Virus record (IMG/VR): IMGVR_UViG_2711768059_000015
Direction: 5' to 3' (one strand)
Origin: a virus
Lineage: Duplodnaviria > Heunggongvirae > Uroviricota > Caudoviricetes
DNA: 30,972 nucleotides
Under the pieces are notes generated by a model, which was not told the origin of the DNA, ran no database searches, and saw only the letters and a list, made by a program, of their open reading frames with translations. Position 1 is the stretch's first letter. The number at the start of each line of letters is the position of its first letter. Position numbers and translations under genes: made by a program. This document shows positions 1 through 30,972 of this stretch, piece by piece.

Positions 1-1314
1 CTAACTTACTGATTTTAATAGACCTCTTGTGTCACTTTGGTGACTATGGGACATCATTGGGACATAATCTGCCAGCTTCTGATTCAGCATGGCGATCTGT
101 TCTGCATTGCTGTCAGTCATCCATGCTCCGTATACATTGAACACCATCTGGGCACTTGCATGGCCCATCTGGCTGGCAATGAAGCTTGGATTTGCTCCGG
201 CAGATAATGACCAGCACGCATAAGTGTGTCGTGACTGGTATGCCTTTCGATACCTGATGCCAGCACGCTTAATGGCTGTTTCCCATGAGTCGCCAATGGA
301 ATCTACCTTGTAGATAAAACCTACCTGTTTGCTTTTTCTAACCACCTGGGGGTTAAATACGAAAGTACATTCATGATTCACTGAACGTCCATATTCACGT
401 AGTTGCACCTTGATGTGGTGCTGCTTACCCAGTCTTGTCATTTCAGCCTGATTTTTCAGGACACTGATAGCGGGCTGGATAAGATGCACAACCCTGTTTG
501 TACTTGCTTCAGTTTTAGGTAGAGTGAACTCACCGAGTTTCGTATAATTGCGCCTGATAGTAATTGTTCCTGCTTTCAGATCGATATCTTCCCAGGCCAG
601 GGAGACCAGTTCACCATGACGCATTCCTGTGTACACAGCCAATGACCACAGGTTTTTTGTCTGCTGATGCCGGCAAGCATCTATCAGGCGAATAAATTCG
701 TCACGAGTTAGCGGATCTGGCTCTGCCCTGGCTTTTTTAAGAGGCTTAATTCTCTCGAAGGGATTTGCTTCTAAGTAACCGTGATCTGCAGCAAACTGGA
801 ACATTCCAGCGATTGTCGTCATGTAATAATTTACTGTGACAACGCTTCGTCCTTTTACTCGAGCTTTACCTTTTGTTGGATTTTGGTATCCGGTCAGCAA
901 ATCTTTCCTGATATACAGCAATTCCTCTTTGGTCACCGTTGACACCAGTCTGCTACCTCCAATTTTCGGAACCATCGTTCTTGCAACGGATTTATAGCGA
1001 TTGAATGCATTTGCAGAGATTTCCATGCGTTTCAGATCCAGCCACTTTTCTTCAAGTTCTTTCACCGTAATTTCTTTTTTATTTACCCCAAAAGCCTTGA
1101 GGTTAGGAGAGTCAGGGAACTGCGCAGCATAATCAAAGTTTCCTGTACGAATGGCAAAACATACAGATGTCCGCAGCTCTCCGGCGATCTTCCTGTTCTT
1201 GACAGTGTCAGGGACACCAAGATTTTCCCTGACACGTTTACCTTTAAAATTAAACCAGATGCGTAATGTGCCGCCGTGGTTTTCGACGCCTGTTGGATAT
1301 TTGACTTTATCCAT
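1..1314 (-). CDS. int: Phage integrase, tyrosine recombinase family
   Basis: Complete 437-aa ORF with stop at 1-3. GGAGGT RBS 5 nt upstream of the ATG at 1314. C-terminal region has the R..H..R..Y-type catalytic pattern (RHTYA, GHAS, VYGAWM). Sits beside an excisionase-like gene at the prophage end. Confidence 0.9.
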   Translation of the reverse strand: MDKVKYPTGVENHGGTLRIWFNFKGKRVRENLGVPDTVKNRKIAGELRTSVCFAIRTGNFDYAAQFPDSPNLKAFGVNKKEITVKELEEKWLDLKRMEISANAFNRYKSVARTMVPKIGGSRLVSTVTKEELLYIRKDLLTGYQNPTKGKARVKGRSVVTVNYYMTTIAGMFQFAADHGYLEANPFERIKPLKKARAEPDPLTRDEFIRLIDACRHQQTKNLWSLAVYTGMRHGELVSLAWEDIDLKAGTITIRRNYTKLGEFTLPKTEASTNRVVHLIQPAISVLKNQAEMTRLGKQHHIKVQLREYGRSVNHECTFVFNPQVVRKSKQVGFIYKVDSIGDSWETAIKRAGIRYRKAYQSRHTYACWSLSAGANPSFIASQMGHASAQMVFNVYGAWMTDSNAEQIAMLNQKLADYVPMMSHSHQSDTRGLLKSVS

Positions 1315-1369
1315 TGATACCTCCAGACGCCCAAGAGCGATACGAGCTTACATATTTCATGGTATTAAA

Positions 1370-1606
1370 TCACCCAGGTTGTTTGTTTTTCATTGAAGAG
1401 ACCCAGGCATCTATTGCTTTTCTGTTATACATACATTCACTGGAAGGTTTTGGATTACCGTCTGGCGATACGTGAATATACTCTCTTCCTACCATCCAGC
1501 ATTCTTTCCGGGCTCGGAGAATTGTGCCAGGTTTGAGCCCGGTAATTGCGATAAGAACGCTTTCACAAACCCATTCATTGGGAGCCAGTTGAATCACATT
1601 GCCCAT
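1370..1606 (-). CDS. xis: Excisionase-like small DNA-binding protein (recombination directionality factor)
   Basis: 78 aa, directly upstream of int on the same strand. TGAGGT RBS. The EW...R...W..GREY pattern resembles the lambda Xis winged-helix motif. Confidence 0.6.
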   Translation of the reverse strand: MGNVIQLAPNEWVCESVLIAITGLKPGTILRARKECWMVGREYIHVSPDGNPKPSSECMYNRKAIDAWVSSMKNKQPG

Positions 1607-1614
1607 GTATTACC

Positions 1615-1761
1615 TCACACAACACTCAGCCCACGGCAGTGGCACCACACTTCAAACATTCGTTTCACAACTTCACGGCAGTAGAAACCGTCAACATCTC
1701 GCGTCAGGTCATAACGATTGCCGTAACGCTGGCGTACCCATAGCTCAAACGCTTTATTCAT
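1615..1761 (-). CDS. Small hypothetical protein (48 aa, Cys/His-containing)
   Basis: Not in the ORF track (<60 aa). ATG at 1761 preceded by an AAGGAAG RBS; stop at 1615-1617. Tightly packed between xis and the upstream gene (3-nt gap to its stop). Product MNKAFELWVRQRYGNRYDLTRDVDGFYCREVVKRMFEVWCHCRGLSVV. Confidence 0.35.
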   Translation of the reverse strand: MNKAFELWVRQRYGNRYDLTRDVDGFYCREVVKRMFEVWCHCRGLSVV

Positions 1762-1764
1762 TCG

Positions 1765-2007
1765 CTACTTCCTTTTCATGGCTCGTAATTTTTTCAGATG
1801 AGCTTCCTGCTCTGTTTCTGCCAGAATTTGTCGGTATTCCTGGTGATCGATCCGTTCAAACGATTCATTAAAATCGTTCATTTTTACCGATTGTGTTCGC
1901 CCATCCATTCTTCTGTACAACACGGTGTTATTTATGCAGCGAATAATTTTTACCGGGTAACCGGCACTGTCGGTATACAGTTGTCCCTGATTAATCAAAG
2001 CAAACAT
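1765..2007 (-). CDS. Hypothetical protein (80 aa)
   Basis: Internal ATG at 2007 of track ORF 1765-2130, with an AGGAG RBS 6-10 nt upstream. The longer 121-aa version would overlap the upstream gene. No family recognised. Confidence 0.45.
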   Translation of the reverse strand: MFALINQGQLYTDSAGYPVKIIRCINNTVLYRRMDGRTQSVKMNDFNESFERIDHQEYRQILAETEQEAHLKKLRAMKRK

Positions 2008-2038
2008 TTTTTCTCCTGCTCTCTGAATAGTGAGAACT

Positions 2039-2410
2039 TCAGAGCCGTATGTTTGTAGCGGGTTCAATACTGATAATTTCTGCTGAGATAAGCATCCCGG
2101 CAAGCCAGAGTTCTCCGGACAGGTCTTCATCCTGACATATCAGTTCGCCAATATTAATGGTGGCCATGATATCTGTTTCCCCTGTGCGCTCATCCTTGAC
2201 TTCTTCATAAGGCAGCGTTGCGTACAGGCTTTCAATAGCGCAACTGATAACATCCAGTCCGGTCAGATTGCCGCCGACAGTAACTTCGAATGTTTCGCGG
2301 TATTCCCATAGTCCGAAAGTTAATCGAACGGTTTGGTTTGCCATGCGTCCGCATGACGTCAGATTCGGGTCATAGTTCATTATTTGCGGTTGAGTATTCT
2401 GGGTGTTCAT
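2039..2410 (-). CDS. Hypothetical protein (123 aa)
   Basis: Track ORF 2039-2485 trimmed to the ATG at 2410 (MNTQNTQ...), which has an AAGGGA RBS at good spacing and does not overlap the SPFH gene. No family recognised. Confidence 0.5.
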   Translation of the reverse strand: MNTQNTQPQIMNYDPNLTSCGRMANQTVRLTFGLWEYRETFEVTVGGNLTGLDVISCAIESLYATLPYEEVKDERTGETDIMATINIGELICQDEDLSGELWLAGMLISAEIISIEPATNIRL

Positions 2411-2450
2411 CTGCATTTCCCTTAGCCCGGCGGCCTGCCGGGCATATAAG

Positions 2451-3278
2451 TTATTTAATCTGGATAAATGGTGTATTGGCACCACTGGTCATGTATTGCG
2501 GCAGTGTACCGTTCCACTTGTTGATGGCTTCCAGCTCCATGACGCCTGGGTTCTGGCGTAGAGCTTCGCCGCGTAAACGAATGGCATCGGCTTCTGCCTG
2601 GGCTTTTGTTCGAATGGCATCAGCCTGTCCGGCAGCTTCCGCACGTAGCATGTTGGCCTCCGCTTCACGTTGCTTGACTTCCTGCTCGCGCTGCAGGGTT
2701 TTCTGGTTTGCCGTGACTTTGGCGTTAATGCTGTCGATAACGGTTGGAGGGTATTCCGGTTTACCTACATAAGAGAGGCTCATTACCTGAATGCCGATGG
2801 GTGTCATCTCTTCCTGAATGTCTTTAAGTGCGGCATCCAGTAGTTCAGACTTGCCGCCGTCGATAAATTTGTCAGTGGTCATTTTGCTGGCCAGCCGATT
2901 GAGTGCGTCGGCAATTTTCTGGCGCAGGTCAGTGTCGGTAATGTCATCCACGCCTTTGCGGTAGGTCTGAAACACCGTGGTAACTTTGGATGGATCAACT
3001 TTGTAGGCCACACCGATGTGATAGCCGATGGTTGTACCGTCACTCATCTGGAAACTGAACGGTTCATCGTAGGTCTTCATTTGTTTGAAGGTGGGGAAGA
3101 TATAAACTTCAGTATTCCAGCCAGTCCAGTAGCGACCAACACCGACCACCTCACCGACACCTTTGTCGTCGCCTAGTTTATTTACCTTGATGCCAACATT
3201 ACCTGGTTCAACGCGATCGCAACCGACAAGGCCAATAGTCGGCAGAACAATGGCTAAAGCAAAAATAATTTTTTTCAT
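2451..3278 (-). CDS. SPFH/band-7 (prohibitin/HflK-C-like) domain lipoprotein
   Basis: 275 aa. N-terminal signal peptide with lipobox (LVGC). Central band-7 core and a C-terminal Ala/Glu/Arg/Gln-rich coiled coil typical of SPFH proteins. AAGGA RBS. Its start overlaps the upstream small membrane gene's stop (ATGA). Confidence 0.8.
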   Translation of the reverse strand: MKKIIFALAIVLPTIGLVGCDRVEPGNVGIKVNKLGDDKGVGEVVGVGRYWTGWNTEVYIFPTFKQMKTYDEPFSFQMSDGTTIGYHIGVAYKVDPSKVTTVFQTYRKGVDDITDTDLRQKIADALNRLASKMTTDKFIDGGKSELLDAALKDIQEEMTPIGIQVMSLSYVGKPEYPPTVIDSINAKVTANQKTLQREQEVKQREAEANMLRAEAAGQADAIRTKAQAEADAIRLRGEALRQNPGVMELEAINKWNGTLPQYMTSGANTPFIQIK

Positions 3279-3463
3279 CTTTTATCCTTAGTGAAAGAAA
3301 GACCCTTGTAAATGGCATAAATGCAGGGCGGGGTCAGAAACGCCAGTGCAAAGCCAGAAATAACTGCTATCGTATCCTTCATGGATATAAGGAACGGAAC
3401 GAATAATCCGTAAATGCATGCGATAATTGCCAGTAAAATTACTATTTTGAAATACAGTCTCAT
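3275..3463 (-). CDS. Small two-helix membrane protein (62 aa), translationally coupled to the SPFH gene
   Basis: Strongly hydrophobic sequence with two predicted TM helices. Stop overlaps the SPFH start (ATGA). Confidence 0.55.
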   Translation of the reverse strand: MRLYFKIVILLAIIACIYGLFVPFLISMKDTIAVISGFALAFLTPPCIYAIYKGLSFTKDKR

Positions 3464-3486
3464 TGGTCTGTGGTATCCCGATATTT

Positions 3487-3594
3487 TTAACCGACTGACA
3501 GCGCAATAAAGAGAATAATGATTTCAGTTAGTGTCAGCACTGTGGCAAGGATTAAAATCAGTTTTACTCTGTTTAATTCACGGTTGCTTTTCAT
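3487..3594 (-). CDS. Tiny single-TM membrane peptide (35 aa)
   Basis: Not in track. ATG at 3594, stop at 3487-3489. Product MKSNRELNRVKLILILATVLTLTEIIILFIALSVG (charged N-terminus then one hydrophobic helix). Candidate -10 TATAAT lies about 30 nt upstream on the minus strand. Confidence 0.35.
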   Translation of the reverse strand: MKSNRELNRVKLILILATVLTLTEIIILFIALSVG

Positions 3595-3639
3595 ATAAAC
3601 GGTTAGTAAAAAATGGAAGAATTATAGTCTTCTTAATAT

Positions 3640-4221
3640 TTAATGTGTCACTGGCGCTTCTGGCATACCATGAGTATTCAGGTCGTTAATCATTTCATCC
3701 AGAAGGAGTTCAAGCCCTTCGCGCCCCATAGCAGAGAGAATGAAACCATTATCAGGATCTGCGATGAGCATTTTTTGATAGAGAAACAGAACTCGCCCCA
3801 TGCCTTCAGTTTCGCCATATTTTTCAATAAATCCCCATTCGACATGGTTTTGCAGGGCAATGCGAAGTGGTCCTGGGTATATACTCATGCAACCATGTTT
3901 CCCCTTATAAATAACTGCGCGATCTGTCGTCCCGTTATCGTTAGGGATATCAATAGTGCCGTTCTTGTTTTCCTCTTCACTGATAAACGTTGCCACATAC
4001 AGCCAGCGCCATTGAGCAACCTTCATATCGACTGAAAATCTTCCCAGGAATCTGGCATCATCGGCTTCAGCAATACATTGCATGATTCTTAAGCCGTGCC
4101 AGTATGGATTGTCGTATTCACCATCATTAAGTCGCTGTACGGCCTCAACATAATCAATGGTTGTATTGTCAATTTTTATGCCATGAGCTGTCGCTTCTGG
4201 TTTGAATTCAAAATTGTTCAT
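3640..4221 (-). CDS. Hypothetical protein (193 aa), AT-rich accessory gene
   Basis: Track ORF 3640-4296 trimmed to the ATG at 4221 (MNNFEFKPE...) with an AAGGA RBS. Start overlaps the stop of the upstream 62-aa gene (ATGA). No family recognised. Confidence 0.6.
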   Translation of the reverse strand: MNNFEFKPEATAHGIKIDNTTIDYVEAVQRLNDGEYDNPYWHGLRIMQCIAEADDARFLGRFSVDMKVAQWRWLYVATFISEEENKNGTIDIPNDNGTTDRAVIYKGKHGCMSIYPGPLRIALQNHVEWGFIEKYGETEGMGRVLFLYQKMLIADPDNGFILSAMGREGLELLLDEMINDLNTHGMPEAPVTH

Positions 4222-4406
4222 AATGTTTGTTCCTTTGCTGGTGGAATAATCGTGTAACCCGCTCTTTTTGCCATCCACAGAAATGTATCCATGCAACCAA
4301 CGAATTCATTATCCAACAGATGTTTTGAGTAAATTACTTCACCATTTTCAATGGTTAGCAACACTCTTACTTTTTTATGTGTTATGTTCTGTTGTTTTTC
4401 TTTCAT
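4218..4406 (-). CDS. Hypothetical small protein (62 aa), coupled to the downstream 193-aa gene
   Basis: ATG at 4406 with a GGGAGA RBS. Overlapping stop/start with the next gene. Confidence 0.5.
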   Translation of the reverse strand: MKEKQQNITHKKVRVLLTIENGEVIYSKHLLDNEFVGCMDTFLWMAKRAGYTIIPPAKEQTL

Positions 4407-4410
4407 TTAT

Positions 4411-4524
4411 TTATCTCCCATATGCTTTGCGCAAATACAGGTTGGCTATATGAAGATAAGAATCTCCATGTTGTGCAATGAGGCAGGCAGTTTTATACGA
4501 TGCCTTATTTTTCAGGAAAGCCAT
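4411..4524 (-). CDS. Possible small basic protein (37 aa)
   Basis: Not in track. ATG at 4524 with an AGGAG RBS 8 nt upstream; stop at 4411-4413. Product MAFLKNKASYKTACLIAQHGDSYLHIANLYLRKAYGR. Could equally be an untranslated leader. Confidence 0.2.
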   Translation of the reverse strand: MAFLKNKASYKTACLIAQHGDSYLHIANLYLRKAYGR

Positions 4525-4610
4525 AACATAATCTCCTGCGAATAAAGGTTGCAACAATCCCCGGCGATAAAACCGTAATAAACATTCAGTGAATATTTAT
4601 TGTTATTGCG

Positions 4611-4802
4611 CTAATTCTTTTTGACTGCAGCTTTCGAATATTCACATGCAAAAGACAGGATTTCATCACCTAATGTTTTTGCATTCTGATTATTTGACAT
4701 CTGTAAAACTTGCGCAGCGCACAACAGACTATGAATGTTTATTGCAAATGAATCCGATGCCAGACAAATACCTTCGAAATTGTCATGGATATTACTATTC
4801 AC
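4611..4802 (-). CDS. Small protein (63 aa) paralogous to the N-terminal domain of the adjacent HTH protein
   Basis: GTG start at 4802 with AAGGAG RBS, the upstream gene's TAA stop, then a 5-nt spacer. The segment DSFAINIHSLLCAAQVLQ...LGDEILSFACEYS aligns with DSFALNIANLLSAVRTFH...LGIEVMEFIHEYA of the 150-aa neighbour at roughly 40% identity (by eye). Confidence 0.55.
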   Translation of the reverse strand: MNSNIHDNFEGICLASDSFAINIHSLLCAAQVLQMSNNQNAKTLGDEILSFACEYSKAAVKKN

Positions 4803-4807
4803 TGCTG

Positions 4808-5260
4808 TTACTCCTTTGCAGCATTGCTACCAGTCAATAACCACATCGGATCGCAGCCAAGAATATTTGCCAGTGGGATAAGCATACTGATGGTTGGTTC
4901 ATACTCTCCGCTCTCCCACTGGATGATGATTTCTTCATCAAGAGCGAGCAGCCTGGCGAGTTCGGCTGTTGTTAAGCCGCAGGCTTCGCGTTGGGTGCGA
5001 AGGTTAACCAGCCAGCTTTCAGGGAAGGATTGTTTTTGTTGTGCAGGAGAAGCAGCAGATAGAGCATATTCATGGATAAATTCCATTACCTCAATGCCCA
5101 GTTCCTTTGAGCGAGCACAATCCAGAAGATGGAATGTGCGTACAGCACTTAGCAAATTTGCAATATTTAATGCAAAGGAATCAAGTTCTAAGCCCTTAAG
5201 CGTAACACAGCCGCAGTTGATAAAATTAGTTGTTTCTGGAGTTGCTTTTAGTGTCTTCAT
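4808..5260 (-). CDS. Two-domain protein: unrecognised N-terminal domain plus C-terminal XRE-type helix-turn-helix
   Basis: 150 aa. C-terminal LRTQREACGLTTAELARLLALDEEIIIQWESGEYEPTISMLIPLANILGCDP matches the HTH_XRE pattern. First gene downstream of the candidate PL promoter; GGTGGA RBS. Confidence 0.7.
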   Translation of the reverse strand: MKTLKATPETTNFINCGCVTLKGLELDSFALNIANLLSAVRTFHLLDCARSKELGIEVMEFIHEYALSAASPAQQKQSFPESWLVNLRTQREACGLTTAELARLLALDEEIIIQWESGEYEPTISMLIPLANILGCDPMWLLTGSNAAKE

Positions 5261-5290
5261 ATATCCACCAACAATTTTAAATTGAATTAA

Positions 5291-5307
5291 ATCAAGTTAT
5301 AATTGAT
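5291..5307. promoter_or_regulatory. Candidate OL operator (17-bp ATCAA-N7-TTGAT palindrome)
   Basis: ATCAAGTTATAATTGAT matches ATCAAGTTAATATTGGT in the cI-cro intergenic region at 14 of 17 positions. Lies just downstream of the -10 of the candidate PL. Confidence 0.45.
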
Positions 5308-5313
5308 GGTGCG

Positions 5314-5342
5314 ATATTATGCTTTGGGAAATAGGCTGTCAA
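5314..5342 (-). promoter_or_regulatory. Candidate sigma-70 early-left promoter (PL-like)
   Basis: Minus strand reads TTGACA, 17-nt spacer, TAATAT (near-consensus -35 and -10). Located between the cI terminator and the first leftward gene. Confidence 0.5.
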
Positions 5343-5370
5343 GAAAAAATTGATATCGTATATTTCAGGC

Positions 5371-5394
5371 AGAAAAAAACGGGCAAAGCCCGTT
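5371..5394 (-). terminator. Rho-independent terminator downstream of cI
   Basis: Minus strand reads AACGGGC-TTT-GCCCGTT followed by a 7-T run, 12 nt after the cI stop. Confidence 0.55.
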
Positions 5395-5405
5395 AAAATC
5401 AAAGA

Positions 5406-6095
5406 CTAACCAAATCTGTTTATGTTGAATGGTACTGATGAGATCACTTTAGACTGGATATAAAGCAGAGCTAACCCCTCTTTTTCGATGCTCCATGGTT
5501 GATAATTGGGGTTATCAGATAACACCATGATTTTGCTTCCAATTTTTTGAAGCCTTTTCACGTAGCATTCTCCATCAAAACAAAATGCATAAATACCATC
5601 GCCATCAAAATAAGTTACTGTCTTATCAAGAAAAAGAAGGTCGCCAGGTGAGATTGTGGGAGCCATACTGTCTCCTCTGGCGTTACCTATTTCTATATTT
5701 TTGAATGCCCGATTTCCAACAAGACGTCGGGCATATTCAGGATCAAGTTCTATTGAGCGCACTACATCTATCAAGTCACCACGGACATGAGTTCCATCAC
5801 CGCAACTAAACTCAACATCAAGGACATTAAACACGACGCTATCTGTTCTTGTCTGGTGTTTCTCTTGCGAGGAAAAGGTTGGTGAGGAGTCTTCACCTAA
5901 GAACCAGGATTGTGGATAACCGCTAATCTCTGATAAATGCGCGAGCTTATCACTCCGTGGAAATGTTTTTCCTGTTGTCCAGTACTGCACTGATTGCGCA
6001 CTCACACCTAACTTGCGGGCCAGTTGAGCCTGAGTCCATCCTTTTGCTTTCAGCATCGCGGCTATTCGATTTTCCGTGTTTTTGACGTTCTTCAT
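5406..6095 (-). CDS. cI: CI-type prophage repressor (N-terminal XRE HTH, C-terminal S24 LexA-like peptidase domain)
   Basis: 229 aa. N-terminal HTH (GWTQAQLARKLGVSAQSVQYW). C-terminal S24 autocleavage domain with the catalytic Ser in GDSMAPT and a downstream Lys. Divergent from a Cro-like gene. Confidence 0.9.
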   Translation of the reverse strand: MKNVKNTENRIAAMLKAKGWTQAQLARKLGVSAQSVQYWTTGKTFPRSDKLAHLSEISGYPQSWFLGEDSSPTFSSQEKHQTRTDSVVFNVLDVEFSCGDGTHVRGDLIDVVRSIELDPEYARRLVGNRAFKNIEIGNARGDSMAPTISPGDLLFLDKTVTYFDGDGIYAFCFDGECYVKRLQKIGSKIMVLSDNPNYQPWSIEKEGLALLYIQSKVISSVPFNINRFG

Positions 6096-6228
6096 GACCA
6101 GGTCCTGTGGGTTTCTTTACAAGGATAAATCTTTACTTGATTTTAGTGTATTCGATCCTTTTGCAACTTGCATGTTAATTTAATCTTGATATATTCTTGT
6201 GTTATCAAGTTAATATTGGTGTTTTGCT
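6096..6228. promoter_or_regulatory. Divergent cI-cro promoter/operator region (PRM/PR with OR sites)
   Basis: 133-bp AT-rich intergenic region between divergent repressor genes. Candidate PR is TTGATA (6186-6191), spacer, TAATAT (6211-6216). Palindromic elements include CTTGATA-N11-TATCAAG (6185-6209) and the operator-like 17-mer at 6204-6220 overlapping the -10. Confidence 0.6.
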
Positions 6229-6528
6229 ATGAAAGGAAATGATTACGACGTACTTCGCGCATTAATTGCGCAAAATGCCATTGCACGAAACCTTGGTGTA
6301 ACTCCGCAAGCGGTGAATCAGTGGTTTTCAAAAAACACAATTCCTGCTCGTTTTGTTTTACGCGTATGTGAAGTAGTTGCATGGAAGGTCACGCCACATG
6401 GCTTAAGGCCAGATCTTTATCCTCACCCTGAAGATGGAATTCCTGATTCGTTACGCAAAATTTCAAATCCAAGCCTAGCGCGCACGGAAGATGGGCAGAG
6501 TGATTCATCAGAAATGTCCACGCGATGA
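6229..6528 (+). CDS. cro: Cro-like repressor (YdaS/Cro HTH family)
   Basis: 99 aa, divergent from cI. N-terminal HTH (LGVTPQAVNQWFS) typical of the YdaS/Cro-type family. Confidence 0.75.
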   Translation: MKGNDYDVLRALIAQNAIARNLGVTPQAVNQWFSKNTIPARFVLRVCEVVAWKVTPHGLRPDLYPHPEDGIPDSLRKISNPSLARTEDGQSDSSEMSTR

Positions 6529-6604
6529 ACGGTTACTGAACGAAAAAAGAAAAGCCGGGCCGCACTCCGTCAGCCCGACTTATTCTGATTAGTAAGGGGA
6601 TTTC

Positions 6605-7459
6605 ATGATGATCAATAAACAAAAAATAGTCAACCCTGAAAACTTGCCAGTTATTGAGTGGCAGGGAGTACGTGTAGTTACCACCGAAACGTTGGCGGCG
6701 GGATATGGAACAACGCCAATCCGTATACAACAGAACTACATTCGAAACGAAGATCGTTTCGTTGAGGGTAAACACTTTTTCAAAATCAGCGGTGATGAGC
6801 TGAAATCTTTCCGACTATCTTTTAGCGAGTCGGTTAATAAACATACAACATCACTTGTCCTCTGGACAGAACGCGGCGCTGCCCGCATGTCAAAAATCGT
6901 CGATACAGACGAGGCCTGGTCGTTCTTCGAAAAAATGGAGCAGGCGTATTTTCGTAAAGCAACGCCTTCTTCAAACACTATTCCAGACTTTGACGATCCG
7001 ATCGCTGCTGCTGAAGCGTGGATTGAAGCCAAAAAATCCGAACGCCTTGCTCTCGGGTATGCAGAGCGTCAGGCTCGCTACATCAGCAAACTCGAAAGCC
7101 ATCTCGCCGATGGCATCACTCCTGTGCAGTTCTGCAAACAACTCAACGGTGTAAACACTCGTCAGATTAATGCGTTCCTTGAAGAGCGTAACTGGCTGTA
7201 TGACGACCGTCCGGAGGCTATGTATCCGCGCTGGCGTGTAAAAGCGTATGCACGTGACCAATACCTGACTGAGCGTTCTGGGCAGGTTGAGCAGGAAAAC
7301 GGGGAAATGCGCGAGATTTTCAAACCACTCCTGAAGAAAAAAGGTGCCGCCTGGTTATATCGCCATTATCTGAACGGTGAACTACCGATGAAGAAAACAT
7401 GGGATGGGCTGTTTACCCATAACACTGAGCTCGCGAATCTTTTACAGGAGAACAAATAA
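6605..7459 (+). CDS. Antirepressor-like protein (N-terminal ORF6N domain, C-terminal KilA-C/Ant domain)
   Basis: 284 aa with AAGGGGA RBS. N-terminal region carries the ORF6N-type LWTERGA motif; the C-terminal half resembles the phage antirepressor Ant/KilAC domain. Confidence 0.75.
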   Translation: MMINKQKIVNPENLPVIEWQGVRVVTTETLAAGYGTTPIRIQQNYIRNEDRFVEGKHFFKISGDELKSFRLSFSESVNKHTTSLVLWTERGAARMSKIVDTDEAWSFFEKMEQAYFRKATPSSNTIPDFDDPIAAAEAWIEAKKSERLALGYAERQARYISKLESHLADGITPVQFCKQLNGVNTRQINAFLEERNWLYDDRPEAMYPRWRVKAYARDQYLTERSGQVEQENGEMREIFKPLLKKKGAAWLYRHYLNGELPMKKTWDGLFTHNTELANLLQENK

Positions 7460-7668
7460 TGCAAACCAAGACGTGTGTAACTGGTGATGTCGATCTGAAA
7501 CCTTGCCCGTTCTGCGGAAATCCGGAAGTACAACTCATTGAGGTGAAATATTTTCTGGATGGCGATGATGGTTATTACGTCGCATGTACTTGCTGTAACG
7601 CAAACCAGATCCCTGATTCGAAAGAACGTGCTGTTCATGACTGGAATCAGCGCGAAAACGCGGATTGA
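7459..7668 (+). CDS. lar: Lar-family restriction alleviation protein
   Basis: 69 aa with CPFCG and CTCC cysteine pairs characteristic of Lar-family zinc-ribbon proteins. Start overlaps the upstream stop (TAATG). Confidence 0.7.
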   Translation: MQTKTCVTGDVDLKPCPFCGNPEVQLIEVKYFLDGDDGYYVACTCCNANQIPDSKERAVHDWNQRENAD

Positions 7669-7685
7669 CGGCGAGTAGGTACAAA

Positions 7686-8537
7686 ATGATCCGCAACCAA
7701 CATATTGATTCTGCAATTTCGGGACGTTACACTGTTCCAGCACCTTATAAAGCGGGGGCCGGGCGTGGAAACCCGAAATTCAATATAGAGCACAACCGCG
7801 CTCATGCGGTTTTTTCGTGTCATGAGCATCGTTACGCCCAAATTATGGTGGGGCGTGCAGGGCCAACTTCGGTTGGGCCGGGTTCTATGTTGACCGGTAT
7901 TTCCACCCCTGTACGTCTCACCACCTATATGGTCGTGGAAAGCCTTGGTGGTGAGTTCATTGAATTCAACATAGGGGCTGTCACCATGACTACTCTCCCA
8001 ACCCTCTCTCAACCTGAAATCACGATTATCAATGGTCGTGTTGTCACCACATCTCTTGCAGTTTCTAATTACTTTACTAAACGGCATGAGCGGGTTTTAG
8101 ACAGAATTCGAAACCTCGAATGTTCCGCTGAATTTACTGAACACAATTTTGTGTTAAGTGAATACACCGACGCATCAGGCCGCAAACTTCCCTGCTACCA
8201 AATCACCCGCGACGGTTTTGCGTTTCTTGCCATGGGCTTCACTGGCAAACGTGCAGCCAGGTTCAAAGAGGCATACATCAACGCCTTTAACCAGATGGAG
8301 AAGAATTTATCTGGTGGTGACGCGGTTGATATGTCAGCTGTTGCACGAAACGCCAGAGGCGTATACCTGCATTTGCGTGAAATCCATCAAATCTGGAAAA
8401 GCCAGCTTTACCCCATGCTTAAGGCCGTTGAATCTCCGCTGGCGAGCAAGCTGTATGACCGTGTAGGAGATGCTGTTTTTGGCGCTGCACTTGTTGATTC
8501 CAGACTTAATGGTTCTGACAAGGAGGCGCACCCATGA
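7686..8537 (+). CDS. rha: Rha-family phage regulatory protein; start uncertain (ATG 7686 or ATG 7986)
   Basis: The Rha-like domain starts at the ATG at 7986 (MTTLPTLSQPEITIINGRVVTTSLAVSNYFTKRHERVLDRIRNL). The frame stays open upstream to 7686, but that 100-aa extension does not look like a typical domain. The track's 7665 start is a TTG. Confidence 0.6.
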   Translation: MIRNQHIDSAISGRYTVPAPYKAGAGRGNPKFNIEHNRAHAVFSCHEHRYAQIMVGRAGPTSVGPGSMLTGISTPVRLTTYMVVESLGGEFIEFNIGAVTMTTLPTLSQPEITIINGRVVTTSLAVSNYFTKRHERVLDRIRNLECSAEFTEHNFVLSEYTDASGRKLPCYQITRDGFAFLAMGFTGKRAARFKEAYINAFNQMEKNLSGGDAVDMSAVARNARGVYLHLREIHQIWKSQLYPMLKAVESPLASKLYDRVGDAVFGAALVDSRLNGSDKEAHP

Positions 8538-8758
8538 TTCGCCGCATCGTTAATTCCCTGTATCACCGATACAACCGTTGCCCCCGTGTGGGGCAGTGGT
8601 TCGCCACCAGCAACGGTCACGTTCTGCGGGTTTGCCTAGTCAACGCTGAAAGCCAGAAAGTCGTGTGCGAACTACAGGGGCGTAGCTACACCATCAGTTA
8701 CCCGCTGGCGGTATTTCTGTCTGGAAAAATGTTTAAGCGTCTGGGAGGTGCCGTGTGA
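8534..8758 (+). CDS. Hypothetical protein (74 aa)
   Basis: Overlapping start/stop (ATGA) with rha, and its stop overlaps the replication gene start. No family recognised. Confidence 0.45.
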   Translation: MIRRIVNSLYHRYNRCPRVGQWFATSNGHVLRVCLVNAESQKVVCELQGRSYTISYPLAVFLSGKMFKRLGGAV

Positions 8759-9747
8759 GCCGTTACGCTCCTACACCTGAAGTTATGGCTATTGGCCAAC
8801 TCAATATTTCTGGCAATGTCACACCAGCGAACTGGTGGAAACATATTCGGCTACCAAGTGGTCGTCCGGATGCGACTGCCATTGCGCTGCTTTCAGAGAT
8901 TGTTTACTGGTACCGCCCGACAGAAGTCAGGGATGAGCATACCGGGGCTTTACTGGGATATCGCAAGCGTTTTCAGGGTGACAAGCTGCAAAGAAGCTAT
9001 CAGGCGTTTGCTGAACAGTTTGGCTTTGGGAAAAGGGAAACCGCAGATGCGCTGAAGCGTCTTCGTGATGCTGGGTTTATTACTCTGGATTTACGTACGG
9101 TGGAAATGCTAGACGGGGTGAAATGCAGCAATATTTTGTTTGTCGGGATCAACCCACAGGCAATTGCTGCCATCACCACACCTTCTTCTGTTTCGCCAGA
9201 AAGTAACAGCAATAACTCAATCAGCGATACAGCTATTACGTTAAAACGGAACACCCCCCAACGTCATAACGGAACAGGGGATACGCCGAATGTTGATACA
9301 AATACAGAGATTACTACAGAGATTACAACGGAGACTAAAAACACTATTGGAGCATCCGCTGACGCGTCTGCACCAGCGCGTTCTGCCCGACAGGAATATT
9401 CACCGGAATTTGAACAGGCCTGGCAGGAATATCCCAAACGTGCTGGTGGTAATTCCAAGTCAGCAGCCTTCAAAGCCTGGAAAGCCCGTATCAGGGAGGG
9501 AATAAAACCGGAGACCATGCTTGATGGTGTGAAGCGGTATGCCGCCTGGGTACGTGCTACAGGAAATACCGGCACACAGTTCGTGAAGCAGGCTGCGACG
9601 TTCTTTGGACCCGATCGTCACTTCGAAGATTACTGGCAACAGCCAGCCGCTCCCGGAGGTGGGCGACAGCGACAGGTCGATGTCCTGGCTGGCCTGGGAG
9701 CCATGTCTGACAAATTCGGTAAATCCAGTGACAAACTGACATTCTGA
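8755..9747 (+). CDS. Phage replication initiation protein (O-like replisome organiser)
   Basis: 330 aa. GTG start with GGAGG RBS 6 nt upstream. The C-terminal segment (EYSPEFEQAWQEYPKRAGG...FKAWKARIREG) is a motif I associate with phage replication initiators. Located directly upstream of DnaC- and DnaB-like genes. Contains internal tandem repeats. Confidence 0.7.
   Translation: MSRYAPTPEVMAIGQLNISGNVTPANWWKHIRLPSGRPDATAIALLSEIVYWYRPTEVRDEHTGALLGYRKRFQGDKLQRSYQAFAEQFGFGKRETADALKRLRDAGFITLDLRTVEMLDGVKCSNILFVGINPQAIAAITTPSSVSPESNSNNSISDTAITLKRNTPQRHNGTGDTPNVDTNTEITTEITTETKNTIGASADASAPARSARQEYSPEFEQAWQEYPKRAGGNSKSAAFKAWKARIREGIKPETMLDGVKRYAAWVRATGNTGTQFVKQAATFFGPDRHFEDYWQQPAAPGGGRQRQVDVLAGLGAMSDKFGKSSDKLTF
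9301..9336. repeat. Three tandem 12-bp repeats inside the replication initiator gene (candidate ori iterons)
   Basis: ACAGAGATTACT / ACAGAGATTACA / ACGGAGACTAAA, encoding TEITTEITTET. Confidence 0.5.
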
Positions 9748-9757
9748 GGTGACAGCG

Positions 9758-10636
9758 ATGATGACGATTAACCAACGTGAGAAACAAACAAGACTACAGG
9801 CGCGAATGGATGAGTTACGGGCAGAGATTGCATTTGCTCAGAATGGCGAAAAGCCATGGCCTTACCGCGCCTGCCGGGAATCTGAAGGGGTTGGATGCTG
9901 CGAAAAACACGGTAAATATCGTACGCATATACTGGTGTGGGATGATCGGCAGGGGGGCGCTGTCTCAAAAATTTCCCGCTGTCCGGAGTGTCTGGTGGAT
10001 GAAATGGATGTGACACATCGGACTCTGGTTGCAATGAAAGCTGATGTGCTGATTGAGAATGCTGGTGTTGCCTGTAGGTTTCGCGACTGTGAGTTTGAAA
10101 ACTATCAGGAGATTAACTCTGATGCAGCCAGAAATCTTGCTGCCTGCCGCCGCTATGCAGAGAGCTGGGAGGATGTTCTGGCTAACGGTACCAGTCTTGT
10201 TCTGACAGGCAGTTGTGGTACCGGAAAAAATCATCTGGCTGTGGCTATGGCAAAACACATCATCCGTAACCATCTGGCCAGTGTGGAGATTACTGATGTG
10301 ATGCGCCTTACCCGTGCTGTGAAAAACTGCTGGCGGAATGACAGCGAAAAAACAGCGGATGAAGTTATTGAGCATTATGCGTCATTGGATTTGCTGATCA
10401 TCGACGAAGTCGGCGTTCAGTTTGGCAGCGCGGCTGAAATGGCTATTTTGCAGGAAATTATCAATGCCCGGTACGAAAGCATCCTGCCCACCATCCTGAT
10501 CAGCAACCTTTCACCGGAAGAGTTGTGGGCGTTCATCAGCCCACGCATTGCCGACAGGATCACAGACGGGGGACGCAACTGGTTGTCGTTTAACTGGCCC
10601 AGCTATCGTGCGCATATTGGAGGTGTGGCTGCATGA
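9758..10636 (+). CDS. DnaC-like helicase loader (IstB-like AAA+ ATPase)
   Basis: Walker A GSCGTGKNHLAVA and Walker B LLIIDEVG. ATG at 9758 with GAGGTG RBS (the track ORF begins at a GTG at 9749). Confidence 0.85.
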   Translation: MMTINQREKQTRLQARMDELRAEIAFAQNGEKPWPYRACRESEGVGCCEKHGKYRTHILVWDDRQGGAVSKISRCPECLVDEMDVTHRTLVAMKADVLIENAGVACRFRDCEFENYQEINSDAARNLAACRRYAESWEDVLANGTSLVLTGSCGTGKNHLAVAMAKHIIRNHLASVEITDVMRLTRAVKNCWRNDSEKTADEVIEHYASLDLLIIDEVGVQFGSAAEMAILQEIINARYESILPTILISNLSPEELWAFISPRIADRITDGGRNWLSFNWPSYRAHIGGVAA

Positions 10637-12024
10637 CCACTCCAGTATGGCGTAACGATGATCTGGAAGGCGCTGTCATTGGCGCGTTTTTTCTGCGTGG
10701 GGCAGATCATGAAGTGATGGATATTCTGGCCACACTGCCAGCGGACGTTTTTTCTGTACGAGCGTATAGGGATATCTACACAGGCATCTGCCGACAGGCT
10801 CGTGTTTCAGGTGTGATTGATCCTGTGCTGCTGTGTAATGAAATGCCGGAACTTGCTCCGGTGATTACTGATACCGGGCGTAAAACCTGGGTGAAGTCTT
10901 CACTGGAGCACTATGTTGCAGCGTTGCGGCGCAATGCTGCATTGCGTGATGCAGAAAAAACACTGAATGAGGCGCTGCAGAAATTACGTGATGCGCATAC
11001 CTGTGAAGCAGCTGAAGATGTCCTGAAGGATGCGCAGAACATGATGGCTTCATTGTCGACGGAAAAGGGCATTATTCAGCCGGTACATATTGATGATGTG
11101 CTTCCGGAGGTGGTTGAGCGTGTTGAATGCCGGAATCAGGGACTGGAGAAATCCAGAACGTTGATGACCGGTATTGAGGAGCTGGACGCAAAAACAGGTG
11201 GCATGGAGCCCGGCGACCTGGTGTTCATTGCGGCTCGTCCGTCAATGGGCAAAACCGAACTGGCGCTGGATATCATCGACAAGGTGACTGAGCAGGGGCA
11301 TGGTGTTCTTCTGTTCACAATGGAAATGGCGAACATCCAGATTGGTGAACGCATGGTATCTGCGGCTGGAGGAATGCCGGTATCACGCCTGAAATCTGTC
11401 ACTCACTTTGAAGATGAAGACTGGGCGCGTTTCTCACAAGGGGTGGGACGGATGACCGGTCGCAATATCTGGATGGTGGACCAGGCGAATCTGACCATTG
11501 ATGAGATATGCGCAACAACGAAACACCACTTGATTAAACATCCGGAAACGGCGCTGGTGGTGGTTGATTATCTCGGGCTGATAAAAACCCGGAGCACGGG
11601 GCGTCATGACCTTGCCGTGGGTGAAATCTCAAAGGGGCTTAAAGGCCTGGCAAAATCCGGTGGTTTTCCGTTGATTGCGCTGAGCCAGCTCTCCCGCGGT
11701 GTGGAGTCCAGGCCCAATAAACGCCCCATGAACTCAGACCTGAAAAATTCCGGAGAAATAGAGGCGGATGCAGACATCATTCTGATGCTTTACAGGGATG
11801 AAGTGTACAACCCGGATACGCAGGCCAGGGGCATCGCAGAAATCAATATCACGAAACAACGTAACGGTTCTCTGGGGACAATTTACCGGCGTTTTTATAA
11901 CGGACATTTTCTGCCTGTAGACCAGGAAAGCGCACAGGTTCTTTCCACCCCAATGCAGCCGCCTCAGCCGCGCAGATACAGCAATAAACGAACCAACAGT
12001 AGTAAGATGGAGCGTTTCTTTTGA
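10633..12024 (+). CDS. dnaB: Replicative DNA helicase, DnaB family
   Basis: 463 aa. Walker A ARPSMGKTE, DnaB-type motifs (VVVDYLGLI, LSQLSR arginine finger region). GGAGGTG RBS; overlaps the DnaC-like stop. Confidence 0.9.
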   Translation: MTTPVWRNDDLEGAVIGAFFLRGADHEVMDILATLPADVFSVRAYRDIYTGICRQARVSGVIDPVLLCNEMPELAPVITDTGRKTWVKSSLEHYVAALRRNAALRDAEKTLNEALQKLRDAHTCEAAEDVLKDAQNMMASLSTEKGIIQPVHIDDVLPEVVERVECRNQGLEKSRTLMTGIEELDAKTGGMEPGDLVFIAARPSMGKTELALDIIDKVTEQGHGVLLFTMEMANIQIGERMVSAAGGMPVSRLKSVTHFEDEDWARFSQGVGRMTGRNIWMVDQANLTIDEICATTKHHLIKHPETALVVVDYLGLIKTRSTGRHDLAVGEISKGLKGLAKSGGFPLIALSQLSRGVESRPNKRPMNSDLKNSGEIEADADIILMLYRDEVYNPDTQARGIAEINITKQRNGSLGTIYRRFYNGHFLPVDQESAQVLSTPMQPPQPRRYSNKRTNSSKMERFF

Positions 12025-12035
12025 ACAACCAGACA

Positions 12036-12278
12036 ATGACTTTTACCCCTGAACAATTACGCAAACAGGCGCAGGAAATGCTGCGACAGGCGGAACAACT
12101 GGAAAAATCAGGCGTAACAAAAGATGCCATTCGTCGGGATATGGTACCCGCGCTCAGAGAACTGATGCAGGCAAAACACCGCGCACAAAAAGCGGTGGAT
12201 GAGCTGGTGGATTGTGTGGCAGAGCTGGAAACAAAAGTTGGAAAATTTGAAAAATTGGTGCAGGGGGTACTGCGTTGA
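12036..12278 (+). CDS. Hypothetical coiled-coil protein (80 aa)
   Basis: ATG at 12036; predicted helical, charged sequence. No family recognised. Confidence 0.45.
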   Translation: MTFTPEQLRKQAQEMLRQAEQLEKSGVTKDAIRRDMVPALRELMQAKHRAQKAVDELVDCVAELETKVGKFEKLVQGVLR

Positions 12279-12649
12279 TGCGCTTAGAGTGTGTTTTACC
12301 TTACCCACCGACGGTGAACACCTACTGGCGTCGTCGTGGCAGCACATATTTTGTATCAAAAGCAGGGGAGCGTTATCGCCGGGATGTGGCGCTTATTGTT
12401 CGCCAGCAGCGACTGAAATTAAACCTGTCCGGAAGGCTGGCAATAAAAATTATTGCAGAGCCGCCGGATAAGCGCCGTCGTGACCTGGACAATATTCTGA
12501 AAGCACCACTGGATGCGCTGACGCATGCCGGACTACTTATAGACGACGAGCAGTTTGATGAAATCAATATTGTGCGCGGACTGCCTGTTCCTGGTGGGCG
12601 GTTGGGCGTGAAGATTTACGAAATTACAGGTGATAACGATGGTGCGTGA
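12278..12649 (+). CDS. rusA: RusA-family Holliday junction resolvase
   Basis: PPTVNTYW and RRRDLDN motifs typical of RusA. ATG at 12278 overlaps the previous stop. Confidence 0.85.
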
Positions 12650-13025
12650 TATTCAGCAGGTTATGGAGCGGTGGGGATCATGGGCTGCGAACAATCACGA
12701 AGATGTGTCATGGGCGTCAATCGCTGCTGGTTTTAAAGGATTAATCCCGCCGAAAGTGAAATCACGCCCTCAGTGTTCTGATGATGATGCAATGATAATT
12801 TGTGGCTGTATGGCCCGGTTGAACAAGAAAAATCAGGATTTGCACGATTTGTTGGTGGATTATTACGTAGGTGGAATGACTTTTATGGGGTTGGCACGAA
12901 AGCATGGGTGTTCGGATACCTGTATTGGCAAGCGCCTGCAGAAAGCGGAAGGGGTTATTGATGGCATGTTGATGATGCTTGATATCCGACTAGAGATGGA
13001 CAGATACGTAGAACGAATCATGTAG
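12639..13025 (+). CDS. Q: Late gene antiterminator Q-like protein
   Basis: About 128 aa, Cys-rich (CSDDD...ICGC...C..C). Canonical position before a promoter plus terminator pair and the late genes. ATG at 12639 with AGGTGA RBS. Confidence 0.65.
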
Positions 13026-13029
13026 GAGC

Positions 13030-13059
13030 TTGACCAGACACATTGTCCGGGGCTATATT
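13030..13059 (+). promoter_or_regulatory. Candidate late promoter PR' (Q utilisation region follows)
   Basis: TTGACC, 18-nt spacer, TATATT, immediately after Q. Downstream hairpin CGCCAG-N6-CTGGCG (13066-13083) could be part of a qut-like site. Confidence 0.45.
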
Positions 13060-13120
13060 CCTCACGCGCCAGCAAAATCTGGCGTCGGGATTGGCGTCCC
13101 GGATGAAAAAGGCGACAACA

Positions 13121-13140
13121 GACGCGCCAGCGTCTTTTTT
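13121..13140 (+). terminator. Rho-independent terminator (tR'-like) downstream of PR'
   Basis: GACGC-GCCA-GCGTC hairpin followed by TTTTTT. Predicts a short leader RNA of about 75 nt from PR'. Confidence 0.5.
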
Positions 13141-13298
13141 ATTGTCGTTTGCACTGTCACATCTCAATGGTGGGCTGTGTGGGGGCGGAGCGATCCGCGC
13201 CGGTTCCTTTTTCCCGGTTACGCCAACCCTGCACAGTTCACCACCATACTGATTGGCGTCAGCAGTGGTGATGATTCACATAGAAAAAGGATCATCCT

Positions 13299-13787
13299 AT
13301 GGCTATTCAAATCTCAGTTGAAACTCTTTCCCCGATCACCCATAACCAAATCCCTGTCATTACTACCGAGCTTTTGGCACAACTTTATGGCACCGAAACT
13401 AATAACATCAAAGTGAACTATACACGCAATGCCGAGCGTTTTGTTTGTGGGAAACACTACTTCAAATTGGAAGGGGCTGAGTTGCGGGAATTTAAGAACA
13501 AGGTTACTCAAAGTAACTTAGTTGCACCGCGTACAAAGCACCTCATCCTCTGGACAGAACGCGGAGCAGTCCGTCACGCCAAAATGCTGGAAACCGATCA
13601 GGCGTGGGAAGTGTTCGAAAAACTGGAAGACTGTTATTTCAGCCAAAAACAACCACCAGCAGCACAAAACACCCCAACCCAAAATGATGGATGCGCATTA
13701 CTGATCCACTTCGATAAACACGGTCAGGTCGACTTCACGGAAAAACTACCCGCCGATGCGATGGTATGCACTCTGGAACGGTTTTAA
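13299..13787 (+). CDS. ORF6N-domain protein (antirepressor N-terminal domain only)
   Basis: 162 aa. Paralogous to the N-terminus of the 6605-7459 protein (shared NY.RN.ERFV.GKH.FK and LILWTERGA motifs). AAAGGA RBS. Confidence 0.7.
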   Translation: MAIQISVETLSPITHNQIPVITTELLAQLYGTETNNIKVNYTRNAERFVCGKHYFKLEGAELREFKNKVTQSNLVAPRTKHLILWTERGAVRHAKMLETDQAWEVFEKLEDCYFSQKQPPAAQNTPTQNDGCALLIHFDKHGQVDFTEKLPADAMVCTLERF

Positions 13788-13862
13788 AAATTTTCCCCGA
13801 ACGCTTTACGATCGTAAAAAGTTGAATATCCTGTTAAGAGTGGTTACTACGCCAAACAGCTT

Positions 13863-13889
13863 AAACCCGCCACTGAGCGGGTTTTTTTA
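13863..13889 (+). terminator. Rho-independent terminator
   Basis: AACCCGC-CACTGA-GCGGGTT followed by a T7 run. Confidence 0.6.
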
Positions 13890-14010
13890 TGCCTGAAAAA
13901 CGGTACAGGACGTTAAACGCGCTGGTGGTTGCGAATACTGGTCTTTCGGCTTGTATTTTTGTAAATCGATATATACTTATCTTGTGACCAGTAATGTCAG
14001 GGCAATTGAT

Positions 14011-14754
14011 ATGAATGAAGCTTGTTCTGTTGTTTTTGTTCATTCCCCGTTTGTTGTGCTCTTTGAAGGAAAAGAGCTCTCTCTGGAAAGTGGTAGTGCA
14101 CTTCTTGTCAGGGGGGGAGCTGGATCGTTATTGCCCTTTTCGGAATGTTTTCGGCGAATAAGTCTCAGTGAATCGACAATTATCCGTTACCTGTTGTGTG
14201 GAGACGAAAAACAGGATGTAGTTTTAGTCCGGCAAATACCACGATATCTTTGCGTGAGTTTTCCCAAGGCAGAATTGATGGGCATCCTGATTGATTATCT
14301 TTGTGAGGAAAAGATTCATACGGACAATTTAGCGGAAATGCTTTCCTTTTCGTGTCTGGCGTTTTTCTCATCAGAGAAAATGTTTTCGTCGTTTCTGACC
14401 GCGTGTATTGGCAATATTAGTGACAGGCTTAGTGCATTGTTTCGTACGGACATTGCAGCAAACTGGACTCTGAGAGATGTGTCTTCGCGGTTATGTATCA
14501 GTGAAAGTTTGTTAAAAAAAAGACTGAAAGAAGAAGGCACCTGTTTCAGTGAGTTGTTGCTTACAGAGAGAATGAGAATGGCAGCAATGCTGTTGAATCA
14601 ATCTCGTTGCGCCATCAACAGAATCGCTGCTCAGTGTGGCTATAATTTTACATCTTATTTTATCAGCGTATTCAGGAGTTATTTTGGTGTTACACCGGCA
14701 GGTTACAGGATGGCTGCATTCAATGAGATGAGTTTAAGTGTTACTCAAGAATAA
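14011..14754 (+). CDS. AraC-family transcriptional regulator, AppY-like (cargo/moron gene)
   Basis: ATG at 14011. N-terminus MNEACSVVFV and C-terminal AraC HTH (SESLLKKRLKEEGTCFSELL...AAQCGYNFTSYFISVFRSYFGVTP) closely resemble the E. coli prophage-encoded regulator AppY as I recall it. Markedly AT-rich relative to its neighbours; flanked by terminators. Confidence 0.8.
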   Translation: MNEACSVVFVHSPFVVLFEGKELSLESGSALLVRGGAGSLLPFSECFRRISLSESTIIRYLLCGDEKQDVVLVRQIPRYLCVSFPKAELMGILIDYLCEEKIHTDNLAEMLSFSCLAFFSSEKMFSSFLTACIGNISDRLSALFRTDIAANWTLRDVSSRLCISESLLKKRLKEEGTCFSELLLTERMRMAAMLLNQSRCAINRIAAQCGYNFTSYFISVFRSYFGVTPAGYRMAAFNEMSLSVTQE

Positions 14755-14778
14755 TTGAATTTTGCACTCATTGAAAAC

Positions 14779-14804
14779 AGGCTCGCTGCGGCGGGCCTTT
14801 TTTA
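14779..14804 (+). terminator. Rho-independent terminator
   Basis: GC-rich hairpin (GGCTCGC...GCGGGCC) followed by TTTTTT. Confidence 0.5.
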
Positions 14805-14933
14805 TATCCGCGCCACGTCCGGCGCACATCACATCAGATAACACCACACAAAAGGTATCTGCGGGTGCCTTTGACGGGGTGTTGTTTTTTTACGGGCCGA
14901 CAGTGGCCCTTTTTTATTTACAGGAGAAAAAGT

Positions 14934-15326
14934 ATGTCTGAACCCTTGTCCGGTTCCGGTACGGCTGCGGCGCTCGGCGGGGCGACGGTATTCGGGCTGT
15001 TTACCGGAACGGATTTCGGGATTGTGTTTGGGGCGTTCGCTGGGGCGTTATTTGTGGCAACGATGCCGCAGGCGCTTTCAGCCTGGCGTGTGGCGGCGCA
15101 TTTTCTGGTGTCGTTTATCGTTGGCGTGCTGGGTGCGCATGTGCTGTCAGCCTGGATTGCATCAAAAACAGGTTATGACGGTACATCGGCGGATGCACTG
15201 TGTGCGGTGCTGGTGGCGGTGGTGTCGGTGAAGATTCTCTCGTTCATCCACCAGCAGGATATTGCATCGCTGGTGTCCGGCCTGTTCTCCCGCCTGCGGG
15301 GTGGAGGAGGCGGCAATGTTAAGTAA
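14934..15326 (+). CDS. Putative holin (multi-TM membrane protein)
   Basis: ATG at 14934 with AGGAGA RBS. Gly/Ala-rich hydrophobic helices with a charged C-terminus. First gene of a cassette ending in an endolysin. Confidence 0.6.
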   Translation: MSEPLSGSGTAAALGGATVFGLFTGTDFGIVFGAFAGALFVATMPQALSAWRVAAHFLVSFIVGVLGAHVLSAWIASKTGYDGTSADALCAVLVAVVSVKILSFIHQQDIASLVSGLFSRLRGGGGGNVK

Positions 15327-15591
15327 CCTTCCCGGATTGCTGAATGTGGCGTTATGCACGGTTATCGTGCTGACGCTCTTTTTTTATCGTCGTCGTGATT
15401 CCAGACATAAACCGCTGATGTCATGGCTGGCCTGGTTGCTGATGCTGCTGTATGCCTTTGCGCCCCTCAGCTATCTGTGTGGTCGCCCGTTAGCAACGGG
15501 CTGGCTGGAAGTGTTTTTTAACCTGCTGTTCTGCGTGCTGGTGATACGCGCACGCGGGAACGTCACAAAAATCTTTCCATTGTTGAGGTGA
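15316..15591 (+). CDS. Second small membrane protein of the lysis cassette (holin/antiholin-like)
   Basis: ATG at 15316, overlapping the holin 3' end. Two or three hydrophobic helices. Immediately precedes the endolysin. Confidence 0.5.
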   Translation: MLSNLPGLLNVALCTVIVLTLFFYRRRDSRHKPLMSWLAWLLMLLYAFAPLSYLCGRPLATGWLEVFFNLLFCVLVIRARGNVTKIFPLLR

Positions 15592-15593
15592 AT

Positions 15594-15971
15594 ATGTCGG
15601 GTAAATTCAGATTCAGTCGTCGCAGCGAAAAGAATCTGGAGGGCGTTAAACCACAGCTGGTTGCTGTCGTTCGCCGTGCGCTGGAGCTGACGGAGGTTGA
15701 TTTCGGTATTACGGAAGGGCTGCGCACGAAAGAACGCCAGAAACAGCTGGTCGCGGAAGGGAAAAGCCAGACCATGAACAGCCGCCACCTGACCGGTGAT
15801 GCGGTGGATGTTGTTGCCTGGGTTGGCAGCCAGGTGTCATGGGACTTGCCTCTGTATGAGAAAATAGCGCAGGCATTTAAGCAGGCTGCCGCAGAGCTGA
15901 ATACCCCCATCGAATGGGGCGGTGAGTGGCGGTCATTAAAGGATGGGCCTCACTTTCAGTTGAAACGATAA
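15594..15971 (+). CDS. Endolysin, peptidase M15-type (L-alanyl-D-glutamate peptidase-like)
   Basis: About 125 aa. His and Asp residues in the SRHLTGDAVDV segment and a C-terminal WGGEW motif fit small zinc peptidase endolysins. Confidence 0.75.
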   Translation: MSGKFRFSRRSEKNLEGVKPQLVAVVRRALELTEVDFGITEGLRTKERQKQLVAEGKSQTMNSRHLTGDAVDVVAWVGSQVSWDLPLYEKIAQAFKQAAAELNTPIEWGGEWRSLKDGPHFQLKR

Positions 15972-15978
15972 ATAAAGC

Positions 15979-16016
15979 AAAGCCCCGGTTGTTGGAGCAA
16001 TCGGGGCTTTGTGTTT
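15979..16016 (+). terminator. Possible terminator or stem-loop after the endolysin
   Basis: AGCCCCG-N14-CGGGGCT hairpin followed by a T-rich tract. Confidence 0.4.
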
Positions 16017-16052
16017 ATGGATTCATTTTGTGAATGCGCATGGGGATCATTC

Positions 16053-16250
16053 ATGCCAGTAAAGCCTAACACGACGAAAGATAAATTTGGAGATGATCTG
16101 ATGATAAAAGCAGAAACCACCCCGCAGGGGGCTGATGATGCCGCAAAAATCATCGCGGTATGCCGGGGCATCAGACATATACTGACGCCAGTTGCATGGA
16201 TTATTTGTACTGCACTGGTTGCATACACAACAATTTATTTAAACAGATGA
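16053..16250 (+). CDS. Small protein with C-terminal TM helix (65 aa; alternative start 16101)
   Basis: Two candidate starts with GGGGA or GGAG RBS. C-terminal hydrophobic helix. Stop overlaps the next small ORF (ATGA). Confidence 0.3.
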   Translation: MPVKPNTTKDKFGDDLMIKAETTPQGADDAAKIIAVCRGIRHILTPVAWIICTALVAYTTIYLNR

Positions 16251-16333
16251 GTGCTGATTTTATTCGGGCAACGGCCTTTGCAATCCGCCTTGTGGCGGTC
16301 GCTGTTCTGATTTGGGCTGTGCGTTGGTGGTGA
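16247..16333 (+). CDS. Possible 28-aa hydrophobic peptide
   Basis: Not in track. MSADFIRATAFAIRLVAVAVLIWAVRWW. Coupled by ATGA overlap upstream and a 1-nt gap to the next gene. Confidence 0.25.
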   Translation: MSADFIRATAFAIRLVAVAVLIWAVRWW

Positions 16334-16334
16334 T

Positions 16335-16517
16335 ATGACGCGAAAACACTGGACACACAGAATGCCGCGAACGGCGGTGAAATGGGCACTGGTAGCGATA
16401 CTGGTGCCTTTTTTCCTGGTGGGCTGCGTCAGCCTGGATAAGGCGCGCCAGCTTTTCGATACAGCTTCTCAGGTCTGTGAAATTGTTGATAGTGTCCGGC
16501 AGTGTATGCAGAACTGA
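16335..16517 (+). CDS. Small lipoprotein (60 aa), candidate outer-membrane spanin-like lysis component
   Basis: Signal peptide with lipobox (FLVGC). Short mature domain with three Cys. Located after the endolysin. Confidence 0.4.
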   Translation: MTRKHWTHRMPRTAVKWALVAILVPFFLVGCVSLDKARQLFDTASQVCEIVDSVRQCMQN

Positions 16518-16559
16518 CCGACGGTGAGAGCAGAATATTTTTTAGAGGAGCGAAATTCT

Positions 16560-16910
16560 ATGCCATCACAAATCCCTCGTGCATGCCGTAAGCGAGGCTG
16601 TGCAGGCACAACGACGGACAGTTCGGGCTACTGCGATAAGCATCGCGGCGAAGGTTGGACACAACATCAACGCGGACTGAGCCGCCACCAGCGTGGCTAT
16701 GGCTCGAAATGGGATGCCATACGTGCGCGCATACTGAAGCGTGATAATCATTTGTGTCAGAACTGCCTGCGCAATGGGAGAGCCGTTGAAGCCAGAACTG
16801 TGGACCACATCATTCCGAAAGCGCATGGCGGTACGGATGCAGACGGTAATCTGCAGAGCCTGTGCTGGCCATGCCACAAGGAGAAAACAGCGCGTGAACG
16901 CATCAACTGA
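16560..16910 (+). CDS. HNH endonuclease (packaging-associated)
   Basis: ATG at 16560 with GAGGAG RBS. Cys-rich zinc-binding motifs and an HNH core (DHIIPKAHGG...N...LCWPCH). Directly upstream of the terminase small subunit, as in HK97-like cos phages. Confidence 0.85.
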   Translation: MPSQIPRACRKRGCAGTTTDSSGYCDKHRGEGWTQHQRGLSRHQRGYGSKWDAIRARILKRDNHLCQNCLRNGRAVEARTVDHIIPKAHGGTDADGNLQSLCWPCHKEKTARERIN

Positions 16911-17058
16911 TAATCGTTCTCATCTGTAAGGGAGGGGCGGGTCAAATCTCTGCAACCCTGGCTGCTCAGTACCGCCGCCTGACCCTTCCTCACATCGCCG
17001 CAGGTTCGAAAACTTTTTTTTGGAAATGTGAACAAACGATTGATAGGTAAGACCGATT

Positions 17059-17541
17059 ATGTCAGGACCTCCGAAAACCCCGCCACGCCTGCATTTGATA
17101 CGAGGCAACCCCTCAAAGCGTCCCGTTAAAGACCACAAAAAAACCGCTAAAAAGGATGAAAAAGGTCTTCCTAAAATTCCGCAGCATTTAGGGGCTCAGG
17201 GGAAGTACTGGTTCAGGCGAATGGCGGAAGAGCTGAATGCGGAAGGGATCATTTCTCAGCTTGATGCACGTGCGCTCGAGTTGCTGGTGGAAGCCTACAC
17301 CGAATATCGGCATCACTGCGAAACACTCGATGTTGAGGGGTATACTTACCGCACGGAAACGCAGAGCGGTGATGTACTGATTAAGGCGCACCCCGCGGCG
17401 GCAATGAAAGCGGATGCCTGGAAGCGGATCCGGGCAATGCTTGCAGAGTTTGGTATGTCACCGGCAAGCCGGGCTAAAGTAAATATCGCCGGACCGGATG
17501 ATGTTGATCCGCTGGCGGAGCTTTTAAAAGCGAGAGACTGA
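17059..17541 (+). CDS. terS: Terminase small subunit (P27-type)
   Basis: 160 aa with a basic N-terminus and a pattern typical of P27-family small terminase subunits. Immediately upstream of the large subunit. Confidence 0.8.
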   Translation: MSGPPKTPPRLHLIRGNPSKRPVKDHKKTAKKDEKGLPKIPQHLGAQGKYWFRRMAEELNAEGIISQLDARALELLVEAYTEYRHHCETLDVEGYTYRTETQSGDVLIKAHPAAAMKADAWKRIRAMLAEFGMSPASRAKVNIAGPDDVDPLAELLKARD

Positions 17542-19298
17542 TGGCAAAAGTGGCTGACGGGATCCGCTACGCCGAACGTGTTGTTGCAGGAGAAATTGTT
17601 GCTGGCGAATTTGTCCGCCTGGCCTGCCAGCGTTTTCTTGATGATCTGAAGTACGGCGAAGAGCGGGGGATTTATTTCAGTGAACCCCGTGCGCAGCACA
17701 TCCTGAATTTCTACAAATTTGTGCCTCATGTAAAAGGGGCGCTGGCAGGCCAGCCCATTGAGTTGATGGACTGGCATGTATTTATCCTCATTAATATTTT
17801 TGGTTTTGTCATTCCGCTGGTCAATGAAGAGACCGGGGAAGTTGTCATGCGCAGCGATGGCAGCGGACGTCCGGTGATGGTGCGCCGGTTCCGGACGGCG
17901 TACAACGAAGTCGCCCGTAAAAACGCAAAATCAACTCTGTCATCGGGTATCGGCCTGTATATGACGGGGGCAGATGGTGAAGGCGGAGCTGAGGTGTATT
18001 CAGCCGCAACCACGCGTGACCAGGCCAGAATCGTGTTTGAAGACGCCAAAAATATGGTCAGAAAAGCCCGGTCGACACTCGGGCGGTTGTTTGATTTCAA
18101 CAAGCTGGCGATTTACCAGGAGCAGAGCGCATCAAAATTTGAACCGCTTTCTTCGGATGCAAACAACCTGGATGGTCTGAACATCCACTGCGCCATTATT
18201 GATGAGCTGCATGCACATAAAACCCGTGACGTGTGGGACGTTCTGGAAACGGCAACCGGTGCTCGTCTGCAGTCCCTTTTATTTGGTATCACCACGGCAG
18301 GGTTTAACAAGGAAGGGATTTGTTACGAGCAGCGTGATTACGCCATCAAGGTATTGCGTGGCTATAACAGCGACGTGGAGGGCGCGGTAAAAGACGACTC
18401 CTACTTTGCGATTATTTACACCCTCGATGAGGGAGATGATCCGTTTGATGAAACGGTCTGGCAGAAAGCGAATCCCGGCCTGGGCATCTGTAAACGCTGG
18501 GATGATCTGCGTCGCTTGGCGAAAAAAGCGAAAGAACAGGTCTCTGCACGGGTGAATTTTTTTACCAAACACATGAATGTGTGGGTAACAGCAGAGTCTG
18601 CCTGGATGGACATGATTAAGTGGGAGAAGTGCGAATACATTGCCCCACGACATGAGCTGAAAACGTATCCCATGTGGGTCGGCGTTGACCTTGCTCATAA
18701 GATTGATATCTGTGCGGCGGCAAAACTCTGGCGAACGGATAACGGGCATGTTCATGCCGATTTTAAATTCTGGCTTCCGGAAGGACGGCTGGAACGATGC
18801 TCGCGGCAGCAGGCAGAACTTTACCGGAAGTGGGCGGAGATGGATAAGCTGATTCTGACGGATGGTGATGTTATCGATCATGCTCAGATAAAAAGTGACT
18901 TACTGGAATGGATTGGTGGTGAAAACCTCAGGGAACTGGGATTTGACCCGTGGAGCGCGATGCAGTTCAGCCTGGCACTGGCTGAAGAAGGGATACCGCT
19001 GGTGGAGGTTCCGCAGACGGTTCGCAATCTGTCAGAGGCCATGAAGGAAACGGAATCACTGGTCTATGCCGGGCGTTTCCATCACAGCAATCATCCGGTC
19101 ATGAACTGGATGATGTCTAACGTTACGGTAAAACCGGACAAAAACGACAATATCTTCCCGAATAAATCCACGCTGGAAGCCAAAATCGACGGTCCTGTTG
19201 CGATGTTTACAGCAATGAGCCGGATGCTGGTCAATGGCGGTGAACCGGAGCCGGATCTGTCTGAGCATCTGGTCAGCGTTGGTATCCGCTCGCTTTAA
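17541..19298 (+). CDS. terL: Terminase large subunit
   Basis: 585 aa. N-terminal ATPase and C-terminal nuclease architecture. Position between TerS and the portal. Confidence 0.9.
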
Positions 19299-19309
19299 CC
19301 GAGGTCATT

Positions 19310-19492
19310 ATGTTTCTGATAATTCTCACGCCACTGGTGGGCGTGCTGGGGGCGCTTTTGCTGTCGTATGGCACATGGCTGATTTATCCCCCGGCAGGTT
19401 TTGTTGTTGCCGGGGGGCTGTGCCTGTGCTGGTCGTGGCTGGTTGCGCGTTATCTCGATCGTGGTCACCGGGTCGCCTCCGGAGGTGAGTAA
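19310..19492 (+). CDS. Small two-TM membrane protein (60 aa) between terminase and portal
   Basis: GAGGT RBS. Hydrophobic sequence with two predicted TM helices. Stop overlaps the portal start. Confidence 0.4.
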
Positions 19493-20733
19493 TGTTTTTC
19501 CAGGGGCTTTTTCAACGTAAAAATAATACCCCCGTCACAACGCCCGGGATGCTTGCGGAAGAACTTGGGTTGTCATACGACACCTATACCGGAAAGCGGA
19601 TCAGCAGTCAGCGGGCCATGCGGCTGACGGCGGTGTATTCCTGCGTCAGGGTGCTGGCGGAGTCTGTTGGTATGCTGCCCTGCAGCCTCTACAAAATCAC
19701 CGGCACTCTTAAAACACGGGCAGTGGATGAACGACTGCATAAACTGATTTCGGCAAAACCCAATGGCTACATGACACCGCAGGAATTCTGGGAGCTGGTT
19801 ATCGTCTGCCTGTGTCTGCGGGGTAATTTTTACGCTTACAAGGTGAAGGCGCTGGGAGAAGTGGTGGAGCTTCTTCCTATAGATCCGGGATGTGTGGAGC
19901 CGAAGCTGAACTGTCAGTGGCAGCCGGTTTATCAGGTGACATTTCCGGATGGTTCTGTGGATGTGCTGACTCAGGATGAAATCTGGCATGTGCGTACTCT
20001 GACGCTGGACGGACTGGTCGGGCTGAATCCCATTGCGTATGCGCGTGAGGCCATTTCACTGGCAGCGGCAACCGAGGAGCACGGTGCCAGGTTGTTTGGC
20101 AACGGTGCAGTGACATCCGGTGTGTTGCGTACGGATCAACAACTTTCTGATCAGGCTTATGCGCGTATCAAAAAGGATTTTGAGGAACGGCATGTCGGGC
20201 TGGGAAATTCTCATCGTCCGATGATTCTGGAAATGGGGCTGGACTGGAAAACGGTGGCACTGAATGCCGAGGACAGCCAGTTCCTGGAAACCCGCAAGTT
20301 TCAGCTGGAAGAAATCTGTCGCCTGTTCCGCGTGCCGCTGCATATGGTGCAGAACACCGATCGCGCCACCTTCAACAATATTGAAGAGCTGGGGCTTGGT
20401 TTCATTAACTATTCCCTTGTGCCGTATCTGACCCGTATTGAGCAACGGATCAATACAGGGCTGGTCAGGGAGAGCAAGCAGGGGAAGTTTTACGCCAAAT
20501 TTAATGCCGGAGCATTGTTGCGTGGCGACATGAAATCCCGCTTTGAAGCGTATGCCACGGGGATCAACTGGGGGATTTATTCCCCTAATGACTGCCGTGA
20601 TCTGGAAGATATGAATCCCAGACCGGGTGGTGATGTGTATCTGACACCGATGAACATGACCACCAGTCCCTCTGCTGGCGATGACAACGGTAAGAAAAAG
20701 GAGAGTGGAGATGCAGACAAAACAGCGTCTTGA
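19492..20733 (+). CDS. Portal protein, HK97 family
   Basis: 413 aa. GGAGGTGAG RBS. Position after the terminase and before the prohead protease. Confidence 0.9.
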   Translation: MFFQGLFQRKNNTPVTTPGMLAEELGLSYDTYTGKRISSQRAMRLTAVYSCVRVLAESVGMLPCSLYKITGTLKTRAVDERLHKLISAKPNGYMTPQEFWELVIVCLCLRGNFYAYKVKALGEVVELLPIDPGCVEPKLNCQWQPVYQVTFPDGSVDVLTQDEIWHVRTLTLDGLVGLNPIAYAREAISLAAATEEHGARLFGNGAVTSGVLRTDQQLSDQAYARIKKDFEERHVGLGNSHRPMILEMGLDWKTVALNAEDSQFLETRKFQLEEICRLFRVPLHMVQNTDRATFNNIEELGLGFINYSLVPYLTRIEQRINTGLVRESKQGKFYAKFNAGALLRGDMKSRFEAYATGINWGIYSPNDCRDLEDMNPRPGGDVYLTPMNMTTSPSAGDDNGKKKESGDADKTAS

Positions 20734-21361
20734 TATACCGCTGAACCTGAAATCCGTCAGTGATTCCGGGGAATTTGAAGGTTACGGTTCTGTTTTTGGT
20801 GTTAAGGACAGCCACGATGATGTGGTGGTCCCCGGTGCCTTTACCACAACACTCCAGAAATGGAGCGAAAAAAAGGCGCTGCCTGCGTTGCTCTGGCAGC
20901 ACCGCATGGATGAGCCCATCGGTGTGTACACCGAAATGAAAGAAGATGATGTCGGGCTTTATGTCAGGGGGCGATTACTCGTTGATGATGATCCCCTGGC
21001 AAAACGTGCACATGCCCATATGAAGGCCGGTTCTTTAACCGGCCTTTCTATTGGCTACATCCTGAAAGACTGGGAGTACGACCGTGAAAAAGGGGTATTC
21101 CTGCTGAAAGAGATCGACTTGTGGGAGGTCAGTCTGGTGACGTTTCCTTCCAATGATGAGGCACGCATCAGCGATGTGAAAAATGCGCTGGCGCGTGGGG
21201 AGATCCCTGATCAGAAAATTATTGAGCGAGTCCTGCGCGATGTTGGACTCTCGCGAACCCAGGCCAAAGCATTCATGGCCGGGGGATATGGCGCTTTATC
21301 CCTGCGTGATGCTGAGGATGTGGATGCCGCACTGAATGCACTGAAAAATCTTAAATTTTAA
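20711..21361 (+). CDS. Prohead maturation protease, HK97 family (S78/U35)
   Basis: ATG at 20711 with AAAAGGAGAG RBS. About 216 aa, positioned between the portal and the major capsid gene. Confidence 0.85.
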   Translation: MQTKQRLDIPLNLKSVSDSGEFEGYGSVFGVKDSHDDVVVPGAFTTTLQKWSEKKALPALLWQHRMDEPIGVYTEMKEDDVGLYVRGRLLVDDDPLAKRAHAHMKAGSLTGLSIGYILKDWEYDREKGVFLLKEIDLWEVSLVTFPSNDEARISDVKNALARGEIPDQKIIERVLRDVGLSRTQAKAFMAGGYGALSLRDAEDVDAALNALKNLKF

Positions 21362-21375
21362 CCAGGAGAAAAATA

Positions 21376-22599
21376 ATGGCTGACATTAAAGATGTGGAGC
21401 AGGTCGCGCAGGAGCTGCAGCAGAAGTTTGACGATTTTAAGGCAAAAAACGACAAGCGCATTGACGCGATCGAACAGGAAAAAGGCAAGCTGGCCGAACA
21501 GGTGGAAAGCCTGAACGGGCAAATCAGCGAGCTGGAGAACCTGAAAAGCGACCTGGAAAAAGAGCTGGCAGACATCAAGCGTCCGGCAGGCGGCACGCAA
21601 AATAAAGTTGCCAGTGAACACAAAGAAGCGTTTATCGGATTTATGCGCAAGGGGCGTGAAGACGGCCTGCGTGAGCTGGAGCGTAAGGCGCTGCAGGTGG
21701 GCAATGATGAAGATGGCGGTTATGCCATTCCGGAAGAACTGGATCGCACCATTCTGACGCTACTGAAAGATGAGGTGGTGATGCGCCAGGAAGCCACTGT
21801 GATCACCCTCGGGGGCTCGGATTATAAAAAACTGGTGAATCTGGGCGGCACAACGTCCGGATGGGTGGGGGAAACGGATGCACGTCCGGAAACCGCCACC
21901 TCAAAACTGGGGCTGATTGAACCCTTTATGGGGGAAATCTACGGCAACCCGCAGGCCACCCAGAAAATGCTCGATGACGCTTTCTTCAATGTGGAAGACT
22001 GGATCAACAGTGAGCTGGCGCTGGAATTTGCCGAACAGGAAGAAATTGCCTTTACCAGTGGCGACGGCAGCAAAAAACCAAAAGGTTTTCTGGCTTATGA
22101 GTCCACCGATGAAGATGACAAGACCCGTGCGTTTGGCAAACTTCAGCACATCGCTTCCGGTGCGGCTTCTGGCGTGACTGCCGATGCGATCATTAAACTG
22201 ATTTACACCCTGCGCAAGGCGCATCGCAGCGGCGCGAAGTTCATGATGAATAACAGCAGCCTGTTTGCCATTCGCCTGCTGAAGGATAACGACGGAAATT
22301 ATCTGTGGCGTCCGGGCATTGAGCTGGGTCAGCCTTCTTCACTGGCGGGGTATGGCATCGTTGAGAATGAGCAGATGCCGGATATTGCTGCCGATGCAAA
22401 AGCTATTGCGTTTGGTAACTTCAAACGCGGCTATACCATCGTTGATCGTATCGGCACCCGCATCCTGCGCGATCCTTACACCAACAAACCGTTTGTGGGC
22501 TTTTATACAACCAAACGAACCGGCGGTATGCTGGTGGATTCTCAGGCGATTAAGCTGATGAAGATCGGTGCTGCAACCCGCCAGAAAGCCGCTGCGTAA
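21376..22599 (+). CDS. Major capsid protein, HK97 fold, with N-terminal delta/scaffold coiled coil
   Basis: 407 aa. N-terminal 100 aa are a charged coiled coil (delta domain) followed by the capsid domain. AGGAGA RBS. Confidence 0.9.
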   Translation: MADIKDVEQVAQELQQKFDDFKAKNDKRIDAIEQEKGKLAEQVESLNGQISELENLKSDLEKELADIKRPAGGTQNKVASEHKEAFIGFMRKGREDGLRELERKALQVGNDEDGGYAIPEELDRTILTLLKDEVVMRQEATVITLGGSDYKKLVNLGGTTSGWVGETDARPETATSKLGLIEPFMGEIYGNPQATQKMLDDAFFNVEDWINSELALEFAEQEEIAFTSGDGSKKPKGFLAYESTDEDDKTRAFGKLQHIASGAASGVTADAIIKLIYTLRKAHRSGAKFMMNNSSLFAIRLLKDNDGNYLWRPGIELGQPSSLAGYGIVENEQMPDIAADAKAIAFGNFKRGYTIVDRIGTRILRDPYTNKPFVGFYTTKRTGGMLVDSQAIKLMKIGAATRQKAAA

Positions 22600-22643
22600 T
22601 GCAGTTTTTTATGCCCGCACAGTGTTGCGGGCAGGAGTTTCTG

Positions 22644-22961
22644 ATGGCAGCAATAGTGGAAAAACTCAGGGCGCAGTGCCGTATTGATACAGATGATGCA
22701 ACTGATGATGAGTTACTGATGCTGTATTTCCGGGCTGCCTGCCGCAAGGCAGAAAATTTTATCAACCGTAAGCTTTATGAGGAGATGGTGCCGGAAGGTG
22801 ATCCTGAAGGGGTGCTTATAGCTGATGATGTTTTGTTGGCGCTCATGTTGCTGGTCGGACACTGGTACGAAAACCGGGAAAATTCCTCAGATGTCAGCAA
22901 GGCACCAGTCCCGTTTGGTTTTTCTTCTCTGCTGGAGCCTTATCGTTTTATTCCTTTGTAG
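22644..22961 (+). CDS. Head-tail connector (gp6-like DNA packaging/adaptor protein)
   Basis: ATG at 22644 with AGGAG RBS. About 105 aa, directly after the capsid gene. Confidence 0.65.
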   Translation: MAAIVEKLRAQCRIDTDDATDDELLMLYFRAACRKAENFINRKLYEEMVPEGDPEGVLIADDVLLALMLLVGHWYENRENSSDVSKAPVPFGFSSLLEPYRFIPL

Positions 22962-22969
22962 GAGGAACC

Positions 22970-23308
22970 ATGCAGGCGGGCAGATTACGTGATCGCGTAA
23001 CTATTCTGAATGTCACCACCGCCCGCTCTCCGTCAGGGCATTCGGTGGAGACGGTGACGGAGGGAGCTACCGTATGGGCAGAAGTTAAGGGTATCAGCGG
23101 GAGGGAGAGAATATCAGGAGGTGCAGAAACCGCTCAGGCTACGGTCAGAGTCTGGATGAGATTCCGACGCGATGTGACGGCAGCTTCACGTCTGAAAGTG
23201 CTGACCGGTGCATTCAAAGGAGCCATTCTTGGTATAGAAGGGCCACCAATACCGGATGCACGCACCACCCGGCTTGAAATACTCTGCAGCCTGAAGGGGA
23301 ATGTGTGA
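22970..23308 (+). CDS. Head closure / head-tail joining protein
   Basis: 112 aa with GGAGGA RBS. N-terminus MQAGRLRDRVTI is typical of this family. Confidence 0.75.
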   Translation: MQAGRLRDRVTILNVTTARSPSGHSVETVTEGATVWAEVKGISGRERISGGAETAQATVRVWMRFRRDVTAASRLKVLTGAFKGAILGIEGPPIPDARTTRLEILCSLKGNV

Positions 23309-23754
23309 TGGATTTCAGTCTTGATTTTTCCGGCCTGGCGGATATTGCACGGGATCTGGAGACGCTCAGCAGGGCAGAAAACAATAAGGTTCTGCGCGAT
23401 GCCACCCGTGCCGGTGCTGAAATTATGCGGGATGCAGTTGTTGAACGTGCGCCGGAGCGAACCGGGAAACTGAAGAAAAATGTGGTTGTTCTCACGCAGC
23501 GTTCAAAGCGTCGGGGGGAAATTATCTCGGGTGTCCACATTCGCGGACGGAACCTGCGAACCGGAAACAGTGATAACAGCATGAAAGCCAGCGATCCCCG
23601 AAATGCGTTTTACTGGCGCTTTGTGGAGCTGGGAACGATAAACATGCCCGCGCATCCATTCATTCGCCCGGCTTTCGATACGACAGAGGAGCTGGTGGCG
23701 CAGGTTGCCATACAGCGAATGAATCAGGCTATTGATGAGGTCTTAAGTAAATGA
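23308..23754 (+). CDS. Tail component, HK97 gp10-like
   Basis: About 148 aa in the conserved head-tail joining position. ATG at 23308 overlaps the upstream stop. Confidence 0.65.
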   Translation: MDFSLDFSGLADIARDLETLSRAENNKVLRDATRAGAEIMRDAVVERAPERTGKLKKNVVVLTQRSKRRGEIISGVHIRGRNLRTGNSDNSMKASDPRNAFYWRFVELGTINMPAHPFIRPAFDTTEELVAQVAIQRMNQAIDEVLSK

Positions 23755-24095
23755 GGGAAGCCACACTGTATTCCCTGCTGTCTCAGTTGGCCGGAGGACA
23801 GGTTTATCCTTATGTGGTCCCGCTGACGGAGGGAAAGCCTGCGGTATCTCCGCCGTGGCTGGTGTTTTCTGTGGTGTCTGACACGGCGTCTGATGTGCTT
23901 GATGGTCAGGCTGAATCCAGAATTACCGTGCAGATCGATGTCTGGGCAACAGTACCTGATGACGCAGATGATATCCGTGAGCAGGCGCTTGATGCGGTAA
24001 GGCAACTTGCACCCTCCGTTATTTCTAAAACTCAGGGTTATGATCCTGATTCCCGTCTGAGCAGAGCCACGCTTGAATTTCAGGTAATAGCCTGA
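23751..24095 (+). CDS. Tail completion / tail terminator-like protein
   Basis: 114 aa; ATGA overlap with the upstream gene. Last gene before the terminator and the major tail gene. Confidence 0.55.
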   Translation: MREATLYSLLSQLAGGQVYPYVVPLTEGKPAVSPPWLVFSVVSDTASDVLDGQAESRITVQIDVWATVPDDADDIREQALDAVRQLAPSVISKTQGYDPDSRLSRATLEFQVIA

Positions 24096-24113
24096 GGTCG
24101 TTAATGATTTTAC

Positions 24114-24139
24114 CCACCCGCCGCTGGCGGGTTTTTTTA
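24114..24139 (+). terminator. Rho-independent terminator before the major tail gene
   Basis: CCCGCC-GCT-GGCGGG hairpin followed by TTTTTTT. Confidence 0.55.
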
Positions 24140-24155
24140 TTTTCAGGAGACGAGT

Positions 24156-24860
24156 ATGTCCTCTAATTTTGAGCGTTCGCAACTGACGAAAATTATGATT
24201 TCGTCTGCACCGGTAACAGCAGAAACCCTGGATTCTGCCAGCTATCTTGGCCTGAGCTGTACAATCAAAGAGGTGCAGTTTACCGCAGGACAAAAGCAGG
24301 ATATTGATGTCACCACGCTGTGTTCTGTTGAGCAGGAAAATATTAACGGTCTTGGTGCCGCGTCAGAGATTTCCATGTCAGGCAACTTTTACCTCAATGC
24401 TGCCCAGAACGCGTTGCGCAGTGCCTATGACAATGACACCACGTATGGCTTTAAAGTTATTTTTCCGTCAGGAAACGGATTTACCTTTATGGCAGAGGTG
24501 CGTCAGCATACCTGGTCTGCAGGAACCAATGGTGTTGTGGCTGCAACGTTTTCCCTGCGCCTGAAAGGTAAACCTGTGCTGACGACAGAGCCGCTGAAAG
24601 TGAAGGTCGATTTAAACAGCACGCTGCAGGTTTCTGCCGGAGCGAAACTCGAAATGGTGGTTGAGGCTGCCGGTGGTGTGCCGCCTTATTCTTATGTCTG
24701 GAAGAAAGGTAGTTCTCCTGTTTCCGGACAGACGGCGGCAACGTTCAGTAAGGCATTGGCAGTATCCGGTGATGCGGGCGCATATACCTGCGAGATTTCT
24801 GATTCAGCAAGCCCGGTTAACAAAGTGACCTCCACTTCCTGCACTGTAACCGTCAGTTAA
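24156..24860 (+). CDS. Major tail protein (gpV-like) with C-terminal Ig-like domain
   Basis: 234 aa with AGGAGA RBS. The C-terminal 90 aa look like a bacterial Ig-like domain (PPYSYVWKKG...GAYTCEISD). Confidence 0.8.
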   Translation: MSSNFERSQLTKIMISSAPVTAETLDSASYLGLSCTIKEVQFTAGQKQDIDVTTLCSVEQENINGLGAASEISMSGNFYLNAAQNALRSAYDNDTTYGFKVIFPSGNGFTFMAEVRQHTWSAGTNGVVAATFSLRLKGKPVLTTEPLKVKVDLNSTLQVSAGAKLEMVVEAAGGVPPYSYVWKKGSSPVSGQTAATFSKALAVSGDAGAYTCEISDSASPVNKVTSTSCTVTVS

Positions 24861-24874
24861 TGAGGATGGGTGTG

Positions 24875-25246
24875 ATGACTAAAAATATCCGTAATCTGGC
24901 TCTGGCAACGATGTCGGGGTTTCGCCATAAAACTGTTGATGTGCCTGAATGGGAAGGGGCAACGGTTGTATTACGGGAACCTTCTGCAGAAGCCTGGTTG
25001 CGCTGGCAGGAGATCGTTAAAGCAAAAGATGATGAGACACCGTTATCCGTTGCGGAGCGCGCCCGCCGAAATCTGGAGGCAGATGTTGAACTGTTCATTG
25101 ATGTTCTGTGTGATACCGGACTGCAACCTGTATTTTCAGAGGATGATCGTGAACAGGTGATTGCCGTGTATGGCCCGGTGCATGCGCGGCTTCTTCGGCA
25201 GTCTCTGGAACTGATCAGTGATGCCGGCGAGGTTAAAAAAAAGTAG
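24875..25246 (+). CDS. G: Tail assembly chaperone G
   Basis: ATG at 24875 with GAGG RBS. Ends in the slippery run GTT AAA AAA AAG TAG. Directly precedes the T-frame ORF and the tape measure. Confidence 0.7.
   Translation: MTKNIRNLALATMSGFRHKTVDVPEWEGATVVLREPSAEAWLRWQEIVKAKDDETPLSVAERARRNLEADVELFIDVLCDTGLQPVFSEDDREQVIAVYGPVHARLLRQSLELISDAGEVKKK
25237..25243 (+). other. Programmed -1 ribosomal frameshift slippery heptamer (A AAA AAG) for the G-T fusion
   Basis: The heptamer sits at the last sense codons of G. The -1 frame continues open (V-A-L-P-G-M...) into the T ORF, which ends at 25548. Confidence 0.6.
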
Positions 25247-25257
25247 CGCTTCCGGGG

Positions 25258-25548
25258 ATGCGTTTTCTGATGATGCTGGCACTCAGGATGGGGCGCACAT
25301 TGTCAGAGTTACGCCGGGAAATGTCCGCATCAGAAATCATGATGTGGGCAGAATTTGACAGGTTCAGCCCGCTGGGGGACGAACGGGCTGATATCCGGGC
25401 TGCCCAGATTGTTTCAGCTGTTTACGGTGCGCAGGGTGTCAAAGTACCACTGAATGATGCGCTTCTTCAGTGGGAGCATGAATCAGAAGAAAATAAATGC
25501 GATGATCCATTTATTGGATTAGAGGTTGCTCTAATGTCTTCACTATAA
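25258..25548 (+). CDS. T: Tail assembly protein T frame (expressed as G-T fusion by -1 frameshift)
   Basis: 96-aa ORF in the -1 frame relative to G, open from the slippery site at 25243. No convincing independent RBS. Confidence 0.6.
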   Translation: MRFLMMLALRMGRTLSELRREMSASEIMMWAEFDRFSPLGDERADIRAAQIVSAVYGAQGVKVPLNDALLQWEHESEENKCDDPFIGLEVALMSSL

Positions 25549-25606
25549 GATAATTTTTTAATCGTTTTGAAATTGAATGCTTTACTCAAAGTCAGGAGGA
25601 TTAATC

Positions 25607-25948
25607 ATGAGAAAATCAGTGGTGACATTAGCTTGTTTGTTTTTTATTAGTGCATGTAAGCCATCAGATAATTATGTTATTTCTTTAGGGGAAAACTTAG
25701 TTAAAGATAAGCTTATTGATCCTGATAGTGCAAAATTTAATTCTTTTTTTCATAAGTCAGGTGATTTATATGGTTATGTTTGTGGTGATGTTAATTCAAA
25801 AAACACGTTTGGTGGATATACAGGGAAAAAGCCATATTTTGTTTATTTGGAAGTTGTGGATGGAAAAGTTAAGAGTCATGGGACTGTAACAATTGTTAAT
25901 GATCATGATCCAAGCAGTATGGAAAAATATAAGTTGTTTTGCCAATAA
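25607..25948 (+). CDS. AT-rich lipoprotein moron inserted between the G/T chaperones and the tape measure gene
   Basis: ATG at 25607 with AGGAGG RBS. Signal peptide with lipobox (FISAC). About 113 aa. Strongly AT-rich against GC-rich neighbours. Followed by its own terminator. Confidence 0.7.
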   Translation: MRKSVVTLACLFFISACKPSDNYVISLGENLVKDKLIDPDSAKFNSFFHKSGDLYGYVCGDVNSKNTFGGYTGKKPYFVYLEVVDGKVKSHGTVTIVNDHDPSSMEKYKLFCQ

Positions 25949-25960
25949 TTATCATCTTAA

Positions 25961-25984
25961 AAAACCGCAGAAGCGGTTTTTTTA
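25961..25984 (+). terminator. Rho-independent terminator after the lipoprotein moron
   Basis: AACCGC-AGAA-GCGGTT followed by a TTTTTTT run. Confidence 0.6.
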
Positions 25985-25997
25985 TGGGGTAAAGTAA

Positions 25998-28900
25998 ATG
26001 GCGACATTACGTGAGCTGATTATTAAAATCTCGGCAAATTCCCGGTCATTCCAGTCAGAGATCTCCCGGGCTTCGCGTATGGGGCAGGATTACTACCGTA
26101 CCATGCAGAACGGAGGCCGGCAGTCCGCTGCTGCATCCCGTGAAATGCGGCGTGCACTGGCAGAAGTGACGGATCAGATAAATACAGCTAAATCTTCGGC
26201 ACTGAATATGGCGGGGGCATTTGCCGGGGCTTTTGCTACCGGTCATCTTATTTCTCTCGCCGATGAGTGGAATTCAGTAAATGCCCGTCTGAAGCAGGCC
26301 TCACAGTCCACTGATGATTTTCAGGTATCACAACGTGAATTAATGGCAATCAGCCAGAGAACGGGAACGGCGTTTTCTGATAACGCCAGCCTTTTTGCCC
26401 GCTCTGCAGCTTCCATGCGGGAGTATGGCTACAGTTCTGAGGAGGTACTGAAAGTCACCGAGGCTATCTCCACGGGCCTGAAATTATCCGGTGCCAGTGC
26501 AGTAGAAGCCAGTTCGGTGATCACGCAGTTCAGTCAGGCACTGGCGCAGGGAGTGCTGCGCGGTGAAGAATTTAACTCTGTGAATGAGAACGGCGATCGT
26601 GTTATTCGTGCGCTGGCTGCGGGAATGGGTGTTGCCCGTAAGGATCTGAAGGCCATGGCGGATAACGGAAAGTTGACCGCCGATAAGGTTGTTCCTGCAC
26701 TGATTAGTCAGCTTGGGGCGTTGCGTGATGAATATGCAGCAATGCCTGATACGGTTTCATCCTCTGCAACCAAAGTTGAAAACGCCTTTATGGCCTGGGT
26801 TGGTGGTGCGAACGAAGCAAGCGGAGTGACGAAGACGCTCTCCGGTGTGCTGAATGGTATTGCAGGCAATATTGACACTGTGGCAACCGCTGCCGGTGCT
26901 CTGGTTGCCGTCGGGGTAGCCCGATATTTTGGCAATATGGCATCTTCTGCTGGATCTGCAACTGCCGGATTAATTACTGCAGCCAGAAACGAAGTAGCTC
27001 TTGCGGAAGCGCAGCTCCGGGGGACGCAGATAGCAACCGCCAGGGCGCGTGCGGCGGTTTATCGTGCGCAACAGGCGGTCGCGGCTACCCGTGGTACTGA
27101 AAGACAGGCAGCCGCAGAAGCGAAACTGGCTGCTGCCCAGGCATCACTTACCCGTAATATTGCGGCCAGAACAGCAGCACAGACAACGCTGAATACTGTC
27201 ACGTCAGTGGGGAGTCGTTTATTAAGTGGTGCGCTGGGGCTGGTTGGTGGTGTGCCGGGACTCGTCATGCTGGGGGCGACGGCCTGGTACACGATGTATC
27301 AGAATCAGGAGCAGGCCAGAGAATCTGCACGCCAGTATGCCGCAACAATCGACGAAATTCGCCAGAAAACGTCGGCAATGTCGCTTCCTGAAGCGTCAGA
27401 TAATGAGGAAAAGACGCGGCAGGCACTGGAGGAACAAAATCGCCTGATTAACGAACAGGAAGGAAAAATTCGCGGACTGAAAAATCAAATTGCTGATTAT
27501 CAACGTTGGCTTGATGAAAGTTCGCAGAGTGGTTCTGGTGCTGAAATCATCCTTAAAGGGCTTGCAGAAGCAACAAATCAACTGGCAGTTGAACAGTCCC
27601 GTCTCACACAAATGCAGGGCAAAGCGCAATCCATTCAGGATGTGCTTGCCGGGCTGGAGGAGCGACGAGTGGCGTTGATCCGTCAACAGGCAGCGGAACA
27701 AAACAAAGCGTATCAGTCCCTGTTGATCATGAATGGGAAGCATACCGAGTTTAATCGCCTTCTCGGGCTTGGTAATGAATTACTTCAGCAGCGACAGGGG
27801 CTGGTGAATGTACCGTTACGGCTACCACAGGCAACTCTGGATGATAAACAGCAGACCGCACTGAATAACAGCAAGCGCGAACTGGCTCTGTCCCGCCTTA
27901 AGGGGGAAGCGCGTGAGCGTGCCCGACTGGGCTATGCTGCGGATGATCTCGGCTTTGTGGGAGAGGCGTATCGGACAGCCAGACAGAATTATATCAATAA
28001 CTCACTGGATGCCTGGCGAAATAACCAGGCAAATAAACCCAAAGCGCATAAAAAGACCGAAGCGGAAAAAACAGAAGATATTTATAAACGGCTGATTAAA
28101 CAGCAAAAAGAACAGATAGCACTGGCAGGGCAGAATACTGAACTGGCTAAGATGAAATATCAGGTCAGTCAGGGCGAATTATCAACCCTGTCAGAAGCGC
28201 AGAAAAAAACGCTTTTGCAGAATGCAGCACTCATCGACCAGAAAAAGATTCGTGAGCAGCTTGCCGCGTATGAAAGCAGTCTGGCGGACAGTAATGCCAG
28301 TGCCCGGGCATCTGACGACGCGCAGTTGCTGGGATATGGTGAAGGCTCACGGATGCGTGAACGACTCCAGGAAATGTGGAGTATCCGGCATGAGTTTGAG
28401 CAGAAAAATAACGAGCTGCTGAGACAGTATCAGGCCGGAGAAATTGAAGAAGCCCTGTGGAAACAGGAGAAAGAACTGAATAAAAAATATCTGGAAGAGC
28501 GTCTCAGCGATCAGCAGGATTATTATGCAAAGGCCGATGCTTTACGTAATAACTGGAATGCCGGACTCCAGGAGGGACTGACCAACTGGGCAGACAGTGC
28601 CACCGATTATGCTTCACAGGCGGCAGATGCTGTTGTTTCCACGATGGACGGGCTGGTATCAAATATTTCCGATGCACTGGCCGGGAATGTTGTGGAGTGG
28701 AGGAACTGGGGGAGTTCAGTTCTCCGGGAAGTTTCAAAAATTCTGATGAATGCGGCCATTGTTAACGGACTGAAGTCACTCTCCGGTGCCGGAGGGTGGC
28801 TTGGTACGGTCGGCGGATGGATTTCGGGGGCGGTGGCAAACGCAAAAGGTGGTGTTTACACATCGGCAAATCTGAGTGCTTACAGTAACACTATTGTGGA

Positions 28901-29198
28901 TACACCGACGTATTTTGCTTTTGCGAAAGGTGCCGGGCTGATGGGCGAGGCCGGGCCTGAAGCTATCATGCCACTGACACGGGCAGCGGACGGCTCTCTT
29001 GGGGTCAGAGCCATTGGCAATGTGAATGGTGGCGGTGGATTTGTTTATTCTCCCGTGTATCACATTAGCATTCAGAATCAAGGGAGCAATGGCGAGATAG
29101 ATACGCGCTCAGCCAGGGGACTGGTGGATCTGATCGACAGCAGGGTTGTGTCAATTATGCAGTCATCGCGTCGGGATGGAGGATTATACAGTGCCTGA
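25998..29198 (+). CDS. H: Tail tape measure protein (lambda gpH-like)
   Basis: 1066 aa, Ala/Gln-rich coiled coil. Position after G/T and before M, L, K. Confidence 0.9.
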   Translation: MATLRELIIKISANSRSFQSEISRASRMGQDYYRTMQNGGRQSAAASREMRRALAEVTDQINTAKSSALNMAGAFAGAFATGHLISLADEWNSVNARLKQASQSTDDFQVSQRELMAISQRTGTAFSDNASLFARSAASMREYGYSSEEVLKVTEAISTGLKLSGASAVEASSVITQFSQALAQGVLRGEEFNSVNENGDRVIRALAAGMGVARKDLKAMADNGKLTADKVVPALISQLGALRDEYAAMPDTVSSSATKVENAFMAWVGGANEASGVTKTLSGVLNGIAGNIDTVATAAGALVAVGVARYFGNMASSAGSATAGLITAARNEVALAEAQLRGTQIATARARAAVYRAQQAVAATRGTERQAAAEAKLAAAQASLTRNIAARTAAQTTLNTVTSVGSRLLSGALGLVGGVPGLVMLGATAWYTMYQNQEQARESARQYAATIDEIRQKTSAMSLPEASDNEEKTRQALEEQNRLINEQEGKIRGLKNQIADYQRWLDESSQSGSGAEIILKGLAEATNQLAVEQSRLTQMQGKAQSIQDVLAGLEERRVALIRQQAAEQNKAYQSLLIMNGKHTEFNRLLGLGNELLQQRQGLVNVPLRLPQATLDDKQQTALNNSKRELALSRLKGEARERARLGYAADDLGFVGEAYRTARQNYINNSLDAWRNNQANKPKAHKKTEAEKTEDIYKRLIKQQKEQIALAGQNTELAKMKYQVSQGELSTLSEAQKKTLLQNAALIDQKKIREQLAAYESSLADSNASARASDDAQLLGYGEGSRMRERLQEMWSIRHEFEQKNNELLRQYQAGEIEEALWKQEKELNKKYLEERLSDQQDYYAKADALRNNWNAGLQEGLTNWADSATDYASQAADAVVSTMDGLVSNISDALAGNVVEWRNWGSSVLREVSKILMNAAIVNGLKSLSGAGGWLGTVGGWISGAVANAKGGVYTSANLSAYSNTIVDTPTYFAFAKGAGLMGEAGPEAIMPLTRAADGSLGVRAIGNVNGGGGFVYSPVYHISIQNQGSNGEIDTRSARGLVDLIDSRVVSIMQSSRRDGGLYSA

Positions 29199-29532
29199 GC
29201 CTGAAGTTTTTAACTGGATCCCCCGTGAGGGGATGGAGACGACACGAAAGCCATCAGTTATTACGGTAAAGTTTGGTGACGGATATGAACAGCGACGGGC
29301 TGGTGGGCTGAATGCGGATCTGAAAACGTTTAAACCGGTATTTCGTGTCACAGATGAATACTCCCGTGCCGCGCTGGACAGTTTTTTATCCCGTCATGCC
29401 GGGATTCGTGCTTTTTTGTGGCGCCCGCCAAAACACAACAGGACTGTCCGGGTTGTCTGCAGGGAGTGGAGCATTTCGGATAATGCCATGTATACCGATT
29501 TTAACTGTACCTTTGAAGAGGTCACTCACTGA
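29191..29532 (+). CDS. M: Minor tail protein M
   Basis: Lambda gpM-like sequence (VKFGDGYEQRRAGGLNADLKT...FLWRPP). GTG at 29191 with GGAGG RBS overlapping the tape measure stop; the ATG at 29176 is an alternative start. Confidence 0.75.
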   Translation: MPEPEVFNWIPREGMETTRKPSVITVKFGDGYEQRRAGGLNADLKTFKPVFRVTDEYSRAALDSFLSRHAGIRAFLWRPPKHNRTVRVVCREWSISDNAMYTDFNCTFEEVTH

Positions 29533-30230
29533 TGCAGGATATACAGCAGGAAACACTCAATGAGTGCACTAAAACGGAGCAATCCGCGCTGGTCGTGCTC
29601 TGGGAAATTGATCTGACAGAGGTCGGCGGAGATCGTTACTTTTTCTGCAATGAGCAGAACGAAAAAGGTGAACCAGTCACCTGGCAGGGGCGGCAGTATC
29701 AGGCCTATCCCATTCAGGGAAGTGGATTTGAGATGAACGGCAAAGGAGCCAGTGCAAGGCCAACGCTGAAAGTCTCTAATCTGCACGGCATGGTCACCGG
29801 GATGGCGGAAGACCTGCAGAGTCTGGTCGGCGGAACGGTGGTCCGGCGTAAGGTTTACGCCCGTTTTCTGGATGCGGTGAACTTCGTCAACGGAAACAGT
29901 GACGCCGATCCGGAGCAGGAGGTGATCAGCCGCTGGCGCATCGAGCAGTGCAGCGAACTGAGCGCGGTGAGTGCCTCCTTTGTACTGTCCACGCCGACGG
30001 AAACGGATGGCGCTGTTTTTCCGGGGCGTATCATGCTGGCCAACACCTGCACCTGGACCTATCGCGGTGATGAGTGCGGTTATCACGGTCCGGCAGTCGC
30101 GGATGAATATGACCAGCTGACGTCCGATACCACGAAAGATAAATGCAGCAAATGCCTGAGTGGCTGTAAGTTTCGCAATAACGTCGGCAACTTTGGCGGC
30201 TTCCTTTCCATTAACAAACTTTCGCAGTAA
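29532..30230 (+). CDS. L: Minor tail protein L
   Basis: 232 aa, lambda gpL-like, with a C-terminal Cys cluster (CSKCLSGCKFRNN). ATGA overlap with M. Confidence 0.85.
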   Translation: MQDIQQETLNECTKTEQSALVVLWEIDLTEVGGDRYFFCNEQNEKGEPVTWQGRQYQAYPIQGSGFEMNGKGASARPTLKVSNLHGMVTGMAEDLQSLVGGTVVRRKVYARFLDAVNFVNGNSDADPEQEVISRWRIEQCSELSAVSASFVLSTPTETDGAVFPGRIMLANTCTWTYRGDECGYHGPAVADEYDQLTSDTTKDKCSKCLSGCKFRNNVGNFGGFLSINKLSQ

Positions 30231-30234
30231 ACCC

Positions 30235-30972
30235 ATGACAGAAACAGAATCAGCGATTCTGGCGCACGCCCGGCGATGTGCGCCAGCGGAGTCGTGCGGC
30301 TTCGTGGTGAGAGCGCCGGAGGGGGAAAGATATTTTCCCTGCATGAATATTTCCGGTGAGCCGGAGGGTTATTTCCGGATGTCGCCGGAAGACTGGCTGC
30401 AGGCAGAAATGCAGGGTGAGATTGTGGCGCTGGTCCACAGCCACCCCGGTGGTCTGCCCTGGCTGAGTGAGGCCGACCGGCGGCTGCAGGTGCAGAGTGA
30501 TTTGCCGTGGTGGCTGGTCTGCCTGGGCGTGATTCACAAGTTCCGCTGTGTGCCGTATCTCACCGGGCGGCGCTTTGAGCACGGAGTGACGGACTGTTAC
30601 ACGCTGTTCCGGGACGCTTACCATCTGGCGGGAATTGAGATGCCGGATTTTCATCGCGGGGATGACTGGTGGCGTCACGGCCAGAATCTCTATCTTGACA
30701 ATATGGAGGCAACGGGTTTTTACCGTGTCCCACTGACAGAGGCGCAGCCTGGCGACGTGCTGCTGTGCTGTTTTGGTTCATCGGTGCCGAATCATGCCGC
30801 CATTTACTGTGGCGACGGCGAGCTGCTGCACCATATTCCTGAACAACTGAGTAAACGAGAGAGGTACACCGACAAATGGCAGCGACGCACACACTCCCTC
30901 TGGCGTCACCGGGCATGGCACGCATCTGCCTTTACGGGGATTTGCAACGATTTGGCCGCCGCATCGACCTTC
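30235..30972 (+). CDS. K: Tail tip assembly protein K (JAB/MPN plus NlpC/P60-like domains), truncated at the window's 3' end
   Basis: Open frame from the ATG at 30235 to the window end with no stop. HSHP motif (JAB/MPN) and a downstream Cys/His region. Confidence 0.8.
   Translation, partial: MTETESAILAHARRCAPAESCGFVVRAPEGERYFPCMNISGEPEGYFRMSPEDWLQAEMQGEIVALVHSHPGGLPWLSEADRRLQVQSDLPWWLVCLGVIHKFRCVPYLTGRRFEHGVTDCYTLFRDAYHLAGIEMPDFHRGDDWWRHGQNLYLDNMEATGFYRVPLTEAQPGDVLLCCFGSSVPNHAAIYCGDGELLHHIPEQLSKRERYTDKWQRRTHSLWRHRAWHASAFTGICNDLAAASTF

Follow-up and report, generated by a model that had tools for sequence, protein, structure and literature searches.

A solitary lipoprotein gene behind the endolysin of phiP27-type prophages, a candidate outer-membrane disruptor

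Two-component spanins, of which lambda Rz/Rz1 is the reference, combine an i-spanin (N-in/C-out, with a periplasmic domain, encoded by an adjacent, overlapping or embedding gene) with an o-spanin, a small lipoprotein with periplasmic cysteines and a residue other than Asp at +2, encoded directly after the endolysin. In the census of Kongari et al. (2018; PMC6139136), the combined periplasmic length of spanins ranges from 62 to 300 residues in 677 phages, and 91 of the 677 (about 13%) have no identifiable spanin; for phages of Gram-negative hosts, this share is roughly 13-15%. The minimum is that of phiP27, classed as a 'separated' two-component spanin and the shortest 'spanin' of the set; its o-spanin is a singleton with 30 periplasmic residues (83% helix), and the discussion of the census leaves room for unconventional i-spanin topologies. 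The literature found on phiP27-type lysis genes consists of this census and of a study on Stx2e release after deletion of the holin, which mentions neither spanins nor lipoproteins.

The unimolecular spanin (T1 gp11) requires a single gene, has an N-terminal lipoprotein signal and a C-terminal transmembrane (TM) domain, and belongs to a lysis cassette without Rz. Outside this group, bacteriocin release (colicin lysis) proteins and entericidin B are made as prolipoproteins (roughly 45-60 aa) and mature to lipopeptides of about 27-33 residues, which permeabilise or lyse the envelope; the signal peptide of bacteriocin release proteins has a functional importance of its own. Phage morons are small genes lodged between conserved modules and often equipped with a separate promoter and terminator. 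For the passage of spanin-less phages through the outer membrane, one alternative has been described so far, the disruptin of phiKT. This protein (gp28) is described as a very small, cationic, antimicrobial peptide-like product with an amphipathic helix, which acts on the outer membrane only and is proposed to replace the spanin (bioRxiv 10.1101/515445).

The locus considered here lies in a phiP27-like prophage of Escherichia coli E21845/O/A. The window, i.e., the whole stretch of DNA analysed (30,972 nucleotides; IMG/VR record IMGVR_UViG_2711768059_000015), contains the following lysis region:

14934..15326, + strand: holin 1, 130 aa, multiple TM segments (Pfam PF16931 Phage_holin_8, E 4.7e-23; phrog_198, holin)
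15316..15591, + strand: holin 2, 91 aa, three TM segments (Pfam PF05449 Phage_holin_3_7, E 6e-22; phrog_217, holin)
15594..15971, + strand: M15 peptidase endolysin, 125 aa (phrog_465, endolysin, E 6.6e-73; PF13539 Peptidase_M15_4)
15977..16012, no strand assigned: strong hairpin with a 16-bp stem and a loop of 4 nt, bordering the putative ORF-A/ORF-B insertion on its 5' side
16053..16250, + strand: ORF-A, 65 aa, C-terminal hydrophobic segment
16247..16333, + strand: ORF-B, 28-aa single-TM peptide
16335..16517, + strand: ORF-C, 60-aa prolipoprotein
16384..16415, + strand: terminator-like hairpin with a T-run within ORF-C, codons 17-27 (terminator scan match)
16560..16910, + strand: HNH endonuclease, first gene of the packaging module (PF01844, E 2.4e-15; phrog_144)

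The two holin genes overlap by 11 nt, and the HNH endonuclease gene, followed by that of a P27-family small terminase, constitutes the downstream boundary of the cassette. In the source genome, PGAP calls ORF-A, ORF-B, and ORF-C hypothetical proteins. The first-pass annotation of this DNA had described a 65-aa protein with a C-terminal TM segment, a 28-aa peptide, and a 60-aa lipoprotein with three cysteines, linked by an ATGA overlap (ORF-A/ORF-B) and a 1-nt gap (ORF-B to ORF-C), and all these elements were found. Their coding character was examined using the summed pairwise nonsynonymous/synonymous ratio (pN/pS), comparing the true frame with the two shifted ones. The ratio is 0.20 for ORF-C (0.96 and 1.77 in the shifted frames; 53 unique sequences), 0.30 for ORF-B (1.10 and 1.62; 9 sequences), and 0.16 for the ORF-A core (1.7 and 2.1; 14 sequences, pS 0.61). 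The substitution pattern, thus, confirms that purifying selection acts on all three, and that they are real genes.

ORF-C starts with a long, basic n-region (MTRKHWTHRMPRTAVKW) and an invariant h-region, leading to the lipobox LVGC, with Cys31 at 16425-16427 and Val at +2. The lipobox Cys is kept across the family, and position +2 holds V, A, T, S or G but in no member Asp, a combination that predicts sorting to the outer membrane. The mature lipopeptide counts 30 residues (pN/pS 0.16) and is predicted to form an amphipathic helix. Two further cysteines, Cys48 and Cys57, spaced by 8-9 residues, are invariant among the full-length aligned members, including after clustering at 50%, and would be periplasmic, like those of spanins. 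The C-terminus (...DSVRQCMQN) is hydrophilic, and a second hydrophobic segment is absent. AlphaFold2 proposes one helix (residues 12-59) with low confidence (mean pLDDT 67). The hydrophobic moment is 0.35 (p about 0.04-0.05 versus shuffled sequences for three of the four variants tested; p 0.11 for the Lelliottia variant), and the mature helix is near-neutral, with a net charge of -1 to +2.

All residues (1-60) of ORF-C align with the 60-position profile of phrog_7528 (E 1.4e-37), a family of unknown function, and the 132 clusters of the ORF-C family are all hypothetical proteins. No Pfam family matched ORF-C at an E-value of up to 0.1, and NCBIfam and PADLOC gave no match, while a profile search of PDB sequences gave chance matches only (E 0.04 or above). 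Among 1.84 billion representatives, an HMMER profile search picked out 24 proteins, of which about 18 are true relatives that widened the family with no tie to a known one; three long repetitive proteins (E about 3e-5) were taken as noise. The relatives include a natural ORF-B::ORF-C fusion (P0005).

PGAP places the start of ORF-C at an internal ATG (16362), giving a 51-aa form. Since relatives have I, V or T in place of this Met10 but retain Met1 and its GGTG Shine-Dalgarno in every architecture, comparison identifies the 60-aa form, and not the annotated one, as the conserved start. In minimal cassettes, where ORF-C directly follows the endolysin gene, it lies 14 nt past the endolysin stop with its own GGTG; in the window, the final codons of ORF-B double as its ribosome-binding site.

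Eighty-three ORF-C loci were retrieved, 78 of which are informative, the other five being cut off upstream. An M15 or GH108 endolysin gene is found just upstream in 78/78. ORF-C is on the late strand, 4-14 nt past the endolysin stop or overlapping the endolysin gene; in 35/78 loci, no more than 14 nt separate the two, a space that holds nothing but the Shine-Dalgarno sequence, and a small TM gene immediately precedes ORF-C in 40/78. The arrangement of the window (ORF-A, ORF-B, ORF-C) is restricted to three of the 83 loci. In Salmonella, an Ant-like gene stands between endolysin and ORF-C. Distant homologues keep the post-endolysin slot. For example, the Lelliottia protein (52% identity) is encoded 4 nt after the endolysin gene, another locus (L131) associates ORF-C with a lambda-S-type holin and an M15 endolysin behind a Q antiterminator, and a Mu-like phage (L133) presents the order GemA, Mor, holins, GH108, ORF-C, terminase, and Mu portal. 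This conservation indicates that ORF-C follows lysis cassettes rather than tail or receptor genes. It is found with holins of three types, endolysins of two, and several different virion modules. A Cor/Llp-type receptor-blocking lipoprotein was considered and dismissed, as ORF-C accompanies lysis cassettes across different tail modules. The cassette is matched in 339 of 5426 complete E. coli genomes, and in the deposited phage genomes phiP27, phiSTEC1575-Stx2k, and GER2. Judging from gene order, ORF-C consistently closes a widespread cassette composed of holins, an M15 or GH108 endolysin, and ORF-C.

In sister prophages, the place of ORF-C is taken by Rz/Rz1, and the junction at which the two are swapped is identical. 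The loci L003 and L107-L118 carry Rz, with the ORF-B gene 1 nt upstream; the upstream sequence that they have in common with the window runs through ORF-B to ...CGTTGGTGGTGATATG, and the ORF-C and Rz versions part ways at the start codon. The Rz encoded behind ORF-B in L003 is full length and has its own TM segment, which rules out ORF-B as a leftover of the Rz N-terminus. In L004, iss/bor lies on the opposite strand downstream of ORF-C, as it does after lambda Rz/Rz1.

The two genes preceding ORF-C in the window have a different distribution. ORF-A, with its hydrophilic N-terminus and single C-terminal TM segment, is predicted by the positive-inside rule to be N-in, with almost no periplasmic part; its small family (35 clusters, from E. 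coli and Salmonella) contains hypothetical proteins only. It mostly precedes a TM peptide with an RWW end, which is also the C-terminus of ORF-B. The latter is a short variant in the phrog_4493/3246/1115 group of small membrane proteins, matching phrog_4493 (E 3.9e-6, profile positions 24-54 of 56) and phrog_3246 (E 4.7e-5) over the C-terminal TM segment; a 57-aa relative matches phrog_4493 at E 3.3e-23, and a 37-aa relative (P0179), which is a neighbour of ORF-C, has entries in 4369 index blocks, as fits a very common cassette. Neither ORF-A nor ORF-B has a match in Pfam, NCBIfam or PADLOC, or homology to any characterised moron protein. Both are found directly upstream of complete Rz/Rz1 pairs in other prophages, without ORF-C, and ORF-A relatives also occur within tail/baseplate gene clusters lacking ORF-C, one of which (L098) has no ORF-B-type gene either. 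This distribution marks them as mobile small membrane-protein passenger genes, dispensable for the cassette; an influence of the two on lysis timing is possible. They resemble morons in being small membrane-protein genes, hairpin-bounded and dispensable, in unrelated slots (lysis cassette, tail cluster), but differ from them in that no promoter of their own was detected and the hairpin is upstream rather than downstream.

This hairpin (15977-16012; dG -31.1 kcal/mol, z -7.7, with 0/200 shuffles equally good) is terminator-like; in this window, its U-tract is poor when read on the + strand, and the - strand has a T-rich tail. Counterparts with different stem sequences and better U-tracts precede ORF-A homologues in unrelated contexts (L097, L098, L127), and the minimal cassettes are without a hairpin of this type. 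By its distribution, it belongs to the inserted ORF-A module and moves together with ORF-A. A search for promoter-like sites from 14700 to 17100, including the stretch behind the hairpin, found none, and all Rfam matches over this interval were sub-threshold, located on the hairpin, and dismissed (e.g., P22 sar, 21 bits versus a gathering score of 43). Given also that ORF-C has its own GGTG, the first-pass proposal that the hairpin confers partly independent expression on the three genes is not supported.

The absence of canonical Rz/Rz1, pointed out from the outset, is borne out by the whole prophage, where no spanin is annotated from int to tail fibre, and by a six-frame lipobox scan of the window, which returned ORF-C, one unrelated 113-aa lipoprotein of the tail region, and nothing else. 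Within flanks of +/-6 kb or less, plus one whole prophage, tblastn detected no Rz or Rz1 in 105 ORF-C loci, and these loci have no conserved ORF near ORF-C that combines an N-terminal TM segment with 45 aa or more of periplasmic domain. A holin as i-spanin surrogate was considered and dismissed, since both holins lack a periplasmic domain and the holin type varies among the cassettes with ORF-C. As for phiP27, whose o-spanin is an ORF-C homologue, the published i-spanin has a TTG start and no PHROG family, lies antisense to a 90-aa ORF matching phrog_36812 (E 5e-20), and is absent from 81 of the 83 loci. In L049, the only other locus with this region, it is broken by a stop, the antisense ORF being intact. 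Sequence comparison, thus, suggests that it is probably a spurious antisense ORF. Most likely, the published two-component spanin of phiP27 has no i-spanin, and its o-spanin start is nine codons too short, an annotation that the present analysis corrects.

ORF-C shares with lambda Rz1 its small lipoprotein nature, its non-Asp +2 residue, its predicted periplasmic cysteines, and its place directly after the endolysin; it swaps with Rz/Rz1 at the same junction, and its phiP27 homologue is listed as an o-spanin singleton (PMC6139136). Nevertheless, there is no sequence similarity to Rz1, and neither the window nor the 105 related loci contain an i-spanin, whether in topology, periplasmic domain or gene arrangement. 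Its 30 mature residues, predicted to be helical and not proline-rich, cannot span the periplasm and, with no partner, do not reach a bridging length. Like T1 gp11, it is encoded by one gene, has an N-terminal lipoprotein signal, and belongs to a cassette without Rz, but it has no C-terminal TM domain and less than half the length, and is, therefore, unable to bridge both membranes. The resemblance to the disruptin gp28, as described, lies in a very small amphipathic helical product (moment 0.35, p about 0.04) that would act on the outer membrane only, as a spanin replacement; in contrast to this strongly cationic protein without a lipid anchor, ORF-C would be anchored via its lipobox, contains cysteines, and carries a net charge between -1 and +2 (bioRxiv 10.1101/515445). 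In size and lipoprotein nature, ORF-C is comparable to bacteriocin release proteins and entericidin B, and the importance of the signal peptide in the former recalls its own conserved one. It differs from them in being phage-borne, behind a holin-endolysin pair, and it matched no colicin lysis or entericidin family in a full Pfam-A scan (these models are assumed to be included) or in NCBIfam.

Taken with these comparisons, the proposal, to which about even chances are given, is that a solitary, lipid-anchored ORF-C carries out the outer-membrane step of lysis without an inner-membrane partner, ORF-A and ORF-B being passengers. As it would act without such a partner, ORF-C would not be a periplasm-spanning two-component spanin. 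Four genes are constant in this phiP27-type cassette, namely two of the holin families, one for a soluble endolysin (of the M15 type here), and ORF-C. Signal peptidase II would cut the lipidated precursor, and the product, a near-neutral amphipathic helix of 30 residues bearing the two conserved cysteines, would be held by its anchor in the inner leaflet of the outer membrane. After holin triggering and removal of the peptidoglycan by the endolysin, ORF-C would breach the outer membrane, likely through oligomerisation or disulfide-linked dimerisation of the anchored helix, which would destabilise the membrane. ORF-A, ORF-B, and the leading hairpin would be a separately mobile insertion between endolysin and ORF-C, riding on late transcription. 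Against this reading, ORF-C has no similarity to lysis proteins known in Pfam, NCBIfam, PADLOC or the PDB, and there is no demonstrated route by which a neutral lipopeptide of 30 residues ruptures the outer membrane, or is restrained before holin triggering. Position in a lysis cassette is suggestive rather than proof, because morons also lodge there, such as ORF-A and ORF-B, or the LT-II toxin genes at the lysis-cassette end of Rac-SA53.

The hallmarks of an o-spanin (lipobox, periplasmic cysteines, post-endolysin position) could also mean that ORF-C is a true one, forming a very short two-component spanin with an unrecognised inner-membrane partner, be it an ORF-B-type peptide, a holin or a host protein. 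The small TM gene abutting ORF-C in 40/78 loci makes an optional partner possible, the natural fusion P0005 joins the two types of protein, and the census both classes phiP27 as a separated two-component spanin and allows for unconventional i-spanin topologies (PMC6139136). Such a pairing is nonetheless unlikely, as neither an intervening gene nor a nearby i-spanin-like ORF exists in 35/78 loci and in all three divergent lineages. ORF-B-type peptides would show about three residues to the periplasm, and they also stand before complete Rz/Rz1 pairs, which need no such help. Moreover, holin types vary among ORF-C cassettes, the published phiP27 i-spanin is probably spurious, and a 30-residue helix (about 45 A) is too short for a partner without a periplasmic domain. 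The original suggestion of an atypical spanin equivalent retains its value for ORF-C itself, owing to the post-endolysin position, the exchange with Rz/Rz1, and the o-spanin call of Kongari et al., but not for the trio as a unit.

It also seems improbable that ORF-C is a late lipoprotein with a role other than rupture (lysis timing or extent, receptor blocking or debris protection, superinfection exclusion), in phages with no dedicated outer-membrane protein. Although about 13% of the phages surveyed (91/677) have no identifiable spanin, non-lytic small phage lipoproteins exist (e.g., Bor/Iss, adjoining ORF-C in L004), the cassette end is a known moron site, and ORF-C has no homology to any lysis protein, its tight coupling to the endolysin gene on the late strand, with no promoter-like site, is unlike lysogen-expressed morons. 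In lambdoid, phiP27-like, and Mu-like phages, it is tied to lysis cassettes and not to tail or receptor-binding modules, and it alternates with Rz/Rz1 at one junction, the two never occurring together in the 105 loci within the flanks covered. Least probable by far is a three-part spanin substitute or single lysis-timing module made of ORF-A, ORF-B, and ORF-C, expressed partly independently behind the hairpin. Tight packing after the endolysin on the late strand, purifying selection on all three genes, and the RWW-ending peptide that usually follows ORF-A would agree with it, but the comparative data largely refute a functional unit: the trio is confined to 3/83 loci, ORF-C stands alone in 35/78, ORF-A and ORF-B accompany Rz/Rz1 without ORF-C, ORF-A turns up in tail clusters without ORF-C (and in L098 without an ORF-B-type gene), no promoter-like site was found, and the hairpin is part of the ORF-A module.

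The ORF-C cassette is abundant in E. coli, in thousands of prophages, including those of Shiga-toxin phages, where lysis governs toxin release. If the solitary-disruptor proposal is true, such a protein would serve thousands of prophages in E. coli, Salmonella, Citrobacter, and Lelliottia, Stx2e and Stx2k phages among them. Outer-membrane rupture by a 30-residue lipopeptide acting alone would be mechanistically new, and relevant to lysis tools and outer-membrane-permeabilising agents. ORF-C is a single gene of 183 bp, and no host offers a better genetic system than its own, E. coli.

More tentatively, and with rather less than even confidence, ORF-C may represent a third kind of outer-membrane disruptor, beside spanins and cationic disruptins, whose expression is possibly terminator-gated from its own signal-peptide codons. 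The hairpin embedded there (16384-16415) has a dG of -21.6 kcal/mol (z -5.2), and its nucleotides are nearly invariant. This RNA structure, rather than protein function, may partly explain the very strong conservation of the ORF-C signal peptide: between ORF-C and its Lelliottia homologue, synonymous differences amount to 1/9 within the hairpin and 14/20 elsewhere.

At 100% identity, the window matches the reverse strand of the E. coli E21845/O/A chromosome (NZ_CP076272.1), where it belongs to a lambdoid, phiP27-like prophage inserted adjoining mlrA. The prophage runs from int/xis through early genes, the Q antiterminator, an AraC-family gene, the lysis cassette, HNH, a P27-family terminase, and an HK97-type head to a lambda-like tail; among deposited phages, the Stx2e phage phiP27 comes nearest to it (~89% identity across the cassette). 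The AraC-family regulator gene (phrog_1450; 14011-14754, +) lies between Q and the holin, the position of stx in Stx phages, and two terminator-like hairpins with T-runs (14779-14808 and 14894-14919, +) lie between it and the holin ribosome-binding site. The cassette ends with three small genes, each a hypothetical protein in the PGAP annotation:

14934-15326, holin-family gene
15316-15591, second holin-family gene
15594-15971, M15 endolysin
15977-16012, 16-bp hairpin (dG -31.1 kcal/mol, z -7.7)
16053-16250, ORF-A, predicted transmembrane (TM) protein, 65 aa
16247-16333, ORF-B, TM peptide, 28 aa, in ATGA overlap with ORF-A
16335-16517, ORF-C, prolipoprotein, 60 aa, 1-nt gap from ORF-B, lipobox LVGC, three Cys

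The first-pass annotation had reported these genes, the hairpin, the overlap, the gap, and the three cysteines, all of which are in the sequence, and had proposed the trio as an atypical spanin equivalent or lysis-timing module replacing the canonical Rz/Rz1 pair. A canonical spanin is indeed missing: none is annotated across the entire prophage, and a search for lipoboxes in all six frames of the 30,972 bases returned ORF-C and one unrelated 113-aa tail-region lipoprotein, nothing else. Chance does not account for the three ORFs, whose in-frame substitution ratios (0.16-0.30) are far below those of the shifted frames (0.96-2.1). The interpretation was half right: a spanin substitute is credible for the lipoprotein ORF-C, whose phiP27 homologue was called an o-spanin in 2018, and not for ORF-A and ORF-B, which constitute a separate mobile insertion.

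Table. Summed pairwise nonsynonymous/synonymous ratios, own frame versus the two shifted frames
ORF-C: in frame 0.20; shifted 0.96, 1.77; 53 sequences
ORF-B: in frame 0.30; shifted 1.10, 1.62; 9 sequences
ORF-A core: in frame 0.16; shifted 1.7, 2.1; 14 sequences

Relatives of ORF-C were compared at 83 loci (80 from IMG/VR, plus Salmonella, Citrobacter, and Lelliottia genomes), 78 of which are intact upstream and serve as the basis for arrangement counts. An M15 or GH108 endolysin is immediately upstream of ORF-C in 78/78, with a variable interval between the two.

Table. Content of the endolysin-to-ORF-C interval
Nothing (gap <=14 nt): 35 loci
Other small TM ORFs (57/37-aa and 47-aa types): 37 loci
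ORF-A + ORF-B as in the window: 3 loci
phiP27-type insert: 2 loci
Ant-like gene: 1 locus

That the three genes form one module, as their close spacing had suggested, is thus highly improbable: the trio occurs in 3 loci only, and ORF-C directly follows the endolysin in 35 of the 78. Elsewhere, ORF-A and ORF-B stand immediately before an intact, canonical Rz gene in which Rz1 is embedded, as part of a different cassette that carries a class II holin, YdfR, and the rrrQ lysozyme. Relatives of ORF-A (76-83% identity) are also carried in the tail/baseplate cluster of other prophages, sometimes ~20 kb from ORF-C in one prophage, and can there adjoin further small TM ORFs with RWW or RWR at the C-terminus. 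This presence before Rz/Rz1 and, in the case of ORF-A relatives, in tail clusters marks ORF-A and ORF-B, real genes for small inner-membrane proteins (ORF-A predicted to be N-in with a C-terminal anchor), as probable moron-like passengers; that they influence lysis timing within the cassette is conceivable but unsupported. A hairpin of like design, with another stem sequence, precedes ORF-A in each context (with good U-tracts in loci L097, L098, and L127) and is therefore best seen as part of the ORF-A insertion rather than as a regulatory break separating endolysin and "spanin". Its earlier reading as a sign of partly independent expression is not borne out, and no promoter-like site was found in 14700-17100 of the window. 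Two tail/baseplate regions (L120 3835-4540, L098 3797-4198) contain arrays of small single-TM ORFs, in which an ORF-A homologue is accompanied by 55-aa, 32/68-aa, and 48-aa peptides, of which the 32/68-aa and 48-aa ones end in RWR or RWW (phrog_6632); such genes therefore seem to move as cassettes between lysis and tail regions.

ORF-C takes the place that Rz/Rz1 has in that other cassette. The upstream sequence of ORF-C in the window and of Rz in locus L003 is common to both through ORF-B, up to ...CGTTGGTGGTGAT-ATG, and divergence begins exactly at the start codon, as is typical of alternative alleles of one locus in lambdoid mosaics. Each ORF-B-containing locus has ORF-C or Rz/Rz1, never both, and Rz or Rz1 matches were found in 0/105 ORF-C loci. 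The last ORF-B codons (R-W-W-stop) would simply be the ribosome-binding site of the next gene, whichever it is; GTTGGTGGTGAT also precedes ORF-C in Citrobacter, where ORF-B is absent. Downstream of ORF-C come the packaging module, a phiP27 L33-type gene, or an opposite-strand iss/bor, as in lambda. An 89-aa protein (P0005; 6 contigs) is a natural in-frame ORF-B/ORF-C fusion (…VRWWCMTRKHW…), such as a 1-nt deletion at TGAtATG would give; it may be a real variant or a sequencing error. In Escherichia phage Rac-SA53 (L129, 3180-4955), LT-IIa enterotoxin genes directly follow the same two holins and GH108 endolysin; neither ORF-C nor Rz/Rz1 is annotated there, so the toxin genes would fill the outer-membrane-disruptor slot.

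Both PGAP and the 2018 spanin census start ORF-C at an internal Met (16362 instead of 16335), giving 51 aa. Relatives have Ile, Val, or Thr in place of this Met and retain Met1 and the motif RKHWTHR; a GGTG Shine-Dalgarno lies 5-9 nt ahead of Met1 in every genomic architecture, and codons 1-17 are under purifying selection (ratio 0.26). These features favour the 60-aa form as the true product. Its n-region is unusually long and basic, its h-region (ALVAILVPF) invariant, and the predicted lipidated residue is Cys31, followed by V, A, T, S, or G at +2. The mature part, CVSLDKARQLFDTASQVCEIVDSVRQCMQN, is predicted to be helical (AlphaFold single helix, pLDDT 67), and Jpred gave 83% helix for the phiP27 homologue (PMC6139136). 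It is amphipathic (hydrophobic moment 0.35, p about 0.04), with 7/8 hydrophobic residues at heptad a/d positions and a net charge of about zero; Cys48 and Cys57 are invariant in full-length members, down to roughly 50% identity.

The spanin-like flag on the phiP27 homologue has been known since 2018, when phiP27 was classed as a singleton with a "separated" two-component spanin (o-spanin 20706-20861, i-spanin 20348-20542) and the shortest periplasmic length, 62 residues, among 677 phages (Kongari et al., PMC6139136). The published o-spanin is the ORF-C homologue. The published i-spanin (phiP27 locus L001, 4287-4481, +) is a 64-aa ORF with a TTG start and no PHROG family. It lies antisense to a conserved 90-aa ORF (L001 4271-4543, -) with a full-length phrog_36812 match (E 5e-20), and in L049, the sole other locus with the phiP27 insert, the antisense ORF is intact (46% identity) and the "i-spanin" frame has a stop; the i-spanin annotation is therefore probably spurious. 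This insert is absent from 81/83 loci, the window among them. In 105 loci, the stretch reaching 2.6 kb ahead of ORF-C and 2.2 kb past it was scanned for any + strand ORF that combines a single N-terminal TM with 45 or more further residues, and nothing conserved emerged. ORF-C thus appears to be a solitary lipoprotein, whose 30 residues (about 45 A as helix) could not span the periplasm. What this adds is an ORF-C apparently lacking an inner-membrane partner in any lineage, hence a candidate for a distinct class of outer-membrane disruptor, directly testable in E. coli.

Judged by its sequence, ORF-C is a late-strand gene, conserved and under selection, whose product has every feature expected of an outer-membrane lipoprotein; it is fixed at lysis-cassette ends and interchangeable with Rz/Rz1. 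We infer, at roughly even chances, that it alone supplies the outer-membrane step of lysis. Peptidoglycan would be removed first, and ORF-C would then act at the inner leaflet, its helix oligomerising or forming disulfide-linked dimers, as its amphipathic, heptad-patterned, cysteine-bearing character suggests. An o-spanin with an unrecognised partner is unlikely given the scan, and a non-lytic late lipoprotein is about as unlikely beside the exchange with Rz/Rz1. In bacteriocin release proteins, stable signal peptides contribute to envelope damage. The unusually conserved signal peptide of ORF-C recalls them, a resemblance and not family membership, as ORF-C has no Pfam match.

Members of the ORF-C family are few (132 clusters at 90% identity, ~18 representatives at 50%) and occur only in prophages of Enterobacteriaceae. 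It is very abundant: the exact 37-aa neighbour protein occurs in 4369 index blocks, lying between M15 endolysin and ORF-C in 8/8 among the matches listed, and 339/5426 complete E. coli genomes match. The packaging modules beside these cassettes differ (lambda Nu1/A, P27 terminase, or DUF1441). Divergent members retain this setting: Lelliottia has one holin, GH108, a 4-nt gap, and ORF-C; L131 has Q antiterminator, lambda-S-type holin, M15, and ORF-C; the Mu-like phage L133 has GemA, Mor, two holins, GH108, an ORF-C overlapping the endolysin stop, Mu-type terminase, and portal. Since ORF-C goes with lysis cassettes even when the virion modules are unrelated, it is unlikely to serve a tail- or receptor-linked function. 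PP818812.1 ("Actinobacillus phage vB_Apl-pPE4", matches H4 and H51), assigned to Actinobacillus pleuropneumoniae, has ~90% nucleotide identity to the E. coli lysis cassette, including an unannotated ORF-C, and this host assignment looks questionable.

Within the signal-peptide codons of ORF-C (codons 17-27; 16384-16415, +) lies a second, terminator-like hairpin, GGGCACTGGTAGCGATACTGGTGCC, with a T-run behind it. Its stem has 10-11 pairs and its loop is GCGA; the run is T6, or T6ATT in many variants (dG -21.6 kcal/mol, z -5.2). It is nearly invariant at the nucleotide level in ~100 loci from Escherichia, Salmonella, Citrobacter, and Lelliottia. At identical-amino-acid codons, synonymous differences from Lelliottia number 1/9 in the hairpin (in the loop) versus 14/20 elsewhere, and from Citrobacter 1/9 versus 11/32. 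The Mu-like homologue, whose phage type is not known to use Q antitermination, lacks it, and L131 keeps only a 7-bp remnant. We hypothesise an intrinsic terminator passed only by antiterminated polymerase, through which Q might control ORF-C and the packaging genes. Being embedded in these codons, such an RNA constraint may explain part of the signal peptide's "protein" conservation. The window's only other lipobox ORF, the 113-aa lipoprotein gene (25607-25948, +; signal MRKSVVTLACLFFISAC; phrog_2320, a function-unassigned family), sits between tail assembly protein T and the tape measure, and looks like a moron.

What the first reader, a model, noticed from the sequence alone, without database searches (positions are those of the whole stretch)
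25577..25984. Lipoprotein moron inserted within the tail morphogenesis module
A roughly 113-aa lipoprotein gene with its own strong RBS and its own terminator lies between the G/T tail chaperones and the tape measure gene, a junction that is normally uninterrupted. It is strongly AT-rich in a GC-rich structural operon. Phage-encoded outer-membrane lipoproteins such as Cor of phi80/N15 and Llp of T5 block the phage's own receptor for superinfection exclusion, and lambda Bor is a lipoprotein conferring serum resistance. This gene is a candidate for a similar lysogenic-conversion or exclusion function, but I do not recognise its sequence.
Basis: partly seen in the sequence, partly recalled or inferred. 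Interest (0 to 1): 0.6.

Follow-up and report, generated by a model that had tools for sequence, protein, structure and literature searches.

The report
Lipoprotein cargo gene before tape measure
An E. coli prophage carries a foreign, AT-rich gene for a small outer-membrane lipoprotein in the classic "moron" slot between the tail chaperone and tape-measure genes; the gene is real, optional and under selection, it belongs to a large uncharacterised phage protein family, and its function has not been shown.

Summary
Window 25607-25948 (+) encodes a 113-aa protein with a canonical lipoprotein signal peptide (MRK…FFISA|C17, Lys at +2). It has an AGGAGG ribosome-binding site, and a hairpin with a T-run follows it. 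It lies between G/T (Pfam PF06222/PF06223) and the tape measure gene. GC is 30% against about 52% in the flanks.

It is optional cargo. 857 of 5426 complete E. coli genomes have the same junction empty and 18 have it filled. dN/dS is 0.08-0.13.

This junction is the archetypal moron slot, where HK97 gene 15 sits. The hairpin is also present in the empty and the gp15-filled junctions, so it is not private to this gene.

The protein matches phrog_2320 (unknown function). It has no Pfam, NCBIfam or PADLOC match, and it resembles Cor, Llp and Bor only in the signal peptide. The confident AF2 model is a small cystatin/NTF2-like α+β domain.

ES18 gp20 is a relative in the same slot. Other relatives occupy accessory slots in many prophages, mostly next to the tape measure gene.

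Superinfection exclusion at the envelope is the best guess, at about 0.35, and is untested. This is a new member of a known kind and of moderate interest.

The parts
24860..25246 (+). Tail assembly chaperone G
   Evidence: PF06222 Phage_TAC_1, 2.8e-58; phrog_344
25234..25242 (+). Run of A followed by G (A AAA AAG type) at the end of G; likely -1 frameshift site giving the G-T fusion
   Evidence: Sequence read. The T frame equals the G frame minus 1 (coordinates). The frameshift itself is inferred.
25258..25548 (+). Tail assembly protein T reading frame
   Evidence: PF06223 Phage_tail_T, 3.4e-18; phrog_337/14766
25478..25997 (+). AT-rich replaced segment (the cassette): the last ~23 codons of T, the spacer, the lipoprotein gene and the hairpin
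   Evidence: Nucleotide identity to 'empty' relatives stops after ...CAGTGGGAG inside T and resumes at the hairpin and TMP start. GC is 0.28-0.33 throughout, against 0.51-0.54 outside.
25526..25554 (+). Weak candidate sigma-70 promoter, TTGCTC-17 nt-GATAAT (8 of 12 matches)
   Evidence: Read from the sequence. Both hexamers are conserved in the 93% and 86% alleles. It falls below the threshold of the consensus scan, which found no + strand promoter upstream. Unverified.
25594..25599 (+). Shine-Dalgarno AGGAGG, 7 nt before the ATG
25607..25948 (+). Lipoprotein gene, 113 aa plus stop; member of phrog_2320
   Evidence: 2e-33 over the full length; dN/dS 0.08-0.13. Identical to RefSeq WP_071605788.1.
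25607..25657 (+). Lipoprotein signal peptide MRKSVVTLACLFFISA plus the lipidated Cys17 (codon 25655-25657); Lys at +2
   Evidence: Meets the PS51257 pattern, read from the sequence. A16, C17, K18, P19 and S20 are at least 90% conserved. Aligns to the Bor, Cor and Llp signal peptides. 146 of 244 collected homologues have a lipobox.
25959..25985 (+). Hairpin AAAAAACCGC-AGAA-GCGGTTTTTT followed by a T-run, 14 nt before the TMP start; terminator-like and symmetrical
   Evidence: -15.3 kcal/mol, z -4.45. Equivalent hairpins occur in the empty and HK97 gp15 junctions.
25998..29198 (+). Tail tape measure protein (1066 aa), HK97-type
   Evidence: RefSeq annotation of the 99.8%-identical prophage. TMP_3 domain on the identical IMG/VR copy.

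Best explanation
SHOWN. An AT-rich cassette of about 520 bp (25478-25997) has replaced the short T-TMP spacer of an HK97-like E. coli prophage. It carries one gene for a 113-aa prolipoprotein. The gene is optional: about 2% of E. coli genomes with this tail module have it. It is under purifying selection. It belongs to a very large family of phage-borne proteins of unknown function (phrog_2320; ES18 gp20 is a member), and relatives sit in accessory slots of many unrelated prophages.

INFERRED, step 1. The precursor is exported by Sec, lipidated at Cys17 and cleaved by LspA. [quoted passage not shown] There its 96-residue cystatin/NTF2-like domain, probably stabilised by a Cys59-Cys112 disulfide, faces the periplasm.

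INFERRED, step 2. In lytic growth the gene is read as part of the Q-antiterminated late operon. In the lysogen a weak promoter inside the cassette may drive it, with the hairpin stopping transcription before TMP.

INFERRED, step 3 (the commitment). The protein is a superinfection-exclusion factor that acts in the cell envelope. My preferred version is that it blocks the step after adsorption, when the tail tip and tape measure protein of an incoming siphophage cross the periplasm and cell wall. This is what HK97 gp15 does from the inner membrane in the same genomic slot. I prefer this to masking of one specific receptor.
For: Cassette, optional status and selection.

Lipoprotein features.

Family size and link to phages:
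- 1549 hits and 9824 cluster representatives.
- PHROG hit.
- All 8 genome contexts sampled are prophages.
- Members are AT-richer than their phage in 14 of 14 loci.

The slot is the HK97 gene-15 slot, whose product is an exclusion protein expressed from the prophage (PMC3594210).

Adjacency to TMP:
- In the 80 best IMG/VR loci, the next gene downstream is a tape measure gene in 44 of 77.
- In 8 of the 80 a tape measure gene lies upstream.
- Three unrelated chaperone families flank the slot: Phage_TAC_1/T, DUF6246, and Phage_TAC_4/DUF1799.

A conserved target in the periplasm or cell wall, rather than one receptor, is suggested by:
- the invariant DPxSAxF and NxKNxxGGYxG motifs, shared with Mycobacterium, Gordonia and Rhodobacter phage proteins;
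- fusions to the peptidoglycan-binding SPOR and SH3_3 domains.

A Q antiterminator gene is present in the same prophage (mapped to the window).
Against: - No member of the family has a tested function. Five full-text searches turned up no paper that characterises the family or names ES18 gp20.
- There is no PADLOC match and no similarity of the mature domain to Cor, Llp, Bor or gp15.
- No convincing promoter was found, so expression in the lysogen is unproven.
- Adjacency to TMP may only reflect that the TMP flanks are general cargo slots. The 80 loci are the best-scoring ones and are not phylogenetically independent.
- Strong purifying selection and conservation across phyla fit a housekeeping-type envelope ligand as well as they fit an anti-phage role.
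- The cystatin/NTF2-like fold is generic. No Foldseek hit against PDB has E below 1e-3.
Confidence: 0.35

Rival explanations
1. A host-fitness (lysogenic conversion) factor that is not aimed at phages. The periplasmic lipoprotein would protect or modify the envelope of the lysogen. Examples: an inhibitor or immunity protein against cell-wall-degrading enzymes (lysozymes, colicin or pyocin toxins, type VI effectors), or a Bor-like serum-resistance factor.
- The conserved loop motifs and the reach across phyla point to a conserved ligand.
- Some members are fused to the peptidoglycan-binding SPOR or SH3_3 domains.
- Some members sit next to a polymorphic toxin/immunity cassette (M. abscessus prophages), next to an O-acetyltransferase (PAJU2), or near a Rap1a immunity gene.
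- Purifying selection is strong.
Against: - There is no sequence or profile match to Bor or to any Pfam immunity or inhibitor family.
- The strong bias to positions beside the tape measure gene has no explanation under this model.
Confidence: 0.28
2. A receptor-masking exclusion lipoprotein that works like Cor (phi80, N15, HK022) or Llp (T5). It would bind the periplasmic face of the outer-membrane receptor used by this phage and lock it in a form that cannot bind phage. In the lysogen this blocks superinfection. Late in infection it stops progeny being wasted on cell debris.
For: - It is the same kind of molecule: a small lipoprotein predicted to reach the outer membrane, encoded in a tail-gene region.
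- Llp is described as anchored in the inner leaflet of the outer membrane and binding FhuA (abstracts listed; PMC9586334).
- Being read with the late operon fits protection of progeny.
Against: - The mature domain is unrelated to Cor and Llp; only the signal peptide aligns.
- The gene is not next to the receptor-binding gene. J lies about 6 kb downstream, whereas cor and llp lie close to their receptor-binding genes.
- Homologues sit in phages with different tail-tip modules and in phages of Mycobacterium and Gordonia, which lack these receptors. A receptor-specific binder should not keep the same invariant motifs across these hosts.
Confidence: 0.15
3. A function confined to lytic growth. The gene would be expressed only by read-through of the late operon and would help this phage's own cycle, for example by modulating the envelope or cell wall before lysis. 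It would give the lysogen no phenotype.
For: - No good promoter lies upstream.
- The gene is co-oriented with the late operon and embedded in it.
- Some relatives sit just after lysis genes.
Against: - 98% of E. coli genomes with the same tail module lack the gene, so it is dispensable for the lytic cycle.
- Relatives also lie at prophage ends beside the integrase or after ogr, which are typical sites for genes expressed in lysogens.
Confidence: 0.1
4. A tail structural or assembly component.
For: The only support is its position inside the tail morphogenesis operon.
Against: - The junction is empty in 857 genomes and filled in 18, with otherwise 95-99% identical flanks.
- The Sec/lipoprotein signal sends the protein out of the cytoplasm, where tails assemble.
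- The same family occurs in P2-like myophage prophages outside the tail genes.
Confidence: 0.02

Closest known systems
HK97 gene 15 moron (gp15, a YebO-like inner-membrane superinfection exclusion protein)
   Same: It occupies exactly the same slot, between the G/T tail chaperone genes and the tape measure gene of an HK97-type tail operon. A hairpin plus T-run lies just before the TMP start. It is optional cargo with deviant composition. Its product goes to the envelope. gp15 is expressed from the prophage and blocks genome entry without touching the receptor (PMC3594210).
   Different: The protein is unrelated: hhalign probability 0.2%. gp15 is 62 aa and inserts in the inner membrane. This protein is a 113-aa lipoprotein predicted to reach the outer membrane, with a folded 96-aa periplasmic domain. 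No phenotype is known for it.
Salmonella phage ES18 gp20 ('possible moron; function unknown')
   Same: It belongs to the same protein family: hhalign probability 99.5%, E 1.4e-22, with the same DPESAKF and VNAKNSYGGYTG motifs. It is also a lipoprotein (MKK…LFLTA|C). It occupies the same slot directly upstream of the tape measure gene and has its own annotated terminator.
   Different: It is 151 aa, with an extra linker of about 35 residues after the lipobox. Identity is only about 40% over the core. The upstream chaperone genes are different, and two further morons (gp18, gp19) share the slot.
Cor (phi80, N15, HK022) and Llp (T5) exclusion lipoproteins
   Same: They are small phage-encoded lipoproteins with the same type of signal peptide. 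They are encoded among tail genes and are a plausible functional model for envelope-level exclusion.
   Different: Their mature parts are about 60 aa and unrelated in sequence. Their genes lie near the receptor-binding genes, not beside the tape measure gene. They are specific for FhuA, whereas this family spans phages of hosts that lack FhuA.
Lambda Bor / Iss serum-resistance lipoprotein
   Same: It is a prophage-encoded outer-membrane lipoprotein moron, and the signal peptides align.
   Different: The mature domain shows no similarity (no Pfam Bor hit). bor lies next to the lysis genes on the opposite strand.
Ltp of Streptococcus phage TP-J34 and Spackle of T4 (from my own knowledge, not tested here)
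   Same: Both are envelope-located exclusion proteins that act after adsorption. Ltp is a lipoprotein reported to target the tape measure protein of incoming phages (the family is introduced in PMC3952083). Spackle is a periplasmic inhibitor of the tail lysozyme. They show how the preferred mechanism could work.
   Different: There is no sequence match to any solved structure at E of 10 or below, apart from chance hits. The folds differ. Ltp acts in a Gram-positive host.

Membership tests
Moron (accessory transcription unit in a phage operon, sensu Juhala/Hendrix; definition quoted in PMC3594210) | Present in some genomes and absent from otherwise near-identical genomes at the same junction | tested here: met
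   18 E. coli genomes are filled and 857 have the contiguous empty junction. 10 of the 11 phage records that match have both flanks about 300 bp apart instead of 701 bp. The APEC O1 junction is empty.
Moron | Base composition differs from the surrounding genes | tested here: met
   GC is 0.30 against 0.51-0.54. The same trend holds in 14 of 14 homologous loci.
Moron | Own promoter | tested here: inconclusive
   The consensus scan finds no + strand site upstream. Only a weak, conserved TTGCTC-17-GATAAT candidate exists at 25526-25554.
Moron | Own terminator | tested here: inconclusive
   A stable hairpin plus T-run follows the gene. However, an equivalent element is present in the empty and gp15-filled junctions.
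Moron | Expressed from the repressed prophage | not testable with these tools
   This needs RNA-seq or 5' RACE on a lysogen such as E. coli E21845/O/A.
Bacterial lipoprotein (PROSITE PS51257; Lgt/LspA/Lnt pathway) | Basic n-region, hydrophobic h-region, and a lipobox [LVI][ASTVI][GAS]C with the Cys at position 15-35 | tested here: met
   MRK-SVVTLACLFF-ISA-C17. The lipobox and the +1 to +4 residues CKPS are at least 90% conserved. 146 of 244 homologues have a lipobox. The region aligns with the Bor, Cor and Llp signal peptides.
Bacterial lipoprotein | Outer-membrane sorting: no Asp at +2 | tested here: met
   +2 is Lys. K is the commonest +2 residue in the family (51 of 146) and D is rare (10). 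Localisation itself is inferred from the +2 rule.
Bacterial lipoprotein | Actual lipidation and LspA cleavage | not testable with these tools
   This needs globomycin sensitivity, palmitate labelling or mass spectrometry.
phrog_2320 (PHROGs, unknown function) | Significant full-length match to the family HMM | tested here: met
   E 2e-33, residues 1-113 on profile positions 19-138 of 171.
Cor / Llp superinfection-exclusion lipoproteins | Homology of the mature domain | tested here: not met
   hhalign aligns residues 1-19 only. No annotated PHROG family matches.
Cor / Llp | Inactivation of the FhuA receptor | not testable with these tools
   This needs adsorption and ferrichrome-uptake assays.
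Bor / Iss | Homology of the mature domain | tested here: not met
   hhalign aligns residues 1-19 only. There is no Pfam hit at E of 1 or below.
HK97 gp15 / YebO family | Sequence homology; a small inner-membrane protein | tested here: not met
   hhalign probability 0.2%. This protein is a lipoprotein with a folded soluble domain. Only the genomic slot is shared.
Known anti-phage defence systems (PADLOC-DB v2) | Match to any defence protein model | tested here: not met
   0 families at E of 10 or below.
Cystatin / NTF2-like (VirB8-like) fold | A helix packed on a curved antiparallel sheet, with significant structural similarity | tested here: inconclusive

The most novel reading that the evidence does not exclude
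The family (phrog_2320, ES18 gp20 and this gene) would be an unrecognised, very widespread class of phage-borne periplasmic lipoproteins that block phage genome entry after adsorption. They would do this by intercepting the ejected tape measure protein or tail tip, or by inhibiting its passage through the cell wall. That would make them a Gram-negative, outer-membrane-anchored counterpart of Ltp or Spackle. It would also explain why most members are inserted directly beside the tape measure gene in at least three unrelated siphophage tail lineages.
Probability: 0.2. Interest if true: 0.65.

Novelty: new member of a known kind. Interest (0 to 1): 0.4.

Why it matters
Morons are a main source of prophage-encoded phage resistance and virulence traits. 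This one belongs to a family with thousands of members: 9824 cluster representatives at 50% identity, with no Pfam or NCBIfam model. The family recurs in cargo slots of temperate phages of Enterobacterales, Pseudomonas, Acinetobacter, Rhodobacter, Mycobacterium and Gordonia, yet no member has been studied.

A phenotype for a single member would annotate a large block of 'hypothetical' prophage genes. It could also add an envelope-level exclusion mechanism that matters for phage therapy host-range predictions. If no phenotype appears, the locus is just one more example of the long-known HK97 gene-15 moron slot.

Tried and rejected
Searches that found nothing useful:
- Pfam, NCBIfam and PADLOC scans of the protein gave no hits. 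Pfam scans of 94 and 27 family members gave only LPAM_1, SPOR, SH3_3 and stray hits.
- A profile search of PDB sequences gave only chance hits, E 0.25 or worse.
- Rfam on both strands of 25200-26200 gave nothing near the gathering scores.
- No flanking direct repeats mark an insertion. Minus-strand ORFs of 40-49 aa and the minus-strand promoter-like hits in the AT-rich tract were judged spurious.
- Five literature searches found no paper on this family. The Tai (PMC11364771) and Tab (PMC10884400) tail-assembly-blocking systems concern unrelated cytoplasmic proteins encoded elsewhere. Two papers could not be opened.

Ideas rejected:
- Tail structural or assembly protein: the gene is optional and the protein is exported.
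- o-spanin: it is not in a lysis cassette, has no i-spanin partner, and has a folded 96-aa domain.
- Membership of the Cor, Llp, Bor or gp15 families: only the signal peptide aligns, or nothing does.
- The upstream ATG at 25577 as the start: it has no ribosome-binding site, and RefSeq and all homologues start at the MRK/MKK codon.

Full report
**1. What is in the sequence**

The maximal ORF is 25577-25948 on the + strand. The functional start is ATG 25607, 7 nt after AGGAGG at 25594-25599. This gives 113 aa, and RefSeq uses the same start for the identical gene WP_071605788.1 in E. coli E21845/O/A.

The N-terminus MRKSVVTLACLFFISA|C17-KPS has a basic n-region, a hydrophobic core and an I-S-A-C lipobox. 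It fits PROSITE PS51257, as read directly from the sequence. In the 12 closest homologues, A16, C17, K18, P19 and S20 are at least 90% conserved. A profile of 94 family members aligns with lambda Bor, HK022 Cor and T5 Llp over exactly residues 1-19 and nowhere else. That result independently supports the lipoprotein signal and rules out homology of the mature domains.

Lys at +2, not Asp, predicts Lol-dependent transfer to the outer membrane. This rests on the established +2 rule and is an inference.

The neighbouring genes are:
- G (24860-25246, PF06222, 2.8e-58);
- T (25258-25548, PF06223, 3.4e-18);
- a 1066-aa tape measure gene starting at 25998.

G ends in a run of A followed by G, and T is in the -1 frame. 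This is the usual G-T frameshift arrangement.

**2. Composition, boundaries and the hairpin**

GC is 0.304 in the gene, 0.276 in the upstream spacer and 0.31 in the last 71 nt of T. It is 0.51-0.54 in G, the rest of T, and TMP. [quoted passage not shown]

I aligned the window with relatives that lack the gene: phage vB_EcoM-606R7 and the APEC O1 prophage. Identity stops inside T, after ...CAGTGGGAG at about 25477, and resumes at the hairpin and TMP start. The foreign segment is therefore about 25478-25997 and brought its own version of the last ~23 codons of T.

A perfect 10-bp inverted repeat with a 4-nt loop and a T-run lies at 25959-25985. Its folding energy is -15.3 kcal/mol, z = -4.45. 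The consensus terminator scan missed it because the A/T arms absorb the T-run.

An equivalent hairpin precedes the TMP start in the empty junction (AACCGC-TTCG-GCGGTTTTTTTT) and in HK97. It is a fixed feature of this junction, not private to the insert.

No sigma-70-like site reaching 9 of 12 matches lies upstream on the + strand. The best candidate is TTGCTC-17-GATAAT at 25526-25554. It is conserved in two diverged alleles but is weak. An independent promoter is not established.

The same prophage encodes a Q-family antiterminator. Window 9304-30972 is 99.84% identical to that prophage. Late transcription would therefore be expected to read through the hairpin. This is an inference from lambdoid biology.

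**3. It is optional cargo and a real gene**

- 901 of 5426 complete E. coli genomes carry this G/T module.
- 857 have the contiguous empty T|TMP junction.
- Only 18 carry the lipoprotein, always at this junction and in two allele groups: 11 at 99% identity or more, and 7 at 92.9%.
- 10 of the 11 matching phage records have both flanks about 300 bp apart instead of 701 bp.
- Between alleles, dN/dS is 0.08-0.13, and most amino-acid changes fall in the signal peptide.
- The exact protein occurs on 698 public contigs and is always named 'hypothetical protein'.

These results dispose of the 'conserved structural component' alternative. So does the export signal, since tails assemble in the cytoplasm.

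**4. The slot is the classical moron slot**

HK97 gene 15, the gene for which the word 'moron' was coined, lies between the tail chaperone genes and the tape measure gene, followed by a terminator (PMC3594210). Its 62-aa product is an inner-membrane protein expressed from the prophage. It blocks genome entry of HK97-like phages without touching the receptor (PMC3594210).

It is wrong as a statement about phage biology. gp15 is unrelated to the present protein (hhalign probability 0.2%).

**5. The protein family**

Annotation and size:
- The protein matches phrog_2320 (unknown function) at 2e-33 over its full length.
- It has no Pfam, NCBIfam or PADLOC match.
- A profile search found 1549 proteins in the 90%-clustered database.
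- It also found 9824 representatives of 50% clusters, of which 531 have E of 1e-10 or better.
- None carries a Pfam domain for this region.

Conserved residues:
- D38-P39-x-S41-A42-x-F44.
- C59-G-x-V-N63-x-K65-N66-x-x-G69-G-Y71-x-G73.
- C112.

C59 and C112 are probably disulfide-bonded. This is an inference; I had no access to the model coordinates.

Structure:
- An AF2 model built on 94 sequences is confident (pLDDT 89.4, pTM 0.77).
- Its layout is helix 21-33, four antiparallel strands (43-50, 55-63, 75-84, 87-91), then helix 102-111.
- Foldseek finds nothing in PDB below E 1e-3.
- Among viral models it finds only uncharacterised proteins, such as a 'Lipoprotein' of Gordonia phage Sidious and a Rhodobacter phage protein.
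- Three of 27 longer members are fused to a SPOR domain and one to SH3_3. Both are peptidoglycan-binding modules.

**6. Where relatives sit**

- ES18 gp20 is a clear family member (hhalign 99.5%, E 1.4e-22) and also a lipoprotein (…LFLTA|C). It lies directly upstream of the ES18 tape measure gene and was annotated 'possible moron; function unknown'.
- Homologues of 48-86% identity in Citrobacter and other enterobacterial prophages are at the same T|TMP junction, although the tail-tip modules downstream differ.
- Other members lie in these slots:
  - between K and I (Fraca, AUS531phi, Klebsiella 48ST307);
  - between TMP and M (Pantoea; an E. coli lambda-like prophage);
  - after ogr at the end of P2-like prophages (SEN4/5, Kluyvera);
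  - after lysis genes or beside an O-acetyltransferase (PAJU2);
  - next to a polymorphic toxin cassette in M. abscessus prophages.
- All eight genome contexts I sampled are prophages.
- In 14 of 14 loci the gene is AT-richer than its phage.
- In the 80 best IMG/VR loci, the next gene downstream is a tape measure gene in 44 of 77.
- The upstream gene in those loci is a chaperone-type protein (DUF6246 21, Phage_TAC_1 12, T 2), a tape measure C-terminus (8), K (8) or P2 gpD (6).
- A third chaperone lineage (Phage_TAC_4/DUF1799) also has a member in the pre-TMP slot.

At least 52 of the 80 loci are therefore adjacent to the tape measure gene. These loci are the top-scoring ones and share ancestry, so the count is suggestive and not a statistic.

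**7. How it most likely works**

Shown: this is an acquired, optional, selected gene for a protein with a lipoprotein export signal, from a phage-cargo family, in a slot known to hold an exclusion gene.

Inferred:
- processing by Lgt and LspA;
- anchoring in the outer membrane, facing the periplasm;
- expression with the late operon, and possibly from a weak internal promoter in the lysogen.

The commitment (about 0.35): the protein is an envelope-level superinfection-exclusion factor.

I favour a block after adsorption, at the stage when the tail tip and tape measure protein cross the periplasm and cell wall, over masking of one receptor. The reasons are:
- the family keeps the same invariant loop motifs in phages of hosts that share no outer-membrane receptors;
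- some members are fused to peptidoglycan-binding domains;
- members cluster beside tape measure genes rather than beside receptor-binding genes;
- the same slot in HK97 holds an entry blocker.

The main rival (about 0.28) is a factor that benefits the host and is not aimed at phages, for example an inhibitor or immunity protein against enzymes that attack the cell wall. That reading fits the inhibitor-like fold and the conserved target equally well. Cor/Llp-type receptor masking (about 0.15) and a function confined to lytic growth (about 0.10) remain possible. A structural role is effectively excluded.

**8. Comparison with known systems and verdict**

By position and logic, the closest known case is the HK97 gene 15 moron. 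By homology, it is ES18 gp20, which is uncharacterised. By molecule type, the closest are Cor, Llp and Bor, but the protein fails their membership test because only the signal peptide aligns.

The finding is a new member of a known kind: a moron in the archetypal moron slot, from a family already catalogued as a PHROG of unknown function.

Its value is as an entry point to a very large unstudied family of phage lipoproteins, and the experiments needed are simple. I set interest at 0.4. The most novel reading not excluded is a widespread periplasmic injection-blocking lipoprotein class linked to the tape measure protein. I give that a probability of about 0.2 and an interest of about 0.65 if true.

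Noticed in passing
window 2451-3278 (-): A second predicted lipoprotein in the same prophage. The 275-aa ORF begins MKKIIFALAIVLPTIGLVG|C and has an SPFH/Band 7 domain (PF01145, 6e-31). It lies leftward of the CI-like repressor and on the same strand, so it may be expressed in the lysogen.
   Followed up: partly
window 3251-6400: An AT-rich early/immunity region (minimum GC 0.33). It holds a CI-like repressor (5406-6095 -, HTH plus Peptidase_S24), an HTH protein (4808-5260 -), a 218-aa ORF with no Pfam match (3640-4296 -) and a Cro-like ORF (6229-6528 +).
   Followed up: partly
window 25234-25242: A run of eight A followed by G at the end of G, with T in the -1 frame. This is the expected G-T programmed frameshift site.
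   Followed up: no
window 6111-9304 versus 9304-30972: The late region and part of the early region (9304-30972) are 99.84% identical to a prophage of E. coli E21845/O/A (NZ_CP076272). The stretch 6111-9304 matches only in rearranged pieces of 95-99% identity, which marks a mosaic boundary near 9304.
   Followed up: no
window 25959-25985; L017 2196-2221; L016 1899-1923: A terminator-like hairpin directly upstream of the tape measure start codon is kept whether the junction is empty, holds gp15 or holds the lipoprotein. The stem bases are similar and the loops differ. It may serve as a regulatory element of the late operon, and perhaps as the right-hand anchor for cassette exchange.
   Followed up: partly
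IMG/VR loci L054-L108 (for example L072, L078, L081): 21 of 80 family loci have a DUF6246 protein immediately upstream and a TMP_3 tape measure gene downstream. DUF6246 is therefore probably the tail-chaperone-position gene of another siphophage lineage. A few loci carry Fic, Sel1, Imm_superinfect or Rap1a genes beside the lipoprotein, which suggests small islands with several cargo genes.
   Followed up: no
L001 (phage Fraca) 4001-4348: The deposited annotation of the Fraca homologue starts at 4079 and so cuts off the signal peptide. tblastn aligns all 113 residues from 4001. Family members are probably often mis-started in phage records.
   Followed up: no
window 25914-25983 (+): A sub-threshold Rfam match to isrK, an Hfq-binding sRNA (17.6 bits against a gathering score of 50, E 0.34). 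It overlaps the 3' end of the gene and the hairpin, and the hairpin probably drives the match.
   Followed up: no
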